IMG/VR virus record: IMGVR_UViG_3300020455_000616
From: a virus
Strand: one strand, 5' to 3'
DNA length: 64,000 nt
Shown: piece by piece, positions 1 to 64,000 of the stretch
How positions within the stretch are numbered: position 1 is the stretch's first letter
How the letters are laid out: each line of letters opens with the position of its first letter
The notes under the pieces: generated by a model
What the model saw: only the letters and a program-made list of their open reading frames with translations
Database searches by the model: none
What the model was told of the DNA's origin: nothing
Position numbers and translations under genes: made by a program

Positions 1-151
1 AAATTCTATTAAAAGATCTTGACATCTGACGATATCCAGATCCAACATATATTTGTCCAGCAAAAACGGATACAGTGGCTACACCCCAAAAGATGTAATA
101 AAATTTAGACTTCACTTGGTTTCTCGCTTTAGTTATTTTTTGATTAGTCAT
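1..151 (-). CDS. hypothetical membrane protein, runs off window edge
   Basis: Manual translation from ATG at 151: MTNQKITKARNQVKSKFYYIFWGVATVSVFAGQIYVGSGYRQMSRSFNRI, open to position 1; overlaps the end of the upstream ORF; one hydrophobic segment. Confidence 0.55.
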   Translation of the reverse strand, partial: MTNQKITKARNQVKSKFYYIFWGVATVSVFAGQIYVGSGYRQMSRSFNRI

Positions 152-644
152 GTGCAGTAATTTGCATAGTATATCTGTTGGTTGATCCAACGTTAGCCGC
201 AATATGCGGAGTGTCACCTCGCCACATTATATATTCTCCCTTAGTCCAGTTTACTACAGGTTTTGTGTCAACCTCAAAGTAATGTCCTGATTCCCAATCA
301 TTTAGGAATATTAATATTCTACAGATATTTTCTAGTTTGTCAAGATTATGTAATGACTTATACCGAGGATAAGTATCCCTATGCTCTGGCATAATAGTTC
401 CTGGTGGCATACAATAAACAGATGAACAAGCATCTTGTAAATTATATTTACTAACAAGATGATCCTTAACATCCAGACACCACTCAGGTATTCCCCGATA
501 TTCCTCTAATAATAATCCTGTATAGTTAACATAAAGATGTCCTATAGACTTCCATTTTTGTACAGTCTTATCACATGGGAATTGTCTTCTATCTGGGTAA
601 TCAATCTCGGCAGGATCACCCATTAAATCTAGAGGTATATTCAA
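144..644 (-). CDS. 2OG-Fe(II)/cupin oxygenase (Asp/Asn beta-hydroxylase-like)
   Basis: HxD (MPEHRD), distal His (DTPHIAAN) and C-terminal R-x-T (NRYTMQIT) in a jelly-roll pattern. Confidence 0.7.
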   Translation of the reverse strand: MNIPLDLMGDPAEIDYPDRRQFPCDKTVQKWKSIGHLYVNYTGLLLEEYRGIPEWCLDVKDHLVSKYNLQDACSSVYCMPPGTIMPEHRDTYPRYKSLHNLDKLENICRILIFLNDWESGHYFEVDTKPVVNWTKGEYIMWRGDTPHIAANVGSTNRYTMQITAHD

Positions 645-2017
645 AATGTAAACCCTCCAAATTTATCTTTAAATTTAGTTTCAGGAGTATCCTCTTTATC
701 ATGACCATTATCATTTACACCTTCTTGTGCATTCTGTTCAACATCATATAATCTCATCTTGGCACGATCTATACCTACAATAAATCTCTTGAACATTGTA
801 GGATCGTTGTAGCGATTTTTTAACTGCTTCACCATGATCTGATTCATACCTTCCAACTCTTCTGTAGAAATAAGGGCAAACATAAAGTCAGCAGTAGCAG
901 GGAGTCCAAAAGACTCAGAGGTGTCAGTAAGGTCAACATCAGAACTACCAAACCCGCTACGAGTAGTTTGAGTGGCAGATATAATCGGAACGTTCGCCTC
1001 AACTGCGAGACCCCTAAGTTCCTCTGCGATTGCTTTGATATAGGAGTATGAGTTGACTGTTGAGTTTCCACGGTATCTTGATGACGCACAAATATTTAAG
1101 TAGTCTATGAATATTATATCAGGTTTAAATGACTTCTTCAATGCAAGTTCATTAAGCAATGCTTTAAAATGTCCTGAGTGTGCAGATGCAGTAGGATACT
1201 CTTTAATAATAAGTTGTCCCTGTGTCTTACCCATAAGATTATCAATCTTCCCTTGGAACATTAGTTTAGGGAGATCTGTTATATCTTGTATGTTGACATT
1301 AAGTAAATTAGCATCAATCCTCTCCGCAATCTTTTCCTCTGCCATTTCCATTGTAATGTAGAGAACATTTTTGCCTTGGAACAACACTGAGCTTGCCACA
1401 TGACACATGAATAAAGACTTTCCAACACCTGTGCCAGCAAGAGCAATGTTGAGAGTCTTATTCGGTACTCCACCTTTTGTAATCTTGTTAAAGTATTCAA
1501 GATCAAATGGAATTTTTTCTTCCTTCTTATGATAATACTCATATCGTTCATCAACATTACCAAAGTAATCGTGCCCTATATTATTATCGAAAGAAACAGC
1601 CAGAGCGTCAGACAAAATACTAGGAATAGCATCCCTTCCTTTCTTGTCATCTTGTCCATCTGCTATCCCTATTGATTCCATTAGTGCTAAGTATATAGCA
1701 CGTTCCCTACACCATTTCTCAGTGGAATCTAATAACCACTGTTCATCTTGAGGACTCTTTTCAAGATTACCAACTAAGATCTGAACATCTTTAAGAAGTT
1801 GTTCTGTAAGATCTTTACGATTTGATACCTCAATTAAAAGTGCTTCAACTGTTATCTGAGTATCATACTTAGATATGAATTGAACTACTTCTTCAAAAAC
1901 TAATTTTTGTCCTTGCTCTTGAAAATAATCAGGTTCAATAAAAGGAATTACCTTCCTAGAATAATCCTCATTATGTAAAAGATTCTGTAGGATAGTTACT
2001 TCTATAGTATCCATCAC
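641..2017 (-). CDS. gp41: T4-like replicative DNA helicase
   Basis: Walker A LAGTGVGKS, IFIDYLNI, ATQTTRSG, KQLKNRYND motifs of gp41. Confidence 0.96.
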   Translation of the reverse strand: MMDTIEVTILQNLLHNEDYSRKVIPFIEPDYFQEQGQKLVFEEVVQFISKYDTQITVEALLIEVSNRKDLTEQLLKDVQILVGNLEKSPQDEQWLLDSTEKWCRERAIYLALMESIGIADGQDDKKGRDAIPSILSDALAVSFDNNIGHDYFGNVDERYEYYHKKEEKIPFDLEYFNKITKGGVPNKTLNIALAGTGVGKSLFMCHVASSVLFQGKNVLYITMEMAEEKIAERIDANLLNVNIQDITDLPKLMFQGKIDNLMGKTQGQLIIKEYPTASAHSGHFKALLNELALKKSFKPDIIFIDYLNICASSRYRGNSTVNSYSYIKAIAEELRGLAVEANVPIISATQTTRSGFGSSDVDLTDTSESFGLPATADFMFALISTEELEGMNQIMVKQLKNRYNDPTMFKRFIVGIDRAKMRLYDVEQNAQEGVNDNGHDKEDTPETKFKDKFGGFTF

Positions 2018-3018
2018 ATACCATAACTAAATTCTTCTTTTGCTATAACGTCTAATTTTTGTAATATATCTTCTGTAAAATACTCTTCAGGATCTTTGTA
2101 TATCGCTTTGGCATATACTTTCTTACCATTGATCTCGTATCTACCTGCTACATTTTTCCACAACCCTCCAATCTCACCAAGTTCAAGGAGACCATAGTAA
2201 CGATCTAGACCACGTTCATCGTAGTAAAGACGAATGGTTACTTCTTTGTTTTCTTTTGAGAGTCTTGATTTATGTGTCTTAGCTTTAATAAGGTTTCCAA
2301 CAACCTCGCTCTGATCCTTTTCCTTTTTTTTGCTGAGATAAATGATTGTAGACGAGGCATATTTGAGACCAGAGCCTCCTCCCATTTCTTTAGTTGGGAC
2401 ATAAGATCCGATAACATCGTAAGTGTGATTTGTGACTATAAGTGGTATTTTTGCTTGACCTAGTTTTAATGTTAGCATACGAAATGCTCCTTTGACAAGT
2501 TGAGATTTGGTCATGTCTCTAACCTGCTTATCATCTAATGCATCTCTGATTTCTTTTTCAGTAGATAACATACCCAGAGAGTCTAACACAAACATACATG
2601 GTTTGCGATCACTCTCATCCTTCTTTAAGTATATATCAACTGCTCTAAGTGCTTTACTTCTAAACTCTTCTATGGTTACTACATTCACCACTACGATTCT
2701 ATCTAAATCCACCCCACGGGACTCAAGTAATCCTTTATTAACAGCAGCTTCAGTATCGAAATAAAGACAGTAACCGTCAGGATTATTGTCCAAAAAGTTC
2801 TTGACAACTGCGAGGGAGAAGAAAGTTTTTCCAGTAGAGGACTCACCAGCAATAGCGGTAATACGACTACGAGACGCACCACCAAACACACTACCTGATA
2901 ACAAGCTATTAAAAATGAACGAACCCGTATCAATAAAAGATTCGGTGTCGTCGATGTCTTTTCCAAGTTGGGTGTACTCATCACCTATCTCCTTGACAAT
3001 CTCCTTCAAAAAATCCAT
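2014..3018 (-). CDS. uvsX: RecA-like recombinase UvsX
   Basis: Walker A AGESSTGKT, YFDTEAA, VLDSLGML, GGGSGLKY. Confidence 0.95.
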   Translation of the reverse strand: MDFLKEIVKEIGDEYTQLGKDIDDTESFIDTGSFIFNSLLSGSVFGGASRSRITAIAGESSTGKTFFSLAVVKNFLDNNPDGYCLYFDTEAAVNKGLLESRGVDLDRIVVVNVVTIEEFRSKALRAVDIYLKKDESDRKPCMFVLDSLGMLSTEKEIRDALDDKQVRDMTKSQLVKGAFRMLTLKLGQAKIPLIVTNHTYDVIGSYVPTKEMGGGSGLKYASSTIIYLSKKKEKDQSEVVGNLIKAKTHKSRLSKENKEVTIRLYYDERGLDRYYGLLELGEIGGLWKNVAGRYEINGKKVYAKAIYKDPEEYFTEDILQKLDVIAKEEFSYGM

Positions 3019-3020
3019 AA

Positions 3021-3323
3021 TTAATCTTCATGTTTGTGTTCGAGTTTACCAGACATCTTATATGCCTCTTTGTTTCCACCATGACCATGTGCAATGCCTA
3101 GTTCATGCATCTTAGAATGTTCATCTATCTGATCTCTTAGGTTCTTCTTACCTGATCCAAACGTAAGATAAAGACCATAAATCATTAAACCTAGAACAAC
3201 TAGACCAAAGAACAAAATGAATCCTTGATCAGGAGTAAGATTTAGATGATTAATTAATGGTTTTTTACAGTCTGTCCATGTGCCAGGTAAATGATACACT
3301 GGAGGGCATGATAGAAAAGTCAT
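3021..3323 (-). CDS. psbN: PsbN-like single-TM protein with His-rich tail
   Basis: TM helix followed by YGLYLTFGSGKKNLRDQIDEH, resembling the PsbN pattern Y.lYtaFG..sk.LRDPfeeH. Confidence 0.55.
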   Translation of the reverse strand: MTFLSCPPVYHLPGTWTDCKKPLINHLNLTPDQGFILFFGLVVLGLMIYGLYLTFGSGKKNLRDQIDEHSKMHELGIAHGHGGNKEAYKMSGKLEHKHED

Positions 3324-3345
3324 TGCAGTAAACTTAGTATAGGTA

Positions 3346-4005
3346 TTATAGCACGTCCCAAAGCATATTACCAGAAATGGTTACTCTCTCATCATCACAA
3401 TTATAATATGGATATACTTGATGACGTAGTGATGAAGGGAATACAAGCATAGTCCCTTGCATATCCTTATCTAGCCAGATTGGATACTCCCCAACTTCTC
3501 CTAAAATATTACTGTAAGCAAAAACAAAATCAGATGCTGCTGGACCTGCGGAATGGGAACTAAAAGGAAGTGCATGTTGATCTCTCCAATCAGTAGGAAT
3601 CTTCATAAAGATAACAAAAGAAAGTATACCACTATGACGATGACTAGGATTAAACTCAGTTTGATTTTGAAAATTAACCCACCAAGATAAACCGATATCT
3701 ATTAATTTTTCATTCATTAATGGGATTTGCCATCTTTTATCGGTACTCACTGCATTAGAATAAAATTCTTGTGTGAGTGGACCTATAACAGCATTTAAAA
3801 AATAGTTATCTCCCAAAGTTGAAGACTTATCTTCTAACGTTAAACTCTTTGAAATATTACCTGCTAAATGTTTATTACAATTTTGATCATCAATCTTTGC
3901 TTGTTCTATCCTTTCCCAGAGATAGTCCATAACCTCTGGTTTAAGTCTAGTTGAGTAAAGTTGAATATTTGGTAGATCAAACGCATTCCATTCAATACCT
4001 TCCAT
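3346..4005 (-). CDS. putative 2OG-Fe(II) oxygenase (cyanophage type)
   Basis: FNPSHRHSG, GTMLVFPSSLRHQVYP and ERVTISGN motifs. Confidence 0.7.
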   Translation of the reverse strand: MEGIEWNAFDLPNIQLYSTRLKPEVMDYLWERIEQAKIDDQNCNKHLAGNISKSLTLEDKSSTLGDNYFLNAVIGPLTQEFYSNAVSTDKRWQIPLMNEKLIDIGLSWWVNFQNQTEFNPSHRHSGILSFVIFMKIPTDWRDQHALPFSSHSAGPAASDFVFAYSNILGEVGEYPIWLDKDMQGTMLVFPSSLRHQVYPYYNCDDERVTISGNMLWDVL

Positions 4006-4175
4006 TAGAACACCATTCCATATTTCTCTCTAATAATTTTTTTGTAAGGACCACCAGGATTCTCATCTCTAGTCTCTTTTACAATCTTCAACTTTTGAAA
4101 GAGTGATGTATCACCACCTAAGTGCAATGCATTTATAATAGTAGATAACTCTTTATCGTCGATAGGTAAGTCCAT
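4005..4175 (-). CDS. small hypothetical protein (MDLPIDDKEL...)
   Basis: Start at 4175 overlaps the gp43 stop (TAATG), preferred over the longer track start at 4220. Confidence 0.6.
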   Translation of the reverse strand: MDLPIDDKELSTIINALHLGGDTSLFQKLKIVKETRDENPGGPYKKIIREKYGMVF

Positions 4176-6673
4176 TAGGTAAAAAACGCCTCCAGCGTTG
4201 CTGTTTTCTCTACACTCCAACCAATTGCATTAAGAATTGCTTTGAGAGGTTCTATAAAAGACTTCTCAAATTGTAAGTCATAGTCCACGTAATTATTCAA
4301 TTCAAGTTCCTTAGGAAAATCTTGAATGAATGACATTACATTCTCGTGAATTGGATTGGGTAATTTTAAATAACAAAATTTAACTTTTTCACCGTTACCG
4401 ATGAGTGAGTACTTTTTGTCTAACTTTTTCTTCTTAACATAATAGTTAAACAGTAAAGACCCCCGTATATGTATAGGAGTTCCTTTTGCATAGATGGAAT
4501 TTACTGCTCTATACTTCTCAACATTACTTGCAGATCTTGGAAACGAGATATCTTCTGGTGGAAGTTTTTTAAATTCTGTCCTAGACTTCTCAATAAAATC
4601 TATCACATCATCTTCTGTTCCATTCATTATAAGTTTAAGTGCATTCTTAATTAATGTCCTACAAGGTGCAGGTGTAGAAGACTTAACTGCTTCAATACCC
4701 ATCATCTTTAGTTTAGGTTCTTCATATCGAACACCCTCACTATCCCATACATTCAGGATGTATCTCTTCTTAGCAGTCCATATACCTCTCTCTGCGATAT
4801 TCTCTCGCTTCATCTGCATCTTCTGATCATATGCACTTACGTAGTCGGCCAATTCTTGGTAAGCACTCTCAATATAAGGCTCAAGTTTAGTTTCACACAC
4901 CTTGTCAAGGAACCCAACAACGACTTCATTAGTTTTCTCTCTGCCCTTGTATACAGTCTCAACCAAATCACCCATATTAAGATAAATGGAATCAGTATCT
5001 GAAGCAATAACATAATCTACATCCTCTGTTTTCAAAAGTTTATTCATATAGGCATTCATCTTATTCTCTATCCATCGAATAGAGACTTGCCCAGACAAAG
5101 TAATTGCCTCAGCATTTGCTAATTTAAAATACCTGAAGTACTGATTGCCGATAGCACCATAAGCAGAATTAAGAGAGATCTTTTTCGCCATTTGGATGTT
5201 GTTGCATCTTGCAATTTCCTTTTCCAATAATTCAGTGGGGGTCTTCTCATATGCTTGCTTTGCCTCCAACATTTTTTTCTTGAAGATAACTCTATCTCCG
5301 TACATCTTGTCCATAAGTTCAGGCAAGAACCCACGCACATCCTTCCTATATTGTGCTCCATTCGCACAAACTGCGTAATCTCCATCAAACTCACACTCTT
5401 TATTTAAGATCCTTTCAACGCTCGAATCGGGATGTCTAGTCTCCCTGAGGGTTTCTGGACTGATATTATATTGCATAATAAGATGAGGGTACAGACTGTT
5501 GAGGTCAAAACTAACCACCCAATCATACTTTCCTGGAATCGGTTCTTTAACATAAGCACCTGCGTATTTTGCGTCCTTATCAGTTTTAATTTTGGGAGGT
5601 ATAACAATACCTCTTTTCTTTAGGTAGTTATATATGATTGTATCCCACATACGAACCTGATAGAATACATCCTCATAATTCACCTTGGCTTCATATGCCA
5701 TAGTGAGAGCAAGTTCAATCAACTTCATCTTGCCTTCCATACGGTCAACAAGTTCAACGTCAATTATATTATACTCTACAAATTTTTTCCACCCTTGTGT
5801 GTAGAAGTCTTTAAATGTGTCGAATTCAGAGTGATCTAATTTCTTCTGACCGAGTTCTACACTTGCAATATAATCCAACCTATAAGACTCCTGTGCCTTA
5901 TAAGTAAACTTTTTATAGAGATCTAGATAATCTAACTGAGATACACCACCAATATCATAAGCAATCTGTTTTCTACCAGCAATGAAGACCTCATCTTCAG
6001 TTACTAATCCCCAAGGTGACAATCTCTTCTTAAGTTTTTCACCTAAAATACGATCTATTCTACGAACAATATATGGTATATCATACAGTTTACTATTCCA
6101 TCCAGTAATAACTTCTGGTGTATTCTCTTCTATCATCCACCAATTGATAAAATCATTTAGAAGATCATACTCATTATTAAATTGCTTGTAATATAGATTC
6201 TCTTGATGTGCCTTAAATGGACCATTGCCCCAAGTAATAATCTCTTTGGTAGCATAGTCTTGAATTGATATAAGAAGTATCTCTTCAGCAGCAGATTCTA
6301 CATCAGGGAATCCTTGCTCAGATTTAACCTCAATATCAATAGTTACTAACTTAATTTTATTAATATCAAACTTGAGTTCATCAGCAGGATACTTCTCAGA
6401 TATGTACTGGTAAATAAATCTTTCATTACCATACACATCAAAACCTGGTACAGGTTCGTACTTCTTTATAAACTCTCTAGTCTCACGAACAGTTCCAGGT
6501 TTAACAGGTGCTACCTGCGTACCATCAAGAGTCCTATAGTGGGTTTTCTTCTTAGGTGATTCAACAAAAAGAGTTGGGTAAAACTTCTCACGGGTTGCGA
6601 AGTGTTTACCATCTTCATAACCACGAACAAGGAAGTTATCCCCAACCATTTGAACGTTCGTATAGAACCTCAT
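4175..6673 (-). CDS. gp43: family B DNA polymerase
   Basis: Exo DIE, SFDLNSLYPH, KKISLNSAYG, SDTDS, KKRY motifs; uninterrupted. Confidence 0.98.
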   Translation of the reverse strand: MRFYTNVQMVGDNFLVRGYEDGKHFATREKFYPTLFVESPKKKTHYRTLDGTQVAPVKPGTVRETREFIKKYEPVPGFDVYGNERFIYQYISEKYPADELKFDINKIKLVTIDIEVKSEQGFPDVESAAEEILLISIQDYATKEIITWGNGPFKAHQENLYYKQFNNEYDLLNDFINWWMIEENTPEVITGWNSKLYDIPYIVRRIDRILGEKLKKRLSPWGLVTEDEVFIAGRKQIAYDIGGVSQLDYLDLYKKFTYKAQESYRLDYIASVELGQKKLDHSEFDTFKDFYTQGWKKFVEYNIIDVELVDRMEGKMKLIELALTMAYEAKVNYEDVFYQVRMWDTIIYNYLKKRGIVIPPKIKTDKDAKYAGAYVKEPIPGKYDWVVSFDLNSLYPHLIMQYNISPETLRETRHPDSSVERILNKECEFDGDYAVCANGAQYRKDVRGFLPELMDKMYGDRVIFKKKMLEAKQAYEKTPTELLEKEIARCNNIQMAKKISLNSAYGAIGNQYFRYFKLANAEAITLSGQVSIRWIENKMNAYMNKLLKTEDVDYVIASDTDSIYLNMGDLVETVYKGREKTNEVVVGFLDKVCETKLEPYIESAYQELADYVSAYDQKMQMKRENIAERGIWTAKKRYILNVWDSEGVRYEEPKLKMMGIEAVKSSTPAPCRTLIKNALKLIMNGTEDDVIDFIEKSRTEFKKLPPEDISFPRSASNVEKYRAVNSIYAKGTPIHIRGSLLFNYYVKKKKLDKKYSLIGNGEKVKFCYLKLPNPIHENVMSFIQDFPKELELNNYVDYDLQFEKSFIEPLKAILNAIGWSVEKTATLEAFFT

Positions 6674-6948
6674 TACGAGTTCAGACTTTCATATGTGTCT
6701 TTTATTTTACCAAGTGGTTCACATATAGTCAAGATCTTTTCAGAACTAATCATAAATTCTTTTTGATTTGTTAGTTCGCCCATCCAAGGTTGTAAGGTAG
6801 CGTTACCGTTTGCTTGAGGAACAATATTGTATGGGTTCTTGATTTTACAATCAGGTTCTCCTATGTCTGCTCCAACTTCTTCAATTTCAGCAACGATTGT
6901 ACCTCCAGTATGGAATACAATTAATTGTGGTTTAAGTTCATCTGCCAT
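6673..6948 (-). CDS. hypothetical protein (small beta-rich)
   Basis: Coupled to gp43 start by TAATG; resembles neighbour 6949..7293 (G..I.A.IEE ... PW pattern). Confidence 0.7.
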   Translation of the reverse strand: MADELKPQLIVFHTGGTIVAEIEEVGADIGEPDCKIKNPYNIVPQANGNATLQPWMGELTNQKEFMISSEKILTICEPLGKIKDTYESLNS

Positions 6949-7293
6949 TTAATTATCCTCTTCAGGGATTACGAGTGTTTTTTCTTGGGTGTCTTCTTTT
7001 TCCTTTAGAACATCATTCATATACATTGATGATAGTTCATCAACTGGATCTATAAATGTAACAATCCAATCTAAAGGTACTGGGAACCTAGTTCCTTTAC
7101 CTAAAGGAATCCAAGGTGCTAATTTAATATCAAAAGAAGCACCACCACTTTCTTTATTAACGATAGGTTCTGATGTATTGACAACACATGGTTTGATAAA
7201 GAAGTATCCAACAACCTTATCTTCCAGTATCATTTCTTCTACCTTGGTAATAATCTGTTCACCAGTTTTTATTACTGCTAGTTTATTTGCCAT
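6949..7293 (-). CDS. hypothetical protein (small beta-rich)
   Basis: ORF directly downstream of a consensus sigma70 promoter; similar pattern to 6673..6948 and 11091..11417. Confidence 0.7.
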   Translation of the reverse strand: MANKLAVIKTGEQIITKVEEMILEDKVVGYFFIKPCVVNTSEPIVNKESGGASFDIKLAPWIPLGKGTRFPVPLDWIVTFIDPVDELSSMYMNDVLKEKEDTQEKTLVIPEEDN

Positions 7294-7314
7294 AATGGTT
7301 TATCTTATATCGGT

Positions 7315-7343
7315 ATTATACTGCCAATAAAAAGGGGTGTCAA
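7315..7343 (-). promoter_or_regulatory. sigma70-type promoter TTGACA-17bp-TATAAT
   Basis: Exact consensus on minus strand: -35 at 7343-7338, -10 at 7320-7315; points into the gp43 operon. Confidence 0.85.
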
Positions 7344-7365
7344 CTGGATTTTGCCAGTACACCCC
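7326..7365 (-). terminator. intrinsic terminator after hsp20
   Basis: GGGGTGT-ACTGG-caaaat-CCAGT-tg-ACACCCC hairpin followed by TTTTTATT. Confidence 0.75.
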
Positions 7366-7389
7366 ATTGCGGCGAACGATATTCGTTTT

Positions 7390-7397
7390 TATTTATA
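7390..7397 (-). promoter_or_regulatory. T4-type late promoter TATAAATA
   Basis: Exact gp55 late consensus overlapping the hsp20 stop codon. Confidence 0.6.
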
Positions 7398-7821
7398 GAT
7401 AATCTTTCCGAGCATGATGATCAGGAATAACTTTTCCTAATTCTACAACCAGTAATCCGTCAGAGAATCCGACTCTTCTAATTTCGGTATCATCTGTGAT
7501 TGTCCAGACCCTAGAGAAAGACCGCTTGGCCAATCCTTTATGGACAAAGCTCTCATCTGTTTCTGATTCTTCTTTCTTGCCTTCCACATATAGTTTTCCA
7601 AACTCCGTGAAGACTTTAAGCTCATCTTTCTTAAACCCCGCAAGTGCGACTTCCAATCTTGATTCGACATTATTTACCTGTATTAAATTATATGGGGGAT
7701 AGTTTGATGTGGTCTCATTCATGAACCGATCAAAATAATCGTCCATCCCTATACTGTTCTTCAAAATTCTATCGAACAGTTGTGGCATATCTGCCGTATG
7801 AAAACGTGTTAGGTTAGTCAT
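7393..7821 (-). CDS. hsp20: small heat shock protein Hsp20
   Basis: NYPPYNL, LEVALAGFKKDEL, HKGLAKRSF, DGLL alpha-crystallin motifs; GGAG SD. Confidence 0.93.
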   Translation of the reverse strand: MTNLTRFHTADMPQLFDRILKNSIGMDDYFDRFMNETTSNYPPYNLIQVNNVESRLEVALAGFKKDELKVFTEFGKLYVEGKKEESETDESFVHKGLAKRSFSRVWTITDDTEIRRVGFSDGLLVVELGKVIPDHHARKDYL

Positions 7822-7927
7822 GGTTCTCCTTTAAAAGCGAGTGTGTTTTTTGTCCCCGAAGGCGACACTATTATTTAAACACAACCACTAAAAAGATACA
7901 ATCGGATAACCAGAATTTTTTATTCGG

Positions 7928-8479
7928 TTAAACGAATGGTGGACCCCAGACCCAAGTAATTAAAACTTTTCTACTACCTTTTTGTACGGTCTTTACCCTA
8001 TGATAAAGGTACGGTGGGAATATATGAACGAGACCACGTTCTTTAGGAACCTGTACATCTGGGAATAGTTCAAACTCTCCACCTTCATATTCTGAAGGAT
8101 CACTTAGTTGAACTACTACTGTAAATTTTCTAGCAGGGGTAGGGCAGTTAGTATAATCAATATGCCAATTATATTCTGAACCAACATCATAACAAGCATA
8201 CTGAATGATCTCATCAAGTTGATTTATATTAAACCTATAATACTCATTGTTTAATTGGTGAACAACTTTAACTAATTGAGAGAATAACCAATGACTATTA
8301 TCATTATAGTCAATATTAGTTGTCCAAGATTTTTTAACATCATCATTAAATTGTGTACCAGAATTCATATCAACCATATCTTCTATACTATCTAATTGTT
8401 CTTTAGTAAAAACATTAGATGCATAAACAAAGGGACATGTTGCTCCTTTTGGTGGATTTAATGGTGGTATAGGAATCAA
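7928..8479 (-). CDS. 2OG-Fe(II) oxygenase (PKHD/prolyl-hydroxylase-like)
   Basis: YNWHID, QLSDPSEYEGGEF, FPPYLYHRV, RKVLITW. Confidence 0.85.
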   Translation of the reverse strand: MIPIPPLNPPKGATCPFVYASNVFTKEQLDSIEDMVDMNSGTQFNDDVKKSWTTNIDYNDNSHWLFSQLVKVVHQLNNEYYRFNINQLDEIIQYACYDVGSEYNWHIDYTNCPTPARKFTVVVQLSDPSEYEGGEFELFPDVQVPKERGLVHIFPPYLYHRVKTVQKGSRKVLITWVWGPPFV

Positions 8480-8482
8480 AAT

Positions 8483-8719
8483 TTAATAATCAAATTCATC
8501 AAGTATATCTAGAGCATTATTCAATACACGTTGTGCTGCCCAACGTTCTTTATCATCCCATTCAGGATACCATACTTTATTATCAATCCCCTTTTTTATA
8601 CTAAGGAGTCTTGATTCCATGTCTACTTTTTTAAGTCTTCCGTTCATATATGTCCTGTATAAATTGTCTGGCCAAGAACAGGTTAATGGACAAGCTGATA
8701 CTGTCATGCTCGATACCAA
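8483..8719 (-). CDS. hypothetical protein
   Basis: In-operon ORF; true start probably downstream (MNGRLKK or MESRLL). Confidence 0.55.
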   Translation of the reverse strand: MVSSMTVSACPLTCSWPDNLYRTYMNGRLKKVDMESRLLSIKKGIDNKVWYPEWDDKERWAAQRVLNNALDILDEFDY

Positions 8720-8744
8720 TTATTATAACATATTTATTTTACAA

Positions 8745-9185
8745 TTACTCTTTAGTCTCTTCTTTTTTCTTGGAACCAATATTATATTTTTGTTCCAGGA
8801 TCCATTCACCCTTATCTTTATATGCTAATACCTTAATTTGATTTAACGGAGCAACATCTACTATAGACTCTGCGTTAACTACACTAATGAGACCCCAATC
8901 AGAAAGCAAGCGAGCGATACGATTCCGACGCTGAACGTCGTTAAGAGTAAGGTTAGCGTGTTTTCCATCTAATGCGAATAATTCTTTGAAGTGAGTAATA
9001 TAATATCTACCTTGCTTATGAAGAATATGGCAGGATTGATATAATTTTTTCTCCTTCCGAGATGCCACTCCGATTCTTGTTAAGGTCTCTCTAACCTTTA
9101 AAAAATCATCTGGTTCGTTAAGCATAACTTCCACCATCATTTCAGGTTTCCAGTTAACTTGTGGTTCAATAGTACTAGTAGTCAT
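8745..9185 (-). CDS. regA: translational repressor RegA
   Basis: DDFLKVRETLTRIGVAS, LYQSCHILHKQGRYYITHFKELFALDG. Confidence 0.95.
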   Translation of the reverse strand: MTTSTIEPQVNWKPEMMVEVMLNEPDDFLKVRETLTRIGVASRKEKKLYQSCHILHKQGRYYITHFKELFALDGKHANLTLNDVQRRNRIARLLSDWGLISVVNAESIVDVAPLNQIKVLAYKDKGEWILEQKYNIGSKKKEETKE

Positions 9186-9565
9186 GTCATTCCACCAATG
9201 TCAAGTCGTTGTTTAATAAAATCGAGTTGTTGTTTAGACAAAATATTCAACGCTTGCATTGCTTTTTCATTACTATATCCATAGTATTGTTTAACAAGGT
9301 CAAGGTTACTAATCTTATCTTTTCGCATCCACGGAGAGAATCTCTTCCGTTTCCTCAGACTATTTAGATAAAATTTATATTGCATGTCCTTATCTATGGA
9401 AGGATATTTGTTCATTTCATTAGCAAAGAGTATGCAATCTAGGTGTCCAGATAAACATTTGTTGATAATAAATGGTGGATAAGATTTAATAGCATCAGGA
9501 TCTTCAGTTAAATTTTCTTTAGTATGATTAATTGAATTTAACCAATCCTTCAATTCAATCTTCAT
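9182..9565 (-). CDS. gp62: clamp loader small subunit
   Basis: YPPFIINKCLS, QYKFYLNSLRKRKRFSPW; immediately upstream of regA as in T4. Confidence 0.9.
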   Translation of the reverse strand: MKIELKDWLNSINHTKENLTEDPDAIKSYPPFIINKCLSGHLDCILFANEMNKYPSIDKDMQYKFYLNSLRKRKRFSPWMRKDKISNLDLVKQYYGYSNEKAMQALNILSKQQLDFIKQRLDIGGMT

Positions 9566-9713
9566 TAAATGACTCCATTATCGCATTAACACCTACGACT
9601 GTGGCATTTGGATTTCTTGCAAGAGCAACCTTTCTTGCTTCCTGATAATCTCTGGCATATACATCCTCATTAAAGAGTGTGCCAGCAACATACAATTGAA
9701 CTCTACATTTCAT
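9555..9713 (-). CDS. small hypothetical protein, 52 aa (not in ORF track)
   Basis: Manual translation MKCRVQLYVAGTLFNEDVYARDYQEARKVALARNPNATVVGVNAIMESFNED; ATGA overlap with dam stop. Confidence 0.7.
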   Translation of the reverse strand: MKCRVQLYVAGTLFNEDVYARDYQEARKVALARNPNATVVGVNAIMESFNED

Positions 9714-10573
9714 TTAAAGAACTCCATTAAACTACTCCTTTCATAATTTAGTAATAGTAACTCTTTACGAGTACTTTGATCACCCATGTAATCTCCTGTA
9801 GATCTCATGGTATATGTTAGTTCATATTCTGCTGCATCCCAACCAGCAAATCTATCCTTTACTAATTGAGAATTATTATATGATACTAATTGGTGAGACT
9901 CACATGCCTCACAATCTTCTGCAAATTTATCATGGTCGAATGTCTTATGCATTCCACCTTTCTTACCATATAGATTATCCTTAATATCATAAGGAGGATC
10001 TAAGTATATAAAAGAATCCATTCCATCTATCAACACCTCTTCATAAGAATAATTTGTTATAACCCAATTGGATATTAACTCTTGATATTCTGGAAGTTTT
10101 TCAATTCCTCTAACTGTAAAGTTGGAGGTACTTGCCTGAGGTGAGAAGGACGAGGACTCAGTAAGACCACTAAAACTGCACTTATTGATAATATAAAAAT
10201 TGATCGCAGTATCCAAGGCGGTAATTTCTTCTGCACTGATAGTCTCCTTTGCGTTCTTAAAAAGTTCTTTTGCTTTGTCTGGTGTATTGTGTTCCTCTTT
10301 GAGTTCTAACAATCTATCAGACATAACATCTCCAGATTCCTGAAGTTGCTGCCAAAATGTTGCTAATGGTTTGTATAAATCATTTACCCAGATAGGTAAA
10401 TTAGGATACAACTTAGTAACGTGTATAGCAAAAGACCCACCCCCAATAAAGGGTTCTCTATATTGCTCATAGGTTGCCAAGTTAGGTAGGTACTTCTCCA
10501 TCTTTATACAAGCACGAGACTTACCACCAGGATACCTTAGAGGTGTTTTAAGAGACTTCAGGGACTTATTCAT
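9710..10573 (-). CDS. dam: DNA adenine methyltransferase (Dam/D12 class)
   Basis: PLRYPGGKS, YREPFIGGGS (SAM binding), YLDPPY catalytic motif. Confidence 0.9.
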   Translation of the reverse strand: MNKSLKSLKTPLRYPGGKSRACIKMEKYLPNLATYEQYREPFIGGGSFAIHVTKLYPNLPIWVNDLYKPLATFWQQLQESGDVMSDRLLELKEEHNTPDKAKELFKNAKETISAEEITALDTAINFYIINKCSFSGLTESSSFSPQASTSNFTVRGIEKLPEYQELISNWVITNYSYEEVLIDGMDSFIYLDPPYDIKDNLYGKKGGMHKTFDHDKFAEDCEACESHQLVSYNNSQLVKDRFAGWDAAEYELTYTMRSTGDYMGDQSTRKELLLLNYERSSLMEFFK

Positions 10574-11091
10574 AGAATGCTATTTAAAGATTCTAGAAGT
10601 TCATCAGCAGTAATATTCTTTTCAGTTGGTTTAACATTCTCAGCAAGCATAGTGAAGTCACCTGCTTGAAGTTTAAATGTTGCACCTGCTCCATCAAGTT
10701 TGGATCTACTCTCAACAACATCCCATGTAGTAACACCAAGACTCATGTTCTTAGTATCAACTAAAAGCATATACTCAAAGGTTTTCTCCAAGTTTTGTTT
10801 GCTGCGACCAGGCATATTGTTCTTCAATATAACTTGTTTGCATGATCCATTCTTATTAAATAATCCCAAAGAACCTTTCATCTCATAAGGGACTCCATTA
10901 TTATCAACGAAGTCTTGACCATCTGCATAGTTACCAACATAAGTTAGTTGACCACCAGAATGCTTCTCAAAAGACTTCTCCTGTAGATAAGTCCTAAGAG
11001 GACGAAAGGCGTTAGTTTTTAGTTCTGTTGTATTAGTTGCATCAACACAACCAAAAAAACTATTCAAATCACAAAGGTTAATGTCAATCAT
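10570..11091 (-). CDS. hypothetical protein, possible PD-(D/E)xK nuclease fold
   Basis: E..F ... DGQDF ... PYEMKG spacing resembles a PD-(D/E)xK active site; ATGA overlap with dam. Confidence 0.45.
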   Translation of the reverse strand: MIDINLCDLNSFFGCVDATNTTELKTNAFRPLRTYLQEKSFEKHSGGQLTYVGNYADGQDFVDNNGVPYEMKGSLGLFNKNGSCKQVILKNNMPGRSKQNLEKTFEYMLLVDTKNMSLGVTTWDVVESRSKLDGAGATFKLQAGDFTMLAENVKPTEKNITADELLESLNSIL

Positions 11092-11417
11092 TAGGGAACA
11101 ATAATACCGTCTTGTACGGAGTCAGGGGTTACAATTTTACTAAACTGATTTACGTAATGATCTATTAATGCAGGATTAGGATCACCAACATAAACAACAT
11201 TACTCTTGCTAATTGTTATATCCTCAACAGGACTAGCAAGAAGAGGAGTCCATGATGCAAATCCAATGTTACCATCCTTAGTTGGAACTGCTACGATTCC
11301 TCCACGAATAGTAACTGAATCATCAGTCTCTTCTAGTAAATCTGCTACAACATCTTCTGTTGTTGTTAGACGAACAACTTTAACGTTCATCTCTTTTCTT
11401 GATCTTGGTTCAGTCAT
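11091..11417 (-). CDS. hypothetical protein
   Basis: VKVVRLTTTEDVVADL ... FASWTP pattern; coupled to gp44. Confidence 0.7.
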   Translation of the reverse strand: MTEPRSRKEMNVKVVRLTTTEDVVADLLEETDDSVTIRGGIVAVPTKDGNIGFASWTPLLASPVEDITISKSNVVYVGDPNPALIDHYVNQFSKIVTPDSVQDGIIVP

Positions 11418-12358
11418 TTGAATTTACATTCACACATTAGTTCGGTTAATGCCGCTAAGAGATTAATCTCTTGATCTGCAACAAACGCTATCTGATATTG
11501 ATACTTTGCAATAATCAGAACTGCGGCAGGTATGCTGCTAGGTTCCAAAGAATCGTACATACAATCGTAGATTCTTCTAAGAATAAGAGCAGGGTCATTG
11601 TCTAAGTTTTGAACGACCCATTTACGGACTTCCGTAAAATTCTTAGTCTTTAAATGTTTAACTAGATCCTCAGTCTTTACATCCCCAAAGGTTGCAAGGA
11701 TTGCAGAATCTATCTTTCCACTTACAGAGTATCGTTGACACTCGTTGAGGACTCTTCTCCAGTCAGGGAAGTGTTTGTTGATAAGTTCAGCAAGTACTTT
11801 CTTATCAGCATCTACCTTCTCTAGTTCTAGAATAGTTACTAATCTTCCGAAGAATTTTGCTGCAATTTCTTGTTTAAGTTTACCCTGAATACCAAACTCC
11901 ACCACAGAACATCTCGAATGGAGGGGTTCAATGATTTTATTTTTGTAGTTGCAAGTGAAAATGAATCTGCAGTTGTTGGAGAACTCCTCAATAGACGCTC
12001 TAAGAAGGAGTTGTACGTCGGAAGTGGTATTGTCTGCTTCGTCGATGATGATGACTTTATGCTTTGCCTCAGACGATAAAGAGACTGTTGCTGCGAAGTT
12101 CTTTGCATTGTTCCGAACAGTGTCAAGAAACCTGCCTTCATCCGATCCATTAATGACATAAGAATCTACTCCTAATTGATCACACAGTGCTTTAGCAACT
12201 GTTGTTTTACCACACCCTGCGGGACCAGAAAGAAGTAAGTTTGGTACTTCTCCTGCGTCTAAGAACTCAAGAAAAGTTTTCTTAATACTCTCAGGTAAAA
12301 TACATTCTTCAATTGTCTTGGGTCGATACTTCTCAACCCAAAGGAATTCATCCCTCAT
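11414..12358 (-). CDS. gp44: clamp loader large subunit
   Basis: LWVEKYRP, GPAGCGKTT, IIIDEAD, SRC motifs. Confidence 0.96.
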   Translation of the reverse strand: MRDEFLWVEKYRPKTIEECILPESIKKTFLEFLDAGEVPNLLLSGPAGCGKTTVAKALCDQLGVDSYVINGSDEGRFLDTVRNNAKNFAATVSLSSEAKHKVIIIDEADNTTSDVQLLLRASIEEFSNNCRFIFTCNYKNKIIEPLHSRCSVVEFGIQGKLKQEIAAKFFGRLVTILELEKVDADKKVLAELINKHFPDWRRVLNECQRYSVSGKIDSAILATFGDVKTEDLVKHLKTKNFTEVRKWVVQNLDNDPALILRRIYDCMYDSLEPSSIPAAVLIIAKYQYQIAFVADQEINLLAALTELMCECKFK

Positions 12359-12608
12359 AATTTCTCAATCTCACATAATATGGTGCTAGAGTCCAAGTAC
12401 TAAAAGTATCACCTGTAATACCTCTCTCTAGATTTAATTCTTGGAGCATACCCCAATCATCAGTGTCCCCAATAAGGATACGTACCCATTCTACACCATC
12501 TTCAAGCAATTGGACAGCTTTGTCTTGAGCATCTGTCCATTCATCATACTCTTGTTCACTTGTAATGTTCTTAGGATAAGAATCATCTAGTCCGCATACT
12601 TTGTACAT
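12348..12608 (-). CDS. hypothetical protein
   Basis: In-operon ORF overlapping gp44 start. Confidence 0.55.
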   Translation of the reverse strand: MYKVCGLDDSYPKNITSEQEYDEWTDAQDKAVQLLEDGVEWVRILIGDTDDWGMLQELNLERGITGDTFSTWTLAPYYVRLRNYEG

Positions 12609-12780
12609 GATCAGGTGGGTTCCAATGACGGATTACTCCGCTAACAATAAAGCAATTAGTGACAAGATAAGAAAGAAAGATAATAGATCGTATAATGACA
12701 ATAATATCGTCATACTTCTTGGTCTTCGCATCAGAAAATGAACCTAATGCATACTTCCATATCTCCCATAATTTAATCAT
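12583..12780 (-). CDS. small membrane hypothetical protein (MIKLWEIWKYALGSFSD...)
   Basis: Likely start 12780 coupled to the upstream 39-aa ORF; track start at 12867 overlaps that ORF. Confidence 0.55.
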   Translation of the reverse strand: MIKLWEIWKYALGSFSDAKTKKYDDIIVIIRSIIFLSYLVTNCFIVSGVIRHWNPPDHVQSMRTR

Positions 12781-12896
12781 TTTAGAATTTCCATTATAGC
12801 ATAATAAACGAATACAAGTGATCCAAAACCACCTATACATAAAATCAATCCAAGAAATCCAAAGCAATCCAATTTAAATGGAGCATACTTTTTCAT
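12777..12896 (-). CDS. 39-aa hydrophobic peptide (not in ORF track)
   Basis: MKKYAPFKLDCFGFLGLILCIGGFGSLVFVYYAIMEILK; ATGA overlaps at both ends. Confidence 0.5.
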   Translation of the reverse strand: MKKYAPFKLDCFGFLGLILCIGGFGSLVFVYYAIMEILK

Positions 12897-13822
12897 TTCT
12901 CAATCAATCCATCTAGAGATGGTATCTCTATTAAATCACGATAATCCTCATGTAGTTCACATCCAATGTAATCCCTACTTAATGACCTTGCTACCCTAGC
13001 AGTAGTACCAGATCCCATAAATGGATCTAATATAATATCTCCCTTTTGACTACCTGCCTTTATACATGGTTCAATAAGATCTGGTGGATACACTGCAAAG
13101 TGAGCACCTTTATAAGGTTTATTAGTTACCCTCCAAACAGATCTTTTATTCTTCTTAGCATACGATTTACTTAACCCAGTGTGAGGGGAAAGACCAGTGC
13201 CAGCATTATGATACTTACCTTTAGTACGATCTCTAGTACCCCAATCTTTTGCTGGTTCTTTGATTGCTTCATTGTCATAATAATACCTCTTGTTTTTACT
13301 TAATAGAAACAAATATTCATGGGATTTTGTACATCTATCCTTCACACTTTCTGGCATTGGATTAGGTTTATGCCATATAATATCTTGCCTTAAATACCAT
13401 CCATCTGCTCTTAATGCAAATGCTAACATCCAAGGTATTCCAATTAAATCTTTCTCTTTTAATCCTTCTAATTTATTACCTCTTTTATTGCACTTATCTG
13501 GTAGGTCTTGTTTAGTCTTGCTTACTGATTGTTTAGGATATGCCTGACCTTTACCAGGTCTATAGTTATAATAACTATCACCTATGTTAACCCATAATGT
13601 TCCATCATCTGTTAGGCAATCTCTTACCAATCCAAATACTTCAACTAAATTTTTTATGAAGTCTTCTGGTGACTGTTCCTGACCTATCTGGTTCTCTTCA
13701 CCACCATAGTCCCTAAGACCATAATAAGGCGGTGACGTTACACACATCCTCGCCTTATCTGTATATGAAGCAAACTGTTTTAACGTCTCTCTACAATCAC
13801 CATAGAGGATAGAATTTCTCAT
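12893..13822 (-). CDS. N4-cytosine/N6-adenine DNA methyltransferase (beta class)
   Basis: VTSPPY catalytic motif N-terminal, DPFMGSGTT SAM-binding motif C-terminal. Confidence 0.9.
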   Translation of the reverse strand: MRNSILYGDCRETLKQFASYTDKARMCVTSPPYYGLRDYGGEENQIGQEQSPEDFIKNLVEVFGLVRDCLTDDGTLWVNIGDSYYNYRPGKGQAYPKQSVSKTKQDLPDKCNKRGNKLEGLKEKDLIGIPWMLAFALRADGWYLRQDIIWHKPNPMPESVKDRCTKSHEYLFLLSKNKRYYYDNEAIKEPAKDWGTRDRTKGKYHNAGTGLSPHTGLSKSYAKKNKRSVWRVTNKPYKGAHFAVYPPDLIEPCIKAGSQKGDIILDPFMGSGTTARVARSLSRDYIGCELHEDYRDLIEIPSLDGLIEK

Positions 13823-14487
13823 TAACCAAAAGTTGAATCAGGTTCTAATGCAATAAAGTATGTAAGATCATAATCTTTACATTTAAACCTAGACAATAGT
13901 TTCTGAGATACAACAACCTCATAAGTACCAGGTATAATTTTAATATTTTCTACTTTAAAATTAAAGTTGAATACATCATTTGTCTCACCAACTGTAATAG
14001 CAAAGTCATTAGAAGTATCATTCTTCTTATCTCTAACAACAATCCTTACTACACCATTCTCACCAACGACTGCTAAGTCTGGTAACTGATAAATTGCTGC
14101 TGCCTTAAGCAAACGATCTAACTGTTGTGTATTCAATACAAATGATACATCCTCACTAGGAAGATCTAAATTCTTATCTGGTGGTGTAACTATTACGCTA
14201 GGATCAGCAAAGAAGTATTTGGATCTCATCCTACCTTCTTTAATAACTACATGACCTTCATTGTCAAAATCCAAATCAGGATTCTGATGTAGACCCATAC
14301 CATTAAGGAATTGATTCAAATCATATATTCCAAAATCTTTTGGGAATGATTCATTGACTTCTGCTTCTGCAAGAATATTCTTCATTACAGAGATTGTACG
14401 AAGTTTACTACCCTCTTTAAAAAGAATAGATTGATTGATGTTACTGAAGTTCTTAAGTAGATTAACAGTTTTATCAGAAAGTTTCAT
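13822..14487 (-). CDS. gp45: sliding clamp
   Basis: MKLSDKTVNLLKNFSNINQSILF, FGIYDLNQFL, YFIALE; start placed at MKLS. Confidence 0.94.
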   Translation of the reverse strand: MKLSDKTVNLLKNFSNINQSILFKEGSKLRTISVMKNILAEAEVNESFPKDFGIYDLNQFLNGMGLHQNPDLDFDNEGHVVIKEGRMRSKYFFADPSVIVTPPDKNLDLPSEDVSFVLNTQQLDRLLKAAAIYQLPDLAVVGENGVVRIVVRDKKNDTSNDFAITVGETNDVFNFNFKVENIKIIPGTYEVVVSQKLLSRFKCKDYDLTYFIALEPDSTFG

Positions 14488-15148
14488 AACGAGTGTTAGT
14501 ATAATCAGTTTCTTTAGTGTTGCCACTGAAGTAATAGAGGAGTAAGCAATAATGCATTGCTTTTAGTATATCTTGTTTTGCAGTTCCCTTCTTATCATAG
14601 CGACTCAAATACTTAAGTGCATTAGATCGACAGAATGATTCTGCATCACCTACAGAGTGAATAAGATCAAGAGTTTGAGTATCTGAATTCTTATTAGTGT
14701 AGTGTCCTTGATAGGTAGAAGAGACATAAGTTTTTAAGTCTTCAATACCTTTATCTTCTTGATACTTGTGAGATTTATAGTTTAAATCTGGTTGAGGTTT
14801 TGGATCATGAGCATCAGCAAAAGTTACAGTATCCTCAGTATTAAAGGTTACAGTATCATAACCACTAGTGTCAATGTTGAGAGATTCTGCTGCACCAACC
14901 ATGTTGTCTATTTGAAAATCAAATGCACTAGCATAAGGATTAGTTTCTATGGTTTTTTCAAATGGATTTTCAGTTAATCCATTTCTATCCCAATCATAGT
15001 AATACTGAGAATGCTTTGGTTCAGGATTAATTAGGTCATAGTCCTCACTTTCTAATGAGGTGATCCTATCATCATCTTTTGACTTTGGAGGATCATACTC
15101 ATCAGACTCCTGAGGTGTTACTCTATTCTCGTCACTCATAGTAGACAT
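14474..15148 (-). CDS. DUF3310-like hypothetical protein with acidic N-terminal extension
   Basis: HY ... FCRSNALKYLSRYDKKG ... DILKAMHY motif. Confidence 0.6.
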   Translation of the reverse strand: MSTMSDENRVTPQESDEYDPPKSKDDDRITSLESEDYDLINPEPKHSQYYYDWDRNGLTENPFEKTIETNPYASAFDFQIDNMVGAAESLNIDTSGYDTVTFNTEDTVTFADAHDPKPQPDLNYKSHKYQEDKGIEDLKTYVSSTYQGHYTNKNSDTQTLDLIHSVGDAESFCRSNALKYLSRYDKKGTAKQDILKAMHYCLLLYYFSGNTKETDYTNTRYETF

Positions 15149-15162
15149 TCTTTTCTCCTAAT

Positions 15163-15191
15163 ATTATACCAAGGATTCTTCTTCTTGTCCA
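15163..15191 (-). promoter_or_regulatory. sigma70-type promoter TGGACA-17bp-TATAAT
   Basis: Lies in the last codons of the AAA ATPase gene, followed by an AGGAG SD. Confidence 0.65.
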
Positions 15192-16318
15192 TCTTCTGCT
15201 GGTGCAAAATTAGGATCAACCTTGTCATAGAGTTCTAAGAAGGACTGCTTAGTCTCATCATCAAATCTATTGAGGCACATATTAACTGCCTTCTCCTTGT
15301 TATTGAAGATGCTATATGCACGGATGATGTGTGTCAAACGACGAGTACTAATAACTTCATCAATACCACCATCATAGAATGTCTTACGGATAATGTCTGC
15401 CCAGTCTACAAGACGCTGACAGAAGTCAGAGTGTTGATTAACTTCAGCATCACCATTAGCAAGACCAACTTCTATTGCCTTTGCTACAAGAATCTTAAAT
15501 TCAGTTGTAGGTGAAGGATACTGTTGTTCAAAGGTAACACAGAATCTTTCTAGGAATGCTTCATTAAGAACATTAGTTCCTATAAATCTACCATCATCAG
15601 ATCCCTTACCCTTTGTATTAGCAGTAGCAAGAATGTTGAATCCTTTAGCAGGTTTTACAAACTTACCAATCTTTTTAAGGAATACTCCTTTACCTTCTAA
15701 GATTGACTGGAGGCACAAGATTTTGTTAGAGGCAAGATCAACTTCGTCCAGAAGCAAGATTGCCCCTCTTTGTAATGCTTCGACAACAGGACCGTTGTGC
15801 CAAACAGTGCAACCATCAATAAGACGGAAACCGCCAATGAGATCATCTTCGTCCGTTTCGACTGTGATGTTGACACGAATTAACTCCCTTCCTAATTGAG
15901 CACACGCCTGTTCGACGCTAAATGTTTTACCATTACCAGATAGACCAGTAATAAATGTTGGATAAAACAACTTGGATTGAATAATTTTCTTAACGTCATT
16001 AAAGTTTCCAAACTTAACAAAAGTTGGATCTTTATCTGGGATAAGATTTTGAACTACAGAAGGAATTGCTGATGGAGCAGATGGAGCAGCAGGTGCTTTG
16101 AATGAACGCTCAATCTTCTCAACTGCTTTTGTAGTTACTTCCAAATTCCACTTACCCTTCTCTACTTTATGCTTAAGTAGTTTCTTAGTGACTGTTTGAT
16201 AACCAATATCATTCATGGCACAGAAGGCACGAATATCAGCAGCAGTAAATTGATTGCCGTATGTCTTCTTTAAACCATTTTTGATTTGGTCTTCGGTCAT
16301 TTTAATTTCAAAAGGCAT
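15164..16318 (-). CDS. cobS: MoxR/CobS-like AAA+ ATPase
   Basis: GLSGNGKT, LLLDEVD, ATANTKGKG, NEAFLERF, ISTRRL. Confidence 0.88.
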   Translation of the reverse strand: MPFEIKMTEDQIKNGLKKTYGNQFTAADIRAFCAMNDIGYQTVTKKLLKHKVEKGKWNLEVTTKAVEKIERSFKAPAAPSAPSAIPSVVQNLIPDKDPTFVKFGNFNDVKKIIQSKLFYPTFITGLSGNGKTFSVEQACAQLGRELIRVNITVETDEDDLIGGFRLIDGCTVWHNGPVVEALQRGAILLLDEVDLASNKILCLQSILEGKGVFLKKIGKFVKPAKGFNILATANTKGKGSDDGRFIGTNVLNEAFLERFCVTFEQQYPSPTTEFKILVAKAIEVGLANGDAEVNQHSDFCQRLVDWADIIRKTFYDGGIDEVISTRRLTHIIRAYSIFNNKEKAVNMCLNRFDDETKQSFLELYDKVDPNFAPAEDGQEEESLV

Positions 16319-16402
16319 AATGATGTATTTGTGTTGTATGTATATATTATATACTCTTACAATATGGAAGTATATAATAAGTGGACAGTTTTTTAACTGG
16401 TT

Positions 16403-18613
16403 TTATGCAATCAGGTCTACAAACTCTCCTAAGACTTTTTTGTTTAGTTTCTTAGTCTTAAGTGACTTAGTAAATGCCCTCTTGATCTCTGCCTTAGTTG
16501 CAAATTCTCCAACCTCAAACTCATCATCTTGAGCGAGAGTAGCAGAAGACAAACCAAAGTACTTATTGTATCCATCAAGTTCCATAGAGAAGCTCTTAGT
16601 CTTCTTCCATTGTGCTCTTGAACTAAGTGCTTCTGGACTATTCCATCCACAGTAACGATCAATAAAGTATCCAGCATCACGAGGAGCAAGAAGTCTAATA
16701 CCAATAAAGTTGATACCAGGATTCTCATCTTTTACATAGGTAATAAGAGTACCTGTAAAATCATTCCATGCATGCTTAACCCTATATGTTCTACCATTCT
16801 TACGGTTACGTAAATGATCACGCATTGCATGGATAGATGTTTGACCCAAATATGGTTTTGGTTCCCAATGACGTTCAACTGTTTTATGCTTAGGTAGATG
16901 ATTTGCTTCACCATCAGTAAGGATAACACATTGAACTTTTTGAACACCAGTCTCCTTTTTAAACTTTGGAAGAATCTGATTTAAAGCAACAATAGTCTCA
17001 TTTAAAGGTGTGCCAGATAGATTCAATCTTGGTGGAGTAGGATATGAGCAATAGTTCCTAGTTCCATATGCGATCTTCCAGATATTCATCATTTGCTTCT
17101 CAGACTCTTTACTGTTTGAATCACTAGTAAAGAATTCCATTAAAGAGAATCTATCATCTATAGCAAGCAATCCATCCTTTGGAGTATAGTGTGGAAGAGC
17201 GTCATACATTCCATTAGCATTTTGATGGAACTCATATGTAAATGCATAGACCTTAAAAGGAATACCAACCTTTCTACAAAACCATACAAGATTATATAAC
17301 TGCTTAATAGTATCCATTAAGCAAGTTGACATTGAACCTGACCAGTCAAGAATGAATACTAGACCATGATTCTTACCATCAGCAAGAGTTGTTACCTTTT
17401 TGAATAGATCTTCATTGTACTTGTAAGTATGAAGTTTAGTGCAGTCTAGAACACCAGTTTTAGATGTTGTAGCACGAGCATATGAGTCTGCTGCCTTCTT
17501 ACACTCAAATTCTTTAACAAGATAGTTGACTTCTTTTTGTGCAGACTTCTTGAACTTATTATATTCACTTAGTACTTCAGCATCATCCCTTCTCAAATAT
17601 TGAAGGTCTTCCTGATATTCTTTCTTGTCTGATTCATATTGATTCCAGAAGTCTTCTATGTATCCATGAACAGCAGCATTTGAATTGATAACAGTATTTA
17701 AATTTAGTTTAGGAAATTCAACATATTCATTTGGTTGTGCTTCATCATTAACTAAATCTTTAATTGCTTTTGCTAGTGCTCTATCAGTTCTAACTTGTGG
17801 TTCATCTGGTTCACCTTCAGGAGGACCACTTGCTTCATTACCTGCAACATCCTGACCAATCTCATCGTAAGGAATATCATCTTCACCTAAATCAGGACGA
17901 CCATCTTTTGTAGGTTCACCATCTTCTTCATCTTCTTCCATATTAGACTCATTATATGATTCAAATACATCCTCATTCAGATCGTCACCATCACCATTAT
18001 TACCTGCCATCTTCATGAACTCTTCAAACTCTTCCTCTTCCTTTGCCTCTTCTTCTTTTTGCTTCTCAAATTCTGCCTTGCAGTAGTTATACATCATCTC
18101 TGCTGCATATTCTGCATCTTCAAAAGTCTCAGCATCAGCAGTTAAATCAACAATCTTTTGCTCCTCTTCATTAAACTTGATTCCCATAAAAGGACCAATC
18201 TTAAAATGAATGTTGATTCTATCTGCAATATTCATCTCATCAATATTAACACCTTTAAGATCAAAGAAGTCATCTTTATATAATTGATTATAACCACCAT
18301 AGAATGTCTTAGGAAGACCTTCGTACTTACGCTTCATTAACTTCTCAATACGAGCATCTTCTGTAACATTGATAAATGCCTGAGGGAATTTTTTAGATGG
18401 ATCTCTATTAGGTGTGAATAATGCATGTCCTACTTCATGAGCAACTAACATATCATATACACTCTCTTCTGCATCCCACATTGGTAGAGTCAAGACACGA
18501 GTCTCAACATTGAACATTGCAGTCTCTACTTGCTTGTTCTCTATGATAAGATCTTCAGTAGCAAGTAACTTTGCTAGTTGACCTTTGATCTCTAGATTGA
18601 CTGTTTTGTTCAT
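16403..18613 (-). CDS. HExxH + vWA domain protein (partner of the MoxR-like ATPase)
   Basis: AHEVGH and EDARIE N-terminally, acidic linker, MIDAS DWSGSM, GTPL, LTDGE; start placed at MNKTV. Confidence 0.8.
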   Translation of the reverse strand: MNKTVNLEIKGQLAKLLATEDLIIENKQVETAMFNVETRVLTLPMWDAEESVYDMLVAHEVGHALFTPNRDPSKKFPQAFINVTEDARIEKLMKRKYEGLPKTFYGGYNQLYKDDFFDLKGVNIDEMNIADRINIHFKIGPFMGIKFNEEEQKIVDLTADAETFEDAEYAAEMMYNYCKAEFEKQKEEEAKEEEEFEEFMKMAGNNGDGDDLNEDVFESYNESNMEEDEEDGEPTKDGRPDLGEDDIPYDEIGQDVAGNEASGPPEGEPDEPQVRTDRALAKAIKDLVNDEAQPNEYVEFPKLNLNTVINSNAAVHGYIEDFWNQYESDKKEYQEDLQYLRRDDAEVLSEYNKFKKSAQKEVNYLVKEFECKKAADSYARATTSKTGVLDCTKLHTYKYNEDLFKKVTTLADGKNHGLVFILDWSGSMSTCLMDTIKQLYNLVWFCRKVGIPFKVYAFTYEFHQNANGMYDALPHYTPKDGLLAIDDRFSLMEFFTSDSNSKESEKQMMNIWKIAYGTRNYCSYPTPPRLNLSGTPLNETIVALNQILPKFKKETGVQKVQCVILTDGEANHLPKHKTVERHWEPKPYLGQTSIHAMRDHLRNRKNGRTYRVKHAWNDFTGTLITYVKDENPGINFIGIRLLAPRDAGYFIDRYCGWNSPEALSSRAQWKKTKSFSMELDGYNKYFGLSSATLAQDDEFEVGEFATKAEIKRAFTKSLKTKKLNKKVLGEFVDLIA

Positions 18614-18782
18614 TTTTTTCCTTTTGTATGTACACATTATAAAACCCCTTCCGTGGGGAAGAGGTGTTAAGTAGACGCTTTTTTAACTGTCTACGTCGTT
18701 CTCTTGCACTGCGTAATGCTTGAGGTTTAAGTGTACGCTTCGGTTCTTTGCCCGAATTGTGTTGCCAGTTAGGTAGTTTCAT
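18555..18782 (-). CDS. small basic hypothetical protein
   Basis: MKLPNWQHNSGKEPKRTLKPQALR..., coupled to upstream ORF. Confidence 0.5.
   Translation of the reverse strand: MKLPNWQHNSGKEPKRTLKPQALRSARERRRQLKKRLLNTSSPRKGFYNVYIQKEKNEQNSQSRDQRSTSKVTCY
18636..18665 (-). terminator. hairpin with T-tract abutting a TATAAT box
   Basis: ACCTCTTCC-ccac-GGAAGGGGT then TTT, TATAAT at 18641-18636. Confidence 0.45.
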
Positions 18783-18993
18783 CGAACTTTTTAAGTGAGT
18801 CCTTGAGATTGGATGAACAATCAGGAGGTTCAGGATCTACTATACCATAGATCTTCTTCCATTTGTTGTGCAATGCACCCATCATCCAAGATTGAGCAAG
18901 ACTATGAGGACCATTCTCAAGCAGATCTAACTCATACTTGCTATTGGTGTATGCCTTCATCTCCTCTCGCCAATTGGAATCATCCTTGTCCAC
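18769..18993 (-). CDS. hypothetical protein
   Basis: In-operon ORF overlapping the epimerase end. Confidence 0.6.
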   Translation of the reverse strand: MDKDDSNWREEMKAYTNSKYELDLLENGPHSLAQSWMMGALHNKWKKIYGIVDPEPPDCSSNLKDSLKKFDETT

Positions 18994-19888
18994 TGATCCA
19001 ATCCTCCAGTTCTACAGTTGGTCTCCACCCGAAGATAAGTCTCAGAAGAGTATTCTGTGCAAGAGTCTCTCTTGCTTCACCAGGTCTTTCTGGTATATAT
19101 GATAGTCTACTATCTAGACAAGTAACCATTCTTGCAACTTGATTAACAGAATAATTTTTACCATTACCTACATTGTAAACTTCTCCATAATCCTCATCTT
19201 TAATATCAGTAATCGCAGCAAGATAATTTGCATGGACTACATCAGATACATGTGTAAAGTCTCTACGTTGCTCACCATCACCCACAATAGTTAACTTTTC
19301 ACCTGCTGCTTTTTGACGTAAGAAGATGCCAATAACAGGAGCATACTGTCCTCTTAATGGTTGACGCTCACCATAGACATTAAAGTATCTAAAGATAACT
19401 GTCTTAAGTCCAAATAGTTCTGTATACATCTTACACAATTTCTCACCAGCAACCTTAGAAACTGAATAAGGATTTAAACAATCATCTGGGTCCATCTCAG
19501 CATTTGGTGTCTTACCCATACCATAAGCAGATGATGTAGATGAATACATTACCTTCTGTACACCTGCTTCCCTAGCACACTGTAAGACTGTTGTAGTACC
19601 TACACAGTTTATCTGAACTGCTCTTATAGGATTCTCAATTGCTGGTTGAATTCTTGCTTCTGCTGCAATATGGAATACGTAATCAATACCATCATATAAT
19701 GGTCGTGTATTCTCATAGTCACAGATATCAAACTTATGATTCTCTGCTCTCTCATTCCAGTAGAAATTATCATGAGCATCTGAATACTCATTGTCAATTA
19801 CAACTACCTCATGTCCTTCTGCGAGAAGTTTATCTACGAGGTTCGATCCTATGAATCCTGCACCTCCTGTTACTAATGATCTTGTCAT
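18980..19888 (-). CDS. NAD-dependent NDP-sugar epimerase/dehydratase
   Basis: GGAGFIGS, YSVSK (YxxxK), FRYFNVYG, RDFTHV. Confidence 0.92.
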   Translation of the reverse strand: MTRSLVTGGAGFIGSNLVDKLLAEGHEVVVIDNEYSDAHDNFYWNERAENHKFDICDYENTRPLYDGIDYVFHIAAEARIQPAIENPIRAVQINCVGTTTVLQCAREAGVQKVMYSSTSSAYGMGKTPNAEMDPDDCLNPYSVSKVAGEKLCKMYTELFGLKTVIFRYFNVYGERQPLRGQYAPVIGIFLRQKAAGEKLTIVGDGEQRRDFTHVSDVVHANYLAAITDIKDEDYGEVYNVGNGKNYSVNQVARMVTCLDSRLSYIPERPGEARETLAQNTLLRLIFGWRPTVELEDWISGQG

Positions 19889-21600
19889 GATGTCATCCTG
19901 CTGAATCCTTTAATTTTTTCAAATCTAATTACATTGGTAAACTTATCTTGTAGACCCTCTTTATGAGAGATTACAAAGACGTTAGCGTCCTTAACCACAT
20001 ACCTAATAATCTTCAAAAATTCTTCAGTTCCAAATCCATCTAAGGAAGAATCAAAAGTCTCATCAAAGATAATCAAATTACAGTTAAGAGAATTTTTTAT
20101 CTTAGCAACTTCTCGCCATGTAAACAAGAGTGCTAAGTCAATTCTCATCTTCTCACCTTCTGAAAAAGAAGCATAAGAAAAATCCTCCTGAATGGGAGAT
20201 CTAATAGACTCATTGAACTCTTCATCCAATGCAAAGTTTATATAGAACTCCATCATTTGGAGGTATCTATTAACCTGTTGGTTAATCAACGGAAGATACT
20301 TCCTGATAATTTTGGTTTTAACACCACCATCCTTCAGAAGATCTGATACGAAGTTATATTTTATTATATCATCTTTCTTCGATTCTGCACTAGCGCAAGC
20401 AACTTCATATTGCCTTTTAAAGTCGGTTAACTTCTCATGCTCAGTATTTCTGTCTTCAAGTTGAGTGGTAATAGTTTGAATTTCTTGTTCAAGATCTCGG
20501 ACTTGTTTCTGATAACCAGAGACCTTTGTATTAACTTGAGAAATGCCATGCGTTAGATTAGTAACCTCTTCGGATAAACTGATAAAAGTGGACTCCCTCA
20601 ACTCTTCCTCTTTAATTGCATCTTCGAGTTCTTTATACCCAGATTGCAACTCTTTTGCTTTATTTTGGGAGTCCGTAATTTTATTTATCCTGAAGGTTTC
20701 TTCAATAGATTGTGTACATGTAGGGCAAACTGTATTACCTGTGAAGAACTTATGCTCTTCAGTAATCGTTGCTACTTTCTGAGATAATTTACCTCTCAAG
20801 TTACCCAACTTTTTAAGTTTTGCTCTAGAACCAGAATATTTTACAACCTCTTTGTTTTTATTACTTAACAAAGAATCTAGTTTTTTTTCTTCTTCTAATA
20901 AACTATCTTGCTGTTTAATTAAATCTTTAATACTTTTCTTTTTAGTATTAATATCCTTCTTACCTAATGCCTCAATCTCTTCCATAAAGGATTGTTGCAT
21001 CTCATACTTCTCCTGAAGAGTCATCTTTTTATAATCTAACTCTTTTATAGAATCCCTTACAACTTTAATCTTATCCTTAAGGACACTATTCATTGAAGAG
21101 AATATTTTAATATCTAAGATATCTTCAATAACCTCTCTCCTGTTAGGAGCATTCAGTTGCATAAACGGAACAAAGTTACTGCTACCTAAAATAACAATCT
21201 GTGTAAATGACTTGTAATTCATTTTAAGAACTACATTCTCTAACCAAGTCTGCTGTGCATTTGCATGAGCATCTTGATTTAACTGTTCATCATTTTTATA
21301 AATCTCAAACTTACTAGGTTTAATACCTCTTACAATTCTCCATTTAACAGTACCAATAAGAAAATTTATCTCAACTATAGTATCCTTCTCATTCATTGAG
21401 TTTACAAGGAGACTTTTAGTAACACCCCTATATGACTTACCAAACAAAGAGAATGTTAAAGCATCTAATAATGTAGATTTACCAGCACCATTATTACCAA
21501 CAATTAAAGTATTAAATGCAGATCCGTTAAAATTAACTTCAGTAAATTGATTACCAGTACTAAGAAAGTTTTTATATTTAATTGATTTAAATGTTATCAT
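19885..21600 (-). CDS. gp46: recombination endonuclease ATPase subunit (Rad50/SbcC-like)
   Basis: GNNGAGKST, CPTC zinc hook, FSEGEKMRIDLAL, IFDE. Confidence 0.96.
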   Translation of the reverse strand: MITFKSIKYKNFLSTGNQFTEVNFNGSAFNTLIVGNNGAGKSTLLDALTFSLFGKSYRGVTKSLLVNSMNEKDTIVEINFLIGTVKWRIVRGIKPSKFEIYKNDEQLNQDAHANAQQTWLENVVLKMNYKSFTQIVILGSSNFVPFMQLNAPNRREVIEDILDIKIFSSMNSVLKDKIKVVRDSIKELDYKKMTLQEKYEMQQSFMEEIEALGKKDINTKKKSIKDLIKQQDSLLEEEKKLDSLLSNKNKEVVKYSGSRAKLKKLGNLRGKLSQKVATITEEHKFFTGNTVCPTCTQSIEETFRINKITDSQNKAKELQSGYKELEDAIKEEELRESTFISLSEEVTNLTHGISQVNTKVSGYQKQVRDLEQEIQTITTQLEDRNTEHEKLTDFKRQYEVACASAESKKDDIIKYNFVSDLLKDGGVKTKIIRKYLPLINQQVNRYLQMMEFYINFALDEEFNESIRSPIQEDFSYASFSEGEKMRIDLALLFTWREVAKIKNSLNCNLIIFDETFDSSLDGFGTEEFLKIIRYVVKDANVFVISHKEGLQDKFTNVIRFEKIKGFSRMTS

Positions 21601-21859
21601 CGTCAGGTGGTATCACAAGATCATTTTTAGTAATGACTGCATATTCATAACCATGCAGTTGGCAAGTCTTGACAATTAGGTTGTCATCAACCTCTAAGAC
21701 ATTTAGAACTGGAATTTCTTCCTCCTTCTCCTCTAGCATCATAGCAAATCTATCACAATCGTCTTCCTCTTCAAAAAGATAGAGAACTTGCCGACCTTCT
21801 TCATTTGTAACAGAGTACGCTCCTTGATCTTCACGACCTTCTAAAGTAAGAATATACAT
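21587..21859 (-). CDS. hypothetical protein
   Basis: Coupled ORF between gp47 and gp46. Confidence 0.7.
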   Translation of the reverse strand: MYILTLEGREDQGAYSVTNEEGRQVLYLFEEEDDCDRFAMMLEEKEEEIPVLNVLEVDDNLIVKTCQLHGYEYAVITKNDLVIPPDDDNI

Positions 21860-22893
21860 CAGACTAATTCACATGCCTCTCTATAGATATCATGAATTAT
21901 AGTCTGAATTTGTGACTTATTAATATTAGATTCAGATTCCTCAACATACCTGTTTAATAAGGCAATTGTATCTTCAGAGTCTATATCAATATTGTCATGA
22001 TTTATTTCTTCTTGGAAGTTCTCAACAATCTTAAGTTCAGCAACATCAGATGCATACAACTTATCTACAAATTTATCAAACTTCTTAGGAGAAGACTTCT
22101 GCTTTACTAATAATTTTACTATCTTATTGTCATATTGTCTAGCGTCAAATGTCTGATGGTCATTATCATCATAGTAAAGTGTATAGAATAATCTATAAGG
22201 ATTACGGATTTCTTCAGTCTCTAAAGTATCTGTATCAAATATATGGAATCCTCTCTTATCTCCAGTATCATTAGCAAACATCTCATAAGGATTACCTAAG
22301 TAATAAATCTTTCCATTATTAGACCTTGTATGATAATGTCCAGAGAATACTTTTGCAAAACTATCAAACATATCAGGTTTATATCCATCCATCATTACAT
22401 GCCCACGAGTAGCAGTAAATCCATTGAGTTCTAAATGACCCATACACATCTTTGCTTTTGATTTAGCAATCTTAGTCAGTGTCTTTTGTTCATTGTCACT
22501 ATTCATCCAAGGGACAAATAAAACTTTTAACTTATCAAACTTTACTTCAGTTGCTTCCGAATAACAAGTTATATTAGGGTACTCTTTGAGTAATAAATCT
22601 ATAGCATTTACTTCATTGGTATTCTTAAAATAAGCAGTATGATTACCAACAATAGTATGGATAGAATAGGATGTAAGTTTATCAAAATAATTCTCCTTTG
22701 CCCATTTTAAGGCAGCAAAATCTATACCCTTCCTATTATCAAAGGTATCTCCCATATCAATAATGGTATCAATACCTCTCTTCTCTAGTTCTGGGAAGAA
22801 TACATCATTGTAGAACTTTAAGAAATAGTCATGGAACAACTTGGAGTTCTTACGAGCACCAAAATGTTGATCGGTTATGATTGCGACCTTCAT
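21859..22893 (-). CDS. gp47: recombination endonuclease nuclease subunit (Mre11/SbcD-like)
   Basis: ITDQHFG, MGDTFD, VGNH, SGHYH metallophosphoesterase motifs. Confidence 0.95.
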   Translation of the reverse strand: MKVAIITDQHFGARKNSKLFHDYFLKFYNDVFFPELEKRGIDTIIDMGDTFDNRKGIDFAALKWAKENYFDKLTSYSIHTIVGNHTAYFKNTNEVNAIDLLLKEYPNITCYSEATEVKFDKLKVLFVPWMNSDNEQKTLTKIAKSKAKMCMGHLELNGFTATRGHVMMDGYKPDMFDSFAKVFSGHYHTRSNNGKIYYLGNPYEMFANDTGDKRGFHIFDTDTLETEEIRNPYRLFYTLYYDDNDHQTFDARQYDNKIVKLLVKQKSSPKKFDKFVDKLYASDVAELKIVENFQEEINHDNIDIDSEDTIALLNRYVEESESNINKSQIQTIIHDIYREACELV

Positions 22894-23069
22894 TTTTTAC
22901 TAGTGCTGCTACGTGTACGATTAATAATAGTGATAAACTTATCACCAGCAAATGTGCCAGCAAGACAAACGTCTATGTCATCACCATCCTTCCAATTGAC
23001 ATCACCATTCATTTTAGTGTGAGTCATTGCAATTTGAATCTTGTCAATAACTTCTTGTGTTAATCTCAT
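22890..23069 (-). CDS. small hypothetical protein, 59 aa (not in ORF track)
   Basis: MRLTQEVIDKIQIAMTHTKMNGDVNWKDGDDIDVCLAGTFAGDKFITIINRTRSSTSKK; TAATG and ATGA coupling at both ends. Confidence 0.7.
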   Translation of the reverse strand: MRLTQEVIDKIQIAMTHTKMNGDVNWKDGDDIDVCLAGTFAGDKFITIINRTRSSTSKK

Positions 23070-23557
23070 TATGATCTAGACTTAGAATGAATTTGATCTT
23101 TAATACTATTATAGTCAGAATAGTTACTACCATCACTTGAACTATCATCGTAAAAGACTTCATCATATCCAGTCTTTTCAAGAATCTTATTCTTAATCTC
23201 TAATTGCTTCTTCTCTTTTTGAATCCTTCTGAGGAATGCATAATGAATAATTTGTGTAAAATATGCAAAAGGATTCTGAGATTTCTCAGGATTAAAGTTA
23301 TGTATGTACTGTACGCAATTTTCTATCCCATCAGAGATCATATCATCTTTGAAGATATAGTTAACGAAGTTTGGTTTAAATGATAAATGAGTAGCAATCT
23401 TTAAAAAGCACTCACCAAGATAATTTGTAATCCTAGGTTTATCTTTACCTAATTCTTCTGCTTCAGCAACATCTTTCTTGTATACAATTAAAGCAGCAAG
23501 AAACTCTTTATTGTTTACATAATGAACCGATCTTTTTCTTTTGGATACACCAGCCAT
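23069..23557 (-). CDS. gp55: late transcription sigma factor
   Basis: HYVNNKEF, YLGECFLKIA, NPFAYFTQI. Confidence 0.95.
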   Translation of the reverse strand: MAGVSKRKRSVHYVNNKEFLAALIVYKKDVAEAEELGKDKPRITNYLGECFLKIATHLSFKPNFVNYIFKDDMISDGIENCVQYIHNFNPEKSQNPFAYFTQIIHYAFLRRIQKEKKQLEIKNKILEKTGYDEVFYDDSSSDGSNYSDYNSIKDQIHSKSRS

Positions 23558-23581
23558 ACGACTTTCCTTTGTGTTGAATTA

Positions 23582-23610
23582 ATTATAGCACCTCTGCATT
23601 GTTTAAACAA
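23582..23610 (-). promoter_or_regulatory. sigma70-type promoter for gp55 (TTGTTT-17bp-TATAAT, extended -10)
   Basis: TGc-TATAAT at 23590-23582, about 25 nt upstream of the ATG. Confidence 0.65.
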
Positions 23611-23611
23611 C

Positions 23612-23640
23612 TTGACAAGGTAGTCATACCAATGTACAAT
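23612..23640 (+). promoter_or_regulatory. antisense-oriented sigma70-type promoter TTGACA-17bp-TACAAT
   Basis: Near-perfect consensus with extended -10 TG; no plus-strand ORF follows. Confidence 0.6.
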
Positions 23641-23667
23641 AACCTTTGTAGAGGTTCAAGAGAAGTA

Positions 23668-24072
23668 CTAGCTATCCTCAAATAACTTCTCTAATATCTC
23701 CTTAGTATCATTAACATTAGCAATATACCCCATCTTTCTATTGATTTTTTTTCTAGTACCAGTAGGATCTTTAGGGAAGTCCTCAGCAGACTCTCTTATC
23801 CACGCTTGATACATCATAATCATTTCAATATCTTTAGACTCGCTCATAGTCAATACGTTCTCCATATCAATAACAAATATATCATCTTTAGTAGTCTTTA
23901 ACCAAGGTTCTAATTTATATCCTGTTAGACCTCTAGGTCCGTTGATCTGTTGCAATGTAATAGGATTAGTTACAAGTAAGATCGTTTTATTATTCTCAAA
24001 GCATGGGGACACCTTAGTGTATATCTCGTCACCACACTTAAGTTTAATTGTTGCGTAAAAGTCGTCTTCCAT
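23668..24072 (-). CDS. hypothetical protein
   Basis: ORF between uvsW and gp55; FYATIKLK.GDEI pattern. Confidence 0.75.
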   Translation of the reverse strand: MEDDFYATIKLKCGDEIYTKVSPCFENNKTILLVTNPITLQQINGPRGLTGYKLEPWLKTTKDDIFVIDMENVLTMSESKDIEMIMMYQAWIRESAEDFPKDPTGTRKKINRKMGYIANVNDTKEILEKLFEDS

Positions 24073-24078
24073 ATTATC

Positions 24079-25539
24079 CTATTTTAAGTTTACATTTACA
24101 ATCTCATAGTTAAATTTTTCTTCGTTGTAGATTTTTATTCGTTCAATGAGGTGATTTAAGGTGTAGTTTTTCTGAGAGTTATGGGTACAATCATCAGAAA
24201 TGTCATACAGCATTGCTTTGGTTTTATCTTTACTTCTTCTCAAAACCCTTCCAATACTTTGCAAATTACGGATTCTAGATTTACTGGGAGAAGCAAAAAC
24301 CACATTATTCAGGTTTCTAATATTTATACCTGTAGAGAACACGCCATAAGATGCTACAATGATGGCATTGGTTTCTCTTTCTACTATTTCTCTTATGGTT
24401 TCCCGTTCCTCTGTACCTACTCCACCATGAACAAAGAATACTTTTCTATCTGGAACTGTGTTATCATTAATCAATTCATAAAGAGGTAGACCATGAGTTT
24501 CTACTCTTTGGAATAGAACTAAAGTATTACCTTTTAAATCTAATACTAAATTTTTAATGAATTTATTTCTTTGATCATGAGTTATAATATATTGAACTTC
24601 ATCTTCAAATACCTCAAACTTTTTAGGTGGATGTTTTAATACAATACAAGTAATATCTAACTTTGCTAGATGTCCTTTTTGCATCAATTCATCAGTCTTG
24701 GTTACTTTATATGCTGGACCAAACAACCCCTCTAACACCCATTTATGCGTCTGTGTGCCATCTAAAGTACCAGTGAATCCAAATCTATACTTAGCATTGT
24801 CAAGCTTTGTCATTATAGATATAAGAGACTTACTCTTAAAAAGATGTGCTTCATCTCCTATGATTACATCAAAGTCAACAAAGAAGGAACGATCTAATTT
24901 ATAGATAGATTGCCAAGTAGTAATAGTAACTGGAAATTCATTAGTCTTCTCTCTACCAGAATATATACGGTGACAATATGACTCAGCATCCCAACCATAA
25001 TCATCAAAGTCCTTATACATCTGCTCTACTAGAGATGTCGTCGGAACAACTAAGAGAATTTTTCGCTTTGTACTCACATAATACCTTACGACTCCGTAAA
25101 TCATCAACGATTTGCCAGAGGCAGTGGGTGATATCAATAGCCTTCTATTATGTTTTAGAGCATCGCATACTCCCTGAACTTGGTATTCTCTAGGTTTAAT
25201 CTTAGTAATGGAAGCATAGTAATCTTTTAAACCCTCTTCTGAGATCATTTCATTTATCTCAAAAGGTAATCCATAATATTTGTTATCTACAAACTCATAA
25301 GTATATTCCCTTCTCTCACAAAACGAAATTAATTTATCCAAGAGACCAATATAAAGTCTTTTAGATCTTAAATCATATAAGTGTATTTCTCCATTCCAAT
25401 TCCTACCACGATACTGTGGCATAAACTTAGCGTTTGGAACTTCAAAAGTAAAATAATCTCTTAGTTCATAGTCAATATGAGGTTCACATTTTAAAGTAAG
25501 GTGAACTTCATTTAACTTCTGAACAATTACATCAGCCAT
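24079..25539 (-). CDS. uvsW: SF2 helicase UvsW
   Basis: PTASGKS, GDEAH, GFTGT, QSIGRVLR. Confidence 0.95.
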   Translation of the reverse strand: MADVIVQKLNEVHLTLKCEPHIDYELRDYFTFEVPNAKFMPQYRGRNWNGEIHLYDLRSKRLYIGLLDKLISFCERREYTYEFVDNKYYGLPFEINEMISEEGLKDYYASITKIKPREYQVQGVCDALKHNRRLLISPTASGKSLMIYGVVRYYVSTKRKILLVVPTTSLVEQMYKDFDDYGWDAESYCHRIYSGREKTNEFPVTITTWQSIYKLDRSFFVDFDVIIGDEAHLFKSKSLISIMTKLDNAKYRFGFTGTLDGTQTHKWVLEGLFGPAYKVTKTDELMQKGHLAKLDITCIVLKHPPKKFEVFEDEVQYIITHDQRNKFIKNLVLDLKGNTLVLFQRVETHGLPLYELINDNTVPDRKVFFVHGGVGTEERETIREIVERETNAIIVASYGVFSTGINIRNLNNVVFASPSKSRIRNLQSIGRVLRRSKDKTKAMLYDISDDCTHNSQKNYTLNHLIERIKIYNEEKFNYEIVNVNLK

Positions 25540-25969
25540 AACCTGCCTGGAATTTCATAAATTCGACAGCATTCTTAATTTGGTATGTTCTATTTTGAAT
25601 AACCTTAAGTATGCTCTCAATATAGTTCAAGATAGTATCGTAATAATCTATCTTTAAACTAACTGAAGATAAACTTTCATCAGAATCCAAATACTTTTGC
25701 ATCGTATCCTTATCCCTAATTTTTTTAGGAAAAGGATTCTTTACATAAACTTCTGGATCTGCCTTCCCAGAGAAGTATTCATACCTCTCGTGGCGAGTGT
25801 TTTTTCTTTGTTGTTCTGCTTTTTTCTTGAGAAGTACTATGTTATTGTATATCTCAAAATACTTAGCATGTAACTTAGGAATATTTATAGACTCTGTATG
25901 AAGGTTGTCAAGGTCAATTTTGGAGTCTTGCTCCCACATTTTCTGAATCATATCAAGATCAAGAACCAT
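25532..25969 (-). CDS. uvsY: recombination mediator UvsY
   Basis: IPKLHAKY, RTYQIKNAVEF; position upstream of uvsW. Confidence 0.85.
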   Translation of the reverse strand: MVLDLDMIQKMWEQDSKIDLDNLHTESINIPKLHAKYFEIYNNIVLLKKKAEQQRKNTRHERYEYFSGKADPEVYVKNPFPKKIRDKDTMQKYLDSDESLSSVSLKIDYYDTILNYIESILKVIQNRTYQIKNAVEFMKFQAGYG

Positions 25970-26274
25970 TAACTAATTCCTCCATCCTTCATCCACCTTC
26001 TTATCCATCGTGGTAAGTAGAATATAACAAAAGAAAGACCCCAAAAAGTTGCTAACACTGCTAGGTGAAACAATCTATTGGGGTTTAATATTAACCCAAG
26101 ACTTACAAGTATCATCCAAACATAGTCTAATGTACCGTGGAATCTATACCATACATTAGCACCATACTTAGTAATAAATTTATCTCTTTGTCTTCCGAAC
26201 CACGGTGATACGTGCCTCATCATAACGAATCCTTCATTGAAGAACATGACAAAAAATCCAATCCAAAAAATCAT
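25969..26274 (-). CDS. hypothetical membrane protein
   Basis: Several hydrophobic segments; coupled to uvsY. Confidence 0.65.
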   Translation of the reverse strand: MIFWIGFFVMFFNEGFVMMRHVSPWFGRQRDKFITKYGANVWYRFHGTLDYVWMILVSLGLILNPNRLFHLAVLATFWGLSFVIFYLPRWIRRWMKDGGIS

Positions 26275-26831
26275 AAGCGATTACCTACATCATCAGTTAC
26301 ATTATAGATAGCATACTTGAATACTGCCTCTGCAGTAAAGTATTCCGTATCTGGATTTGTAGCATCAAATTGAAGTTCTGTCAACTGAACAGGGAACATG
26401 TCACTAAAAATAACTTGAAATTGTACTCTTTGATTGCTATTCAATGCTTGTAAGGTTCCATCAGAATATACATCCATTGATTTGGATTGTGGTTCATTCT
26501 GCTTATTTGTTCTCTGAAGTTTTTGAATCTCTTTAACAGACTCTGGGAATCCCAAACCACGCATCCAATTTTGGATTTGCATATAGTTTTCCAGATCTTC
26601 ATCAACAATAAACCTTAAAACAAAATCTTCAAAGTACATCTTATCACCAGGAAGATCTATATTCTTAAGGAAGGTTGGTTGTTCTGCTACACCAAGACTT
26701 ACTCCAGGTATATTCACAGAGTTAGAAAAGAATGATACTTGTCTTGCTCTACTTAATGTGAATTTAAAACCAATGGAAGATAGGAAGTTCCTATTCTTAA
26801 GTTGGTTTGTATATAGATTCCTAGAGTCCAT
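26271..26831 (-). CDS. gp3: tail tube terminator / tail completion protein
   Basis: NFLSSIGFKF, PGDK, FIVDEDLENY, WMRGLGFPE. Confidence 0.85.
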   Translation of the reverse strand: MDSRNLYTNQLKNRNFLSSIGFKFTLSRARQVSFFSNSVNIPGVSLGVAEQPTFLKNIDLPGDKMYFEDFVLRFIVDEDLENYMQIQNWMRGLGFPESVKEIQKLQRTNKQNEPQSKSMDVYSDGTLQALNSNQRVQFQVIFSDMFPVQLTELQFDATNPDTEYFTAEAVFKYAIYNVTDDVGNRL

Positions 26832-27666
26832 CTTCTATATGGGGTGTTAAAAATTTAATAAAGTAGTCTCCAATAAATTTATATCCCGTTTTATAAGGAT
26901 GAAAACTATAAGGATTTACTAAATCATGTTCTTCAGCGTAACCAAAGCATGTACTATATTTATCTAAGAAGTTTGGATCATAATTTTCCCTACCTTCAAT
27001 CTTCCATTTTTCCACCTCTCCACTTAAATGATTTTTACATATCTGATATAATAAATCTCTTTTATCTTTATCACCGTCAATAAAATTGCGTATTTTTGTT
27101 GTATATTTTTTAGAACCAAAAATATCATACCAAAAATTTTTTATCTTTGGATATAGTCTAAAGTATTGATTCCAATGTAATATATCTGATTGTACTTCCC
27201 TAAGTGCTACGTCATCATCATAACAATACCTATAGATTGCTTTAGTCATTTTATCTTTATTAGTATTCCATCTAGTTTGAAAAACATTTTCTTCTTTTAA
27301 AAAGATGTTTTCATACATCTTAGAATCTTTAAAGTACATAAAGTTTCTACGTAATGTAGTGAGACCCCAAAGTACTATAATATGCTCATGATTTTTATAG
27401 TCCTTAGCAAATTTACTACTAAGGAAGTAGTTCTTTGCATAATGGAATTGTTTTTGATTACTAGAACCACTCTCACCGAGGTTTACATGATCTACATCAA
27501 AATGTTCAACAACATATCTTCTCCATCCAAAATCCCATGCATAGTCAGAACTATATCTAATTTTATCATACTCCTTAAGACTCATACCAGGTTCACATCC
27601 TGCACCTTCTCCAAAAGTCCAACTACATCCTAATGTAATAAGTAAAGTTTTCTTTGTAGTAATCAT
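26821..27666 (-). CDS. SGNH/GDSL-like hydrolase
   Basis: ITLGCSWTFG (block I Ser), NLG..GSSN, C-terminal FHPYKTGYKFI. Confidence 0.6.
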   Translation of the reverse strand: MITTKKTLLITLGCSWTFGEGAGCEPGMSLKEYDKIRYSSDYAWDFGWRRYVVEHFDVDHVNLGESGSSNQKQFHYAKNYFLSSKFAKDYKNHEHIIVLWGLTTLRRNFMYFKDSKMYENIFLKEENVFQTRWNTNKDKMTKAIYRYCYDDDVALREVQSDILHWNQYFRLYPKIKNFWYDIFGSKKYTTKIRNFIDGDKDKRDLLYQICKNHLSGEVEKWKIEGRENYDPNFLDKYSTCFGYAEEHDLVNPYSFHPYKTGYKFIGDYFIKFLTPHIEDGL

Positions 27667-28406
27667 GATAGTTTCTCAATAAGGTATTTGGCAATTAATT
27701 TATGTCCTTCTTTCTTAGGTAATAAACCATGTGGATTTATTATTTTATTATCTAATGCATATTCAAAAGGATCTTTTACCCACCCTCCAGTAGAATCACG
27801 ACTATTGACTGCATGATCAATACACAATAAAGATAATAGATCCCTATTCTTTGATCGTAAATCAAAAAAATTACTAGGTGCTATAGTATAATTTTTAGAA
27901 TTAAAACTATCAAACCAATAATTTTTAATACCAATTGCTTTAAAAAAAATATTCCAATGAATAATTTCTGCCTCAAGTTCTTTGGTTGCAATTACATCAC
28001 TATAACACCATTCATTTAACCCATATCCAATTCTATCTTTATTACTTTTAACATCATATTCTTCAGTTAAACTAATATCTTGATAAGTTTTACTATCTTT
28101 GCACCACTTATAATCTCTACGTAATGTAGTAAGACCCCATAAAACAATAGTATCCTTATGTATATTTTTTGAAAATCTTTTAGAGTTAAAATAAGACTTT
28201 GCTAAAGCAAATTGTTTTTGATTACTACTGTTAGATGCAGCAAAATTTATATGACTATCTTGACATCCAAAATGATCACGGACAAGTATTCTCCATGAAT
28301 CATCATAATTGACCTCTGTATTGTCATAGACAATTCTAGGCATGGCAGGTTTATACCATGCCCCAGTTCCTAAAGTCCAATCATCACCAAATGTAATTAA
28401 GAACAC
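27663..28406 (-). CDS. SGNH-like paralogue lacking catalytic Ser and His
   Basis: ITFGDDW, SNQKQF, WGLTTLRR shared with neighbour; LLPKKEGH in place of FHP. Confidence 0.55.
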   Translation of the reverse strand: MFLITFGDDWTLGTGAWYKPAMPRIVYDNTEVNYDDSWRILVRDHFGCQDSHINFAASNSSNQKQFALAKSYFNSKRFSKNIHKDTIVLWGLTTLRRDYKWCKDSKTYQDISLTEEYDVKSNKDRIGYGLNEWCYSDVIATKELEAEIIHWNIFFKAIGIKNYWFDSFNSKNYTIAPSNFFDLRSKNRDLLSLLCIDHAVNSRDSTGGWVKDPFEYALDNKIINPHGLLPKKEGHKLIAKYLIEKLS

Positions 28407-29194
28407 TCACCCTCATCGGTATGCTCTTCACTATATTTTCCTGACATTGCACCCATTCCATGATGGTTTGGTGTTTTTGGATCATCAAATAATATCTGGT
28501 TTAGATAAGTATCTGCCCATTGTTCATTAAAACATTTTGAAAGAATTCCACGGGTCTTATCATTCCTCCTTTGTTGTTTACAGTACCAAAGTTGACCATC
28601 AAATCTCTTCATTACAGGAACCCAATTTGCATCATCTGCTTCCTTTGAGTTTTCCATTACCTCATGGCAGAATATATCAAGATAATCTTGTACCAGAGAT
28701 ACAAAACTATCTTCCTCTGTTTTATTTTTAAGACGAACAAATTTACAATATGGTGAGAATATTTCATCACCCCAAACAGGTAATGCTCTTACTTCTTTAA
28801 AAGTATACTTACCACTTAGTTTACTTAGTTTACTTGTGATTGTATCAGACAATCCAGTAACAGGTGATATATCAACAATAGCAGCCCCAACTCCTGCAGG
28901 AGTAGCGACGATATCAGCACCAAAGATTGGTAAATCATATTTGGGATTTGGAAAAAATACTGAATGTAAAATATCTAAATTACCCAATTTAGCAGTTTCT
29001 ATATGAATCTTACGTAAACCAGGACATTTAAAAAATTCGTTATGGATTACTAAGTTTTCATCATCAAAAACTGCATTAACTGTTCCATGCTTATCATGAA
29101 GATGATCAGTTAGTGGTTTTATTTTTGGTAATGCACTAACTGAAACACGTAAATTACTAGCAAGGGTTTGTACTAAAGGATGAAATTTACTCAT
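28397..29194 (-). CDS. pcyA: phycocyanobilin:ferredoxin oxidoreductase
   Basis: RKIHIE, LDILHSVFFP, LPIFGADIV, AAIVDISP, Q..NDKTR match PcyA including the catalytic His/Glu/Asp positions; start placed at MSKF. Confidence 0.88.
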   Translation of the reverse strand: MSKFHPLVQTLASNLRVSVSALPKIKPLTDHLHDKHGTVNAVFDDENLVIHNEFFKCPGLRKIHIETAKLGNLDILHSVFFPNPKYDLPIFGADIVATPAGVGAAIVDISPVTGLSDTITSKLSKLSGKYTFKEVRALPVWGDEIFSPYCKFVRLKNKTEEDSFVSLVQDYLDIFCHEVMENSKEADDANWVPVMKRFDGQLWYCKQQRRNDKTRGILSKCFNEQWADTYLNQILFDDPKTPNHHGMGAMSGKYSEEHTDEGECS

Positions 29195-29202
29195 AATTTG
29201 TC

Positions 29203-29796
29203 TTAACAATTTTCATTGAGTTCTTCTGCCATACCGCCACCAATGTTTGCACCTTGATTGCCACCAAACATAGCTACCCAACCTGCAGCAACCCAACCTA
29301 TGAATGGAATACCACTCACAGCAGGTGCAGCAGCAGCACCTACACTAGTTCCTACAAGTCTACCTGTTCCTTTTGCAGCACCAACTGCTTCGATACAGGC
29401 AACAGTTTTATCAGATACTTCACCACCACTACTACCTTGTGTCATAGTAGATGGATCTTGCCATGATCTCTTGTTAGAAACAGGTCCGCCCTGATTGGTC
29501 TTACCATCCATTACATACTCCTCAACAATCTGAGTTGTATTGTTTGCTAGTCCTAAGAAACCACCCTTCTTCTTGATGTCCTTAGTGATGTGCATTGTCT
29601 TGGGATCGTTAGCAGTGTAACTGATCTTATATCCTTCCTCATTTGCTGAGACAACATAAGAAGTATAGTCACCCACTGGTGGGTTTATATAAGGTACTTT
29701 ATTAGAATTCCTAGTTGCTAATAATCCTATCATACCAATATGTGATATACCAAAGACTGCTCCTAAACTAATTCCGATCCAACTTTTATAGTCCAT
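29203..29796 (-). CDS. membrane protein with glycine-zipper-like C-terminus
   Basis: N-terminal TM and G/A-rich hydrophobic C-terminus. Confidence 0.65.
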   Translation of the reverse strand: MDYKSWIGISLGAVFGISHIGMIGLLATRNSNKVPYINPPVGDYTSYVVSANEEGYKISYTANDPKTMHITKDIKKKGGFLGLANNTTQIVEEYVMDGKTNQGGPVSNKRSWQDPSTMTQGSSGGEVSDKTVACIEAVGAAKGTGRLVGTSVGAAAAPAVSGIPFIGWVAAGWVAMFGGNQGANIGGGMAEELNENC

Positions 29797-29827
29797 AAGT
29801 TTTATTGCTCCGTATTATATATAGGAC

Positions 29828-30706
29828 TTAACCTGCATTTAAGGTATCAAAATTGAGGTTTTTGTACGGATACTGCTCAATTAGTCGTCCATTATACCGA
29901 TTGAACCTCTCTCTACCTGGTAATTTCATATCAAGATCATGGTAAAAATATTGTCTACCAAATCTAGGAACCTTTGTTTTCCATCCAGTAAAGTCTAAAA
30001 CTCCACTCTCACTTGATGTAGGACACTCTTCTAACTTATCTTCTTCACCGTTCCAAGTCCAAGGAACACATGAATCAACAGTTAATAGAATTGCTTTACT
30101 TTTAAAAGCAGTCATTCTTAAAAATCCATCAGCGTAAGCATCAAATGCATCCCAACGCTTATCATGCTTAGAGAATTTTATTCCATTAGTTGCATGAAAA
30201 ATAAGTTCTATACTAAACTCTACAAGATGCCTTTCACAAAAACCTAAACCAATCTCATCTGCTGAACCCCACATATCATTACAAATCATCCCAACAGATT
30301 TATATTTACCATCTAAATTAAAATATTCTAATCCTTTACTCCAGACCTTACCTACACATCTATCTTGAGGAATACAATAAGTCTTATGAGTTACTGCAGA
30401 TAGACCTCCTTCCTTATTATAATGTCTTATCTCATTTCTATTAATATATCCTTTCTCTTCCTTCTCTTTTATAATAGTTCCTAGATGTAGACTTAAACCT
30501 CTAGCATGTAACTCTACTTCTTTTAATGCATCAACTAATTCTTGTTCTCTTCCATTTATATTTTGATACCCAGAAAGCGATCCTTCTGGGGTAAGAAGAT
30601 GGTCAACACCATTCTCTTTTGCCCAGTCAATCGCTTTAAAAAGTTCTATTTTGTTTAATTGTATATTAGATGCTACAGGTATCTGAGCACCAGCAAGTCT
30701 AAGCAC
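29828..30706 (-). CDS. carbon-nitrogen hydrolase (nitrilase superfamily)
   Basis: Glu-Lys-Cys triad contexts: LLTPEGSLSGY, HKTY, MICNDMW. Confidence 0.8.
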   Translation of the reverse strand: MLRLAGAQIPVASNIQLNKIELFKAIDWAKENGVDHLLTPEGSLSGYQNINGREQELVDALKEVELHARGLSLHLGTIIKEKEEKGYINRNEIRHYNKEGGLSAVTHKTYCIPQDRCVGKVWSKGLEYFNLDGKYKSVGMICNDMWGSADEIGLGFCERHLVEFSIELIFHATNGIKFSKHDKRWDAFDAYADGFLRMTAFKSKAILLTVDSCVPWTWNGEEDKLEECPTSSESGVLDFTGWKTKVPRFGRQYFYHDLDMKLPGRERFNRYNGRLIEQYPYKNLNFDTLNAG

Positions 30707-30715
30707 TCGTATTTT

Positions 30716-30874
30716 TTATTCAGATATAATCTGATTATACCACTCTTCGCTCATTCCGACAATGATGTTATCAGCATCACTTTCAGTTTTTGCGTATTGC
30801 TCGGAGATTAAATGCTCAACCACCCTTTTGTAATCTTTGGCGATCTGATGAGCTTGTTTTGGTGATGGTTTCAT
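30716..30874 (-). CDS. small hypothetical protein, 52 aa (not in ORF track)
   Basis: MKPSPKQAHQIAKDYKRVVEHLISEQYAKTESDADNIIVGMSEEWYNQIISE; preceded by GATAAATA at 30900-30893. Confidence 0.6.
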   Translation of the reverse strand: MKPSPKQAHQIAKDYKRVVEHLISEQYAKTESDADNIIVGMSEEWYNQIISE

Positions 30875-30895
30875 CGTTTCAATCGTTTTGACTAT

Positions 30896-31333
30896 TTATC
30901 TTTGAGTAAAGTCAATACCTTCCATATGGTCATACTCATGTAAAAATATCCTAGCAATGAATCCTTCTAATCTTATCTTATGTAATTTCTTGCCTTCATC
31001 CTCATACTTAACAATAATAGACTCTGGTCTATCAACATCTAAAAATATATCAGGATAGGATAAACATCCTTCTTCTAATTTTACTCGCTTCTTAGATTCT
31101 TTTAATACCTTTGGATTAAAACAGGTAATAGTATCTAGAGACTCCATATCAGAGATCATTACAAATGCTCTTTCCTTTATACCTATTTGGTTTGCTGATA
31201 GTCCCACCCCATTATAGTGGAACATATTTTCATGCAACTGATACGACAACTTAGATCTATCTAAGTTATAACTACACTTATCTATTTTTGTGTGTAAGAG
31301 CGGATCGTCTGATGGTAGTAGATTTTGAATCAT
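30896..31333 (-). CDS. def: peptide deformylase
   Basis: GVGLSANQ, EGCLS, HEYDH motifs. Confidence 0.93.
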   Translation of the reverse strand: MIQNLLPSDDPLLHTKIDKCSYNLDRSKLSYQLHENMFHYNGVGLSANQIGIKERAFVMISDMESLDTITCFNPKVLKESKKRVKLEEGCLSYPDIFLDVDRPESIIVKYEDEGKKLHKIRLEGFIARIFLHEYDHMEGIDFTQR

Positions 31334-31430
31334 ATTCTATTAATGTTCTGAGGTACATAACCTCTTGCTTTAGGTCTTCATTCTCTTGTTCTAGTTCTTC
31401 AATGTGATCTAGGTAGATAATGACACTCAT
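31278..31430 (-). CDS. small coiled-coil hypothetical protein, 50 aa (not in ORF track)
   Basis: MSVIIYLDHIEELEQENEDLKQEVMYLRTLIEY...; GAGG SD. Confidence 0.55.
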   Translation of the reverse strand: MSVIIYLDHIEELEQENEDLKQEVMYLRTLIEYDSKSTTIRRSALTHKNR

Positions 31431-31574
31431 GCAAATTCCTCAAGTTGAATAATTATTTACTGATTTAACATTTGCTTAATGTGTAAATTGTAAAGATGGG
31501 TTCTTCGCCCCTGGTATAGAACCCATCAAAGATTACTCCAGAGCAGTCATAGGTAGCGATGCCTTGACCTGTAT
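31431..31574 (-). ncRNA. candidate structured leader or small RNA
   Basis: 10-bp perfect stem GATGGGTTCT/AGAACCCATC plus an upstream hairpin, downstream of a putative promoter; no sizeable ORF. Confidence 0.35.
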
Positions 31575-31603
31575 ATTATGACATAAAAAAAGAGACCCGT
31601 AAA
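31575..31603 (-). promoter_or_regulatory. putative sigma70 promoter TTTACG-17bp-CATAAT embedded in the gp23 terminator
   Basis: Correct spacing, extended -10 TG. Confidence 0.45.
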
Positions 31604-31612
31604 GGGTCTCTC
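31585..31612 (-). terminator. intrinsic terminator after gp23
   Basis: AGAGACCC-tttac-GGGTCTCT stem followed by a T-run. Confidence 0.85.
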
Positions 31613-31633
31613 TTAAGATATGTAATATCTGAA

Positions 31634-33040
31634 TTACATGAGGTTCTTAATTTGAACACGTCTGTAGTAGCGGTTCTGGTTAACCTTAAGTCTTCCAAGA
31701 CCTTGATCTGTACCTTCAGCGAATGGGTTTGCAACAAGACCATATCTTGTCTTAAATCCAATTTTTGGTTGGAAGGTGTTCTCTCCCACAGCACGAACCA
31801 TCTGTAGAGGCACGTAAGGGCAATAGAACAGTCCAGCATCATAAGGAGAAGATCCTTTGTATCCAACAACGTAGTACTGGTTAGCAGCAACGTTTGCTGA
31901 ATATGGGTCGATGTAAACTCTATACTTACCGAGTAGAACACCAGCAAATGTATTGCCTGTGTCATCAACGTTAAGGTTAGCGTTAAGAGCAGGTGTATAG
32001 TCTAGTACTCCAGCCATTGACAATGCAGAAGCAACGTCGGCAGAACACATAACCACATTACCCTTTCCACGACGAGTTCTTTGTGCGATTGCGTTAGCAT
32101 CACGCTCGATCTGGAATAAGAGACCTTTAAACTTCTCAACGGACCAACGACCATTACTGTCGATGTCTAAGTCAAAGACACCTGAAGTAGCAGTGTTAGC
32201 AGCAGCACCTTGTTCAGCAACCTTGTAGATAGTTCTGATAACTTCTCTGTTAATCTCAGCAAGTATCTCAGTACTAAGGATGTTAGCAAGTTCTGCTTCA
32301 GCGTTTAATCCGTGGATCGCCTTGAGGTCTTGAGCCAATTCTAAACTGTACTCTGCCTTTAGGGCTCTTGACTTGGCTTCAACGAGAACTTTCTCGATGC
32401 TGAATGCCATTTCATTGAACTGGTCGCCAGCTCCTGATCCAAGGTTCTCACTGTCTCCAGTCTTCATACCCTGACCTACATTGTAGCCAGTAGAAGATGC
32501 AGAACCAACAGGGTTAAGAAGTCCTGGGTTGCTACCTGCTTGTGAAGTAGTACCCATTCCAGCAACGCCGTCAGAGAATCCACCAGTCTCATCAAGACCA
32601 TCGTCTTGTCCAGAGAATGCTGTATCTGCTTCGTTGTAGAATGCTTCTGTTCCGCTTTGGTTAGTGTAGCGTGAACGCATTGCGAAGATAAGTCCAGTAG
32701 GACCACTCATTGGTTGTACGCCAGCAAGATCATATGCCACCAAGTTAGGCATTGCACGACGTATTAGACTGATTAGAACAGGGTCGAAACCAGCAACAGG
32801 ACCTGCTGCAGCGGCATCGGCTCCGAATCCACCACCAGCACCTGCAGCGTTAGCAGCGTTGGTTGGTACAGCTTCGGTCAACATTCCGTTTGAGAATGCT
32901 GATTGCTCTCTTAAAAATTTCTCTTGGTTTTCTAGCAAGACTGCGGTAACAGCTCTCTTATGAGAGTCTTCGATTTTCTCTAGACCGTCATAGTCGAGTA
33001 CTGGACCCCACTTTTCCTGCAGTGCTTCTGATTGAAACAT
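31634..33040 (-). CDS. gp23: major capsid protein
   Basis: FDPVLISLIRRAMP, QPMSGPTGLIFAMRSRY, FYCPYVPLQM, KTRYG; predicted gp21 site LTE/A at residue 56. Confidence 0.98.
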   Translation of the reverse strand: MFQSEALQEKWGPVLDYDGLEKIEDSHKRAVTAVLLENQEKFLREQSAFSNGMLTEAVPTNAANAAGAGGGFGADAAAAGPVAGFDPVLISLIRRAMPNLVAYDLAGVQPMSGPTGLIFAMRSRYTNQSGTEAFYNEADTAFSGQDDGLDETGGFSDGVAGMGTTSQAGSNPGLLNPVGSASSTGYNVGQGMKTGDSENLGSGAGDQFNEMAFSIEKVLVEAKSRALKAEYSLELAQDLKAIHGLNAEAELANILSTEILAEINREVIRTIYKVAEQGAAANTATSGVFDLDIDSNGRWSVEKFKGLLFQIERDANAIAQRTRRGKGNVVMCSADVASALSMAGVLDYTPALNANLNVDDTGNTFAGVLLGKYRVYIDPYSANVAANQYYVVGYKGSSPYDAGLFYCPYVPLQMVRAVGENTFQPKIGFKTRYGLVANPFAEGTDQGLGRLKVNQNRYYRRVQIKNLM

Positions 33041-33089
33041 TTGCTTGTTTACCTAAATGTGTTTTTTGTTTGAATTAATAATATTAAAT

Positions 33090-34319
33090 TCACTTCTTAG
33101 CTAATCCTGAAAGTGTCTTTAGATAGGCATTCATTGACTGTGAGCTATACTCATCAGCAACATCTACGCCCTCAGAAAGGGTTTCAGTTTTTGCCTGTGG
33201 AGAATTTCCTTTAGAAGGATAATAAGATTCCTTCAATGTCTCCAACTTCTCACGATATTCTGCGTCACTTTCAAACTCAACACTCTCTGCCAAGGAAGCA
33301 AGCTTCTCTTTTTGTGAAAGTGCCAAACCTTCAGACACTTCGGAGAATATCTCTTGAGCAACAGACTCAGCGAGTCTCTTATTCAATGTGATGTTCTTCT
33401 CGATCTGTTCGTTGAGTTTGGTTTCCATATCATCAAGTTTTTCTACCATATTCTCAAGGACATCATATTTATCTTCAGGGATTTGTACATAATGATCTTC
33501 AAAAAGCTTTTTCATGCCGCTTAAGAATGATTCAGTCATCTCTGCTTTAAGACCAGACTCGACTGCTAATTGGTTCTCTTGAACCCATTCATCAGCAACA
33601 TACTCAAGATAGGAATCAATTCGTTCTGTGATAGAACCACGAATTGCATCTACCTCTTCTACTAGTTTAGACTCGTAAGTCTCCTCGAAATTCTTTGTCA
33701 TCGCTTCTTTAACTTCAGATACTTTAGATCTGAGAGCGGCTTCAAAGATTGTACGAGCTTTAGATTGGAACTCTTCACTGAGTTCTTCTCCATCTAGAAG
33801 TGCAGCAACGTCTTCTTCAACGTCGATTAACTCTTCTTCTTCTGCTTCTGCTTCAGCAACTACTTCAGCAGATTCTTCTGCATCAGTTGCTTCTTCTTCA
33901 GCAACGACTTCTTCAGTCTCGGTTGACTCTTCTTCAGCAACAACTTCGTCTGTTGTTACTTCGTCTTCTGCGACAACTTCCTGATCGGCTTCGAGTTTCA
34001 CTTCTTCTTCCTCTGGAACATTGTTCAACTTTTTACCAACGCCAACATCAGCAGGTGATGATCCGTCTTTTTTACCTTTACGGTTAGTAACTACGTCCTT
34101 AACTTGCTTAAGTGTAGAACCAGGTGTTTTCAGCGCAGCTGAATTGTCATCAGGTTTGTAGTTAGTAGGTGAAGGACCGCCTAGGTCTTCCCATGACTGA
34201 GGTGTTCCCCCAGTGGTGAGCTTAGGCATTGGATCGCCAGCACTTGCGCCAGAATTGACCGCTGTCGAGGATTGCTTCGTGCCCGCTTCCATTTCCTGTA
34301 AGTTTTTGTCACTAGACAT
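33090..34319 (-). CDS. gp22: prohead core scaffold protein
   Basis: ELSEEFQSKARTIFEAA, YLEYVADEW, acidic coiled coil; position between gp21 and gp23. Confidence 0.92.
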   Translation of the reverse strand: MSSDKNLQEMEAGTKQSSTAVNSGASAGDPMPKLTTGGTPQSWEDLGGPSPTNYKPDDNSAALKTPGSTLKQVKDVVTNRKGKKDGSSPADVGVGKKLNNVPEEEEVKLEADQEVVAEDEVTTDEVVAEEESTETEEVVAEEEATDAEESAEVVAEAEAEEEELIDVEEDVAALLDGEELSEEFQSKARTIFEAALRSKVSEVKEAMTKNFEETYESKLVEEVDAIRGSITERIDSYLEYVADEWVQENQLAVESGLKAEMTESFLSGMKKLFEDHYVQIPEDKYDVLENMVEKLDDMETKLNEQIEKNITLNKRLAESVAQEIFSEVSEGLALSQKEKLASLAESVEFESDAEYREKLETLKESYYPSKGNSPQAKTETLSEGVDVADEYSSQSMNAYLKTLSGLAKK

Positions 34320-34360
34320 TTGAGTTTTCTCCGAGTTTCTTATGAGTAGAAATCTATATT

Positions 34361-34368
34361 TATTTATA
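34361..34368 (-). promoter_or_regulatory. late promoter TATAAATA for gp22-gp23
   Basis: Exact T4 late consensus in the intergenic gap. Confidence 0.8.
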
Positions 34369-34395
34369 CAATATTAAAATTTGTATGTATATATT

Positions 34396-35046
34396 CTATA
34401 GGGAGTTTAGGAAGTCTTGGAATAAACCAAGTTTTTGTTCTTCTAAATCTCTTGCCCTACTTGCACGTTCTATTTTAATTCGTGTTTGATTAGCGAGTCT
34501 TTCCTTTAGGAGTCCACCATCCCAAACCCACTCTTTTCCTTCCATAATACCTTGAACAAAGGCATCAGGTGCAGATGGATCAGCGACTATATCTGCAGCA
34601 GTAGCTAACATGAAGTCTTCACCGACTTCTTTATAACCCTTGGTATTATCCCTTAAAGAACCGATACCTCTAGAAGATACTCCTAAAGTTACCCCATCCT
34701 TCAATAGTGATTCTGCAATCTTACCCATAGGTGTAGATAAGATCTGAGCTTTACCAACGAAGTTTTTACCTTCTTGCCTAAGATCAGTGATCTTGTGTGA
34801 TACTCTGTCGAGGTTTACGGTAGGTCCATCTGGGTGACCTAATTCACCAAGAGCACGTCCTTTTTGAACGTAGTCCTTGTTATACCTGTTGACTTCCTTT
34901 TCCATTATGTTAAATGGATATAACCGACCATTGCGGTTTACCATTTCACTTTGAAGGAATACACCTTTTATAAAAAGATTCTTCTTACCACCAACCGTTT
35001 CAGTGATAATTTCAACAGATTCAATTTCTTCTCTTATGAGTTTCAT
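34396..35046 (-). CDS. gp21: prohead protease
   Basis: NRNGRLYP, GELGHP, GVSSRG, ADPSAPDA. Confidence 0.96.
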   Translation of the reverse strand: MKLIREEIESVEIITETVGGKKNLFIKGVFLQSEMVNRNGRLYPFNIMEKEVNRYNKDYVQKGRALGELGHPDGPTVNLDRVSHKITDLRQEGKNFVGKAQILSTPMGKIAESLLKDGVTLGVSSRGIGSLRDNTKGYKEVGEDFMLATAADIVADPSAPDAFVQGIMEGKEWVWDGGLLKERLANQTRIKIERASRARDLEEQKLGLFQDFLNSL

Positions 35047-35064
35047 CGGATCAATTAATCGCTT

Positions 35065-35079
35065 TATTTATTATTTATT
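35065..35079 (-). promoter_or_regulatory. tandem late-promoter-like AATAAATA x2
   Basis: Two overlapping copies upstream of gp21. Confidence 0.55.
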
Positions 35080-35082
35080 GAT

Positions 35083-35274
35083 TTACTCTTCGCCAACCAC
35101 ATCAGCGGACTCTGATCCACCACTATTTACGAACGTAGTATTGATATCAGGTCTAAGATTTTCAATCTTTTCTGAAGATTTTGTGTAAAGGATGTCTTTG
35201 ATTTTATCAGTCACTTCTGCTGGTGACGCATCATTTACAACCATATCCAATAGTTCATCCATTGTCTTTAACAT
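35083..35274 (-). CDS. small hypothetical protein of the head module
   Basis: MDELLDMVVNDASPAEVTDKIKDILY...; sits upstream of gp21. Confidence 0.7.
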   Translation of the reverse strand: MLKTMDELLDMVVNDASPAEVTDKIKDILYTKSSEKIENLRPDINTTFVNSGGSESADVVGEE

Positions 35275-35287
35275 TAATTTACCTATC

Positions 35288-35302
35288 TATTTAGTCTAAA
35301 TA
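35288..35302. promoter_or_regulatory. palindromic back-to-back late-promoter-like site TATTTAG-T-CTAAATA
   Basis: Perfect 7-bp inverted repeat giving CTAAATA on both strands at the strand switch; plus-strand TGaTATAAT at 35310-35318. Confidence 0.55.
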
Positions 35303-35316
35303 TATCATGTGATATA

Positions 35317-35472
35317 ATGAATACGAACATGGGAAGCAAGAAACCTGATAAAATGTCTAAAATTGATACAGATTATCCTGGACCGTTTAACACACGTTCA
35401 GACAATGATGATGCAATAGCACATCTTGTCAATGATGGTAGATTCTACATTGAAGAAACAGAAGACGATTAA
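35317..35472 (+). CDS. 51-aa peptide, candidate precursor/partner of the radical SAM enzymes (not in ORF track)
   Basis: MNTNMGSKKPDKMSKIDTDYPGPFNTRSDNDDAIAHLVNDGRFYIEETEDD; stop overlaps next ATG (TAATG); alternative in-frame starts at 35329 and 35353. Confidence 0.6.
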   Translation: MNTNMGSKKPDKMSKIDTDYPGPFNTRSDNDDAIAHLVNDGRFYIEETEDD

Positions 35473-37205
35473 TGTCTAATAAAGTCTACTTATTTCAACC
35501 ACAACATGCAATATTCATTAAAGGTATAGAGAACTATTGGTTACCCTATGCTGCTGGATGTCTGTGGAGTTATGCATCTAAACATACTGAAGGTTTTGAA
35601 TTAGGTGAGATTATATTTAAAAGAGAAGATCCTTTTAAGATTTTAGATAGGATAGATGATCCAGTATTATGTGTATTCAGTACATACATTTGGAATGAGC
35701 AGTATAATTTATATCTTGCCAGACTAATTAAAAATAAATTTCCAGACTGTGTTATTGAATTTGGTGGACCTCAATCAACTAGAGGTTTAATAGAGAATGA
35801 TTTTATTGACTGTGTAATCTTAGGTGAAGGTGAAAAACCTATTGTTGATATTCTCAATAGAATTAAAAATTCATGTCACATAAAAGAGATTTATGAGAGA
35901 GAACAAATAAAGGAAGTTACGTATGAAAGTCCATATACTTCTGGTGTATTAGATAAAATCGTAAAAGATAATCCTAATTATCACTGGGCTACATTAGTAG
36001 AATCTACTAGAGGATGTCCTCATCACTGCACCTTTTGTGACTGGGGTACATGGATGGATAAGATTAAAAAATTTGATCTTACTCAAGTAGAAGCAGATAT
36101 TAACTGGATGTCTACTCATAAAGTAGGATTCCTAATGATGGCAGATGCAAACTTTGGAATATTTAAAGACAGGGATTTACTAATTGCAAGGATGCTTAGA
36201 AAGGCAGCAGACCATCCATTAGCAATTATAGATGATCTTACAGTACAATACACTAAAAATTCTACTGATGTTATCTTTGATATTAGTAAAGCATTAGGTC
36301 CATATGATAGAAGAGGGGTGACTATGAGTGTTCAAAGTATGAACTCACCAACTCTAAAAGCAATTAGAAGACAAAACAATACAATAGAAAAGGCAAAAAA
36401 ATTTGTTAAGAAGGCAAGAGAAAAAGGTGTTAATGTATATACAGAAATGATTCTTGGTCTTCCAGAAGAGACAGTAGAATCATGGAAAACTGGATTATGT
36501 GAGTTACTTGAGGCTGGTCAAGATAGCATTGACATATGGTTCTGTCAGGTATTTGGTAACACAGAATTAAATCTCAATAGAGAGAAGTATGGAATTAAAG
36601 TTGTTAATGCCACAGATTATGTCTCATTCACTAATAAAGAAGACTCTATTAAAGAAATAGTTGAGATTGTAAATCAAACAGATAGTATGACAACTGAGGA
36701 TATGATTGAATCATATCTATATGCTTGGATGGTTATAATGTTCCATATTAATGGATTTACTCATGTCTTATCTGAATACTCGAATTTATCATATAGAGAG
36801 TACTATGATAATATGTTTGAATGTCTAAGGAATGATACTGGTTTATTTGGAAATCATTTTAAGGAAATTAAAAAAAGAGTTACCACTTACCTAACTACGG
36901 GTCAGTTAATATCTGATAAAGATAAAGGTCATCTTTTAGAATTAAGTATGGGAACCGACTTTGATTTATTCTGGAATAATAAGACTGAAGTATTTGATTT
37001 TGTAAAATCTATTTTACCTGTATCTAAATCATTATTTGAACTACAACAAAAAACTGTTTATGATCCAAAAACAGAATATCCATTCACAATTATGCATGAT
37101 AAAGAGTTTTATATTATAGATAATCCTAGGAGTGATGAAGAACGTGATGATATATGGGTTCTTAAAAGAAAGAATCTTTTAAAAAACAAACTAATAAAAC
37201 CATGA
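35472..37205 (+). CDS. cobalamin-binding radical SAM protein 1
   Basis: N-terminal B12-binding-type motifs (STYIWN, FGGPQ, DCVILGEGE) and RGCPHHCTFCDW (CxxxCxxC). Confidence 0.88.
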   Translation: MSNKVYLFQPQHAIFIKGIENYWLPYAAGCLWSYASKHTEGFELGEIIFKREDPFKILDRIDDPVLCVFSTYIWNEQYNLYLARLIKNKFPDCVIEFGGPQSTRGLIENDFIDCVILGEGEKPIVDILNRIKNSCHIKEIYEREQIKEVTYESPYTSGVLDKIVKDNPNYHWATLVESTRGCPHHCTFCDWGTWMDKIKKFDLTQVEADINWMSTHKVGFLMMADANFGIFKDRDLLIARMLRKAADHPLAIIDDLTVQYTKNSTDVIFDISKALGPYDRRGVTMSVQSMNSPTLKAIRRQNNTIEKAKKFVKKAREKGVNVYTEMILGLPEETVESWKTGLCELLEAGQDSIDIWFCQVFGNTELNLNREKYGIKVVNATDYVSFTNKEDSIKEIVEIVNQTDSMTTEDMIESYLYAWMVIMFHINGFTHVLSEYSNLSYREYYDNMFECLRNDTGLFGNHFKEIKKRVTTYLTTGQLISDKDKGHLLELSMGTDFDLFWNNKTEVFDFVKSILPVSKSLFELQQKTVYDPKTEYPFTIMHDKEFYIIDNPRSDEERDDIWVLKRKNLLKNKLIKP

Positions 37206-39043
37206 AGAACGTCTATATGTTCCAACCACAGTATGCTGTGGAAATAAGAAAAGAAGACACCTACTGGTTGCCTTATAGTGTAGGGTGTCTATGGAGTTAT
37301 TGTAGTCAGTTCAAAGATATTACAGATAACTTTGAATTAAAAGAGTTTATATTCAGAAGAGAAGATCCAGCAGATATATTAGATCGTTTAGATAATCCAG
37401 CAATATGTGCGTTTAGTTGTTATATTTGGAATGAACGCTATAATTTACATGTAGCTAAATTAATCAAAGAGAAGTATCCAGATTGTATTATTGAATTTGG
37501 TGGTCCTCAAGGAACAAAACATTTACTTGAGTATGACTTTATAGACACCATTATCATCTCTGAAGGTGAAGAGTCATTCTATGATCTTCTAATAAAAATT
37601 AAAAATAATGAAAGTATTGAACGACTCTATACTAAAGAGCGAATTGAAGTATTGGACTTCCCTAGTCCTTATCAAAGTGGTCTTTTTGATGATATCATTC
37701 AGAATAATCCTGATGTCATGTGGGCTATGACTATGGAAACTAATCGTGGTTGTCCACATATGTGTACGTACTGTGATTGGGGTGGAATGACATATCAGAA
37801 AATTAAAAAGTTTGACCTTGATAGAGTCAAACAGGACATTGAATGGGCAGGTAATCATAATGTTGGATTCATATTTAATGCTGATGCCAACTTTGGTATC
37901 TTTAGAGATAGAGATGTTGAGATTGCAAAGATGTTTAGAGAAGCAGCAGATAAAGGTAATTTAGAAGCAATCAATATACAGTACTCTAAGAACTCAACAG
38001 AAGTTGTTTTTGAGATTGCAAAAATAGTTGGTGACATTAGTAGAGGAGTCACTATAAGTGTTCAAAGTATGAATCAACCTACACTTAAGGCAATTAAAAG
38101 ACAGAATATGAAGGTTAATAAAATATCTGAACAGATAGAAAAAAGTAGAGAATATGGTGTTAAAACATATACTGAATTTATTTTAGGGTTACCTGAAGAG
38201 ACTTTAGATTCTTGGAAGGAAGGGTTCTCAAAGGTTCTTGAATGTGGTCAACATGAATCAATTGATATTTGGTTCTGTCAATTATTTGGTAACACAGAAC
38301 TCAATAGCAAACTATCAAGAGAAATGCATGGAATAAAAACTATCAAGTCAGAAGACTATGTTTCTTTTGGTAATGATAGAGATTATAACGGAGTAGTAGA
38401 GATAATAGAACTCATCTCTGAGACTAATACAATGACCAATGATGAATTGATTGAATCATACATGTATGGTTGGTTAATTGTTCAGTTCCATATTGCTGGT
38501 TATACTCAACTGATAGCAAAATACTTCCATTATAAGTTAGGAATATCTTATAGAAGATTCTATGATGCTTTATTTGATTATGTTAGAAGTAACAAAGGTA
38601 AACTAGGAGATCATTATAGAGAGATCTTTAATTCAGTTAATCATTACATGAAGACTGGAAAAATATTAGATACAGGTAAACATGGTCATACATTACATGC
38701 AGGAAGTTTTGCCTTTATGTTTAATAATAAAGAAGAGATCTTTTCAGAAGTAAAAAATATGATTAGAACATTACAACCAATGATTGAAGAATGGTGTGAT
38801 GTTAAATCTCCAATAGATGATAATATATTAGAAGCACAAAGATGCTTTATCTTTGATGAGAATATGACATACCCTCATACATTTAAATCCAACTATGATT
38901 TAAGTACATGGGAAGAGAAAGATATTGAATATCTTATTGATACTGAATTTAAAAATTTCGACAAAAATAACCCACATGAGGTCTTCATCTTAAGACGCAA
39001 AGGTCTACTTAAGAATCAGATGAAGGAACTATGTAAGGTTTAA
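37202..39043 (+). CDS. cobalamin-binding radical SAM protein 2 (paralogue)
   Basis: SCYIWN, FGGPQ, SEGE, RGCPHMCTYCDW; ATGA overlap with paralogue 1. Confidence 0.88.
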   Translation: MKNVYMFQPQYAVEIRKEDTYWLPYSVGCLWSYCSQFKDITDNFELKEFIFRREDPADILDRLDNPAICAFSCYIWNERYNLHVAKLIKEKYPDCIIEFGGPQGTKHLLEYDFIDTIIISEGEESFYDLLIKIKNNESIERLYTKERIEVLDFPSPYQSGLFDDIIQNNPDVMWAMTMETNRGCPHMCTYCDWGGMTYQKIKKFDLDRVKQDIEWAGNHNVGFIFNADANFGIFRDRDVEIAKMFREAADKGNLEAINIQYSKNSTEVVFEIAKIVGDISRGVTISVQSMNQPTLKAIKRQNMKVNKISEQIEKSREYGVKTYTEFILGLPEETLDSWKEGFSKVLECGQHESIDIWFCQLFGNTELNSKLSREMHGIKTIKSEDYVSFGNDRDYNGVVEIIELISETNTMTNDELIESYMYGWLIVQFHIAGYTQLIAKYFHYKLGISYRRFYDALFDYVRSNKGKLGDHYREIFNSVNHYMKTGKILDTGKHGHTLHAGSFAFMFNNKEEIFSEVKNMIRTLQPMIEEWCDVKSPIDDNILEAQRCFIFDENMTYPHTFKSNYDLSTWEEKDIEYLIDTEFKNFDKNNPHEVFILRRKGLLKNQMKELCKV

Positions 39044-39621
39044 AGGATTCTATTGCCTCATCCCAAAGGATTCTGTGTTCGTAATCTTTATCCTTATCTA
39101 TTAAAGCAATAGTAATAGTAAATCTCTTGTCATCTGTAGGGTTATGAGAACTATGCAGAGGACCAACATTAATAAGACTAGAAGTACCAACATCAACTTC
39201 ATGTTCAAGAGTAGACTCTTCTGGTCTAGCAACTAATACTTTACCGTGATAGTGATCATCTGTTCTATCACCACCTGCTCGTGCATCTGTAGTACTAACT
39301 TCAAATGCTTTATCTGAAGACCACCATCTCATAGTACTTCCTTTAGCACCTATTTGATATATTATTTTTGCCCAAGACCAATCACCAATATTATCAGAAT
39401 GCACAATACCGTCCTCATGTGGAGGAGTATAAAAGAACTCTATCCAATGAGAACTATATCCCATGCTGTTTAACCACGGGAGAATTTTATCATTACCTAG
39501 ATCTTCAAATTGTAGTTGCTTATGGAATTGCAACCACCCCATACCTTTAGTTTTATATTTTGATACGTCTATGTTTGGAAGATAATCTGGTATATTTAAA
39601 AACCTATGAGCATTTTTCATC
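39009..39621 (-). CDS. putative 2OG-Fe(II)/cupin-fold oxygenase
   Basis: IVHSDN (HxD), PLHSSHNP, KRFTITI; start placed at MKNAHRF. Confidence 0.6.
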
Positions 39622-39969
39622 AAAGTCATGAATATTTTCTGAACCACCAACCGCAAATGGATTGTACTTGGAAGTTGCTATCTTGTACAACTTTTCATGA
39701 GTGCTTGGACCTTCATACTCTTGTCCATCTTCTTCATCAATAAACCAGTTTGTTTCTTCTTCTGATTTTGGGTTTTGTTCGATTAACATCATTTCAGTGT
39801 CTAACTCCAATCTACGTTCAGGTGGTGCATACTTATTCTCATTAGTTGCTATAGGCATACTATCATGAGGATGTGCAAGTTCGTTAATTACTCTATTCAT
39901 CCAGTCAGTGCTATCCTCATCTTTTTTTGATTTAAGAGAGAACCATTTTGATGGATTTAATGAGATCAT
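39604..39969 (-). CDS. hypothetical protein
   Basis: Immediately downstream of gp20, acidic. Confidence 0.55.
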   Translation of the reverse strand: MISLNPSKWFSLKSKKDEDSTDWMNRVINELAHPHDSMPIATNENKYAPPERRLELDTEMMLIEQNPKSEEETNWFIDEEDGQEYEGPSTHEKLYKIATSKYNPFAVGGSENIHDFDEKCS

Positions 39970-39970
39970 A

Positions 39971-41623
39971 CTAGGTTAGCGTTGGTGCTTCAGGATCTAA
40001 GGGTGTTTTGCCAGATGCTCCATTAGTGTTATCTGGAGATTGACCTCCCATAGGTTCCATTGGTAATCCTGTCTCAGGATCAATAGGAGCCATTGGATCG
40101 GGTATAACACCCTGCTCAATCTCTTTTGCAATTAGTTTATCTTGCTCAATAATTTCCTCATCTGTTTGACGAAGGAACTTACGACGTACATAGTCCTGTG
40201 AATAATATTTACCAACATAAGGTTCTGCAGTCGCTGCAATATTAAGGCGTTCTGTCATTAACTCTGCTTCCTTCAGTTCGGAGAAGTGATTATCATATAA
40301 GAAGTCATATTGAATATGCTCCTCCATTTTATCCCAATCTTCTGGAGTTACAAGGTTCTTAAGTAAACACTGGGTCTTCAACATATCGTTGAACATCCTT
40401 GAGAATCTCTTACGTAATCTACCTACAAACTTAGTAAACTTAAGTTCATCTCTAAGGATCTCTGAGGATCTTCCTAGGTTAAACCCACCTTCACCACCTT
40501 GTCTTGACTCAGGCACGTTTAGAGATCTATACAACTTAGATTGGAAGTACTTAATATCTGCTAGTTCACCTAAGTTTTGTCCACCTGGTAGTGTAGTAAT
40601 CTCAGTTCCTCTACCTCCTTCTCTACGTGGTAACCAGAAGTCTTCCAACATAGACATAAACTTCTTGTCATCACGAATCTCTCCAGTACTTGCATCATAT
40701 ACCAACTTATTACGATAACGCATCATAACGTCACGTAGGTACTGCTCTGCCTTCATCTTAGGGAGATTACCAACATCAATGTAGAATATTCTTCTTTCAG
40801 GTGCTCTTGATAATCTGTAGATAACAAGAGAGTCCTCAATCATTCTTAATTGGTTGAGTGACTTAATTGCTTTGTGTAGATAGGATAATGTTGTTCCTTT
40901 ATTCCTATCAACCAATCCAGAGGTACAATATGAGATGGAATCTTTTGCAAACTTAACTCCACCACCAGATCCTTTACCTGGTTGTCCACCATAAGGTGCT
41001 ACATTTTGTTTTGGGTTATATACAAAATACTCTTTAATATTTGGGAATGGGGATGACATTGGATTGTCACGTCCATCATTCTGTTGTACACCACCACCTT
41101 TATCCTTCTTAGTTATTGATTCACGTACATAACGCATCTTCAATGCATCAATATACCTTAACTCCTGAATCCCATCATGTGGATTCTTTAAGTCAATTAC
41201 TTTATGGTAATATAATCTTCCATCAACATACCAATTTCTATAAATCTCATGACACTTTTTATCAAAGTCTAGAAGTTCAAGAACAGTTTTAAATTCTTCT
41301 CTTATCTTTTTCTTTAAACTATCTCCAGCATTTAAATTATCTAAATCTATCTGAACAGGACTATCGTTTAAATCACTAACTATTGCTTCATTGACAATAT
41401 CTTCAATCGCACCATCACATTCTGGATGTAATGCCATCTCTCTATATCTCTTGATGAGATCATATTCGGTTTTATAGACTCCTTCTATATCTACATAAGA
41501 ACCAAAAAATCCACTGGTTAAGTAATGATCAACTCCATCCTCATTTGATTGAGGTATGGGTGACACCACGCCAGGGGATTTTTTTTCGTTATCCTCAATA
41601 GAAAAGCCAAATAACTTCGCCAT
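39971..41623 (-). CDS. gp20: portal vertex protein
   Basis: MAKLFGFSI, YRLSRAPERRIFYIDVGNLP, EDFWLPRREGGRGTEI. Confidence 0.98.
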   Translation of the reverse strand: MAKLFGFSIEDNEKKSPGVVSPIPQSNEDGVDHYLTSGFFGSYVDIEGVYKTEYDLIKRYREMALHPECDGAIEDIVNEAIVSDLNDSPVQIDLDNLNAGDSLKKKIREEFKTVLELLDFDKKCHEIYRNWYVDGRLYYHKVIDLKNPHDGIQELRYIDALKMRYVRESITKKDKGGGVQQNDGRDNPMSSPFPNIKEYFVYNPKQNVAPYGGQPGKGSGGGVKFAKDSISYCTSGLVDRNKGTTLSYLHKAIKSLNQLRMIEDSLVIYRLSRAPERRIFYIDVGNLPKMKAEQYLRDVMMRYRNKLVYDASTGEIRDDKKFMSMLEDFWLPRREGGRGTEITTLPGGQNLGELADIKYFQSKLYRSLNVPESRQGGEGGFNLGRSSEILRDELKFTKFVGRLRKRFSRMFNDMLKTQCLLKNLVTPEDWDKMEEHIQYDFLYDNHFSELKEAELMTERLNIAATAEPYVGKYYSQDYVRRKFLRQTDEEIIEQDKLIAKEIEQGVIPDPMAPIDPETGLPMEPMGGQSPDNTNGASGKTPLDPEAPTLT

Positions 41624-41653
41624 TATATTGTCTTAATACTGTGTATCTATTTA

Positions 41654-42256
41654 TTATACCACAGGTGTACCTGTTTGGTCACCACCCTCTGCTTGCCAGT
41701 ACTGAACTTGGAATTCAACTGTATACTCTTCGATTGTATCAGATGTATCATATGATAGATCTATCTGAGATACATTCGTTGGGAATATATCGAAGAACTT
41801 GTAAGTTCTTAAAGGTAGTACGCTGTCTGCATCAGTGTTTTCTGTAGAGAATCTTGATTGTCCTCTACCTAACTGATAAACATAAGCATCGGTCATGTAT
41901 GAAGCAGGGTTTGTAGCACCAGTGTTGTTATCCAACTTACTGATCTGATTCATCCACTGCTCAAATGATGTTCTTAGTTTGAAGTCCTCATCATTGATGA
42001 TTGTAACAGTCCAAGTATCGAAGGTTCTGTCTCCAGCAACCTTTAAAATACGACCTCTGAACGGAACGTCAATTTGTGCAATATTAGAAGCAGGTAATGC
42101 TGCTGCCTTACACAAAAAACTGAAGGTATCATCATCCCATGCAATACTTCCTGCAGTAGGGAATGTTGGAATTGATACTTCAAATAGATTTGGTCTTGCT
42201 GCACCGCCTAAGAGTTTACTCTTAAAGTCGGAGATAGTCCTGATTTCTCTTGCCAT
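41654..42256 (-). CDS. gp19: tail tube protein
   Basis: GGAARPNLFEV, PFRGRILKVAGDRTFDTW; AATAAATA late box at 41655-41648 lies just downstream, serving gp20. Confidence 0.95.
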   Translation of the reverse strand: MAREIRTISDFKSKLLGGAARPNLFEVSIPTFPTAGSIAWDDDTFSFLCKAAALPASNIAQIDVPFRGRILKVAGDRTFDTWTVTIINDEDFKLRTSFEQWMNQISKLDNNTGATNPASYMTDAYVYQLGRGQSRFSTENTDADSVLPLRTYKFFDIFPTNVSQIDLSYDTSDTIEEYTVEFQVQYWQAEGGDQTGTPVV

Positions 42257-42295
42257 TTTAGTTAGAATCCTCCTTAGTATTTAATCAATCAGTTA

Positions 42296-45091
42296 TCAAA
42301 CTCTACCAGCGACTTCTTCAAAGCTAACACCTGTACGTGTAGCAACGAAGGTCAGGGTGATGTAGTTGATCGACTTCGCAGGCTTCAGGAAGATGTCTGC
42401 TCGGAATTCATTATTATCAATTATGTCTGGAGTGTTGTTTGTCTCATCACAAATAACCAGATAATCGTAAATACCACGTTTTGCTTGAACATCACGTAGA
42501 TATGGTTCAACGATGTTAACGAAGTTTGCCCTCGTTACCTGATCGTTAAACTCAAAGAGTTGTGCCTGTGCTGCTCTTTCAAGTGCTTGCTCAACTGTCA
42601 AGAATAAACGACGAACGTTAATTCTATCAAATGCTGAAGCATATGCTAGTGCAGTCTTATCACCGAAGAGGATGATTCCAGTTCCAGGTGTATTAATTAT
42701 TGAGTTAATACGTGAGGAGTAAAGAATGTCTCTTTGTGCTTTCGTTGGGTTGTATGCAAGTTTGATTGCATTCTTAATTACGCCACGCTGCTGACCAGCA
42801 GGTGAGAACCAAGGATAAGCAACAAGGTTTGTACGACACATCAATCCAGCAATATCTGGGTTGCATGGAAGGTAACGGAACTTGTTGTTGAACCTATCGT
42901 AAGTATACTTGTAACCACTATCAAATATTGCATAAGAAGAAGAACTTAGTGGTCCGAAGAACTCAACTATGTTACTAGTTTGAACGATTGGGTCAGTAAT
43001 ATTAACTACTGTTCCTTTGTGTGGTGATATAACAGTCACACAATCTTTTCTAGACTCAGCAATACCAATTAGTTTGTTTGCTTTTGCCTGACTATCATTA
43101 AGAGAATTACAAGAAGGTCCCATTAATAGGTAATCTACTTGAACTTCGTCTTTATTATCAAAGAGGTTGTAAGCACCAATTAGATTTCCTAATTCTGCTT
43201 TAAGTCCACCAGCAGCAGTATAATTCTCACCATTTGTTAGTGAGTATGTAACTCCACCAATAGAACTGAAGGTGTTATCCTTAGCAACTCTGTTCCAGCG
43301 AGTGCTGTTTTGAGTTAATGAATACCATACTGTTGGTTGATCACCGTCTCCATATAGACTACCAGTAGTAGAAGGATTGAAGTAAGTTCCAGTAGGGAAT
43401 GTATTGTGGTAGGTATCGTTACCTTGACCTTGGTTAGCACCTGCGTAAATGTAATTAGAATAGTTGGCAAGATAAGACTTGTACCATGTCTTCTGTGGAG
43501 CATTTGCTTCAGATACAGCATCGGTTGCCTTAGAAAGGTTTAGATGCTTCTCTAGGATATTACCTCGGATACCAGTTAAAGTACCTGAATCGTCAACAAC
43601 GACAACGTGCATTTCATCATTTCTACCACCACGCTCTGCAGTGTAGTTTGATGTTCCTGGTTTTGGAGCAATGCTTCGCCAGAATACTTTAGAGTTATCT
43701 AATCCAAGTTCTTGTGAATTGTACCAATCATCAACACCAGCAACTAATACTCTGGAGTTTGTTCCTCCAACCTCTAGAACAACTTGGTCATCTCTAAGAG
43801 ATGCTGTGTTTAGTTTGATATCATCAGTAATTGATGTACCACCAATTCCTGCTCCGTTAATGGTAATTGTTGTTCCAACACCATATGCTTCACCAGGATT
43901 TGTTAGTGAGACGGTTCCAATACCACCACTTGCATCTCTGAAGACAGTGAATATTGCTCCAGTACCTTGAGCACTTGTACCTGATAGGTTAGTGTAAGTA
44001 CCACTAGAAGCAGATGGAACGCTAGTTGAAGATGTAAGTCCAACTGTGTTGATCTTACCTTGACTTAAATCAAAACCACCAACAGAAGTACCAGCAATGG
44101 AGACTGTATCTGTTACAGTGTATCCAACACCAGCATTTACAATGGTTGCAGAAGCAACACCACCAGTTGTACTATTTCTAGTAATAGTGAATGTAGCGTC
44201 AGAACCACCACCGTTAGTAGTACCACCAACTCCAACATAAGATTGGTCTTGCTGACCATTAATCTGAGATGAAGTGTTTATTCCTATAGTTGATATCGAG
44301 TCTTCTGGTGACATTACATCGCCGTCAGAGTCGAGAATTGTTAATCTTTGGTCTTTTAAGAACGAAGCATATGCACTATTTTCTGCATAGTTTACATATG
44401 TTTCTTTACCAGGTTCTGTGCCACCCGTAGAGACTCTGGATCGTATTTTGACCGTTAATGTACTAAGAGACGTTTCTGGAGCGTTAACTACTTGAGTAAC
44501 AACCCCTTTAAGATATCCATAGAATACAGAAGTGCTTCCTGCACCAGGAATTACTTGACCACTTATGTCAACCGTTACACCATATCCAACTGCTGCACCC
44601 ATATCGGTTACTGAAGTTGTTGCAATACCAATAACTTGATCTCCCAAGTCGTCAATATAGCAGACCTTCAGAGAGTTACCCCATCTTCCTGGGTTCTTTG
44701 CTGCATAAAGGAAGTTGGACGCTGCATCTATAAAATTAGTATTATAGTCGTCGAAGTTCTTTATCTTTGTGCTTGCTATTGCAGAAGTACCTACACCAAC
44801 GTTTGAGTTAGCTAAGTTATCGTCATCGGTTCGTATTACCTTAAGCACACCACCATAGGAGAGGTATTGTGATGCAGACATCCAGTATTCATACTGGGCA
44901 TCGTCATCATAAGGCTTACCGAATGTGGTAATCAGATCTTGCTCTGTGGCAATATTGATCGGTTCTAATACGGGACCAATTTCAAAAGGTCCAGCAATAC
45001 CTCCAATGTTGTCAAGAACGTTTTCCGCTCTACCTACCGTTAAGTCAACTTCTCTAGTCAGTACACCAGGAGATAATTGAGGAGTGGCCAT
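42296..45091 (-). CDS. gp18: tail sheath protein with internal insertion
   Basis: QLSPGV..REVD, WFSPAG..RG, FDRINVRRLF, IFLKPAKSINYI. Confidence 0.96.
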   Translation of the reverse strand: MATPQLSPGVLTREVDLTVGRAENVLDNIGGIAGPFEIGPVLEPINIATEQDLITTFGKPYDDDAQYEYWMSASQYLSYGGVLKVIRTDDDNLANSNVGVGTSAIASTKIKNFDDYNTNFIDAASNFLYAAKNPGRWGNSLKVCYIDDLGDQVIGIATTSVTDMGAAVGYGVTVDISGQVIPGAGSTSVFYGYLKGVVTQVVNAPETSLSTLTVKIRSRVSTGGTEPGKETYVNYAENSAYASFLKDQRLTILDSDGDVMSPEDSISTIGINTSSQINGQQDQSYVGVGGTTNGGGSDATFTITRNSTTGGVASATIVNAGVGYTVTDTVSIAGTSVGGFDLSQGKINTVGLTSSTSVPSASSGTYTNLSGTSAQGTGAIFTVFRDASGGIGTVSLTNPGEAYGVGTTITINGAGIGGTSITDDIKLNTASLRDDQVVLEVGGTNSRVLVAGVDDWYNSQELGLDNSKVFWRSIAPKPGTSNYTAERGGRNDEMHVVVVDDSGTLTGIRGNILEKHLNLSKATDAVSEANAPQKTWYKSYLANYSNYIYAGANQGQGNDTYHNTFPTGTYFNPSTTGSLYGDGDQPTVWYSLTQNSTRWNRVAKDNTFSSIGGVTYSLTNGENYTAAGGLKAELGNLIGAYNLFDNKDEVQVDYLLMGPSCNSLNDSQAKANKLIGIAESRKDCVTVISPHKGTVVNITDPIVQTSNIVEFFGPLSSSSYAIFDSGYKYTYDRFNNKFRYLPCNPDIAGLMCRTNLVAYPWFSPAGQQRGVIKNAIKLAYNPTKAQRDILYSSRINSIINTPGTGIILFGDKTALAYASAFDRINVRRLFLTVEQALERAAQAQLFEFNDQVTRANFVNIVEPYLRDVQAKRGIYDYLVICDETNNTPDIIDNNEFRADIFLKPAKSINYITLTFVATRTGVSFEEVAGRV

Positions 45092-45130
45092 GTTCTATGT
45101 CTCCAAAAATTCTCAGTTTTGTTCTAGAGA

Positions 45131-45138
45131 TATTTATT
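45131..45138 (-). promoter_or_regulatory. late-promoter-like AATAAATA for gp18
   Basis: Intergenic, 7/8 match to TATAAATA; similar boxes at 62582-62589, 49315-49322, 47115-47122, 42278-42285, 41648-41655, 8731-8738. Confidence 0.6.
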
Positions 45139-45162
45139 AAAATATTTAATTTGAAGGGGTTA

Positions 45163-46815
45163 CTACCTATAATCCCACATGTATGACATATCACCATACT
45201 CATCGGTATACCACCTATCCCCTGTAGAGTCTACAAAACTATTCTCATCCAATCCATTCTCAATAAAACCAAATGGAGACATATCTTGTTCTATTTGATT
45301 TTTTTGCTCTTCATATAATCTCTTACGTACATCCTGATCAGTAATCTCCTTAAAATAGTCTTGTTCTACTAACCATGCATATATTACAAGACACATTGCT
45401 AGGTCATCATTACAACCATCCTCTGCTTCAAATGAATTCCTTTTCTCAATAAATGTAGTTAATTCACTGATAATGTCATAATCCTTAAAAGTAATTTTAT
45501 CCGCTTCAATCATAGTCTTTAGATTTAGACATCCAACCTTTTTAACAGTTTTAGACATCTTGACTCCAAGTTGAGTCTTTTTACCAGAGAATCCTTGACC
45601 TACAACTTGACCTGCTCTACCTCTCATAGAACACATAAGAACATTTTCATACTCTAAGTCGTAATTAAGGATAGATGCTACTTGATCTCCAACATCATTA
45701 ACTTCACATAAAATGTATGCCATATTATAATTCTTAGCAAGATCATGAATTATCGAGGGGAATAACATAGGTTTAATTTCATTATTCCTATACTTGCATA
45801 CTAATTGATGAGGGAAGGTTGTAATATCAATTACTGTGAATGCTGAATAATCATTTCCAACACCACGAGCAACGTCAACAGTAATCACATAATTATGATC
45901 TGGTTTAACATCTTCAAATACATCTAATCCTTTGTTACTAAGTTTTGGTGATTCATAAACTAAATTCCTTAATTTATTAGGACTAATCAAAGTATCAACA
46001 GATCCTAAAAATTCACATTCAAACTCAACACGGAACTGTTGTTCTGAAGTGTTTGCAATAGTTTGTTCCTTCCAAACCTCATCTCTTCCTGGTACATCCC
46101 ACCAATTAACCTCTGTAGGGATATATTCATTCTTCTTACGTTCAGCATCATGCCAAAGTTTATAAAAGTGATTCATCCCGTGAGGGGTAGAAACAATTAT
46201 AACTTTAGTTTTTTGACCAGATGATATAGTAGGATAAACAGAACTAAAGAACTGATCCGCTAAATGGTTTGCAACGAACGCAAATTCGTCTAAGAATATG
46301 ATGTTATAAGATCCACCACGGACTGCAGATGCAGATGTAGACGCAGCAATAATTTTAGAACCATTCTCTAATTCAAGAGATGCTTTGTTCCATGTTAAAA
46401 CTCCCTGCTGCAACCACCTTGGTAAGTTCTCATATGCAGTTTGAAGTCTATCTAATAAATCTTTTGCAGTTGATGCTTTGTTAGCAAGAATTGCTATATT
46501 AATATTATCATTGAATATTGCATAATGAAGAAGATATGATACTACGATTGTAGACTTACCTGACTGTCTAGGTAACTTACAAATATTAAATCTATGATGA
46601 TGGAATCTATCCAACATCTTCTCTTGGAAACTATATGGTTTAAATTGTTGTAAACCATAGTCCAGAGTAACTATGTTTATATACTTCTTTGCAAAATATA
46701 TTGGATCGTCTATACATTTAGAAAACTCAAGAACTTGCTCCTGAGTAAACTCCTGAGTAGTATTGGCTTTTTTTAATAAAGGATTACCGAGATAATGATC
46801 AACTTTAGTAGCCAT
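45163..46815 (-). CDS. gp17: terminase large subunit
   Basis: YLGNPLLK, PRQSGKST, FLDEFAF, VDVARG, NDDLAM. Confidence 0.97.
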   Translation of the reverse strand: MATKVDHYLGNPLLKKANTTQEFTQEQVLEFSKCIDDPIYFAKKYINIVTLDYGLQQFKPYSFQEKMLDRFHHHRFNICKLPRQSGKSTIVVSYLLHYAIFNDNINIAILANKASTAKDLLDRLQTAYENLPRWLQQGVLTWNKASLELENGSKIIAASTSASAVRGGSYNIIFLDEFAFVANHLADQFFSSVYPTISSGQKTKVIIVSTPHGMNHFYKLWHDAERKKNEYIPTEVNWWDVPGRDEVWKEQTIANTSEQQFRVEFECEFLGSVDTLISPNKLRNLVYESPKLSNKGLDVFEDVKPDHNYVITVDVARGVGNDYSAFTVIDITTFPHQLVCKYRNNEIKPMLFPSIIHDLAKNYNMAYILCEVNDVGDQVASILNYDLEYENVLMCSMRGRAGQVVGQGFSGKKTQLGVKMSKTVKKVGCLNLKTMIEADKITFKDYDIISELTTFIEKRNSFEAEDGCNDDLAMCLVIYAWLVEQDYFKEITDQDVRKRLYEEQKNQIEQDMSPFGFIENGLDENSFVDSTGDRWYTDEYGDMSYMWDYR

Positions 46816-47091
46816 TTAATTGCCAGTATAACCTACCTTTGCTCCAAGAACATCTGCATTACCTGCAAATACTGTATGAGTTGGTAGTTTTTCTAATACG
46901 ACTGAACTATTACCATTGATTGTAAATGTACCAAGAGTAGTACCACCAGCAGTCTCTTGTACTGTAACCAAATAGTTAGTACCAGCAGCAGCGGTATTCA
47001 CAAGACGGACGACAGTTGCTTCGGTGAAACTAGTTCCTGCACCTGCACTTGTAGGGCATGGGATTTCAGTTCCTTTGATGTTAATTAACAT
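46816..47091 (-). CDS. small beta-rich hypothetical protein, possibly structural
   Basis: T/G/A-rich ORF in the late operon. Confidence 0.65.
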   Translation of the reverse strand: MLINIKGTEIPCPTSAGAGTSFTEATVVRLVNTAAAGTNYLVTVQETAGGTTLGTFTINGNSSVVLEKLPTHTVFAGNADVLGAKVGYTGN

Positions 47092-47117
47092 GATACTTTA
47101 ATGTTCCGTAGTTGTAT

Positions 47118-49295
47118 TTAGGAGTTCTCGTCCCTATCTATGTCCTTATTTCTTTGTGCTTTTACCTTTTTAATATAATCATCTAAAGCCATTTTTGACT
47201 TTTTATCACTTGCTTTCATCTTGTCGAGATTTGCTCTCATAGCATCAGCAATTTTACCTTCATTCATAAATCCTGTTAAAGACTTAAGAAGTTGTTCCTT
47301 CTTCAAACCTTTAAAAGATCCTTTACCTTGTCTGATATTAGACTTACCATATGGATATCTTAATTCCATTTCTGGACTATCAGCAGACTTACGATATGAT
47401 GGTGGGTTTCCTCTTTTACCTGCTTTCTTTCTATCTCCAAAATTAGACTTATCTAATCTTCTACCATGCTTGTAAGCAAAACCTTTACTTACTTGACTAC
47501 TTGCCATGTCTTTTTGAGCATCAGACATACCAGCAGTATGTGATGCAAAACGGTTTTCATACTGAGGATGACCTTTTATGTTCTCCTCTCCACCATGCTT
47601 TTTAGCAAGAGCTTTTCTCTTCTTCTCATAATCAGGAGATTTGGTATTGTCATACTTTGCCTTTGCTTCATCAACTTTGTCTTTCTTGTGGCGATCATCC
47701 CCATATGTAATGCAAGGATTTTGACCACATCCACAATTTTTTTCACCCTTCCCTTCAGGTATAACATGTTCATGCATTTCAGTAACAAGAATTTCTAAAT
47801 CTTCTACAGGAACACCTTCAACAATATACTCTGCAAATTCAACATCATAATGAGCAACGTTACCATTCTCATCTAGGTCATGTGCTTCTGGAATACAATT
47901 TCCGATTCCATACTCTTCATGCTTTACCTTTGATGCACAGTTATGGTTTTTTGCTTTCTTTTCTCTTTTACTAATCTTACCATCTACATCACTCTTTTCA
48001 TACCACTTACCATCACCATCATCGTCTTGCCATCTTTTTCCTTCTTTTTGCACCTTAATGATTGGGTTCTGATCATTATCAAATTGTGCCATATTACTTG
48101 GCAATTCATACTTATCAAAGTATTGAACTTGACAACCAGGATATACCTTACATACTTCATCTTGAACATCTTTTCTCGTTGGCATAGTTGCCTGAGGGAA
48201 GAACATCTTAATGTTATACATCTTACCTCTCCAGTTCACACCAACCATGATGAGATTACCGAATTCTGATGGGAGCCTTACTGCTTCATCAACTGTCATT
48301 TGGAGTTCCTCCTTTTTAGTTTTCTTCTCAGGTAAACCTTTGTGCTTTGTAGATGCAAAATCCTTTGCATCTCCTTTACCAATTTCACTTGCAACTTTTG
48401 CTACTTCAGGGGAAGAAGCACCCTCACCCTTTTGTGCTGCACGAACCATACCAAAAAATCTTTGCTGTTTTTTAGAGACTGCATCTTCATCTATTCCTAG
48501 TTTCCGATCTATCTCTTTAGAGATGTCTTTTCTCTCTTTTGCCTTTGCTTTTGCTTTTGCTTGTTTAGCAGCAGTTTGTGCAAATTGTTTTCTTGATGCT
48601 GATTGAGATGCTTGTGACTTTTGAACAGATGAAGCAGCATTTGCTTTTTGCTTCTGAACATTTGCCATTCTCTTATCATCAAGAGCATATTCATTAACAT
48701 CTACATTACCTTGAGTATTTGTAGACTTATGAATAGTCTTATGTCTATGATCTCTTGCTGACTTAGTTGCTTTGAGTTCCTTATCCTTTTGAGAATAATT
48801 ATCCTCTTCACCAATCCATTGATCAGAAGCATGCATTTTAGGCATAACATCTTCTGGTCTGATTAAATCAATAATCTCAGCAAACTTCTTACCATCAGCG
48901 GTATGAAGTACTACGTTTTCAGTGCTCATTCCACCTGGATCAATTGCTTGATCTCCACCATCCTCTTGATCACCTTCAGGGTCATCTGGTACAAGACGAC
49001 CTTTAGAATTCATATGTGAACCTTTAGGAACCTTCTTGCATTTTTTATCAGTATAACAATAATACTGACCCTTACCACATGATTTATTCATGTGAGCCTC
49101 TTCAATCTCAGTAATAATTAAGTCCACAATTCTTAACCCCTCAATCTGTGGATTAGGAGGTAATTCAATTTTAGACTTCAGTTTGCTTTTCGCCACAGAA
49201 ACTTCATTAGGATTAGACGATTTAGTCATGTTCCTAATCTTAGACTGTTTAGAAGCAGCTTTATGAGATTTTTTGTCAATTGCAAAACTCGTCAT
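47118..49295 (-). CDS. 725-aa highly charged mosaic protein, possible head internal protein
   Basis: K/D/E-rich short modules separated by hydrophobic-x-E motifs; GATAAATA upstream. Confidence 0.6.
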   Translation of the reverse strand: MTSFAIDKKSHKAASKQSKIRNMTKSSNPNEVSVAKSKLKSKIELPPNPQIEGLRIVDLIITEIEEAHMNKSCGKGQYYCYTDKKCKKVPKGSHMNSKGRLVPDDPEGDQEDGGDQAIDPGGMSTENVVLHTADGKKFAEIIDLIRPEDVMPKMHASDQWIGEEDNYSQKDKELKATKSARDHRHKTIHKSTNTQGNVDVNEYALDDKRMANVQKQKANAASSVQKSQASQSASRKQFAQTAAKQAKAKAKAKERKDISKEIDRKLGIDEDAVSKKQQRFFGMVRAAQKGEGASSPEVAKVASEIGKGDAKDFASTKHKGLPEKKTKKEELQMTVDEAVRLPSEFGNLIMVGVNWRGKMYNIKMFFPQATMPTRKDVQDEVCKVYPGCQVQYFDKYELPSNMAQFDNDQNPIIKVQKEGKRWQDDDGDGKWYEKSDVDGKISKREKKAKNHNCASKVKHEEYGIGNCIPEAHDLDENGNVAHYDVEFAEYIVEGVPVEDLEILVTEMHEHVIPEGKGEKNCGCGQNPCITYGDDRHKKDKVDEAKAKYDNTKSPDYEKKRKALAKKHGGEENIKGHPQYENRFASHTAGMSDAQKDMASSQVSKGFAYKHGRRLDKSNFGDRKKAGKRGNPPSYRKSADSPEMELRYPYGKSNIRQGKGSFKGLKKEQLLKSLTGFMNEGKIADAMRANLDKMKASDKKSKMALDDYIKKVKAQRNKDIDRDENS

Positions 49296-49313
49296 TTTAA
49301 ACGCAGTTTTTTT

Positions 49314-49748
49314 CTATTTATCTTCTTTCTCAGTTCTATTTTTCTTTAGCAACTTAGATAGTTCTGCTGTCGAACCAAAGAACATTGCATTAGTGACATT
49401 AGTTGGACCTTTACTATTGTCTTCTTCTACTTCTTTTATCTTCTTCTGGAGATCCATTAATTTATCTGTGGTATCTGCAACAGACTTAATAAGTTGACCT
49501 ACAACTTCAAATGCTCTTGCTTGACCCTGATCTACAGCAATCTCTAATGCACTATCAAGTGCCTCTTGGCCCTTCTCTATAATACTGTAAAGATTGCCAC
49601 GAGTATACTCATAATCCTTATCAATATCAATCTCTTTTGATTTAGAGACTTTCTCAGGTTTCTTAGGTTCTTTTACTACTTCAGATTCTACAGGTTCTGC
49701 AGGTGTAATATCAAAAGTATCATTTAGATCTTCAAATTTGTCTTTCAT
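49314..49748 (-). CDS. gp16: terminase small subunit
   Basis: DYEYTRGNLYSIIEKGQEA, RAFEV, GSTAELSKLL. Confidence 0.88.
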   Translation of the reverse strand: MKDKFEDLNDTFDITPAEPVESEVVKEPKKPEKVSKSKEIDIDKDYEYTRGNLYSIIEKGQEALDSALEIAVDQGQARAFEVVGQLIKSVADTTDKLMDLQKKIKEVEEDNSKGPTNVTNAMFFGSTAELSKLLKKNRTEKEDK

Positions 49749-49750
49749 AA

Positions 49751-50752
49751 TTAGTTTCCACTAAATCCAAAATCATCACCACCTTCTATTAGTGCATTAT
49801 CAGCAGACGTTATTCCCTTAACATCACTACCACGAACATGTTCAATAGCAGTTGTATTATAAGAAGCACGTTTTACACTTAACTTATTACCAGTAATAGA
49901 TTCAATATACATTGTCTCGTTATTAATATCAATAAATGTTAGTGCTGATAATCCTGCAGGATCATCTACTGGTATAACAGTAGAACTCGCAAGAACATCT
50001 TCTGCTAGATTTGCAATAACATCTCCAGTGTAGTTCTTTGTAGCAACTGGAGTAGCATATGTAATCTGACGACCTGTACCATATGCTGCACTTCTTTCTC
50101 CAGGTGTAATACCAACAGATACTTTTTTGATAAGATCTTTTGGTGCAACTGGAACTGGTCCGAACAGATATGTCTTAGCACTAAAGTTTAACTTATAAAG
50201 AAGAACTCTTCTCTCTGTATAGTCTCCTTCATAATTATCTTCAAAACCAACATTCTCTAAAGTAATCGGTATATCTTTCTTCTCTCCAATACTCTCTACT
50301 AAGTCAATAGTAACTGTATAATTTGGTTGAAAATATGGAAGTATCTGTTCTACAATCTGTAAAGCATCATCATTCAAAAGAGTCATTATATTTAACTCAA
50401 ATGTCATATTGTAAGGAACTGGCATGTAAACCTTACGAACATCTTTTTTATCAGTTTTGATAGAAGTAGTAAATGTTTGAGTAGCACCTAATTTTCTACT
50501 AGTATCATATTCAATACCAGTAAACTCAAAGGACATCCTAGGCAAACTCATAGATACTGGTTTATTCAGTTCTGGTTGCTGTTCGATCCTTGCTAAAAAC
50601 TTTTGTGTTGGCCCATACGCTAAAGGAACCTTAATAATAGCAGATGGATCATTAGGAGCAGCACCATCCCTATGGATAGTGATCCCGTTAAAAAGGGTTC
50701 CAAAAGCAATTACAGTCTTTCTAAAAATTTGATGGTAAAAATGGTCAAACAT
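49751..50752 (-). CDS. gp15: tail sheath stabiliser / terminator
   Basis: FYHQIFRKTVIAFGTLFN, KVPLAYGP, LPRMSFE, QILPYFQP. Confidence 0.92.
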   Translation of the reverse strand: MFDHFYHQIFRKTVIAFGTLFNGITIHRDGAAPNDPSAIIKVPLAYGPTQKFLARIEQQPELNKPVSMSLPRMSFEFTGIEYDTSRKLGATQTFTTSIKTDKKDVRKVYMPVPYNMTFELNIMTLLNDDALQIVEQILPYFQPNYTVTIDLVESIGEKKDIPITLENVGFEDNYEGDYTERRVLLYKLNFSAKTYLFGPVPVAPKDLIKKVSVGITPGERSAAYGTGRQITYATPVATKNYTGDVIANLAEDVLASSTVIPVDDPAGLSALTFIDINNETMYIESITGNKLSVKRASYNTTAIEHVRGSDVKGITSADNALIEGGDDFGFSGN

Positions 50753-50754
50753 AA

Positions 50755-52164
50755 TTATACATTTCCAAATGGGTTACTTTCGCTAAAATCTAAAAGATTA
50801 TCTGCCTCAGACTCTATCGTAGTGTTCTGAGCAAATCCAGAATCTGGATTATCATCACTATTTAGATCACTTATAGCAAACTTTGTAGAAGTCTCTTGTC
50901 CGACAACATATTCACCTTTTTGGAAGGTTCCAACAATCTGCCCTACTCGTAACTCTCTAGTTACAGCATTCCAAGTCTTAACTTGTGCAGTTGCACTACT
51001 TGCCGTACCAACTATATCTTCTCCTCTATTAAATGAACCAGTTCCTCCAGTCTGTACTGGTGGTGCAATTAATATCTCTGGAACATCAGTATAGTACCCA
51101 CCACAAGATTCGTAAACAAGTGCTGTAACTGAACCTGCAGCAGACACAACAGCATGCACTACCGCTGGTATAGTTGTACTACCAATACCACTATACCCAT
51201 CAGGTGCAAATGCTACCGTTGGTATTCCAATATATCCACCACCACCATTAGTGATGGTAATGATACCACAAACACCGTCAGCAATATTTGCTACACCATA
51301 TGCTCCACTTCCAGTATCAGTCATAAAACCAACTCTAGGTGCAACAGTATATCCAGAACCTGGATTTGTTAGATCAACTGCTTGAACTCTTGATAGATCT
51401 TCATTTGGTTCACAAAAATCTACAAGTCCCGATATCATTGACGCTACACCAACTGCAGTTTGTCCTCCTATAGGAGCAGAAGAGAATGCAACTTGAGGTG
51501 CTTGAGTATATCCAGAACCTCTTCTAGATATCATAATATTGCGTACACCACCATTAACTAAAGTTGTTACAGCAGTTGCTTGTGTTGCTATTCCAGCAAG
51601 AGTAAATGATTGAATATAACCTTCTTCTTCTACGTTATCATCAATAAAGTCTATTCCAGTATCTACCTCTTCGTCGTTGTATATGAAGAGTTCACATCTT
51701 AATTCATAAACATAATTCTTCTTTAATTGATAGAATGGTTTTTCATGTTCAACATACTTAATCTCAAACAATCTATCACCTAATGGGAAGTATATTAAAT
51801 CACCCTCTTTAGGACGAGATGCTAACTTAACTCCCTTTAATGGTTCTATACGTTTTTGTATTTCTTCTTCATATCTCTCTCTAGAGATAATCAATGTTAG
51901 ATCATCTAACTCTTGAACACCGAACTTAGATAGAAGTGTTCCTGCTCCAGAGTATCCATCAAAAGTCTCAACATATCCTTCTATGGGGATAGCATTAGCA
52001 AAGTTTGATCTAGATACCTCTTCCATCACGGATTTTTCATTACCAAAAATTCTTGGTATGTAATAAACTTCCACACCAAACATCTTCAGTTGTTCATTTA
52101 TTAAATCCTGAACAAGATTCTGTTCTCCTTTAGATCCGTGTAGGAAAAATGGGTTAAGTGCCAT
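50755..52164 (-). CDS. gp14: neck protein with central insertion
   Basis: EQLKMFGVEVYYIPR, RPKEGDLIYFPL, FSESNPFG. Confidence 0.9.
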   Translation of the reverse strand: MALNPFFLHGSKGEQNLVQDLINEQLKMFGVEVYYIPRIFGNEKSVMEEVSRSNFANAIPIEGYVETFDGYSGAGTLLSKFGVQELDDLTLIISRERYEEEIQKRIEPLKGVKLASRPKEGDLIYFPLGDRLFEIKYVEHEKPFYQLKKNYVYELRCELFIYNDEEVDTGIDFIDDNVEEEGYIQSFTLAGIATQATAVTTLVNGGVRNIMISRRGSGYTQAPQVAFSSAPIGGQTAVGVASMISGLVDFCEPNEDLSRVQAVDLTNPGSGYTVAPRVGFMTDTGSGAYGVANIADGVCGIITITNGGGGYIGIPTVAFAPDGYSGIGSTTIPAVVHAVVSAAGSVTALVYESCGGYYTDVPEILIAPPVQTGGTGSFNRGEDIVGTASSATAQVKTWNAVTRELRVGQIVGTFQKGEYVVGQETSTKFAISDLNSDDNPDSGFAQNTTIESEADNLLDFSESNPFGNV

Positions 52165-52168
52165 GATC

Positions 52169-53023
52169 TTAACCTATCATATCCAACGGTGGCAATTCGT
52201 GAGTAGAAGACATTTTTTCAATAATAGCGTCTATTTCTCTTTGCCCATCGTCTTGTATTTGTCTTCCATTCATCTCAATACCACCTGGTAATTTGACTCC
52301 TTGGAATTTGCTTAAATTTATACCCCATTGCTTCTTGATTAATGCAGTCAAATAAGGTTTTAAAAATCTATCATTCCAAATTTGATCAGAAGTAGCAGGA
52401 TCAAGTGCCCTATAACAATCTAAAATTAAATAGTTACCTGGAACCTGTGTTCTCCAATCAATATCAAGATAAAGTCTATCTTCTCTCTGATTATATCTTA
52501 TTTGTTTTTGAGTTGATAATAACCAATCCAAATCTTCAAGATAACTCTTGGTCATTGAATATGTTAGTAATTCAGTTGATCCCAAATAATAAATGTCATT
52601 TAAAAATAACTGATACTTGATACTGAACATTCCAGCAGAAAGTCCACCACCACCTTCAAATTTAAAAATCTTTGATACACCCATAACTGAGGGTGGGACT
52701 TTTATATAATTACCATTCTCATACCAATTAAAAGTTACATTCCCTTGACCAGGAATATTATCTGTTACAGAAGTAGTAGCAATACCAACTTTACCTCCTT
52801 CATGTGGATACTCAACAGTACCCCTATCAATATCTTCTTGAGTTATTTTATACTTCAAGAATGCTTGAGTAGTACCATCAAAATGACGTTCATGGAATAA
52901 TTGAATAGCATCATCTACCAGATCGTCGATCTGTTCTTCTGCAACGTTGATTTCCAATACAGGAGAACCAAGTTGTCTCCTACAATAATCTATTAATCCT
53001 TGACGACTGGTTGGTTTGGCCAT
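52169..53023 (-). CDS. gp13: neck protein
   Basis: LIDYCRRQLGSPVLEINV, LIKKQWGINL.KF, LPGG. Confidence 0.92.
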   Translation of the reverse strand: MAKPTSRQGLIDYCRRQLGSPVLEINVAEEQIDDLVDDAIQLFHERHFDGTTQAFLKYKITQEDIDRGTVEYPHEGGKVGIATTSVTDNIPGQGNVTFNWYENGNYIKVPPSVMGVSKIFKFEGGGGLSAGMFSIKYQLFLNDIYYLGSTELLTYSMTKSYLEDLDWLLSTQKQIRYNQREDRLYLDIDWRTQVPGNYLILDCYRALDPATSDQIWNDRFLKPYLTALIKKQWGINLSKFQGVKLPGGIEMNGRQIQDDGQREIDAIIEKMSSTHELPPLDMIG

Positions 53024-53024
53024 T

Positions 53025-53255
53025 TTACTTATCTAACAATTGTCCTAACATAGATTTTATATCACTTAGATCAGACTTAAGCCCTTGAATATCTTGTTCA
53101 AGGGTTTGTACTTTGTCTATCTCTTTTGATTTTGCTCTCTTTAGGGCAAGGTATTGTTCATGTCCTTTTTTATCGTTATTGATAATGGCATTGGTCTTAG
53201 TATCCCTTACGAGATAACTATGACCTTCAACCTTTAAAAAACGTGGATTGTACAT
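53025..53255 (-). CDS. hypothetical protein (coiled-coil C-terminus)
   Basis: LVRDTKTNAIIN pattern; in-operon. Confidence 0.7.
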   Translation of the reverse strand: MYNPRFLKVEGHSYLVRDTKTNAIINNDKKGHEQYLALKRAKSKEIDKVQTLEQDIQGLKSDLSDIKSMLGQLLDK

Positions 53256-53257
53256 AA

Positions 53258-56200
53258 TTACGCTAATGCAATTGCCCTTAAGTCACGTATCCTTGGTGGA
53301 TATGCTTGATCTGTTCCAGTTCCAACAATCTTAATACTGAAGTATCTAAACTCAGGAAGATCGTCAACACTAAATTCATAATCTGTGAACGGAAGATCAT
53401 CACTACCATGAGCAAGAACATCCGTCTTAGGAATTTTCTTATCAGGTAGTCCACTGTTCTTAGCAATATCTTTGATTGCACCATTGACATCCAAATTATC
53501 ATATCCAGGGAATGGATAGTAAATTGGGTCTGATTCTAAATCATTTGATATTGAATAGAAGCATCTCAGATCACTAGAAGTATTAGTATATGCTGCCATC
53601 AAGACTTTAATCGAAGTAGCAGAATTTTCTAGTGTAATTGGTTTATTAGCATAGATGAACGCTGTTGGATCTTCTACGATTGTCGATGCTCTAGAATCAC
53701 CAGCATAATCGGTAATTGGAGCATTAACTCTGTTACTAATAAGAACCATACCAACTCTATCCAAGTCAATGACTGGAGAGATATCGCTATCTGAGGAAGA
53801 TAATGTAAATGTTACTTCCATAGACTTGTTACCAGGACGACTGTCTAAACGCTCAAGTTCATTGACTCGTGAGGCAATCATTCTAGGTGCATCAAGGTAA
53901 GTATCTTCTTCAATATTGATTGGAGTTGCTTCAGTCTCAACAAAGGACTGTTCAATACCATCAATACTTGTGGCAGTAGTATTCTTCATCTCTGCCTTAA
54001 TATTAGTATCTGGTAGAACCATTGTTTGAACAACAGGTCTTATTGCTTCAAACTGGATGTTTTGAGTTGCATGCATCTCTTCACCACCAGCAGACTTGGA
54101 TTCATTGATAAACAATTTAGGGAACCCAATTCCAGTACTACGATCTGTTCCATCAAGAGATGGGTTGATCTTAATGAAGTAAGAATCAAGAGTAATAGAT
54201 CTTGCAGGAGTAGCATCTTGAAGATCATGTGTCTTGTTGATACGTCTTAAGGATATTCCATTAATCTCATACTTCTCAACTGGTGTTTTAGATGGATAAG
54301 TAAACGGAGTTGTTTGATCAATAGATCTAGTAATTCCTGTTAACTGACCAGCAGCAATTCCAGTGTAGGAGATGATTTCATCATTAACCCTAATATAGCC
54401 AGGGTTAGTAGCAGCAACACCAACATTCTCAAAGGATTCAAATCCTGAAGTATTAGCAATACCAATAGCAGCAGAACTAGAATTTGAGTACTCTGCGGAC
54501 AGAGTAGTTATTTTAGTATCAGACTGTACATCAGCAATAATAACTTTGTTAGTGTCTTGATGCATACCGTGGTTCTTATGGTTCACTTTAATATGCATAC
54601 CATCTTCTTCTAAAGTACTTAGTGCATAATCACTAATGTTTACATCAGAACCAAATCCAACGGATACCATAGTGGTAATTCCCGTAGAAGGACTAACATA
54701 TTGAAGTGGTTTTGTACTACTAATTTCAAAGTCACCTTGAATATCATCTAGAATTAATTCATTAATTCCAGTAACTGCACCTAATGATAGTTGCATGTTT
54801 CTACCCAACTGATCATTACCAATTGTAGGTATTGATAGAACATCACCAACTTGATATCCAGATCCACCAGCATTAATGGTTGCAGCAATAGCAACACCAT
54901 TTACACCGTTAGATGTACCAACTGTAATGTCTGCAGTTGCATTCTTACCATTTCCACTAAAGGAGTCTAAAGATACACCAGTAAAGGTAAACTGAGAACC
55001 ATTAGTAGGTGTGTATCCAATACCAGCATTAATAATACTTAGATCACCAGTTGCAGAACCACCAGCACCAACATAATTTGCAGATGCATTAGCATTTTTC
55101 TGAATAACTGTATTTCCAAGAACTAAACCACTTGTGTTTACAAGATCATCTGTTGTTACAATAAGTTTCTTAGAATTAAATTCTAGAGAATCTTTAACCA
55201 AAGTAGCAATTTGGTTATTACCTTTTGCTAGTTCTGGGTTGTAGAATGATATTGTTCCAGAGTTTGAAGTAAAGTCAGCATGGTAAAGACTAAACTTAAG
55301 ATCTTCATACTGACTTGGGTTCCATGTTGAACCATTCTGCGACTTGAATAGAGATCCAAGACTTGGTTGTGCGGATACAACAACCTGTCTAGATTCTGGT
55401 TGCAGAAGAGTTGTAATGTCAACTTCACCCATTCTGGAGATCCAAACTGTATATTCGTTAGACTGTGATAGTAAAACGATACAATGGTCTGTCTTAGGTT
55501 CTAAGTAAACAGGTGATGGGAACTTAACCGTAGTAGGTGTTCCAGCATCTGCTGACTCAAAAATGTCTTTTGCCTCTACAATTGTTTCACCAAAAGGATA
55601 AACCTCTTCTGAAGGAACACCAGCAACCATCGGTCTCAACTGTACCGTTACAGGTAGCAGTGGATCTTTTGTTCTAAAGAAGATGTCTACTTGAGTTACA
55701 AAGAATCCAGCATCATTTTGAACAGAGAATGACTGTGCAAGAGGATCTTTACCGCCCCTTGCTGGTCTCCTAGGAGGCGTTGGGGGTGGTGTTGGGATTG
55801 GGGGTGGTGGAGGTGGAGGAGGGGGTGGTACTGGCCTAGGTGGTCTAGGTGGTGGAACCGTAATTATTAGTATCGGTGGTCTAGGTCTAGGTGGTGGCTG
55901 TACTGGTGGCCTTGGTGGTGGCGTAGGGGGTGGTGGGGGAGGTGGAGGTGGAGGTGGTAATGGTACTCTCGTTGTCTCATTACTTGTACTTACTGATTGT
56001 GTAGATGTAACATCTGTAGCAGCACGAGTTTCAGAAGCATTTTGTACATCAAACCTAGGTCTTCTAGTAGATCTGATAGTCTCCTGCATATTATTAATTG
56101 TACCTTGAGCAAAGTATGACTCTTCACCAAATGTTCCAGTCATTCCACCAATAGTACTATTAGTAGCATTACTTGTTAATCTGAATAACTTAGTTCCAAC

Positions 56201-59200
56201 TTCAAATGATGGGTTAGAAGTAATATTTGGATTAGGAATGAAGAATGATCCAAGAACTGTTCCTACATGATCACTGAATAATCTTATATTAGTAATTTCT
56301 GCTTCACCAGTAGCACTTCTAAGTCTCATTCCTGCTCTTATAAAACCACTATAAAGACCCTGTGTTTGGTCTGCTAGTGATACTGTATCTACGTTAACAA
56401 GAACTGAAGAACTTGAATAAGTTGCAGGAACTGTATATGACTCATCATAAGGACTTGTTGTAAACACGTCAGTTGGTGAAGCAATTGGTCCTAACTTATG
56501 GTTAGATGTTGCTACTCTAAATGATACTCTAGGAGTTGCTGCATTAGTTGCTGTAACTGTACCTGCAGCCATTGTTCCGTTAACAAGTTGACCAATAGTA
56601 AATGTACCACTAATCATCTTAACTTCGATTAATTTTGGTACAACAAATGCATTTACATCTTGACCATCAAAGAATCCATAAAGTCTTGTTAATGGTTTGA
56701 ACTTACGTCCTGTAAATTCTATGTTTCTAGACCTCATAAATGCGATGACTGAGGTACTTACTACCTTGTCTCCTTCATTTACAGTATCTGTTTGCTCACT
56801 AATTCTAAGTCTTTCACCTGCTCTGGTTGATGTACCAGTTCTAGTAGTAGTTGTAGTAGTTGTAGTCTGGAATGAGTTTGTAGTTACAATCTGACTTCCA
56901 TTATTTCTAGAATTAGATCCTGTTTGTATTCTATTAGAAGTGTTAGTAGAACTAGATCCAGTCCATGTAGTATTCCATGTACCCCATCTAACAGGTCCTA
57001 AACCAGTTTGTGGATCATATCCATCAAATTCTAACTGTCTACGGGTTTGAGTATAGTTGTCAACTTCAATTCTTTGTGGTTGAAGTCTAACTTGGTCTAT
57101 CCATATATCAGATGATGGGAATAGTACAATGTTACCTGTGTAAGTAGTTACAAGATAAGGAGTAACATTCTCAACTCTAGTAGCAAATCCCTGTACAATT
57201 CTTGGTGCATCTTGGTAATCTAGGGTTAATAATTGACCAGTTCTCTTAATACCATTTCCTATTAAGTCAGTAACAAATCTAGGATCAGCAGTTGCTGAAG
57301 CAGTTGTTCCTATACCAATTAAAGATCTAGAACCAAGCAATAAATCAACTTCAGTTGTATAGTGTGTTGGTCTTAATTCAAGATTTGATGGGTCAACACT
57401 ATTAGTTACCTTACCAAGTTTTAATTGAGTTGCAGTTCCTGAGAAGTTATCAACGTAAATACCAGATTTAAATCGTGTTAAACCAGCATTATCAGGAATA
57501 AACAGACTCTCAGTATTAGACTCTAGAAGAGAGAGTGCAGTATAGTACTCTAAGTTCTGGATTCTATCTTCCAATAATGCAATATCTTGCATCCTATATC
57601 TCTTATGAGACTTAAGTAATACTTCTATGTTCTCAGTATTACAAATATATGGAGGTAATTTACATAAAGCAACTTCCAATGCATCCTCAATGGGAATAGG
57701 TGGAACTGGTGTATCAGCAGGAATACCTTTAATTAGTTGGAATTGACCATTCTTAGTTAAATATATTCTATCAATTCTTGGTTGATAGTATGAATATTGA
57801 ATATTAATTGACTCATCAGATGCTAAAATATTCTTAGCGGAGTTTGTAGCATCAGAAAATACTCTTGCATTAAATTCAAATGGAGATACCGCAGTTGAAT
57901 TTAAATCAAAATTAGTTACTCTTGGTCTAATATCAATAATATCACTTAATCTTGTACCTTCTTTGACATCAGGTAATACACAATAATCAATTTGATCATA
58001 TGATGAAACTGTTGTTATATCACCATCATCAGTAGATGCATATTCTGCAGATTCAAAAATAACTCTTAATTTTTTCCTAGGATCTTTAGAATTAGGTTTT
58101 CTAATAAGACGAGCATAGTCACAAATAGTTTCTCTTTGTCCACTATCTAAACTAAATCTATCCATAATATTATTGTCACCAGGATCAAAATCATTAATAG
58201 TAGCAACTATACCACTCTCAACAAATTCAATTTGCTCATTTAATTCAAATCTTAAATCACTTAAGTATACAAATGCTGCTTTGGCACTGTTAATTCTTTC
58301 AATATAAAGACCTATTGCACCTGTTGTTTTACCAACAAATTCTTCACCAGCAATTAAGTCATCAACACGTCCAGTTGGACCATTCATGTTGAATACAGTA
58401 ACAGATGGAATTAATGGATCTGCAATACCACCAGACTCAAATACACCATAAACTTTAGTTACATCTGGTTCTCCAAGACAAATATCAGTATCCTGAACTC
58501 TTAAACCATAACCATAATTACCATAAGTTAATCCATCATTTAATGAGGTTGTACCAACACCAGAAGTTACTAATTTAGACTTATTAACAATAATTGAGTT
58601 AGTTCTTATTCTATTTTTAACTTTATTCTTAATATTAATTTTATTAAGAGTAGCAACTAATCTTGCAGATCCTGCAGTAGCAGATAATCCAAATATTCTT
58701 AATTCTCTACCACCATTTGTAAAACGTAATTTATCTGGTGTTAATTCTTCAGTAACACCTGCATCATTAGTTAAAACATATCTTTCTTCATCATATGCTA
58801 AGAATGTTTCATTCTGTCCTGCTTGTATAGTATTAGTAGCATTAGCAGTAATAGTTACATCATATTCTTTTCTAATTGTTATATTAGACTCTGTTAAATC
58901 AACATTAGCAATCCATGATTTAGGTAGTGGTGTGTAGAGACTATTATCTGTAGATGATTGGAACTTAGATCCAATTAATTCAAAATCAACTGGTTGAGCT
59001 GCTGCAGCAGGAAGACCACCATCACAAACACCTGCAACTGTAGTTATACCTGCAATAATAATATTATTATCATCAGTATAACTATCAACTACAGCAAATG
59101 TTCTAACTGTTGTTCCACCTAATAAAGGATTAGTAAATGATACTAAATCACCTGCTTTTACTTTATTCCTAAAACCACCATTAGGAACTGTAACTGTTGA

Positions 59201-60952
59201 TATTCCAGGTGCTGTTCCAGACTTAGGAGTAATGTTTACATTACCGTAAGCAATCTTTGTAAATGGTTTAACATCAGCATTAAATGTACCAACACCAACT
59301 GAACTATGAATAGACTCAACTGCACCTATAGAATGTGCTGTTATTGCTGTTGCAATTCTATTATTATCTACACCATTAAAGATTAATTTTTCACCTGGTG
59401 TAAATGTTCCACTTGAGTTATATGCAGTTATAATCCCAGTAGTAGTCCCAAACCTTAAGTGTGCTGTTGAACCACTAGACTTACCTTTAATAAAAGTAGG
59501 TACAGTTAAAGTTACTGCTTGGTTTACTGTTATCTCAGTATATGGTTGAATATCATAAAGTGTTACATCAAACTCATTAGTTGCTGGAAGTGCTGAAGAA
59601 TATGATCCAGACTCTAATGCATAGTCATATACTCTAGCAACACCAATCTCTTTACCTGATGCAACATGATTATCAGCACCAATTCTAGAGTCTCTAAGAC
59701 TAATACTAGAAGTTGTTGTAAATCCTATTCTAGGACAACCATATGCTCTATTAACAGTTAGAGTTGGTCCTGTATAGTAGTTTACTGCTTGATTTTTTAA
59801 TACCTTTTTGACTCTTGTCTTCTCAAAATCTAGATATACAACATTTCTTACAGGAACTTCAAATCCTTTAATAAATGCTTTACCTGGAGATATTTTATAT
59901 GTACCTAAATCTGGACTTGGTGTGCTATTACCATAAGTTAATTGATTTATACCAAATACACCATTATTACCCTTGTTGTCATTTAATGACTCTTTTGCAG
60001 AAATTGTAAATGGTTTTACATAAAAATCACCAGCATGACTATATGTTCTTCTTGCTAATTCATTTCCAAGTTCATTATACTTAATCTTATCATCAATATG
60101 AGATACTGAACCTCCATTGATAACCATCAACTCAACAAAGTTCTCATTCTTGTCAGACTCTAAAGGTCTCTTACCTAATTTTACACTAATCTTTAATCTA
60201 TCTGCACCAGGAGCAGCAAAGTTATTAAATCCTTTAGCATTATCAGTTAAAGACTGATCTTTACTTGAAGTAATTATCTCTTCTGTAATCTCTAAACCAA
60301 CTCTATATGTTGGATTCTCATCATGAGGATCAAGAACCAACATTTCATCTTCGACTCTTACAAACTGTCCTCTTATAAAATATACACCCTCAGATATGAA
60401 TACTGCAGATCCAATTGATGTAGAATTAGTAGGAGCAGTTTTAGCACAACCTTGTCCTGCCTGTAAGGTTATCTGTGCTACTTCAGCTACTACATTTTCT
60501 TTAAGTAGTAAAGTCTCATTATCATCAAAAACATCTTTATCATTAATACCAGACCCAAGATAACTTATGAATAAAGTGACATATCCTCTTGGAGAGAAAA
60601 ATGGCTCCATATAATCTATAATCTTGGCTTTTACACCAGAATTAGATCCACTAACTACCTCATTTATTAAATTACTACAATAGTCTAATACGTTTGTACC
60701 TAAAAAACTCTCTTCAACTTCAACAGCAAACAAGTTGTTGTTATAGTTTATTTGACCTGGAATAACACAAGATCCTTCCTTAAACAGGTGAGTTCCTACT
60801 TGCTCTACCTGATTTTGAAGGATCGACTGTAATGTTGTTAATTCCCTAGCCTGAATTGGCAATCCTGGCTTGAATAATACCTTATGGAAATTCTTCTCTG
60901 CATCAAAATCGTCAAAATAAGGCGATACATTGAGATTAGTTTCTTGTGCCAT
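53258..60952 (-). CDS. giant virion structural protein, VrlC/DUF4815-like
   Basis: NLNVSPYFDDFD, LQARELTTLQSILQNQ, APGADRLKI, RYRMQDI..LE.RI.NLEYYTALSLLE, DPLAQSF, WNPSQYEDLKF. Confidence 0.85.
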   Translation of the reverse strand: MAQETNLNVSPYFDDFDAEKNFHKVLFKPGLPIQARELTTLQSILQNQVEQVGTHLFKEGSCVIPGQINYNNNLFAVEVEESFLGTNVLDYCSNLINEVVSGSNSGVKAKIIDYMEPFFSPRGYVTLFISYLGSGINDKDVFDDNETLLLKENVVAEVAQITLQAGQGCAKTAPTNSTSIGSAVFISEGVYFIRGQFVRVEDEMLVLDPHDENPTYRVGLEITEEIITSSKDQSLTDNAKGFNNFAAPGADRLKISVKLGKRPLESDKNENFVELMVINGGSVSHIDDKIKYNELGNELARRTYSHAGDFYVKPFTISAKESLNDNKGNNGVFGINQLTYGNSTPSPDLGTYKISPGKAFIKGFEVPVRNVVYLDFEKTRVKKVLKNQAVNYYTGPTLTVNRAYGCPRIGFTTTSSISLRDSRIGADNHVASGKEIGVARVYDYALESGSYSSALPATNEFDVTLYDIQPYTEITVNQAVTLTVPTFIKGKSSGSTAHLRFGTTTGIITAYNSSGTFTPGEKLIFNGVDNNRIATAITAHSIGAVESIHSSVGVGTFNADVKPFTKIAYGNVNITPKSGTAPGISTVTVPNGGFRNKVKAGDLVSFTNPLLGGTTVRTFAVVDSYTDDNNIIIAGITTVAGVCDGGLPAAAAQPVDFELIGSKFQSSTDNSLYTPLPKSWIANVDLTESNITIRKEYDVTITANATNTIQAGQNETFLAYDEERYVLTNDAGVTEELTPDKLRFTNGGRELRIFGLSATAGSARLVATLNKINIKNKVKNRIRTNSIIVNKSKLVTSGVGTTSLNDGLTYGNYGYGLRVQDTDICLGEPDVTKVYGVFESGGIADPLIPSVTVFNMNGPTGRVDDLIAGEEFVGKTTGAIGLYIERINSAKAAFVYLSDLRFELNEQIEFVESGIVATINDFDPGDNNIMDRFSLDSGQRETICDYARLIRKPNSKDPRKKLRVIFESAEYASTDDGDITTVSSYDQIDYCVLPDVKEGTRLSDIIDIRPRVTNFDLNSTAVSPFEFNARVFSDATNSAKNILASDESINIQYSYYQPRIDRIYLTKNGQFQLIKGIPADTPVPPIPIEDALEVALCKLPPYICNTENIEVLLKSHKRYRMQDIALLEDRIQNLEYYTALSLLESNTESLFIPDNAGLTRFKSGIYVDNFSGTATQLKLGKVTNSVDPSNLELRPTHYTTEVDLLLGSRSLIGIGTTASATADPRFVTDLIGNGIKRTGQLLTLDYQDAPRIVQGFATRVENVTPYLVTTYTGNIVLFPSSDIWIDQVRLQPQRIEVDNYTQTRRQLEFDGYDPQTGLGPVRWGTWNTTWTGSSSTNTSNRIQTGSNSRNNGSQIVTTNSFQTTTTTTTTRTGTSTRAGERLRISEQTDTVNEGDKVVSTSVIAFMRSRNIEFTGRKFKPLTRLYGFFDGQDVNAFVVPKLIEVKMISGTFTIGQLVNGTMAAGTVTATNAATPRVSFRVATSNHKLGPIASPTDVFTTSPYDESYTVPATYSSSSVLVNVDTVSLADQTQGLYSGFIRAGMRLRSATGEAEITNIRLFSDHVGTVLGSFFIPNPNITSNPSFEVGTKLFRLTSNATNSTIGGMTGTFGEESYFAQGTINNMQETIRSTRRPRFDVQNASETRAATDVTSTQSVSTSNETTRVPLPPPPPPPPPPPTPPPRPPVQPPPRPRPPILIITVPPPRPPRPVPPPPPPPPPPIPTPPPTPPRRPARGGKDPLAQSFSVQNDAGFFVTQVDIFFRTKDPLLPVTVQLRPMVAGVPSEEVYPFGETIVEAKDIFESADAGTPTTVKFPSPVYLEPKTDHCIVLLSQSNEYTVWISRMGEVDITTLLQPESRQVVVSAQPSLGSLFKSQNGSTWNPSQYEDLKFSLYHADFTSNSGTISFYNPELAKGNNQIATLVKDSLEFNSKKLIVTTDDLVNTSGLVLGNTVIQKNANASANYVGAGGSATGDLSIINAGIGYTPTNGSQFTFTGVSLDSFSGNGKNATADITVGTSNGVNGVAIAATINAGGSGYQVGDVLSIPTIGNDQLGRNMQLSLGAVTGINELILDDIQGDFEISSTKPLQYVSPSTGITTMVSVGFGSDVNISDYALSTLEEDGMHIKVNHKNHGMHQDTNKVIIADVQSDTKITTLSAEYSNSSSAAIGIANTSGFESFENVGVAATNPGYIRVNDEIISYTGIAAGQLTGITRSIDQTTPFTYPSKTPVEKYEINGISLRRINKTHDLQDATPARSITLDSYFIKINPSLDGTDRSTGIGFPKLFINESKSAGGEEMHATQNIQFEAIRPVVQTMVLPDTNIKAEMKNTTATSIDGIEQSFVETEATPINIEEDTYLDAPRMIASRVNELERLDSRPGNKSMEVTFTLSSSDSDISPVIDLDRVGMVLISNRVNAPITDYAGDSRASTIVEDPTAFIYANKPITLENSATSIKVLMAAYTNTSSDLRCFYSISNDLESDPIYYPFPGYDNLDVNGAIKDIAKNSGLPDKKIPKTDVLAHGSDDLPFTDYEFSVDDLPEFRYFSIKIVGTGTDQAYPPRIRDLRAIALA
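55765..55963 (-). repeat. polyproline-encoding low-complexity tract
   Basis: G-rich GGTGGA/GGTGGT repeats on plus strand encoding PLPPPPPPPPPPPTPPPRPP...PTPPRRP. Confidence 0.9.
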
Positions 60953-60970
60953 ATCTTTTAAATGATTCCC

Positions 60971-62554
60971 TTAGAATTGCAAAATGACTTTAATGTCTTC
61001 TCGTTGATTAGCAGACCTAGTAATAGAAGGTCTATTGTCAACATAGAGGATAGTACCACTGTACTTTTCAACCTCTGGGTTCGCTACACCTTTAATAAAT
61101 GTTTGACCCAAGTAATATGTTTTATTATTTATGACGGTACTTATACCAGGATTACTGATTGATCCGAATCCGTTGTCTATATATAAGTCTTTCGTACCAC
61201 CTACAATCTTCAAGTTACCACCAGTAGCAGTAGTTCCTGTAAAATCGTTTAGTCCATATCCAAATGTAGGAGATGTTTTTTGCGTACCGTCAGTATTAAA
61301 TCCAACTAAAGATCTATCCTGCCAATATCTAAGAACACCTGTAGTTTTATCATAAGATACAACTCTTCCTACAGCAGTTTGTCCAGTTCCAACTTGCTGA
61401 GTAATATATGAATTTGATTCAAAAGTTGTAGTTTTATAGTCATCATCATTTGGAGATAATCCTTTTAAAATTATTCCGTTAACAGCACTTGCTCTATCAT
61501 CTGTAATTACAGAAGTAGATTCAAATGCTTGTGGATTTTCAACAATTCCAATTCTAGCAACCTTTGTTCCTGTAACAAAGTCTGGGTTTGAATCGTCATT
61601 TTCAATTCTAGAGAAGATTAGTACGTTTGATGCACCCAACTCTCTGTAAACGTCATATCCATGACCTCCTGCTGGAGGAATAATAATATTAAAGATTGGT
61701 GTAGTATTACCAACAGGAACATTACCTGCAACTAAATCAACTGATCCATAAGTATAACCACTACCACCATTTGAGATAGTAATTGATTCTACTTTAGAGT
61801 CATTGTTTATAACAATAGTACATTCAGCACCATATCCATCACCTTTAATTGGAACCCTTGTATATGTCGTGTTAGCAGGACCAACAAGATATCCCCTATT
61901 AGCAATAGTAGCAACCTTTATTTGACCACTTGTTTTAGCGTTATTCCTAATAGGTGTAAAATCACTGTTTGTCTCCCAATCTACAGGAAGAGGAATAAAG
62001 TTAAGAGAGTCAAATTTAATAATATCACTAGGACTAATTGTATAAAGATACTTCCAAATGTATCCATCACCAGAAGTACCAGCAACACGAGGTTCTAAAT
62101 CAGTGAATTTTGGTTCATCTAGAGATGGTTTACCATTTGGGTTTTCTGGATCAATACCATTATGCAAACAAATATAAACTCTAAATTCACTATTTACAAC
62201 ATAAAAGTTAGAAGAATATAAACTAGTCTTATTTGAGGAATCTGATAGATTATTCCTGTTTATGTCATGTCTATACATGTCATAGATTGTTGCAGATGCC
62301 CAACCCAACTTCCGAACAACGGGTCGAATGTCATCAGCAGAGATCTTCTTCATTGCGATCATAGTGTCCCAATAGAAGTTTTCGTCATCAAAACAATCCC
62401 TAGGAGCAGGAGGACTACTATCCCAGTCGGATTTGTTTTCTACAGCATTTGGGAGACCTATGAAGGTATAGTAAGAATCTGTCGAGGAACGAATCTTATC
62501 TATAAACGTTCTCGCATTCTTAATTCTCAACTGATCAGTTATAATCGCAGCCAT
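60971..62554 (-). CDS. gp8: baseplate wedge subunit
   Basis: VYICLHNG, DGYIWKYLYTI, YVDNRPSITRS.NQREDIK. Confidence 0.88.
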   Translation of the reverse strand: MAAIITDQLRIKNARTFIDKIRSSTDSYYTFIGLPNAVENKSDWDSSPPAPRDCFDDENFYWDTMIAMKKISADDIRPVVRKLGWASATIYDMYRHDINRNNLSDSSNKTSLYSSNFYVVNSEFRVYICLHNGIDPENPNGKPSLDEPKFTDLEPRVAGTSGDGYIWKYLYTISPSDIIKFDSLNFIPLPVDWETNSDFTPIRNNAKTSGQIKVATIANRGYLVGPANTTYTRVPIKGDGYGAECTIVINNDSKVESITISNGGSGYTYGSVDLVAGNVPVGNTTPIFNIIIPPAGGHGYDVYRELGASNVLIFSRIENDDSNPDFVTGTKVARIGIVENPQAFESTSVITDDRASAVNGIILKGLSPNDDDYKTTTFESNSYITQQVGTGQTAVGRVVSYDKTTGVLRYWQDRSLVGFNTDGTQKTSPTFGYGLNDFTGTTATGGNLKIVGGTKDLYIDNGFGSISNPGISTVINNKTYYLGQTFIKGVANPEVEKYSGTILYVDNRPSITRSANQREDIKVILQF

Positions 62555-62587
62555 TTTTAGAATTTAAGATTTGCTATGTTTTATTTA

Positions 62588-64000
62588 TTATGAAATAATA
62601 TAACCCTTATAACGAAGTGGATTTTTTCTTCTTATAACTGGGTTAGATCCAATACCAGACTGACTGGTTCCATGAACTGCTTCAAATATTTGTTTTGTTC
62701 CTAATCTGATAGTTAGATTAACTTTACCCCAAGTATAATCACCATAACTTGCAGTTGTACCGTATCCAACTACATTTGTAAAGTTAGCAATCTTAGCAAC
62801 AACAGTTGTAACCGTAGTTGCAATACCAACAGAAGTTCCACTTATTTCGGGTGGAATGAACCTAGTATTATGAGAGTAGTGAGCAACTTCAAAAGTTGCA
62901 TCCATACAAGTAGTGCCAATTCCAAGAACAGAATTATCTGCTCTTAGTGTTGTTAAAGGACCATTGACACCTGTTCCTGTAACATTGAATAGATATCCAG
63001 TTTGAATTCCACTCTGTACTAAAGAGAATCCAGATTTTAATTTAGAATCCTGAGGTATATAGAAATCAAAGGTAATTCCAGTTGATGCAACACCGACAAT
63101 GGTAGTTGTACCAATACCAACAATTATTCCATAATCACCTTCAACAGTTGATTTTGGCACATCTTCAACTTTTCTTGTTGGTGGAGCAATCATAACTTCA
63201 GGTCCACTAATAGCACCAACAGTAAATTTAATTGGAGTTGTAAGTGCCCATCTTCTATTAGTAGTTCCTAATCCAACGTTATCATATACATCAACAGATA
63301 ATGTATCACCTGGTTGATAACCAGTTCCACCTTCAACAATTGATATAGCAGATACTTCATAATTTAAAGTGCTAATATCAATATTAATAGATGCACCTCT
63401 ACCAGATCCAGTTACACTATTTAATTTAGCACCCAACATTACATTGGTTGAAGCATCTAAGAATGGGAATCCAATACCATTCTGAGCAATACTAAGAGAA
63501 GTTAACGGTCCAAATATGTAACCAGTTCCACCCATACCAACAGAAATACCAGTAACAGTTCCACCTGCCCCAATAGTAGCAGTAGCAGTAGCAGCAGTTG
63601 CAACTCCTACAACATCAAATGGTTTTTGAACAGTAACTATTGGAGCAGCAGTGTATCCAAAACCAGGATTGGTAACGGTAATAGCACTAACAGCACCATT
63701 AGAGATGGTAGTTGTTGCAGTTGCATATTCAATATTTTCTTGGGTAATAAGTTCTACCTTCTCTCTATCTGCAGCTAACATCGCTTCTTTAGGATCATCA
63801 AATAGAGATCTCAAAGAATATACAAATACTGAACTAGAATTAACACCAATAGTCTCAAGAATGTTAGTTTGTGGGTTAATTACTGGTTCATAATAAACTC
63901 TATCTTTACCAACTTCATTAGTATCAATAATCTTATCAACATCTTGCTTAGACCAAGAAATTGGTCTTGTTAACAGTTCATTTGGTGTAACACCTTGACC
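62588..64000 (-). CDS. gp7: large baseplate wedge protein, C-terminal part (gp7-like), starts outside window
   Basis: Frame is open from 64000 (GQGVTPNELLTRPISWSKQ...), so the track start at 63814 is internal; GxGY beta repeats; YGDYTWG near the C-terminus; upstream of gp8. Confidence 0.7.
   Translation of the reverse strand, partial: GQGVTPNELLTRPISWSKQDVDKIIDTNEVGKDRVYYEPVINPQTNILETIGVNSSSVFVYSLRSLFDDPKEAMLAADREKVELITQENIEYATATTTISNGAVSAITVTNPGFGYTAAPIVTVQKPFDVVGVATAATATATIGAGGTVTGISVGMGGTGYIFGPLTSLSIAQNGIGFPFLDASTNVMLGAKLNSVTGSGRGASINIDISTLNYEVSAISIVEGGTGYQPGDTLSVDVYDNVGLGTTNRRWALTTPIKFTVGAISGPEVMIAPPTRKVEDVPKSTVEGDYGIIVGIGTTTIVGVASTGITFDFYIPQDSKLKSGFSLVQSGIQTGYLFNVTGTGVNGPLTTLRADNSVLGIGTTCMDATFEVAHYSHNTRFIPPEISGTSVGIATTVTTVVAKIANFTNVVGYGTTASYGDYTWGKVNLTIRLGTKQIFEAVHGTSQSGIGSNPVIRRKNPLRYKGYIIS

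Follow-up and report, generated by a model that had tools for sequence, protein, structure and literature searches.

A candidate tailoring cassette with two cobalamin-type radical SAM paralogues in the head module of a T4-like cyanophage

Organization of the cassette

Between the portal gene (gp20) and the head-core and protease genes (orf63-gp21) of a T4-like cyanomyovirus lies a group of genes on the opposite strand that we interpret as an accessory tailoring island (Table 1). ORF calls across the window, which is the whole 64,000-nt stretch of viral DNA analysed here (IMG/VR record IMGVR_UViG_3300020455_000616), gave a coupled plus-strand unit in which a 51-aa ORF is followed by two radical SAM genes, rSAM1 and rSAM2. 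The small ORF and rSAM1 meet in a TAATG overlap, and rSAM1 and rSAM2 in an ATGA overlap. An original prediction made from the sequence had described this coupled trio between gp20 and gp21 as the only real plus-strand genes of the window, and both parts were borne out: the ORFs and their overlaps are present, and the remaining plus-strand ORFs of at least 100 aa lie wholly or largely inside longer minus-strand ORFs. Only one of them (18813-19142) extends in part into an intergenic gap, and it has no Pfam match. The extent given at that time, 35288-39043, takes in the plus-strand cassette genes but ends before orf215, a convergent oxygenase-like gene found with most copies of the cassette.

The orf215 gene reads from ATG 39629, with the longest frame opening at TTG 39656, and its 3' end overlaps that of rSAM2 by about 32-35 nt. 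Its neighbor orf121, a putative module member, is confined to the nearest (marine) group of loci with the cassette and has one weak PHROG match (phrog_4639, of unknown function).

Table 1. Genes and sequence features in and around the cassette, with window coordinates.
Feature	Position	Strand	Evidence or remark
gp21 prohead protease	34396-35046	-	Flank of cassette
Divergent late-promoter-like box pair TATTTAG-T-CTAAATA	35288-35302		Palindrome; one arm toward orf63/gp21, the other toward the cassette
Small ORF, 51 aa (47 aa from ATG 35329)	35317-35472	+	Homologues, dN/dS
rSAM1, 577 aa	35472-37205	+	Pfam Radical_SAM, NCBIfam, paralogy with rSAM2
rSAM2, 613 aa	37202-39043	+	Pfam Radical_SAM, PDB matches TokK/CysS
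orf215, ~206 aa, probable Fe(II)/2-oxoglutarate oxygenase	39012-39629	-	Invariant motif, AF2 model
orf121, acidic, 121 aa	39604-39969	-	Between orf215 and gp20
gp20 portal	39971-41623	-	Other flank of cassette

The late-type promoter box proposed upstream of the small ORF is present on the plus strand as CTAAATA (35296-35302) and is conserved in relatives. Each of the 18 cassette loci examined has the pattern TATTTA(G/T)-N1-2-(C/A)TAAATA, irrespective of which gene leads the cassette. The related sequence ATAAATA occurs 17 times on the minus strand of the window and 0 times on the plus strand, and copies precede gp22, gp21, gp20, gp18, and further late genes by 25-48 nt. These motifs suggest late expression of the cassette from one arm of a divergent (C/A)TAAATA pair, whose promoter function we infer from the motif itself.

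The radical SAM enzymes and their distribution

Both enzymes matched the Pfam Radical_SAM family (PF04055; 6.8e-17 for rSAM1 and 8e-14 for rSAM2). Their CxxxCxxC cysteines (C182/C186/C189 in rSAM1, about 36015-36038, and C184/C188/C191 in rSAM2, about 37751-37774) are invariant in a family alignment of 12 members. The B12-binding family PF02310 scored 16.1 and 21.5 bits in the two enzymes, under the Pfam threshold of 32.1, though it is a precomputed Pfam match in many of their close homologues, and the N-terminal Rossmann-type cobalamin domain is covered by alignments to TokK and CysS from residue 21. Radical_SAM, B12-binding, and Radical_SAM_N2 were the only Pfam domains reported for the enzymes, and neither a SPASM nor an RRE domain was reported for either in Pfam or NCBIfam. 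The cysteine motif and N-terminal B12-binding-type domain of the original prediction are thus both in place. So is its proposal that the enzymes are diverged duplicates: a full-length comparison gives 47% identity and 69% similarity and shows the shared blocks that had been quoted.

The nearest relatives of known structure are TokK and CysS, both iterative cobalamin radical SAM enzymes that C-methylate small molecules. Among PDB entries, rSAM2 matched TokK best (7kdx; E 5.5e-76, 260 bits, residues 21-464) and CysS second (9n1b; E 3.6e-43), with the next match at E 5.9e-08. Trp76 of TokK and Trp75 of CysS are the lower-axial residues beneath the cobalamin (TokK and CysS preprints); W76 of rSAM2 aligns with both and is invariant in the 12 family members. 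Arg280 of TokK aligns with N258 of rSAM2, a variable, non-Arg position. The best NCBIfam model was the KedN5 family (NF033712; 143.7 bits for rSAM1 and 179.1 for rSAM2), whose cut-off of 700 was not reached. The RiPP C-methylase family TIGR03975 (cut-off 281.85) scored 35.8 and 35.9 bits, the ApyD model (cut-off 750) 34.8 bits, and the MCR glutamine C-methyltransferase family 32-35 bits; weak matches to HpnJ, BchE, HpnR, and PhpK all fell far under their cut-offs. We therefore regard rSAM1 and rSAM2 as cobalamin-type radical SAM paralogues with predicted cobalamin binding and methyl transfer, which group with small-molecule C-methylases of the TokK/CysS/KedN5 type and stand apart from the RiPP C-methylase family. 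The window ORFs examined included no gene of the carrier-protein, NRPS, or beta-lactam kind.

The phage enzymes fall in a very large, mostly metagenomic clade of their own (1197 clusters at 50% identity, E <= 1e-30). A search of 185,579 GTDB species genomes with two peptide patterns found no close cellular homologue, the best being partial matches 20-31% identical. Homologues at 34-39% identity adjoin genes for GT2, a DegT-type aminotransferase, and an NDP-sugar epimerase/dehydratase, and others at 36-44% identity adjoin a HIT-family gene (loci L129 and L134) or have genes for GTP cyclohydrolase I, PTPS/QueD-like, and MazG-like proteins in their vicinity. The contigs with these nucleotide-related genes also hold sugar genes.

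The same slot between gp21 and gp20 holds the cassette in about 40 uncultured cyanophage contigs (37 IMG/VR loci plus other assemblies). The cassette was absent from every cultured phage searched, and neither the rSAM genes nor orf215 matched any cultured cyanophage record; in the cultured relatives S-SM2 and SynMITS9220M01 the slot contains just two small ORFs. All 28 gp20-side copies, the rSAM2 type, form one clade (SH-aLRT support 100), whereas copies in the upstream position split into at least two deep clades, with rSAM1 in clade A, and this split does not track the phage backbone. The gp20-side copy is the fixed enzyme of the cassette, and the upstream slot holds an exchangeable paralogue that has been swapped between these clades. 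One marine metatranscriptome contains short contigs identical to stretches of rSAM1, rSAM2, and orf215, a match that records presence only and could stem from contaminating DNA.

The small upstream ORF and the accessory genes

The small ORF has a conserved core, K-x-D-xx-YPGPF-xx-SDNDD-x-IAH, followed by an acidic tail. Its homologues are 51, 66, and 115 aa long in loci L006, L008, and L010. ATG 35329 is most likely its start, because M5-G6 is invariant in the homologues. A dN/dS of 0.05-0.4 indicates purifying selection, and no Pfam, PHROG, or NCBIfam match was found. Among the 29 cassette loci with a visible upstream flank, the upstream position is occupied by the small ORF in nine, by a GT25-like gene in 14, and by nothing in six.

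These counts bear on the proposal that the locus has the architecture of a RiPP cluster, in which the small ORF would be a precursor peptide C-methylated by both radical SAM enzymes. The ORF is a real gene under selection and translationally coupled to rSAM1, and its conserved N-terminal and central part with a variable acidic tail superficially resembles a leader and a core. However, homologous enzyme pairs do not generally keep it: it is missing from 20 of the 29 cassettes, including one (L009) with a 93%-identical rSAM1, and in L002 a 94%-identical copy adjoins an enzyme of a different clade. Other cyanophages have the motif inside DUF3310 proteins of about 185 aa; the genes for these lie in the replication module, flanked by those for the bilin reductase and gp45, and no radical SAM gene is close by. 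The small ORF is thus optional and uncoupled from the type of the adjacent enzyme, and its motif recurs in DUF3310 proteins; therefore the RiPP reading is not supported. The enzymes also lie outside the RiPP methylase families, with neither SPASM nor RRE domain reported, and the cassette holds no protease or exporter gene. We consider this reading highly improbable. The ORF is thus a real gene that the cassette may or may not include, and we take it to be a dispensable small protein of another kind and not the substrate of the cassette.

The orf215 gene accompanies 29 of 34 cassette loci and probably encodes an Fe(II)/2-oxoglutarate oxygenase. Across 11 homologues, the residues H77-x-D79, H159, and R169-x-T171 vary little or not at all. 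Its AF2 model is of modest confidence (pLDDT 64.5, pTM 0.62). Foldseek aligned this model to cupin and JmjC/2OG oxygenases (E about 1e-4, with middling TM of 0.3-0.4), and the top 50 VIA-align matches were nearly all 2OG oxygenases at Z of 6.7-8.3, borderline by that tool's note. Fold neighbors include prolyl hydroxylases, the ribosomal protein oxygenases NO66 and YcfD, and AlkB-type enzymes. No Pfam family was found at E <= 0.01, and a tblastn search of 50,697 phage records gave nothing; an Atlas feature search pointed to Asp_Arg_Hydrox and 2OG-FeII_Oxy_3 clusters at 0.89, as leads only. The window also encodes two further 2OG oxygenases, a bilin reductase, a peptide deformylase, and a CobS-like gene.

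A possible connection to sugars comes from the sister cassettes. The GT25-like gene that begins 14 of the 29 encodes a GT-A enzyme with a DDYD motif, whose fold is most like those of GT25-type COLGALT1, mimivirus R655, and LgtB-like proteins, along with a PBCV-1 capsid glycosyltransferase. The model is of modest confidence (pLDDT 58), and its fold matches, like those of orf215, are middling (TM 0.3-0.4; Z about 8). The cassette in this window has no glycosyltransferase of its own; an NDP-sugar epimerase/dehydratase is encoded at 18980-19888 of the same window.

Possible substrates and known systems

From the observed anatomy, homology, distribution, paralogue swapping, and motif conservation, we infer a chemistry, timing, and target for the cassette. 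Our preferred reading, to which we give a probability of roughly 0.45, is a late tailoring island in which a methylase pair of the TokK/CysS type and its usual oxygenase act on a sugar or glycoconjugate and not on a cassette peptide. By analogy with known enzymes of this class, SAM would methylate cob(I)alamin, and a 5'-deoxyadenosyl radical would arise when a second SAM is split at the [4Fe-4S] cluster. This radical would take a hydrogen from an unactivated sp3 carbon of the substrate, and the substrate radical would gain a methyl group from methylcobalamin, possibly in several successive rounds. The rSAM1 enzyme would add or alter a second methylation, orf215 would hydroxylate the same substrate, and the cofactor would come from host (pseudo)cobalamin. 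A sugar or virion glycoconjugate is the most likely target; the substrate, produced late in infection, may be a nucleotide sugar that the phage makes or modifies, or a glycan carried by the virion or by the cell envelope. Several observations count against a sugar: the substrates of TokK and CysS are pantetheinylated small molecules; the HIT, GTP cyclohydrolase I, PTPS, and MazG-like neighbors of distant homologues point to nucleotide chemistry; and the nearest structural neighbors of orf215 include protein hydroxylases.

An alternative, virion-protein modification, was already named in the original prediction. Here the oxygenase would hydroxylate, and the radical SAM enzymes would C-methylate, side chains of head, portal, or core proteins while the prohead is being built, and the GT25-like enzyme would glycosylate in the sister cassettes. 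Glycosylation of a hydroxylated residue would follow the logic of collagen hydroxylysine glycosylation, and the fold matches of the two accessory enzymes (prolyl hydroxylases, NO66, and YcfD for orf215; collagen hydroxylysine galactosyltransferase and the PBCV-1 capsid enzyme for the GT25-like protein) agree with it. Cobalamin radical SAM enzymes that C-methylate proteins exist (Mmp10 and QCMT), and the cassette sits inside the head-assembly genes with a divergent late-type promoter in common with orf63-gp21. Genome position does not reveal a target, however, and by sequence the small-molecule methylases TokK and CysS are much nearer to the enzymes than the protein or peptide methylases are (32-35 and 36 bits). 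Paralogue swapping and an optional oxygenase and glycosyltransferase fit variable decoration better than an essential assembly step, and the data examined gave no candidate target protein that varies together with the cassette. We thus regard virion-protein modification as doubtful.

The original prediction also named nucleotides as a target, and the nucleotide-related neighbors described above would favor such a substrate, a nucleotide precursor or hypermodified phage base altered as an anti-restriction measure; AlkB-type oxygenases among the orf215 fold matches and the precedent of OxsB, a cobalamin radical SAM enzyme that acts on nucleosides, would be consistent with this. These neighbors belong to distant homologues on other kinds of contig, where sugar genes also occur, and no nucleotide-metabolism gene is linked to the cyanophage cassettes. 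In T4-like phages, DNA precursor chemistry runs early or in mid-infection, and a late promoter beside head genes would be an odd site for it, so this appears quite unlikely. Methylation of a host lipid, pigment, or cofactor by an auxiliary metabolic gene, its site in the head module being incidental, is likewise improbable. Cyanophages are rich in metabolic genes, as this window also illustrates, and hopanoids, bacteriochlorophylls, and phosphinates are among the substrates of cobalamin radical SAM methylases; the weak matches here were to HpnJ, BchE, HpnR, and PhpK. Those scores are far under their cut-offs, though, the GTDB search with two peptide patterns found no close cellular homologue, and the recurrent glycosyltransferase of the sister cassettes is left unexplained.

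Among known systems, the RiPP C-methyltransferases of the PoyB/PoyC type (TIGR03975) resemble the phage enzymes in their general class B radical SAM architecture, and in this window a small ORF immediately precedes the enzyme genes. They differ in family score (~36 bits versus 281.85) and in that the phage ORF is optional and unmatched to enzyme type, in a cassette that has no gene for leader recognition, proteolysis, or export. GenK and GenD1 are among the cobalamin radical SAM methylases that tailor sugars. The cassette may be likened to these, and to phage virion glycosylation cassettes, by context, as sister cassettes start with a GT25-like glycosyltransferase and distant homologues lie among GT2, DegT, and epimerase genes; the cassette in this window has no glycosyltransferase. 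The predicted orf215 protein resembles Fe(II)/2OG oxygenases (prolyl hydroxylases, JmjC ribosomal oxygenases, and the sugar oxygenases EvdO/EvdMO) in its HxD...H triad and an R-x-T ten residues past the distal His, and may resemble them in fold, as its model suggests a double-stranded beta-helix; it belongs to no Pfam family, the model reaches a pLDDT of 64.5 and Z of at most 8.3, and such a fold is not diagnostic of a substrate class.

The closest parallels are for the radical SAM enzymes themselves. CysS, an iterative methylase of the cystobactamid alkoxy group (PDB 9n1b), has the same three-domain plan and the lower-axial Trp75. The KedN5 family gives the best NCBIfam model, yet at 144 and 179 bits versus 700 neither enzyme is a member, and the phage cassette lacks an NRPS or enediyne context. 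TokK and ThnK methylate the C6 side chain of carbapenems (PDB 7kdx, 7kdy); the phage enzymes differ from them in forming a paralogue pair in a head module with no carbapenem- or pantetheine-related gene nearby, and the carboxylate-anchoring Arg280 of TokK aligns with Asn258, a variable position of rSAM2. They are alike in the Rossmann cobalamin domain and CxxxCxxC core, and rSAM2 also has in common with TokK part of the family-specific C-terminal domain and the lower-axial Trp76, present as the invariant W76.

Organization and distribution of the cassette

The window is part of a T4-like cyanomyovirus genome, and nearly all its long ORFs lie on the minus strand. The original prediction had placed a single coupled plus-strand unit between gp20 and gp21, and all of its elements were found, including the coordinates and the TAATG and ATGA overlaps that join the ORFs. 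The two enzymes, rSAM1 (upstream copy) and rSAM2 (gp20-side copy), had also been called diverged duplicates, which agrees with their 47% identity and 69% similarity over the full length. Between the portal of the window and its counterparts in cultured Synechococcus myoviruses (e.g., S-SCSM1, S-SM2, and SynMITS9220M01), identity is 72-78%. Because the gp20-gp21 interval of S-SM2 and SynMITS9220M01 holds two small same-strand ORFs and nothing more, the cassette is an insertion relative to these cultured relatives. Every locus, like the cultured relatives, has the small acidic protein orf63 beside gp21; from its position we presume that it may correspond to the T4 prohead core protein gp67 or gp68.

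Features of the window
Feature	Coordinates	Strand	Remarks
2OG-Fe(II) oxygenase gene	3346-4005	-	PF13759
2OG-Fe(II) oxygenase gene	7928-8479	-	PF13640
DNA methyltransferase, D12-class N6-adenine	9710-10573	-	Replication module
DNA methyltransferase, N6_N4_Mtase	12893-13822	-	Replication module
DUF3310 protein, 224 aa	14474-15148	-	Between CobS-like gene and gp45
CobS-like AAA_5/CbbQ_C ATPase	15164-16318	-	
NAD-dependent NDP-sugar epimerase/dehydratase	18980-19888	-	Pfam Epimerase 6.6e-61, GDP_Man_Dehyd 2.1e-53; adjoins gp46-like gene
Prohead protease gp21	34396-35046	-	Peptidase_S77 (Pfam)
orf63, small acidic protein	35083-35274	-	phrog_14164
TATTTAG-T-CTAAATA	35288-35302		Back-to-back late-promoter-like pair
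Small ORF, 51 aa	35317-35472	+	First of three-ORF unit
rSAM1, 577 aa	35472-37205	+	Joined to small ORF by TAATG
rSAM2, 613 aa	37202-39043	+	Joined to rSAM1 by ATGA
orf215	39012-39629	-	Convergent with rSAM2, overlapping its 3' end
Portal gp20	39971-41623	-	Pfam Portal_T4 6e-195

The IMG/VR scan identified 37 cassette loci, and further loci came from other assemblies. Dozens of the contigs with the gene are 50-260 kb long, and the cassette is common in metagenomes from the sea and from lakes. Wherever flanks were visible, the genes occupied the same gp21-to-gp20 slot on the opposite strand. We built a maximum-likelihood tree (quick search, SH-aLRT support) from 52 distinct copies. All 28 gp20-side copies fell into one clade (support 100) that tracked the phage backbone, whereas the upstream copies formed at least two deep clades that did not. 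In locus L002, for example, the gp20-side copy is 96% identical to that of the window, yet the upstream copy comes from the other clade; the upstream type of the window was also found in several more divergent loci (about 70% identity). One to three radical SAM copies are present per cassette. This single gp20-side clade, the clade-mixed upstream copies, and the varying copy number together indicate one fixed and one exchangeable methylase. Such exchange of paralogues and first genes among phages whose backbones are nearly the same marks a trait under pressure to diversify, for instance surface decoration or counter-defence. Two three-copy cassettes (L016:1851-4215 and L028:1739-4215) hold a 525-aa truncated radical SAM gene, then a 209-aa GT25-like remnant, then the usual pair, and have the look of a recent insertion or duplication that is now decaying.

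Between orf63 and the small ORF lie 42 nt that contain a divergent promoter-like pair. All 18 cassette loci examined carry its general form TATTTA(G/T)-N1-2-(C/A)TAAATA, irrespective of their first gene, in spacers that had otherwise diverged. ATAAATA occurs 17 times on the minus strand of the window and never on the plus strand, and its distance upstream of late genes, among them gp22, gp21, gp20, and the sheath gene, is 25-48 nt. As a predicted promoter, it fits the T4-type late element, which in T4 is TATAAATA. Scans of 34900-39800 for sigma-70 promoters and terminators gave counts not above those of shuffled sequence. Four short contigs from one marine metatranscriptome were identical to parts of rSAM1, rSAM2, and orf215; these document presence in an RNA library rather than prove transcription, and their gaps and depth are uninformative.

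Enzyme class and companion genes

The two enzymes are predicted, from sequence, to be class B radical SAM C-methylases, here in a phage setting not described before. Both contain a Radical_SAM domain with the CxxxCxxC motif, and the top NCBIfam model for both was the KedN5 family of methylcobalamin-dependent C-methyltransferases; their scores of 144 and 179 bits are far under the family cut-off of 700, so that they are relatives of this family and not members. The enzyme family is large, with at least 1999 matches at E <= 1e-5 in a 90%-identity collection and 1197 clusters at 50% identity (E <= 1e-30). Neither enzyme had a convincing PHROG family, the single match being weak and likely spurious. 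The enzymes were absent from the cultured phage records searched: megablast of 35000-39300 returned a 47-nt flank match only, and tblastn of rSAM2 returned one distant gut-phage match and no cultured cyanophage, in a set from which near relatives may be missing. A GTDB genome scan for cellular relatives gave partial matches of 20-31% only and, because the query was two short peptide patterns, cannot show that such relatives are absent.

Some homologues lie in other surroundings. The metagenomic contig L132:1-13501 carries six B12 radical SAM genes, a 1283-aa two-unit fusion among them, interleaved with two GT2 genes and a DegT-type aminotransferase gene, and appears to be a glycan cluster unusually rich in radical methylase genes. 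In L134:1-17899 and L129, homologues of ~39-44% identity directly follow a HIT-family gene. Neighbours in L134 include GTP cyclohydrolase I, PTPS/QueD-like, MazG-like, AMP-binding, and NDP-sugar epimerase genes, a mixture of nucleotide and sugar chemistry, and the 218-aa gene after the L134 homologue is unrelated to orf215 (hhalign probability 1.9%).

The small ORF is a genuine gene. The core K-x-D-xx-YPGPF-xx-SDNDD-x-IAH is common to its homologues (51, 66, and 115 aa), pairwise dN/dS is 0.05-0.4, and the window and L002 differ by 11.5 synonymous and 3.5 non-synonymous changes. The invariant M5-G6 suggests that its true start is the ATG at 35329. An I-x-E motif is likewise invariant near the C-terminus; from it we considered a head peptide cleaved by gp21, and set this aside. 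Pfam had no matches for the small ORF variants, and the cultured phage records gave one match (E 0.4). A profile search located the motif in the middle of ~185-aa proteins with a C-terminal DUF3310 domain. The gene for one of these, P0191, lies between those of a bilin reductase and gp45 in other T4-like cyanophages, a long way from any radical SAM gene. Unlike these counterparts, the DUF3310 protein of the window does not contain YPGPF..SDNDD.IAH, and the small ORF did not align with it; a domain shuffle or split could account for the motif being in the cassette ORF instead.

The original prediction proposed, as one of two readings, that the small ORF is a precursor peptide modified by the radical SAM pair, as in a RiPP cluster. 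Judged by the refuting condition that the prediction itself had set, this idea did not survive the comparison of loci. Among the 29 loci with a visible upstream flank, the first gene was the small ORF in nine, a ~300-aa ORF in 14, and nothing in six, where merely 40-60 nt separate orf63 from the first enzyme. The small ORF is thus optional, and it is missing from locus L009, whose rSAM1 is 93% identical to that of the window. The enzymes also score only ~36 bits against the RiPP C-methyltransferase family TIGR03975 (cut-off 282). The predicted complex of rSAM2 and the small ORF scored 0.01, which carries weight neither for nor against binding. We consider a precursor role very improbable.

The ~300-aa leading ORF of the sister cassettes had no Pfam matches; its MEDDYD motif is invariant, and its N-terminal half was modelled as a GT-A fold nearest to the GT25-type COLGALT1, mimivirus R655, and LgtB-like galactosyltransferases. 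Of the 34 cassette loci whose gp20 flank is visible, 29 have orf215, which had no match among 50,697 phage records. H77-x-D79, H159, and R169-x-T171 are kept in 11 homologues; this is the pattern expected of an Fe(II)/2OG oxygenase, with an iron triad and residues that bind 2-oxoglutarate. Its AF2 model (modest pLDDT of 64.5) matched cupin and JmjC-type oxygenases in Foldseek, and an all-against-all VIA-align search returned almost exclusively 2OG oxygenases at Z 6.7-8.3, a borderline range for this method. With two other 2OG-Fe(II) oxygenases in the window, orf215 would be the third, and most divergent, in 64 kb.

Candidate targets

Weighing the sugar, nucleotide, and protein leads, we rank tailoring of a sugar or glycoconjugate, glycans on the virion included, as the best candidate, with a probability of about 0.45. 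A predicted glycosyltransferase opens half of the sister cassettes (14/29), the fused double homologue P0216 (1283 aa) is clustered with two GT2 genes, a DegT-type aminotransferase gene, and four further B12 radical SAM genes, and other homologues lie near NDP-sugar epimerase/dehydratase and DegT-like genes. The epimerase/dehydratase of the window might supply the cassette enzymes with a modified sugar. Direct modification of a virion protein ranks next and seems rather unlikely; the placement of the cassette among head genes and the protein hydroxylases among the fold neighbours of orf215 speak for it. Nucleotide chemistry, to which the HIT, GTP cyclohydrolase I, and PTPS genes adjoining some distant homologues would point, is improbable, and we judge methylation of a host metabolite similarly; both rank above the precursor peptide.

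In a bolder reading, the cassette enzymes would use host pseudocobalamin late in infection to decorate a virion component with hydroxyl groups and with C-methyl groups (possibly ethyl or isopropyl). That component would be a protein of the head or portal, or else a glycan that such a protein bears. Surface diversity among otherwise near-identical phages would then come from the exchange of the upstream paralogue and from the glycosyltransferase being optional. We rate this reading as unlikely.

Comparison with known cobalamin-dependent enzymes

No description of the cassette came up in a full-text literature search on cyanophage, radical SAM, and cobalamin together; the radical SAM gene in the S-SCSM2R paper is a different, non-B12 gene beside sugar and aminotransferase genes. 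Cobalamin-dependent radical SAM methylases make C-C bonds that count among the most difficult in biology and, to our knowledge, have until now been described in the pathways for antibiotics, lipids, and pigments and in those of methanogens. In the present case they form a large phage-specific clade in a fixed head-module slot of widespread marine and lake cyanophages, and are candidates for new iterative C-methylation chemistry. If active, they would represent phage-encoded B12-dependent chemistry running in infected picocyanobacteria, with a bearing on the marine economy of B12 and pseudo-B12 and on the reason for cobS in cyanophages, a gene for which we know of no settled role. A link between the CobS-like gene and the B12-dependent pair in this one genome is possible. 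If the target is on the virion, virion maturation would gain its first case of B12-dependent radical chemistry, and the long-puzzling cobS would gain a phage-encoded B12 consumer as its counterpart.

Among solved structures, rSAM2 is closest to TokK (7kdx; E 5.5e-76, residues 21-464) and CysS (9n1b; E 3.6e-43), with the next match at only 5.9e-08. The published structures of TokK and CysS place a tryptophan under the cobalt (W76 and W75, respectively). In the HMMER alignment, W76 of rSAM2 corresponds to W76 of TokK, and it is invariant across a 12-member alignment of both paralogue types. In contrast, the substrate-anchoring Arg280 of TokK aligns with N258 of rSAM2, a variable position, which argues that the substrate of rSAM2 differs from that of TokK.

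Follow-up and report, generated by a model that had tools for sequence, protein, structure and literature searches.

Pairs of a RiPP precursor and a class B radical SAM methyltransferase are known, for example those of the proteusins (PoyBC) and the bottromycin methylases. In phage operons, upstream ORFs that are translationally coupled to the next gene through TAATG or ATGA overlaps are known as well, and the late promoters of T4-like phages follow a TATAAATA-like consensus. The locus described here resembles the RiPP pairs in that a small ORF lies directly 5' of a gene for a cobalamin-dependent radical SAM enzyme and encodes a conserved core with variable ends. It resembles the coupled phage ORFs in that a one-base stop/start overlap is kept in relatives, that the downstream gene is without a clear Shine–Dalgarno sequence and that an alternative Shine–Dalgarno start appears where the ORF is deleted (locus L002).

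The window, the whole 64 kb stretch of DNA that was analysed, comes from the genome of an uncultured marine T4-like cyanomyovirus in which gp23, gp22, the gp21 protease gene and the gp20 portal gene are found on the minus strand. The sizeable genes of the window all lie on this strand, the sole exception being a plus-strand unit between gp21 and gp20 that consists of a small ORF (35317–35472) and two radical SAM genes, rSAM-A and rSAM-B (Table 1). The TAA of the small ORF (35470–35472) and the ATG of rSAM-A have one base in common, and rSAM-B overlaps rSAM-A via ATGA. An earlier reading of the DNA letters (the sequence-only reading) had described a 51-aa ORF and its TAATG overlap with the first radical SAM gene, and both are present, the ORF with the quoted translation. 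The overlap is seen in eight loci (the window, L001, L004, L054, L067, L108, L258 and L259) and is thus conserved in both forms of the small ORF, termed types I and II; L003 has a 2 nt spacer in its place.

Table 1. Features of the window and types of radical SAM cassette found among its relatives.
Feature	Position or loci	Strand or arrangement	Basis
DUF3310 protein gene	14474–15148	−	Pfam DUF3310; adjoins cobS-like ATPase
cobS-like MoxR-type AAA+ ATPase gene	15164–16318	−	Pfam AAA_5 and CbbQ_C
Palindrome CTATTTAG-TCTAAATA	35287–35302		Sequence; between divergent head gene and cassette
Extended −10 sigma-70-type box TGTGATATAAT	35308–35318	+	Sequence; 10 nt 5' of ATG 35329
Small gene, 47 aa	35329–35472	+	Conserved ATG-GGA start; the 51-aa ORF of the sequence-only reading begins at 35317
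Core motif DYPGPFNTRSDNDDAIAHL	35371–35427	+	Alignments, motif census, 917 longer carriers, logo, AF2
TAATG stop/start overlap, small gene/rSAM-A	35470–35474	+	Sequence; recurs in relatives
rSAM-A, cobalamin-dependent radical SAM enzyme, 577 aa	35472–37205	+	Pfam, NCBIfam, solved-structure matches
rSAM-B, paralogous cobalamin-dependent radical SAM enzyme, 613 aa	37202–39043	+	Pfam, NCBIfam; separate clade in tree
c5-type cassette	About 33–40 loci, e.g. L005:1154–2074	c5 (~305 aa) upstream of rSAM-A	Gene-order mapping
Small-ORF-type cassette	Window, L001, L004, L003	Small ORF upstream of rSAM-A	Gene-order mapping
No-upstream-ORF cassette	L002, L044, L045, L030	Nothing upstream of rSAM-A	Gene-order mapping

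Within 12 kb there are 77 ORFs of at least 30 aa, and the length of a 51-codon ORF alone is not significant. Homologues of the small ORF are found in at least three contexts (L001, L003, L004, L054, L067, L108, L258–L260 and P0001–P0006), and it is this comparison that shows the ORF to be coding, as the sequence-only reading had argued from the overlap. Over the 47 codons shared with L004 there are 9.5 synonymous and 7.5 non-synonymous changes, corresponding to a dN/dS of 0.145 (Fisher p = 2e-4). For the core, dN/dS is about 0.09 against L004 and about 0.2 against L003 and against the type II form (range 0.09–0.22). Stops or frameshifts in this frame, or a lack of conservation at the peptide level, had been named as signs against a gene; the stops fall in the remaining two forward frames, in most homologues, and the core is conserved. 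Conserved flanking residues that lie outside the search pattern are encoded by three to five synonymous codons each, so that selection acts on the protein, and this same variation argues against conservation at the DNA level instead. An RNA element or riboswitch in the leader was considered and rejected, as Rfam contains no match up to E = 1 and the fold z-score relative to shuffled sequences is −0.78. On the strength of the alignments, the ORF is a real, selected small protein gene. Pfam, PHROGs, NCBIfam and the protein atlas contain no match for it; neither the 51-aa nor the 47-aa product is recognized by Pfam, and hence both are without a C-terminal DUF3310 domain. In one variant, P0003 (L260:480–524), the last eight codons diverge abruptly at the end of a 524 nt scaffold, which is probably an assembly-end artefact and not a real variant.

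A TGnTATAAT box overlapping the first ATG (35317) had also been pointed out, together with a near-leaderless start of translation. This box, TGTGATATAAT, is present. Five relatives (L001, L067, L108, L258 and L259) keep it, L004 and L260 have TATACT in its place and L003 has no such box. With no −35 match to accompany it, the box was missed by a simple −35/−10 promoter scan. Of the possible starts, 35329 is conserved and 35317 is not. Position 35317 is CTG in L004, L260, P0002 and P0003, and in the type II loci L067, L108, L258 and L259 the ATG within the TATAATG box is out of frame. An ATG-GGA situated 9–10 nt past the box is common to all of these relatives and corresponds to 35329 in the window. 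The P0001 variant has Ile at the equivalent position and retains M1. Aligned in this way, the conserved start is ATG 35329, giving 47 aa, and not 35317, and annotation of the small gene should begin there; a 51-aa product starting from 35317 is possibly made in this particular phage. With the −10 box ending at 35318, a transcript initiated from it would begin only a few bases before ATG 35329 and the message would therefore be near-leaderless.

Further upstream, the palindrome CTATTTAG-TCTAAATA presents a T4-type late-promoter-like core on either strand. A counterpart, TTATTTAG-(G/A)ATAAATA, precedes the first gene of the cassette in all three types (c5, small ORF and no upstream ORF), and is seen upstream of c5 in L005–L038. 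Judged by the late consensus of T4-like phages, the palindrome resembles a late element that acts in both directions, towards the cassette and towards the divergent head gene.

The core of the peptide is an acidic, His-containing segment of about 20 residues with the pattern YP-x-x-F-T-x-x-S-D-N-D-D-[AQ]-I-A-H-[HL], the copy in the window being YPGPF..SDNDDAIAH. In the alignments this core is invariant and the N- and C-termini of the small peptide are variable. Word-based and exhaustive profile searches return only a few small relatives, all belonging to this family: P0005 and P0006 (type II) and the fragments P0007–P0009, the latter being parts of the gene that follows the cobS-like ATPase. 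A census using a degenerate DNA pattern for SDNDD[AQ]IAH yields more than 119 viral stretches, of which 80 were examined. At about 70 of these 80 loci the motif is located inside a cobS-adjacent protein of 190–370 aa with a C-terminal DUF3310 domain, and a cobS match adjoins the motif-bearing ORF in most census loci. A profile search of longer proteins gives 917 motif carriers (protein clusters), and the best 120 of the 917 are nearly all PF11753. The motif-bearing DUF3310 (PF11753) genes have the cobS-like ATPase gene on one side and the gp45 clamp gene on the other, and the logo of the motif reads D-[DG]-Y-P-S-x-F-T-[TA]-L-S-D-N-D-D-[QAS]-I-A-H-[HL]-[IV].

The small ORF thus has the same ~20-residue core, followed by an acidic stretch, as the N-terminal variable region of the cyanophage DUF3310 proteins, and for L003 and the type II forms the similarity may extend upstream (N-x-DP-[DK] before P-x-F). 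Unlike these proteins, it has neither the DUF3310 domain nor their conserved MVNAWSL N-terminus, a distance of 20 kb separates it from the DUF3310 gene of the window, which is on the other strand, and it is coupled to an rSAM gene. By sequence, the small ORF encodes the N-terminal module of the DUF3310 family as a free-standing unit. The module is optional within the family: in an unbiased sample, 21 of 71 close DUF3310 relatives (about 30%) carry a motif. According to AF2, the acidic N-terminal half of a motif-bearing DUF3310 protein is disordered (pLDDT 42), and the free peptide forms a single helix over NDDAIAHLVN, with low confidence (pLDDT 60); apart from this helix and the disorder, the two models carry no information. 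One metagenomic DUF3310 protein, P0012 (247 aa), has two motif copies about 45 residues apart, and the module can therefore duplicate inside the disordered region. The motif is short and conserved, lies in a disordered region, can be absent and can be repeated, and we therefore read it as an interaction module of the short linear motif (SLiM) kind.

A third stand-alone form of the motif is a 73-aa ORF in L079, L102 and L127, which has no rSAM gene nearby. This ORF (L127:8422–8643; L079:85–306) has a helical N-terminus and lies in a thyX/phoH/gp32-type region; in L079 and L127 its 3' end is overlapped by a 144-aa ORF. For the acidic tail of the small ORF we also considered a gp21 protease cleavage site of the (L/I)-x-E type. 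This was discarded, as (L/I)-x-E is not consistently present across the motif carriers. Literature searches turned up no mention of the motif or of these phage rSAM enzymes, and cultured-phage records contain neither.

Both rSAM-A and rSAM-B contain Pfam Radical_SAM domains and give weak B12-binding matches; Pfam detects only these two domains, with no RRE, PqqD or SPASM domain. In NCBIfam both match best to KedN5, a family of cobalamin-dependent C-methyltransferases, with scores far short of its cut-off (6e-42 for rSAM-A). Against solved structures, rSAM-A matches TokK (1.8e-56) and CysS (3.4e-30). TokK, a carbapenem methylase, and CysS are iterative methylases of small molecules, and KedN5 likewise acts on a small molecule. 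The NCBIfam RiPP and MCR C-methyltransferases match the two enzymes weakly (about 1e-8 to 1e-9). In a tree, the two enzymes fall into separate, old paralogue clades, and almost every locus retains both as a pair. Homologues of them are absent from about 50 000 deposited phage genomes.

Viral contigs were scanned with protein guidance, and 53 loci with rSAM-A homologues of 35–99% identity were identified, for which gene order was mapped. All mapped types of head-module cassette occupy the same site between gp21 and gp20 (Table 1). In more than 40 related cassettes the rSAM pair occurs without the small ORF, and c5 fills the slot, its stop overlapping rSAM-A by 11–32 nt. The c5 protein has no Pfam match and is GT25-like by language-model features (score 0.97, taken as a lead only). 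To judge from this, what was originally inserted in the head module looks like two TokK/KedN5-like methylases together with a glycosyltransferase-like enzyme. An origin of the small ORF as a C-terminal remnant of c5 was suggested by an FT...DND alignment made by eye and was rejected, the profile–profile probability being 0.2% and tblastn giving no match.

In L002, L044 and L045 the small ORF is lost and the rSAM genes are intact, and in L002 rSAM-A has a start of its own, AAGGG-N8-GTG. The rSAM-A of L002 is closer to that of the window (93% identity) than is that of L003 (88%), so that the most parsimonious account is that L002 lost the ORF, with some mosaicism at the 5' end. In L003 the N-terminus of the small ORF resembles type II and rSAM-A is of type I, and recombination must therefore have taken place between the two genes as well. 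Types I and II both lie directly 5' of rSAM-A, though the rSAM-A types are only about 51% identical. Since two of the three stand-alone forms of the motif (types I and II, not the 73-aa form of L079/L127) directly precede rSAM-A, adjacency is commoner than a function independent of the enzyme would lead one to expect. In L067 (IMGVR_UViG_3300037427_001083), rSAM-B, gp21 and gp20 are 92–98% identical to those of the window and rSAM-A only 51%, which points to a mosaic cassette with a putative recent swap of the first gene in a near-identical head module. Outside the head module, L054 has a type II core and rSAM-A behind a NifU-like gene, with a new N-terminus joined to the core in frame. This 76-aa NifU-like gene (L054:467–697, PF01106) is located just upstream of the small ORF, and it may be of significance that an Fe–S carrier is encoded next to a radical SAM gene.

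What the peptide does was left open by the sequence-only reading among a substrate, a chaperone and a coupling leader. A pure leader would deliver ribosomes through its translation to the rSAM-A start, which is without a Shine–Dalgarno sequence, and its peptide would be functionless. The conservation of the coupling is in line with this, as is the free variation of the peptide termini, and rSAM-A is always either overlapped by an upstream ORF, as by c5, or provided with its own AAGGG/GTG start. We nevertheless consider a pure leader unlikely: the core is under purifying selection (dN/dS 0.09–0.2), the same motif is found in more than 900 DUF3310-type clusters, a functionless leader would not retain its core across rSAM-A types of 51% identity, and in L054 the core was retained in frame when a new N-terminus was gained. 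Modification of the peptide, and by extension of the DUF3310 motif, by rSAM-A and/or rSAM-B acting as C-methylating enzymes of the RiPP or protein-modifying class B is equally doubtful. The position of the ORF directly 5' of a class B rSAM gene to which it is coupled in several contexts, its invariant core between variable ends and the weak RiPP/MCR methyltransferase matches would suit such a role, and in one genome (G010) the motif, within DUF3310, occurs together with two rSAM genes that have no ORF upstream of them. Against an obligate substrate or chaperone stand the more than 40 homologous rSAM pairs without such an ORF and its loss in L002, L044 and L045. In G004–G006 the rSAM pair is present and no motif is found anywhere in 49–107 kb (records that are 26–56% complete). 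Most motif carriers are without rSAM genes, as in G008 and G009, which have the motif and the portal gene, and cultured phages have no rSAM homologues. The motif and the rSAM genes are thus found in all four combinations. The best characterized relatives of the enzymes act on small molecules, a recognition domain is missing from their Pfam matches and the usual neighbour is the GT25-like enzyme. A role as substrate or RiPP is unlikely because of the ORF-less cassettes, the loss in L002, the four combinations and the TokK/CysS/KedN5-like nature of the enzymes.

The DUF3310 gene of the window brings in a further possibility. Precisely the motif segment is missing from it through a clean internal deletion (…NPF|EKTIE…); relatives of 87–88% identity retain this segment as SDNDDQIAHH, and a window-like deletion is shared by the DUF3310 proteins of L181 and L182. 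The DNA pattern of the motif is unique within the 64 kb window (35398–35424), and no motif is found in the nearest record, G001, a 17 kb fragment. The peptide could then act in trans as part of a split protein, supplying the deleted motif to the cobS-linked machinery and perhaps linking it to the B12 enzymes; a cobalamin theme is indeed common to both contexts, the cobS-like ATPase (annotated as CobS or 'porphyrin biosynthetic protein' in cultured cyanophages) and the B12-dependent rSAM enzymes, which is suggestive. The coincidence of a small ORF with a motif-less DUF3310 protein is not significant, because about 70% of the close DUF3310 relatives are without the motif; four out of four rSAM phages without it corresponds to p of about 0.24. 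Moreover, G004–G006 are without a motif in both places, no contig joins another small-ORF phage to its DUF3310 gene, and AF2 gives no sign of the motif docking on the DUF3310 domain. Trans-complementation is on balance improbable. Its strict form, with the ORF present only where DUF3310 is motif-less, fits the window and is not supported in view of this base rate and of the c5-type phages, which are doubly motif-less. There is a comparably small chance that the motif is a docking peptide for the cobS-like MoxR-type AAA+ ATPase or for another partner that handles cobalamin or metal cofactors, in the service of the rSAM enzymes, or alternatively a true rSAM substrate after all. In the docking case the free peptide, co-translated with rSAM-A, would recruit machinery that loads or maintains the cofactors of the B12-dependent enzymes.

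The reading that we think probable, with some reserve, is that of a genuine small gene which combines a stand-alone DUF3310-type interaction module with translational coupling and whose product is an accessory companion of rSAM-A, not a substrate of the enzymes. The gene would be co-transcribed with both rSAM genes from the late-type element, the extended −10 box or both. Ribosomes terminating on the small ORF may restart at the overlapping ATG of rSAM-A, which is without a good Shine–Dalgarno sequence, and from the arrangement of the cassettes we infer that the rSAM-A start depends on an upstream overlap. The peptide itself would function as a short linear interaction module, binding the same phage or host partner as the motif within the DUF3310 proteins. 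For the rSAM pair, the distribution of the small ORF argues for a dispensable companion.

These observations bring to light a widespread and apparently undescribed peptide motif in hundreds of marine cyanophage DUF3310 proteins encoded beside cobS, an enigmatic 'auxiliary' gene that ranks among the most highly conserved of T4-like cyanophages. The 47-aa stand-alone form is a natural minimal version of this motif and a ready bait in the search for binding partners. Should it dock as outlined above, it would provide a first mechanistic handle on the cobS/DUF3310 gene pair of cyanophages; should it be an rSAM substrate, it would represent a phage-encoded RiPP-like system. For the head-module rSAM cassette as such, its usual GT25-like companion and its TokK/CysS-type small-molecule methylases call for caution with a RiPP reading.

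The motif also bears a likeness to the FAS1 H1 box of cyanobacterial CupS (PDB entries 6tjv chain Q and 2mxa; residues 31–51), where SPGPFTVFAPNDDAFAKLPD aligns without gaps with dYPgpFttlSDNDDaIAHlvn of the phage peptide. The alignment has 11 identities in 21 positions (E = 0.44) and the same strand-then-helix prediction. Unlike FAS1, whose fold comprises ~140 residues, the phage motif has only about 20 of them. Given this E value and no match to the Pfam fasciclin model at E up to 10, homology to FAS1/CupS was not accepted; the likeness is a lead and not a membership, and could be due to chance or be a distant structural echo. The RiPP pairs differ from the present locus in several respects: co-occurrence of ORF and rSAM genes is not obligate here, a recognition domain, protease and exporter are absent, the enzymes are closest to TokK, CysS and KedN5, and the usual neighbour is GT25-like. 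In contrast to the coupled leader ORFs of phage operons, the peptide of the small ORF is itself under selection and is a member of a widespread motif family.
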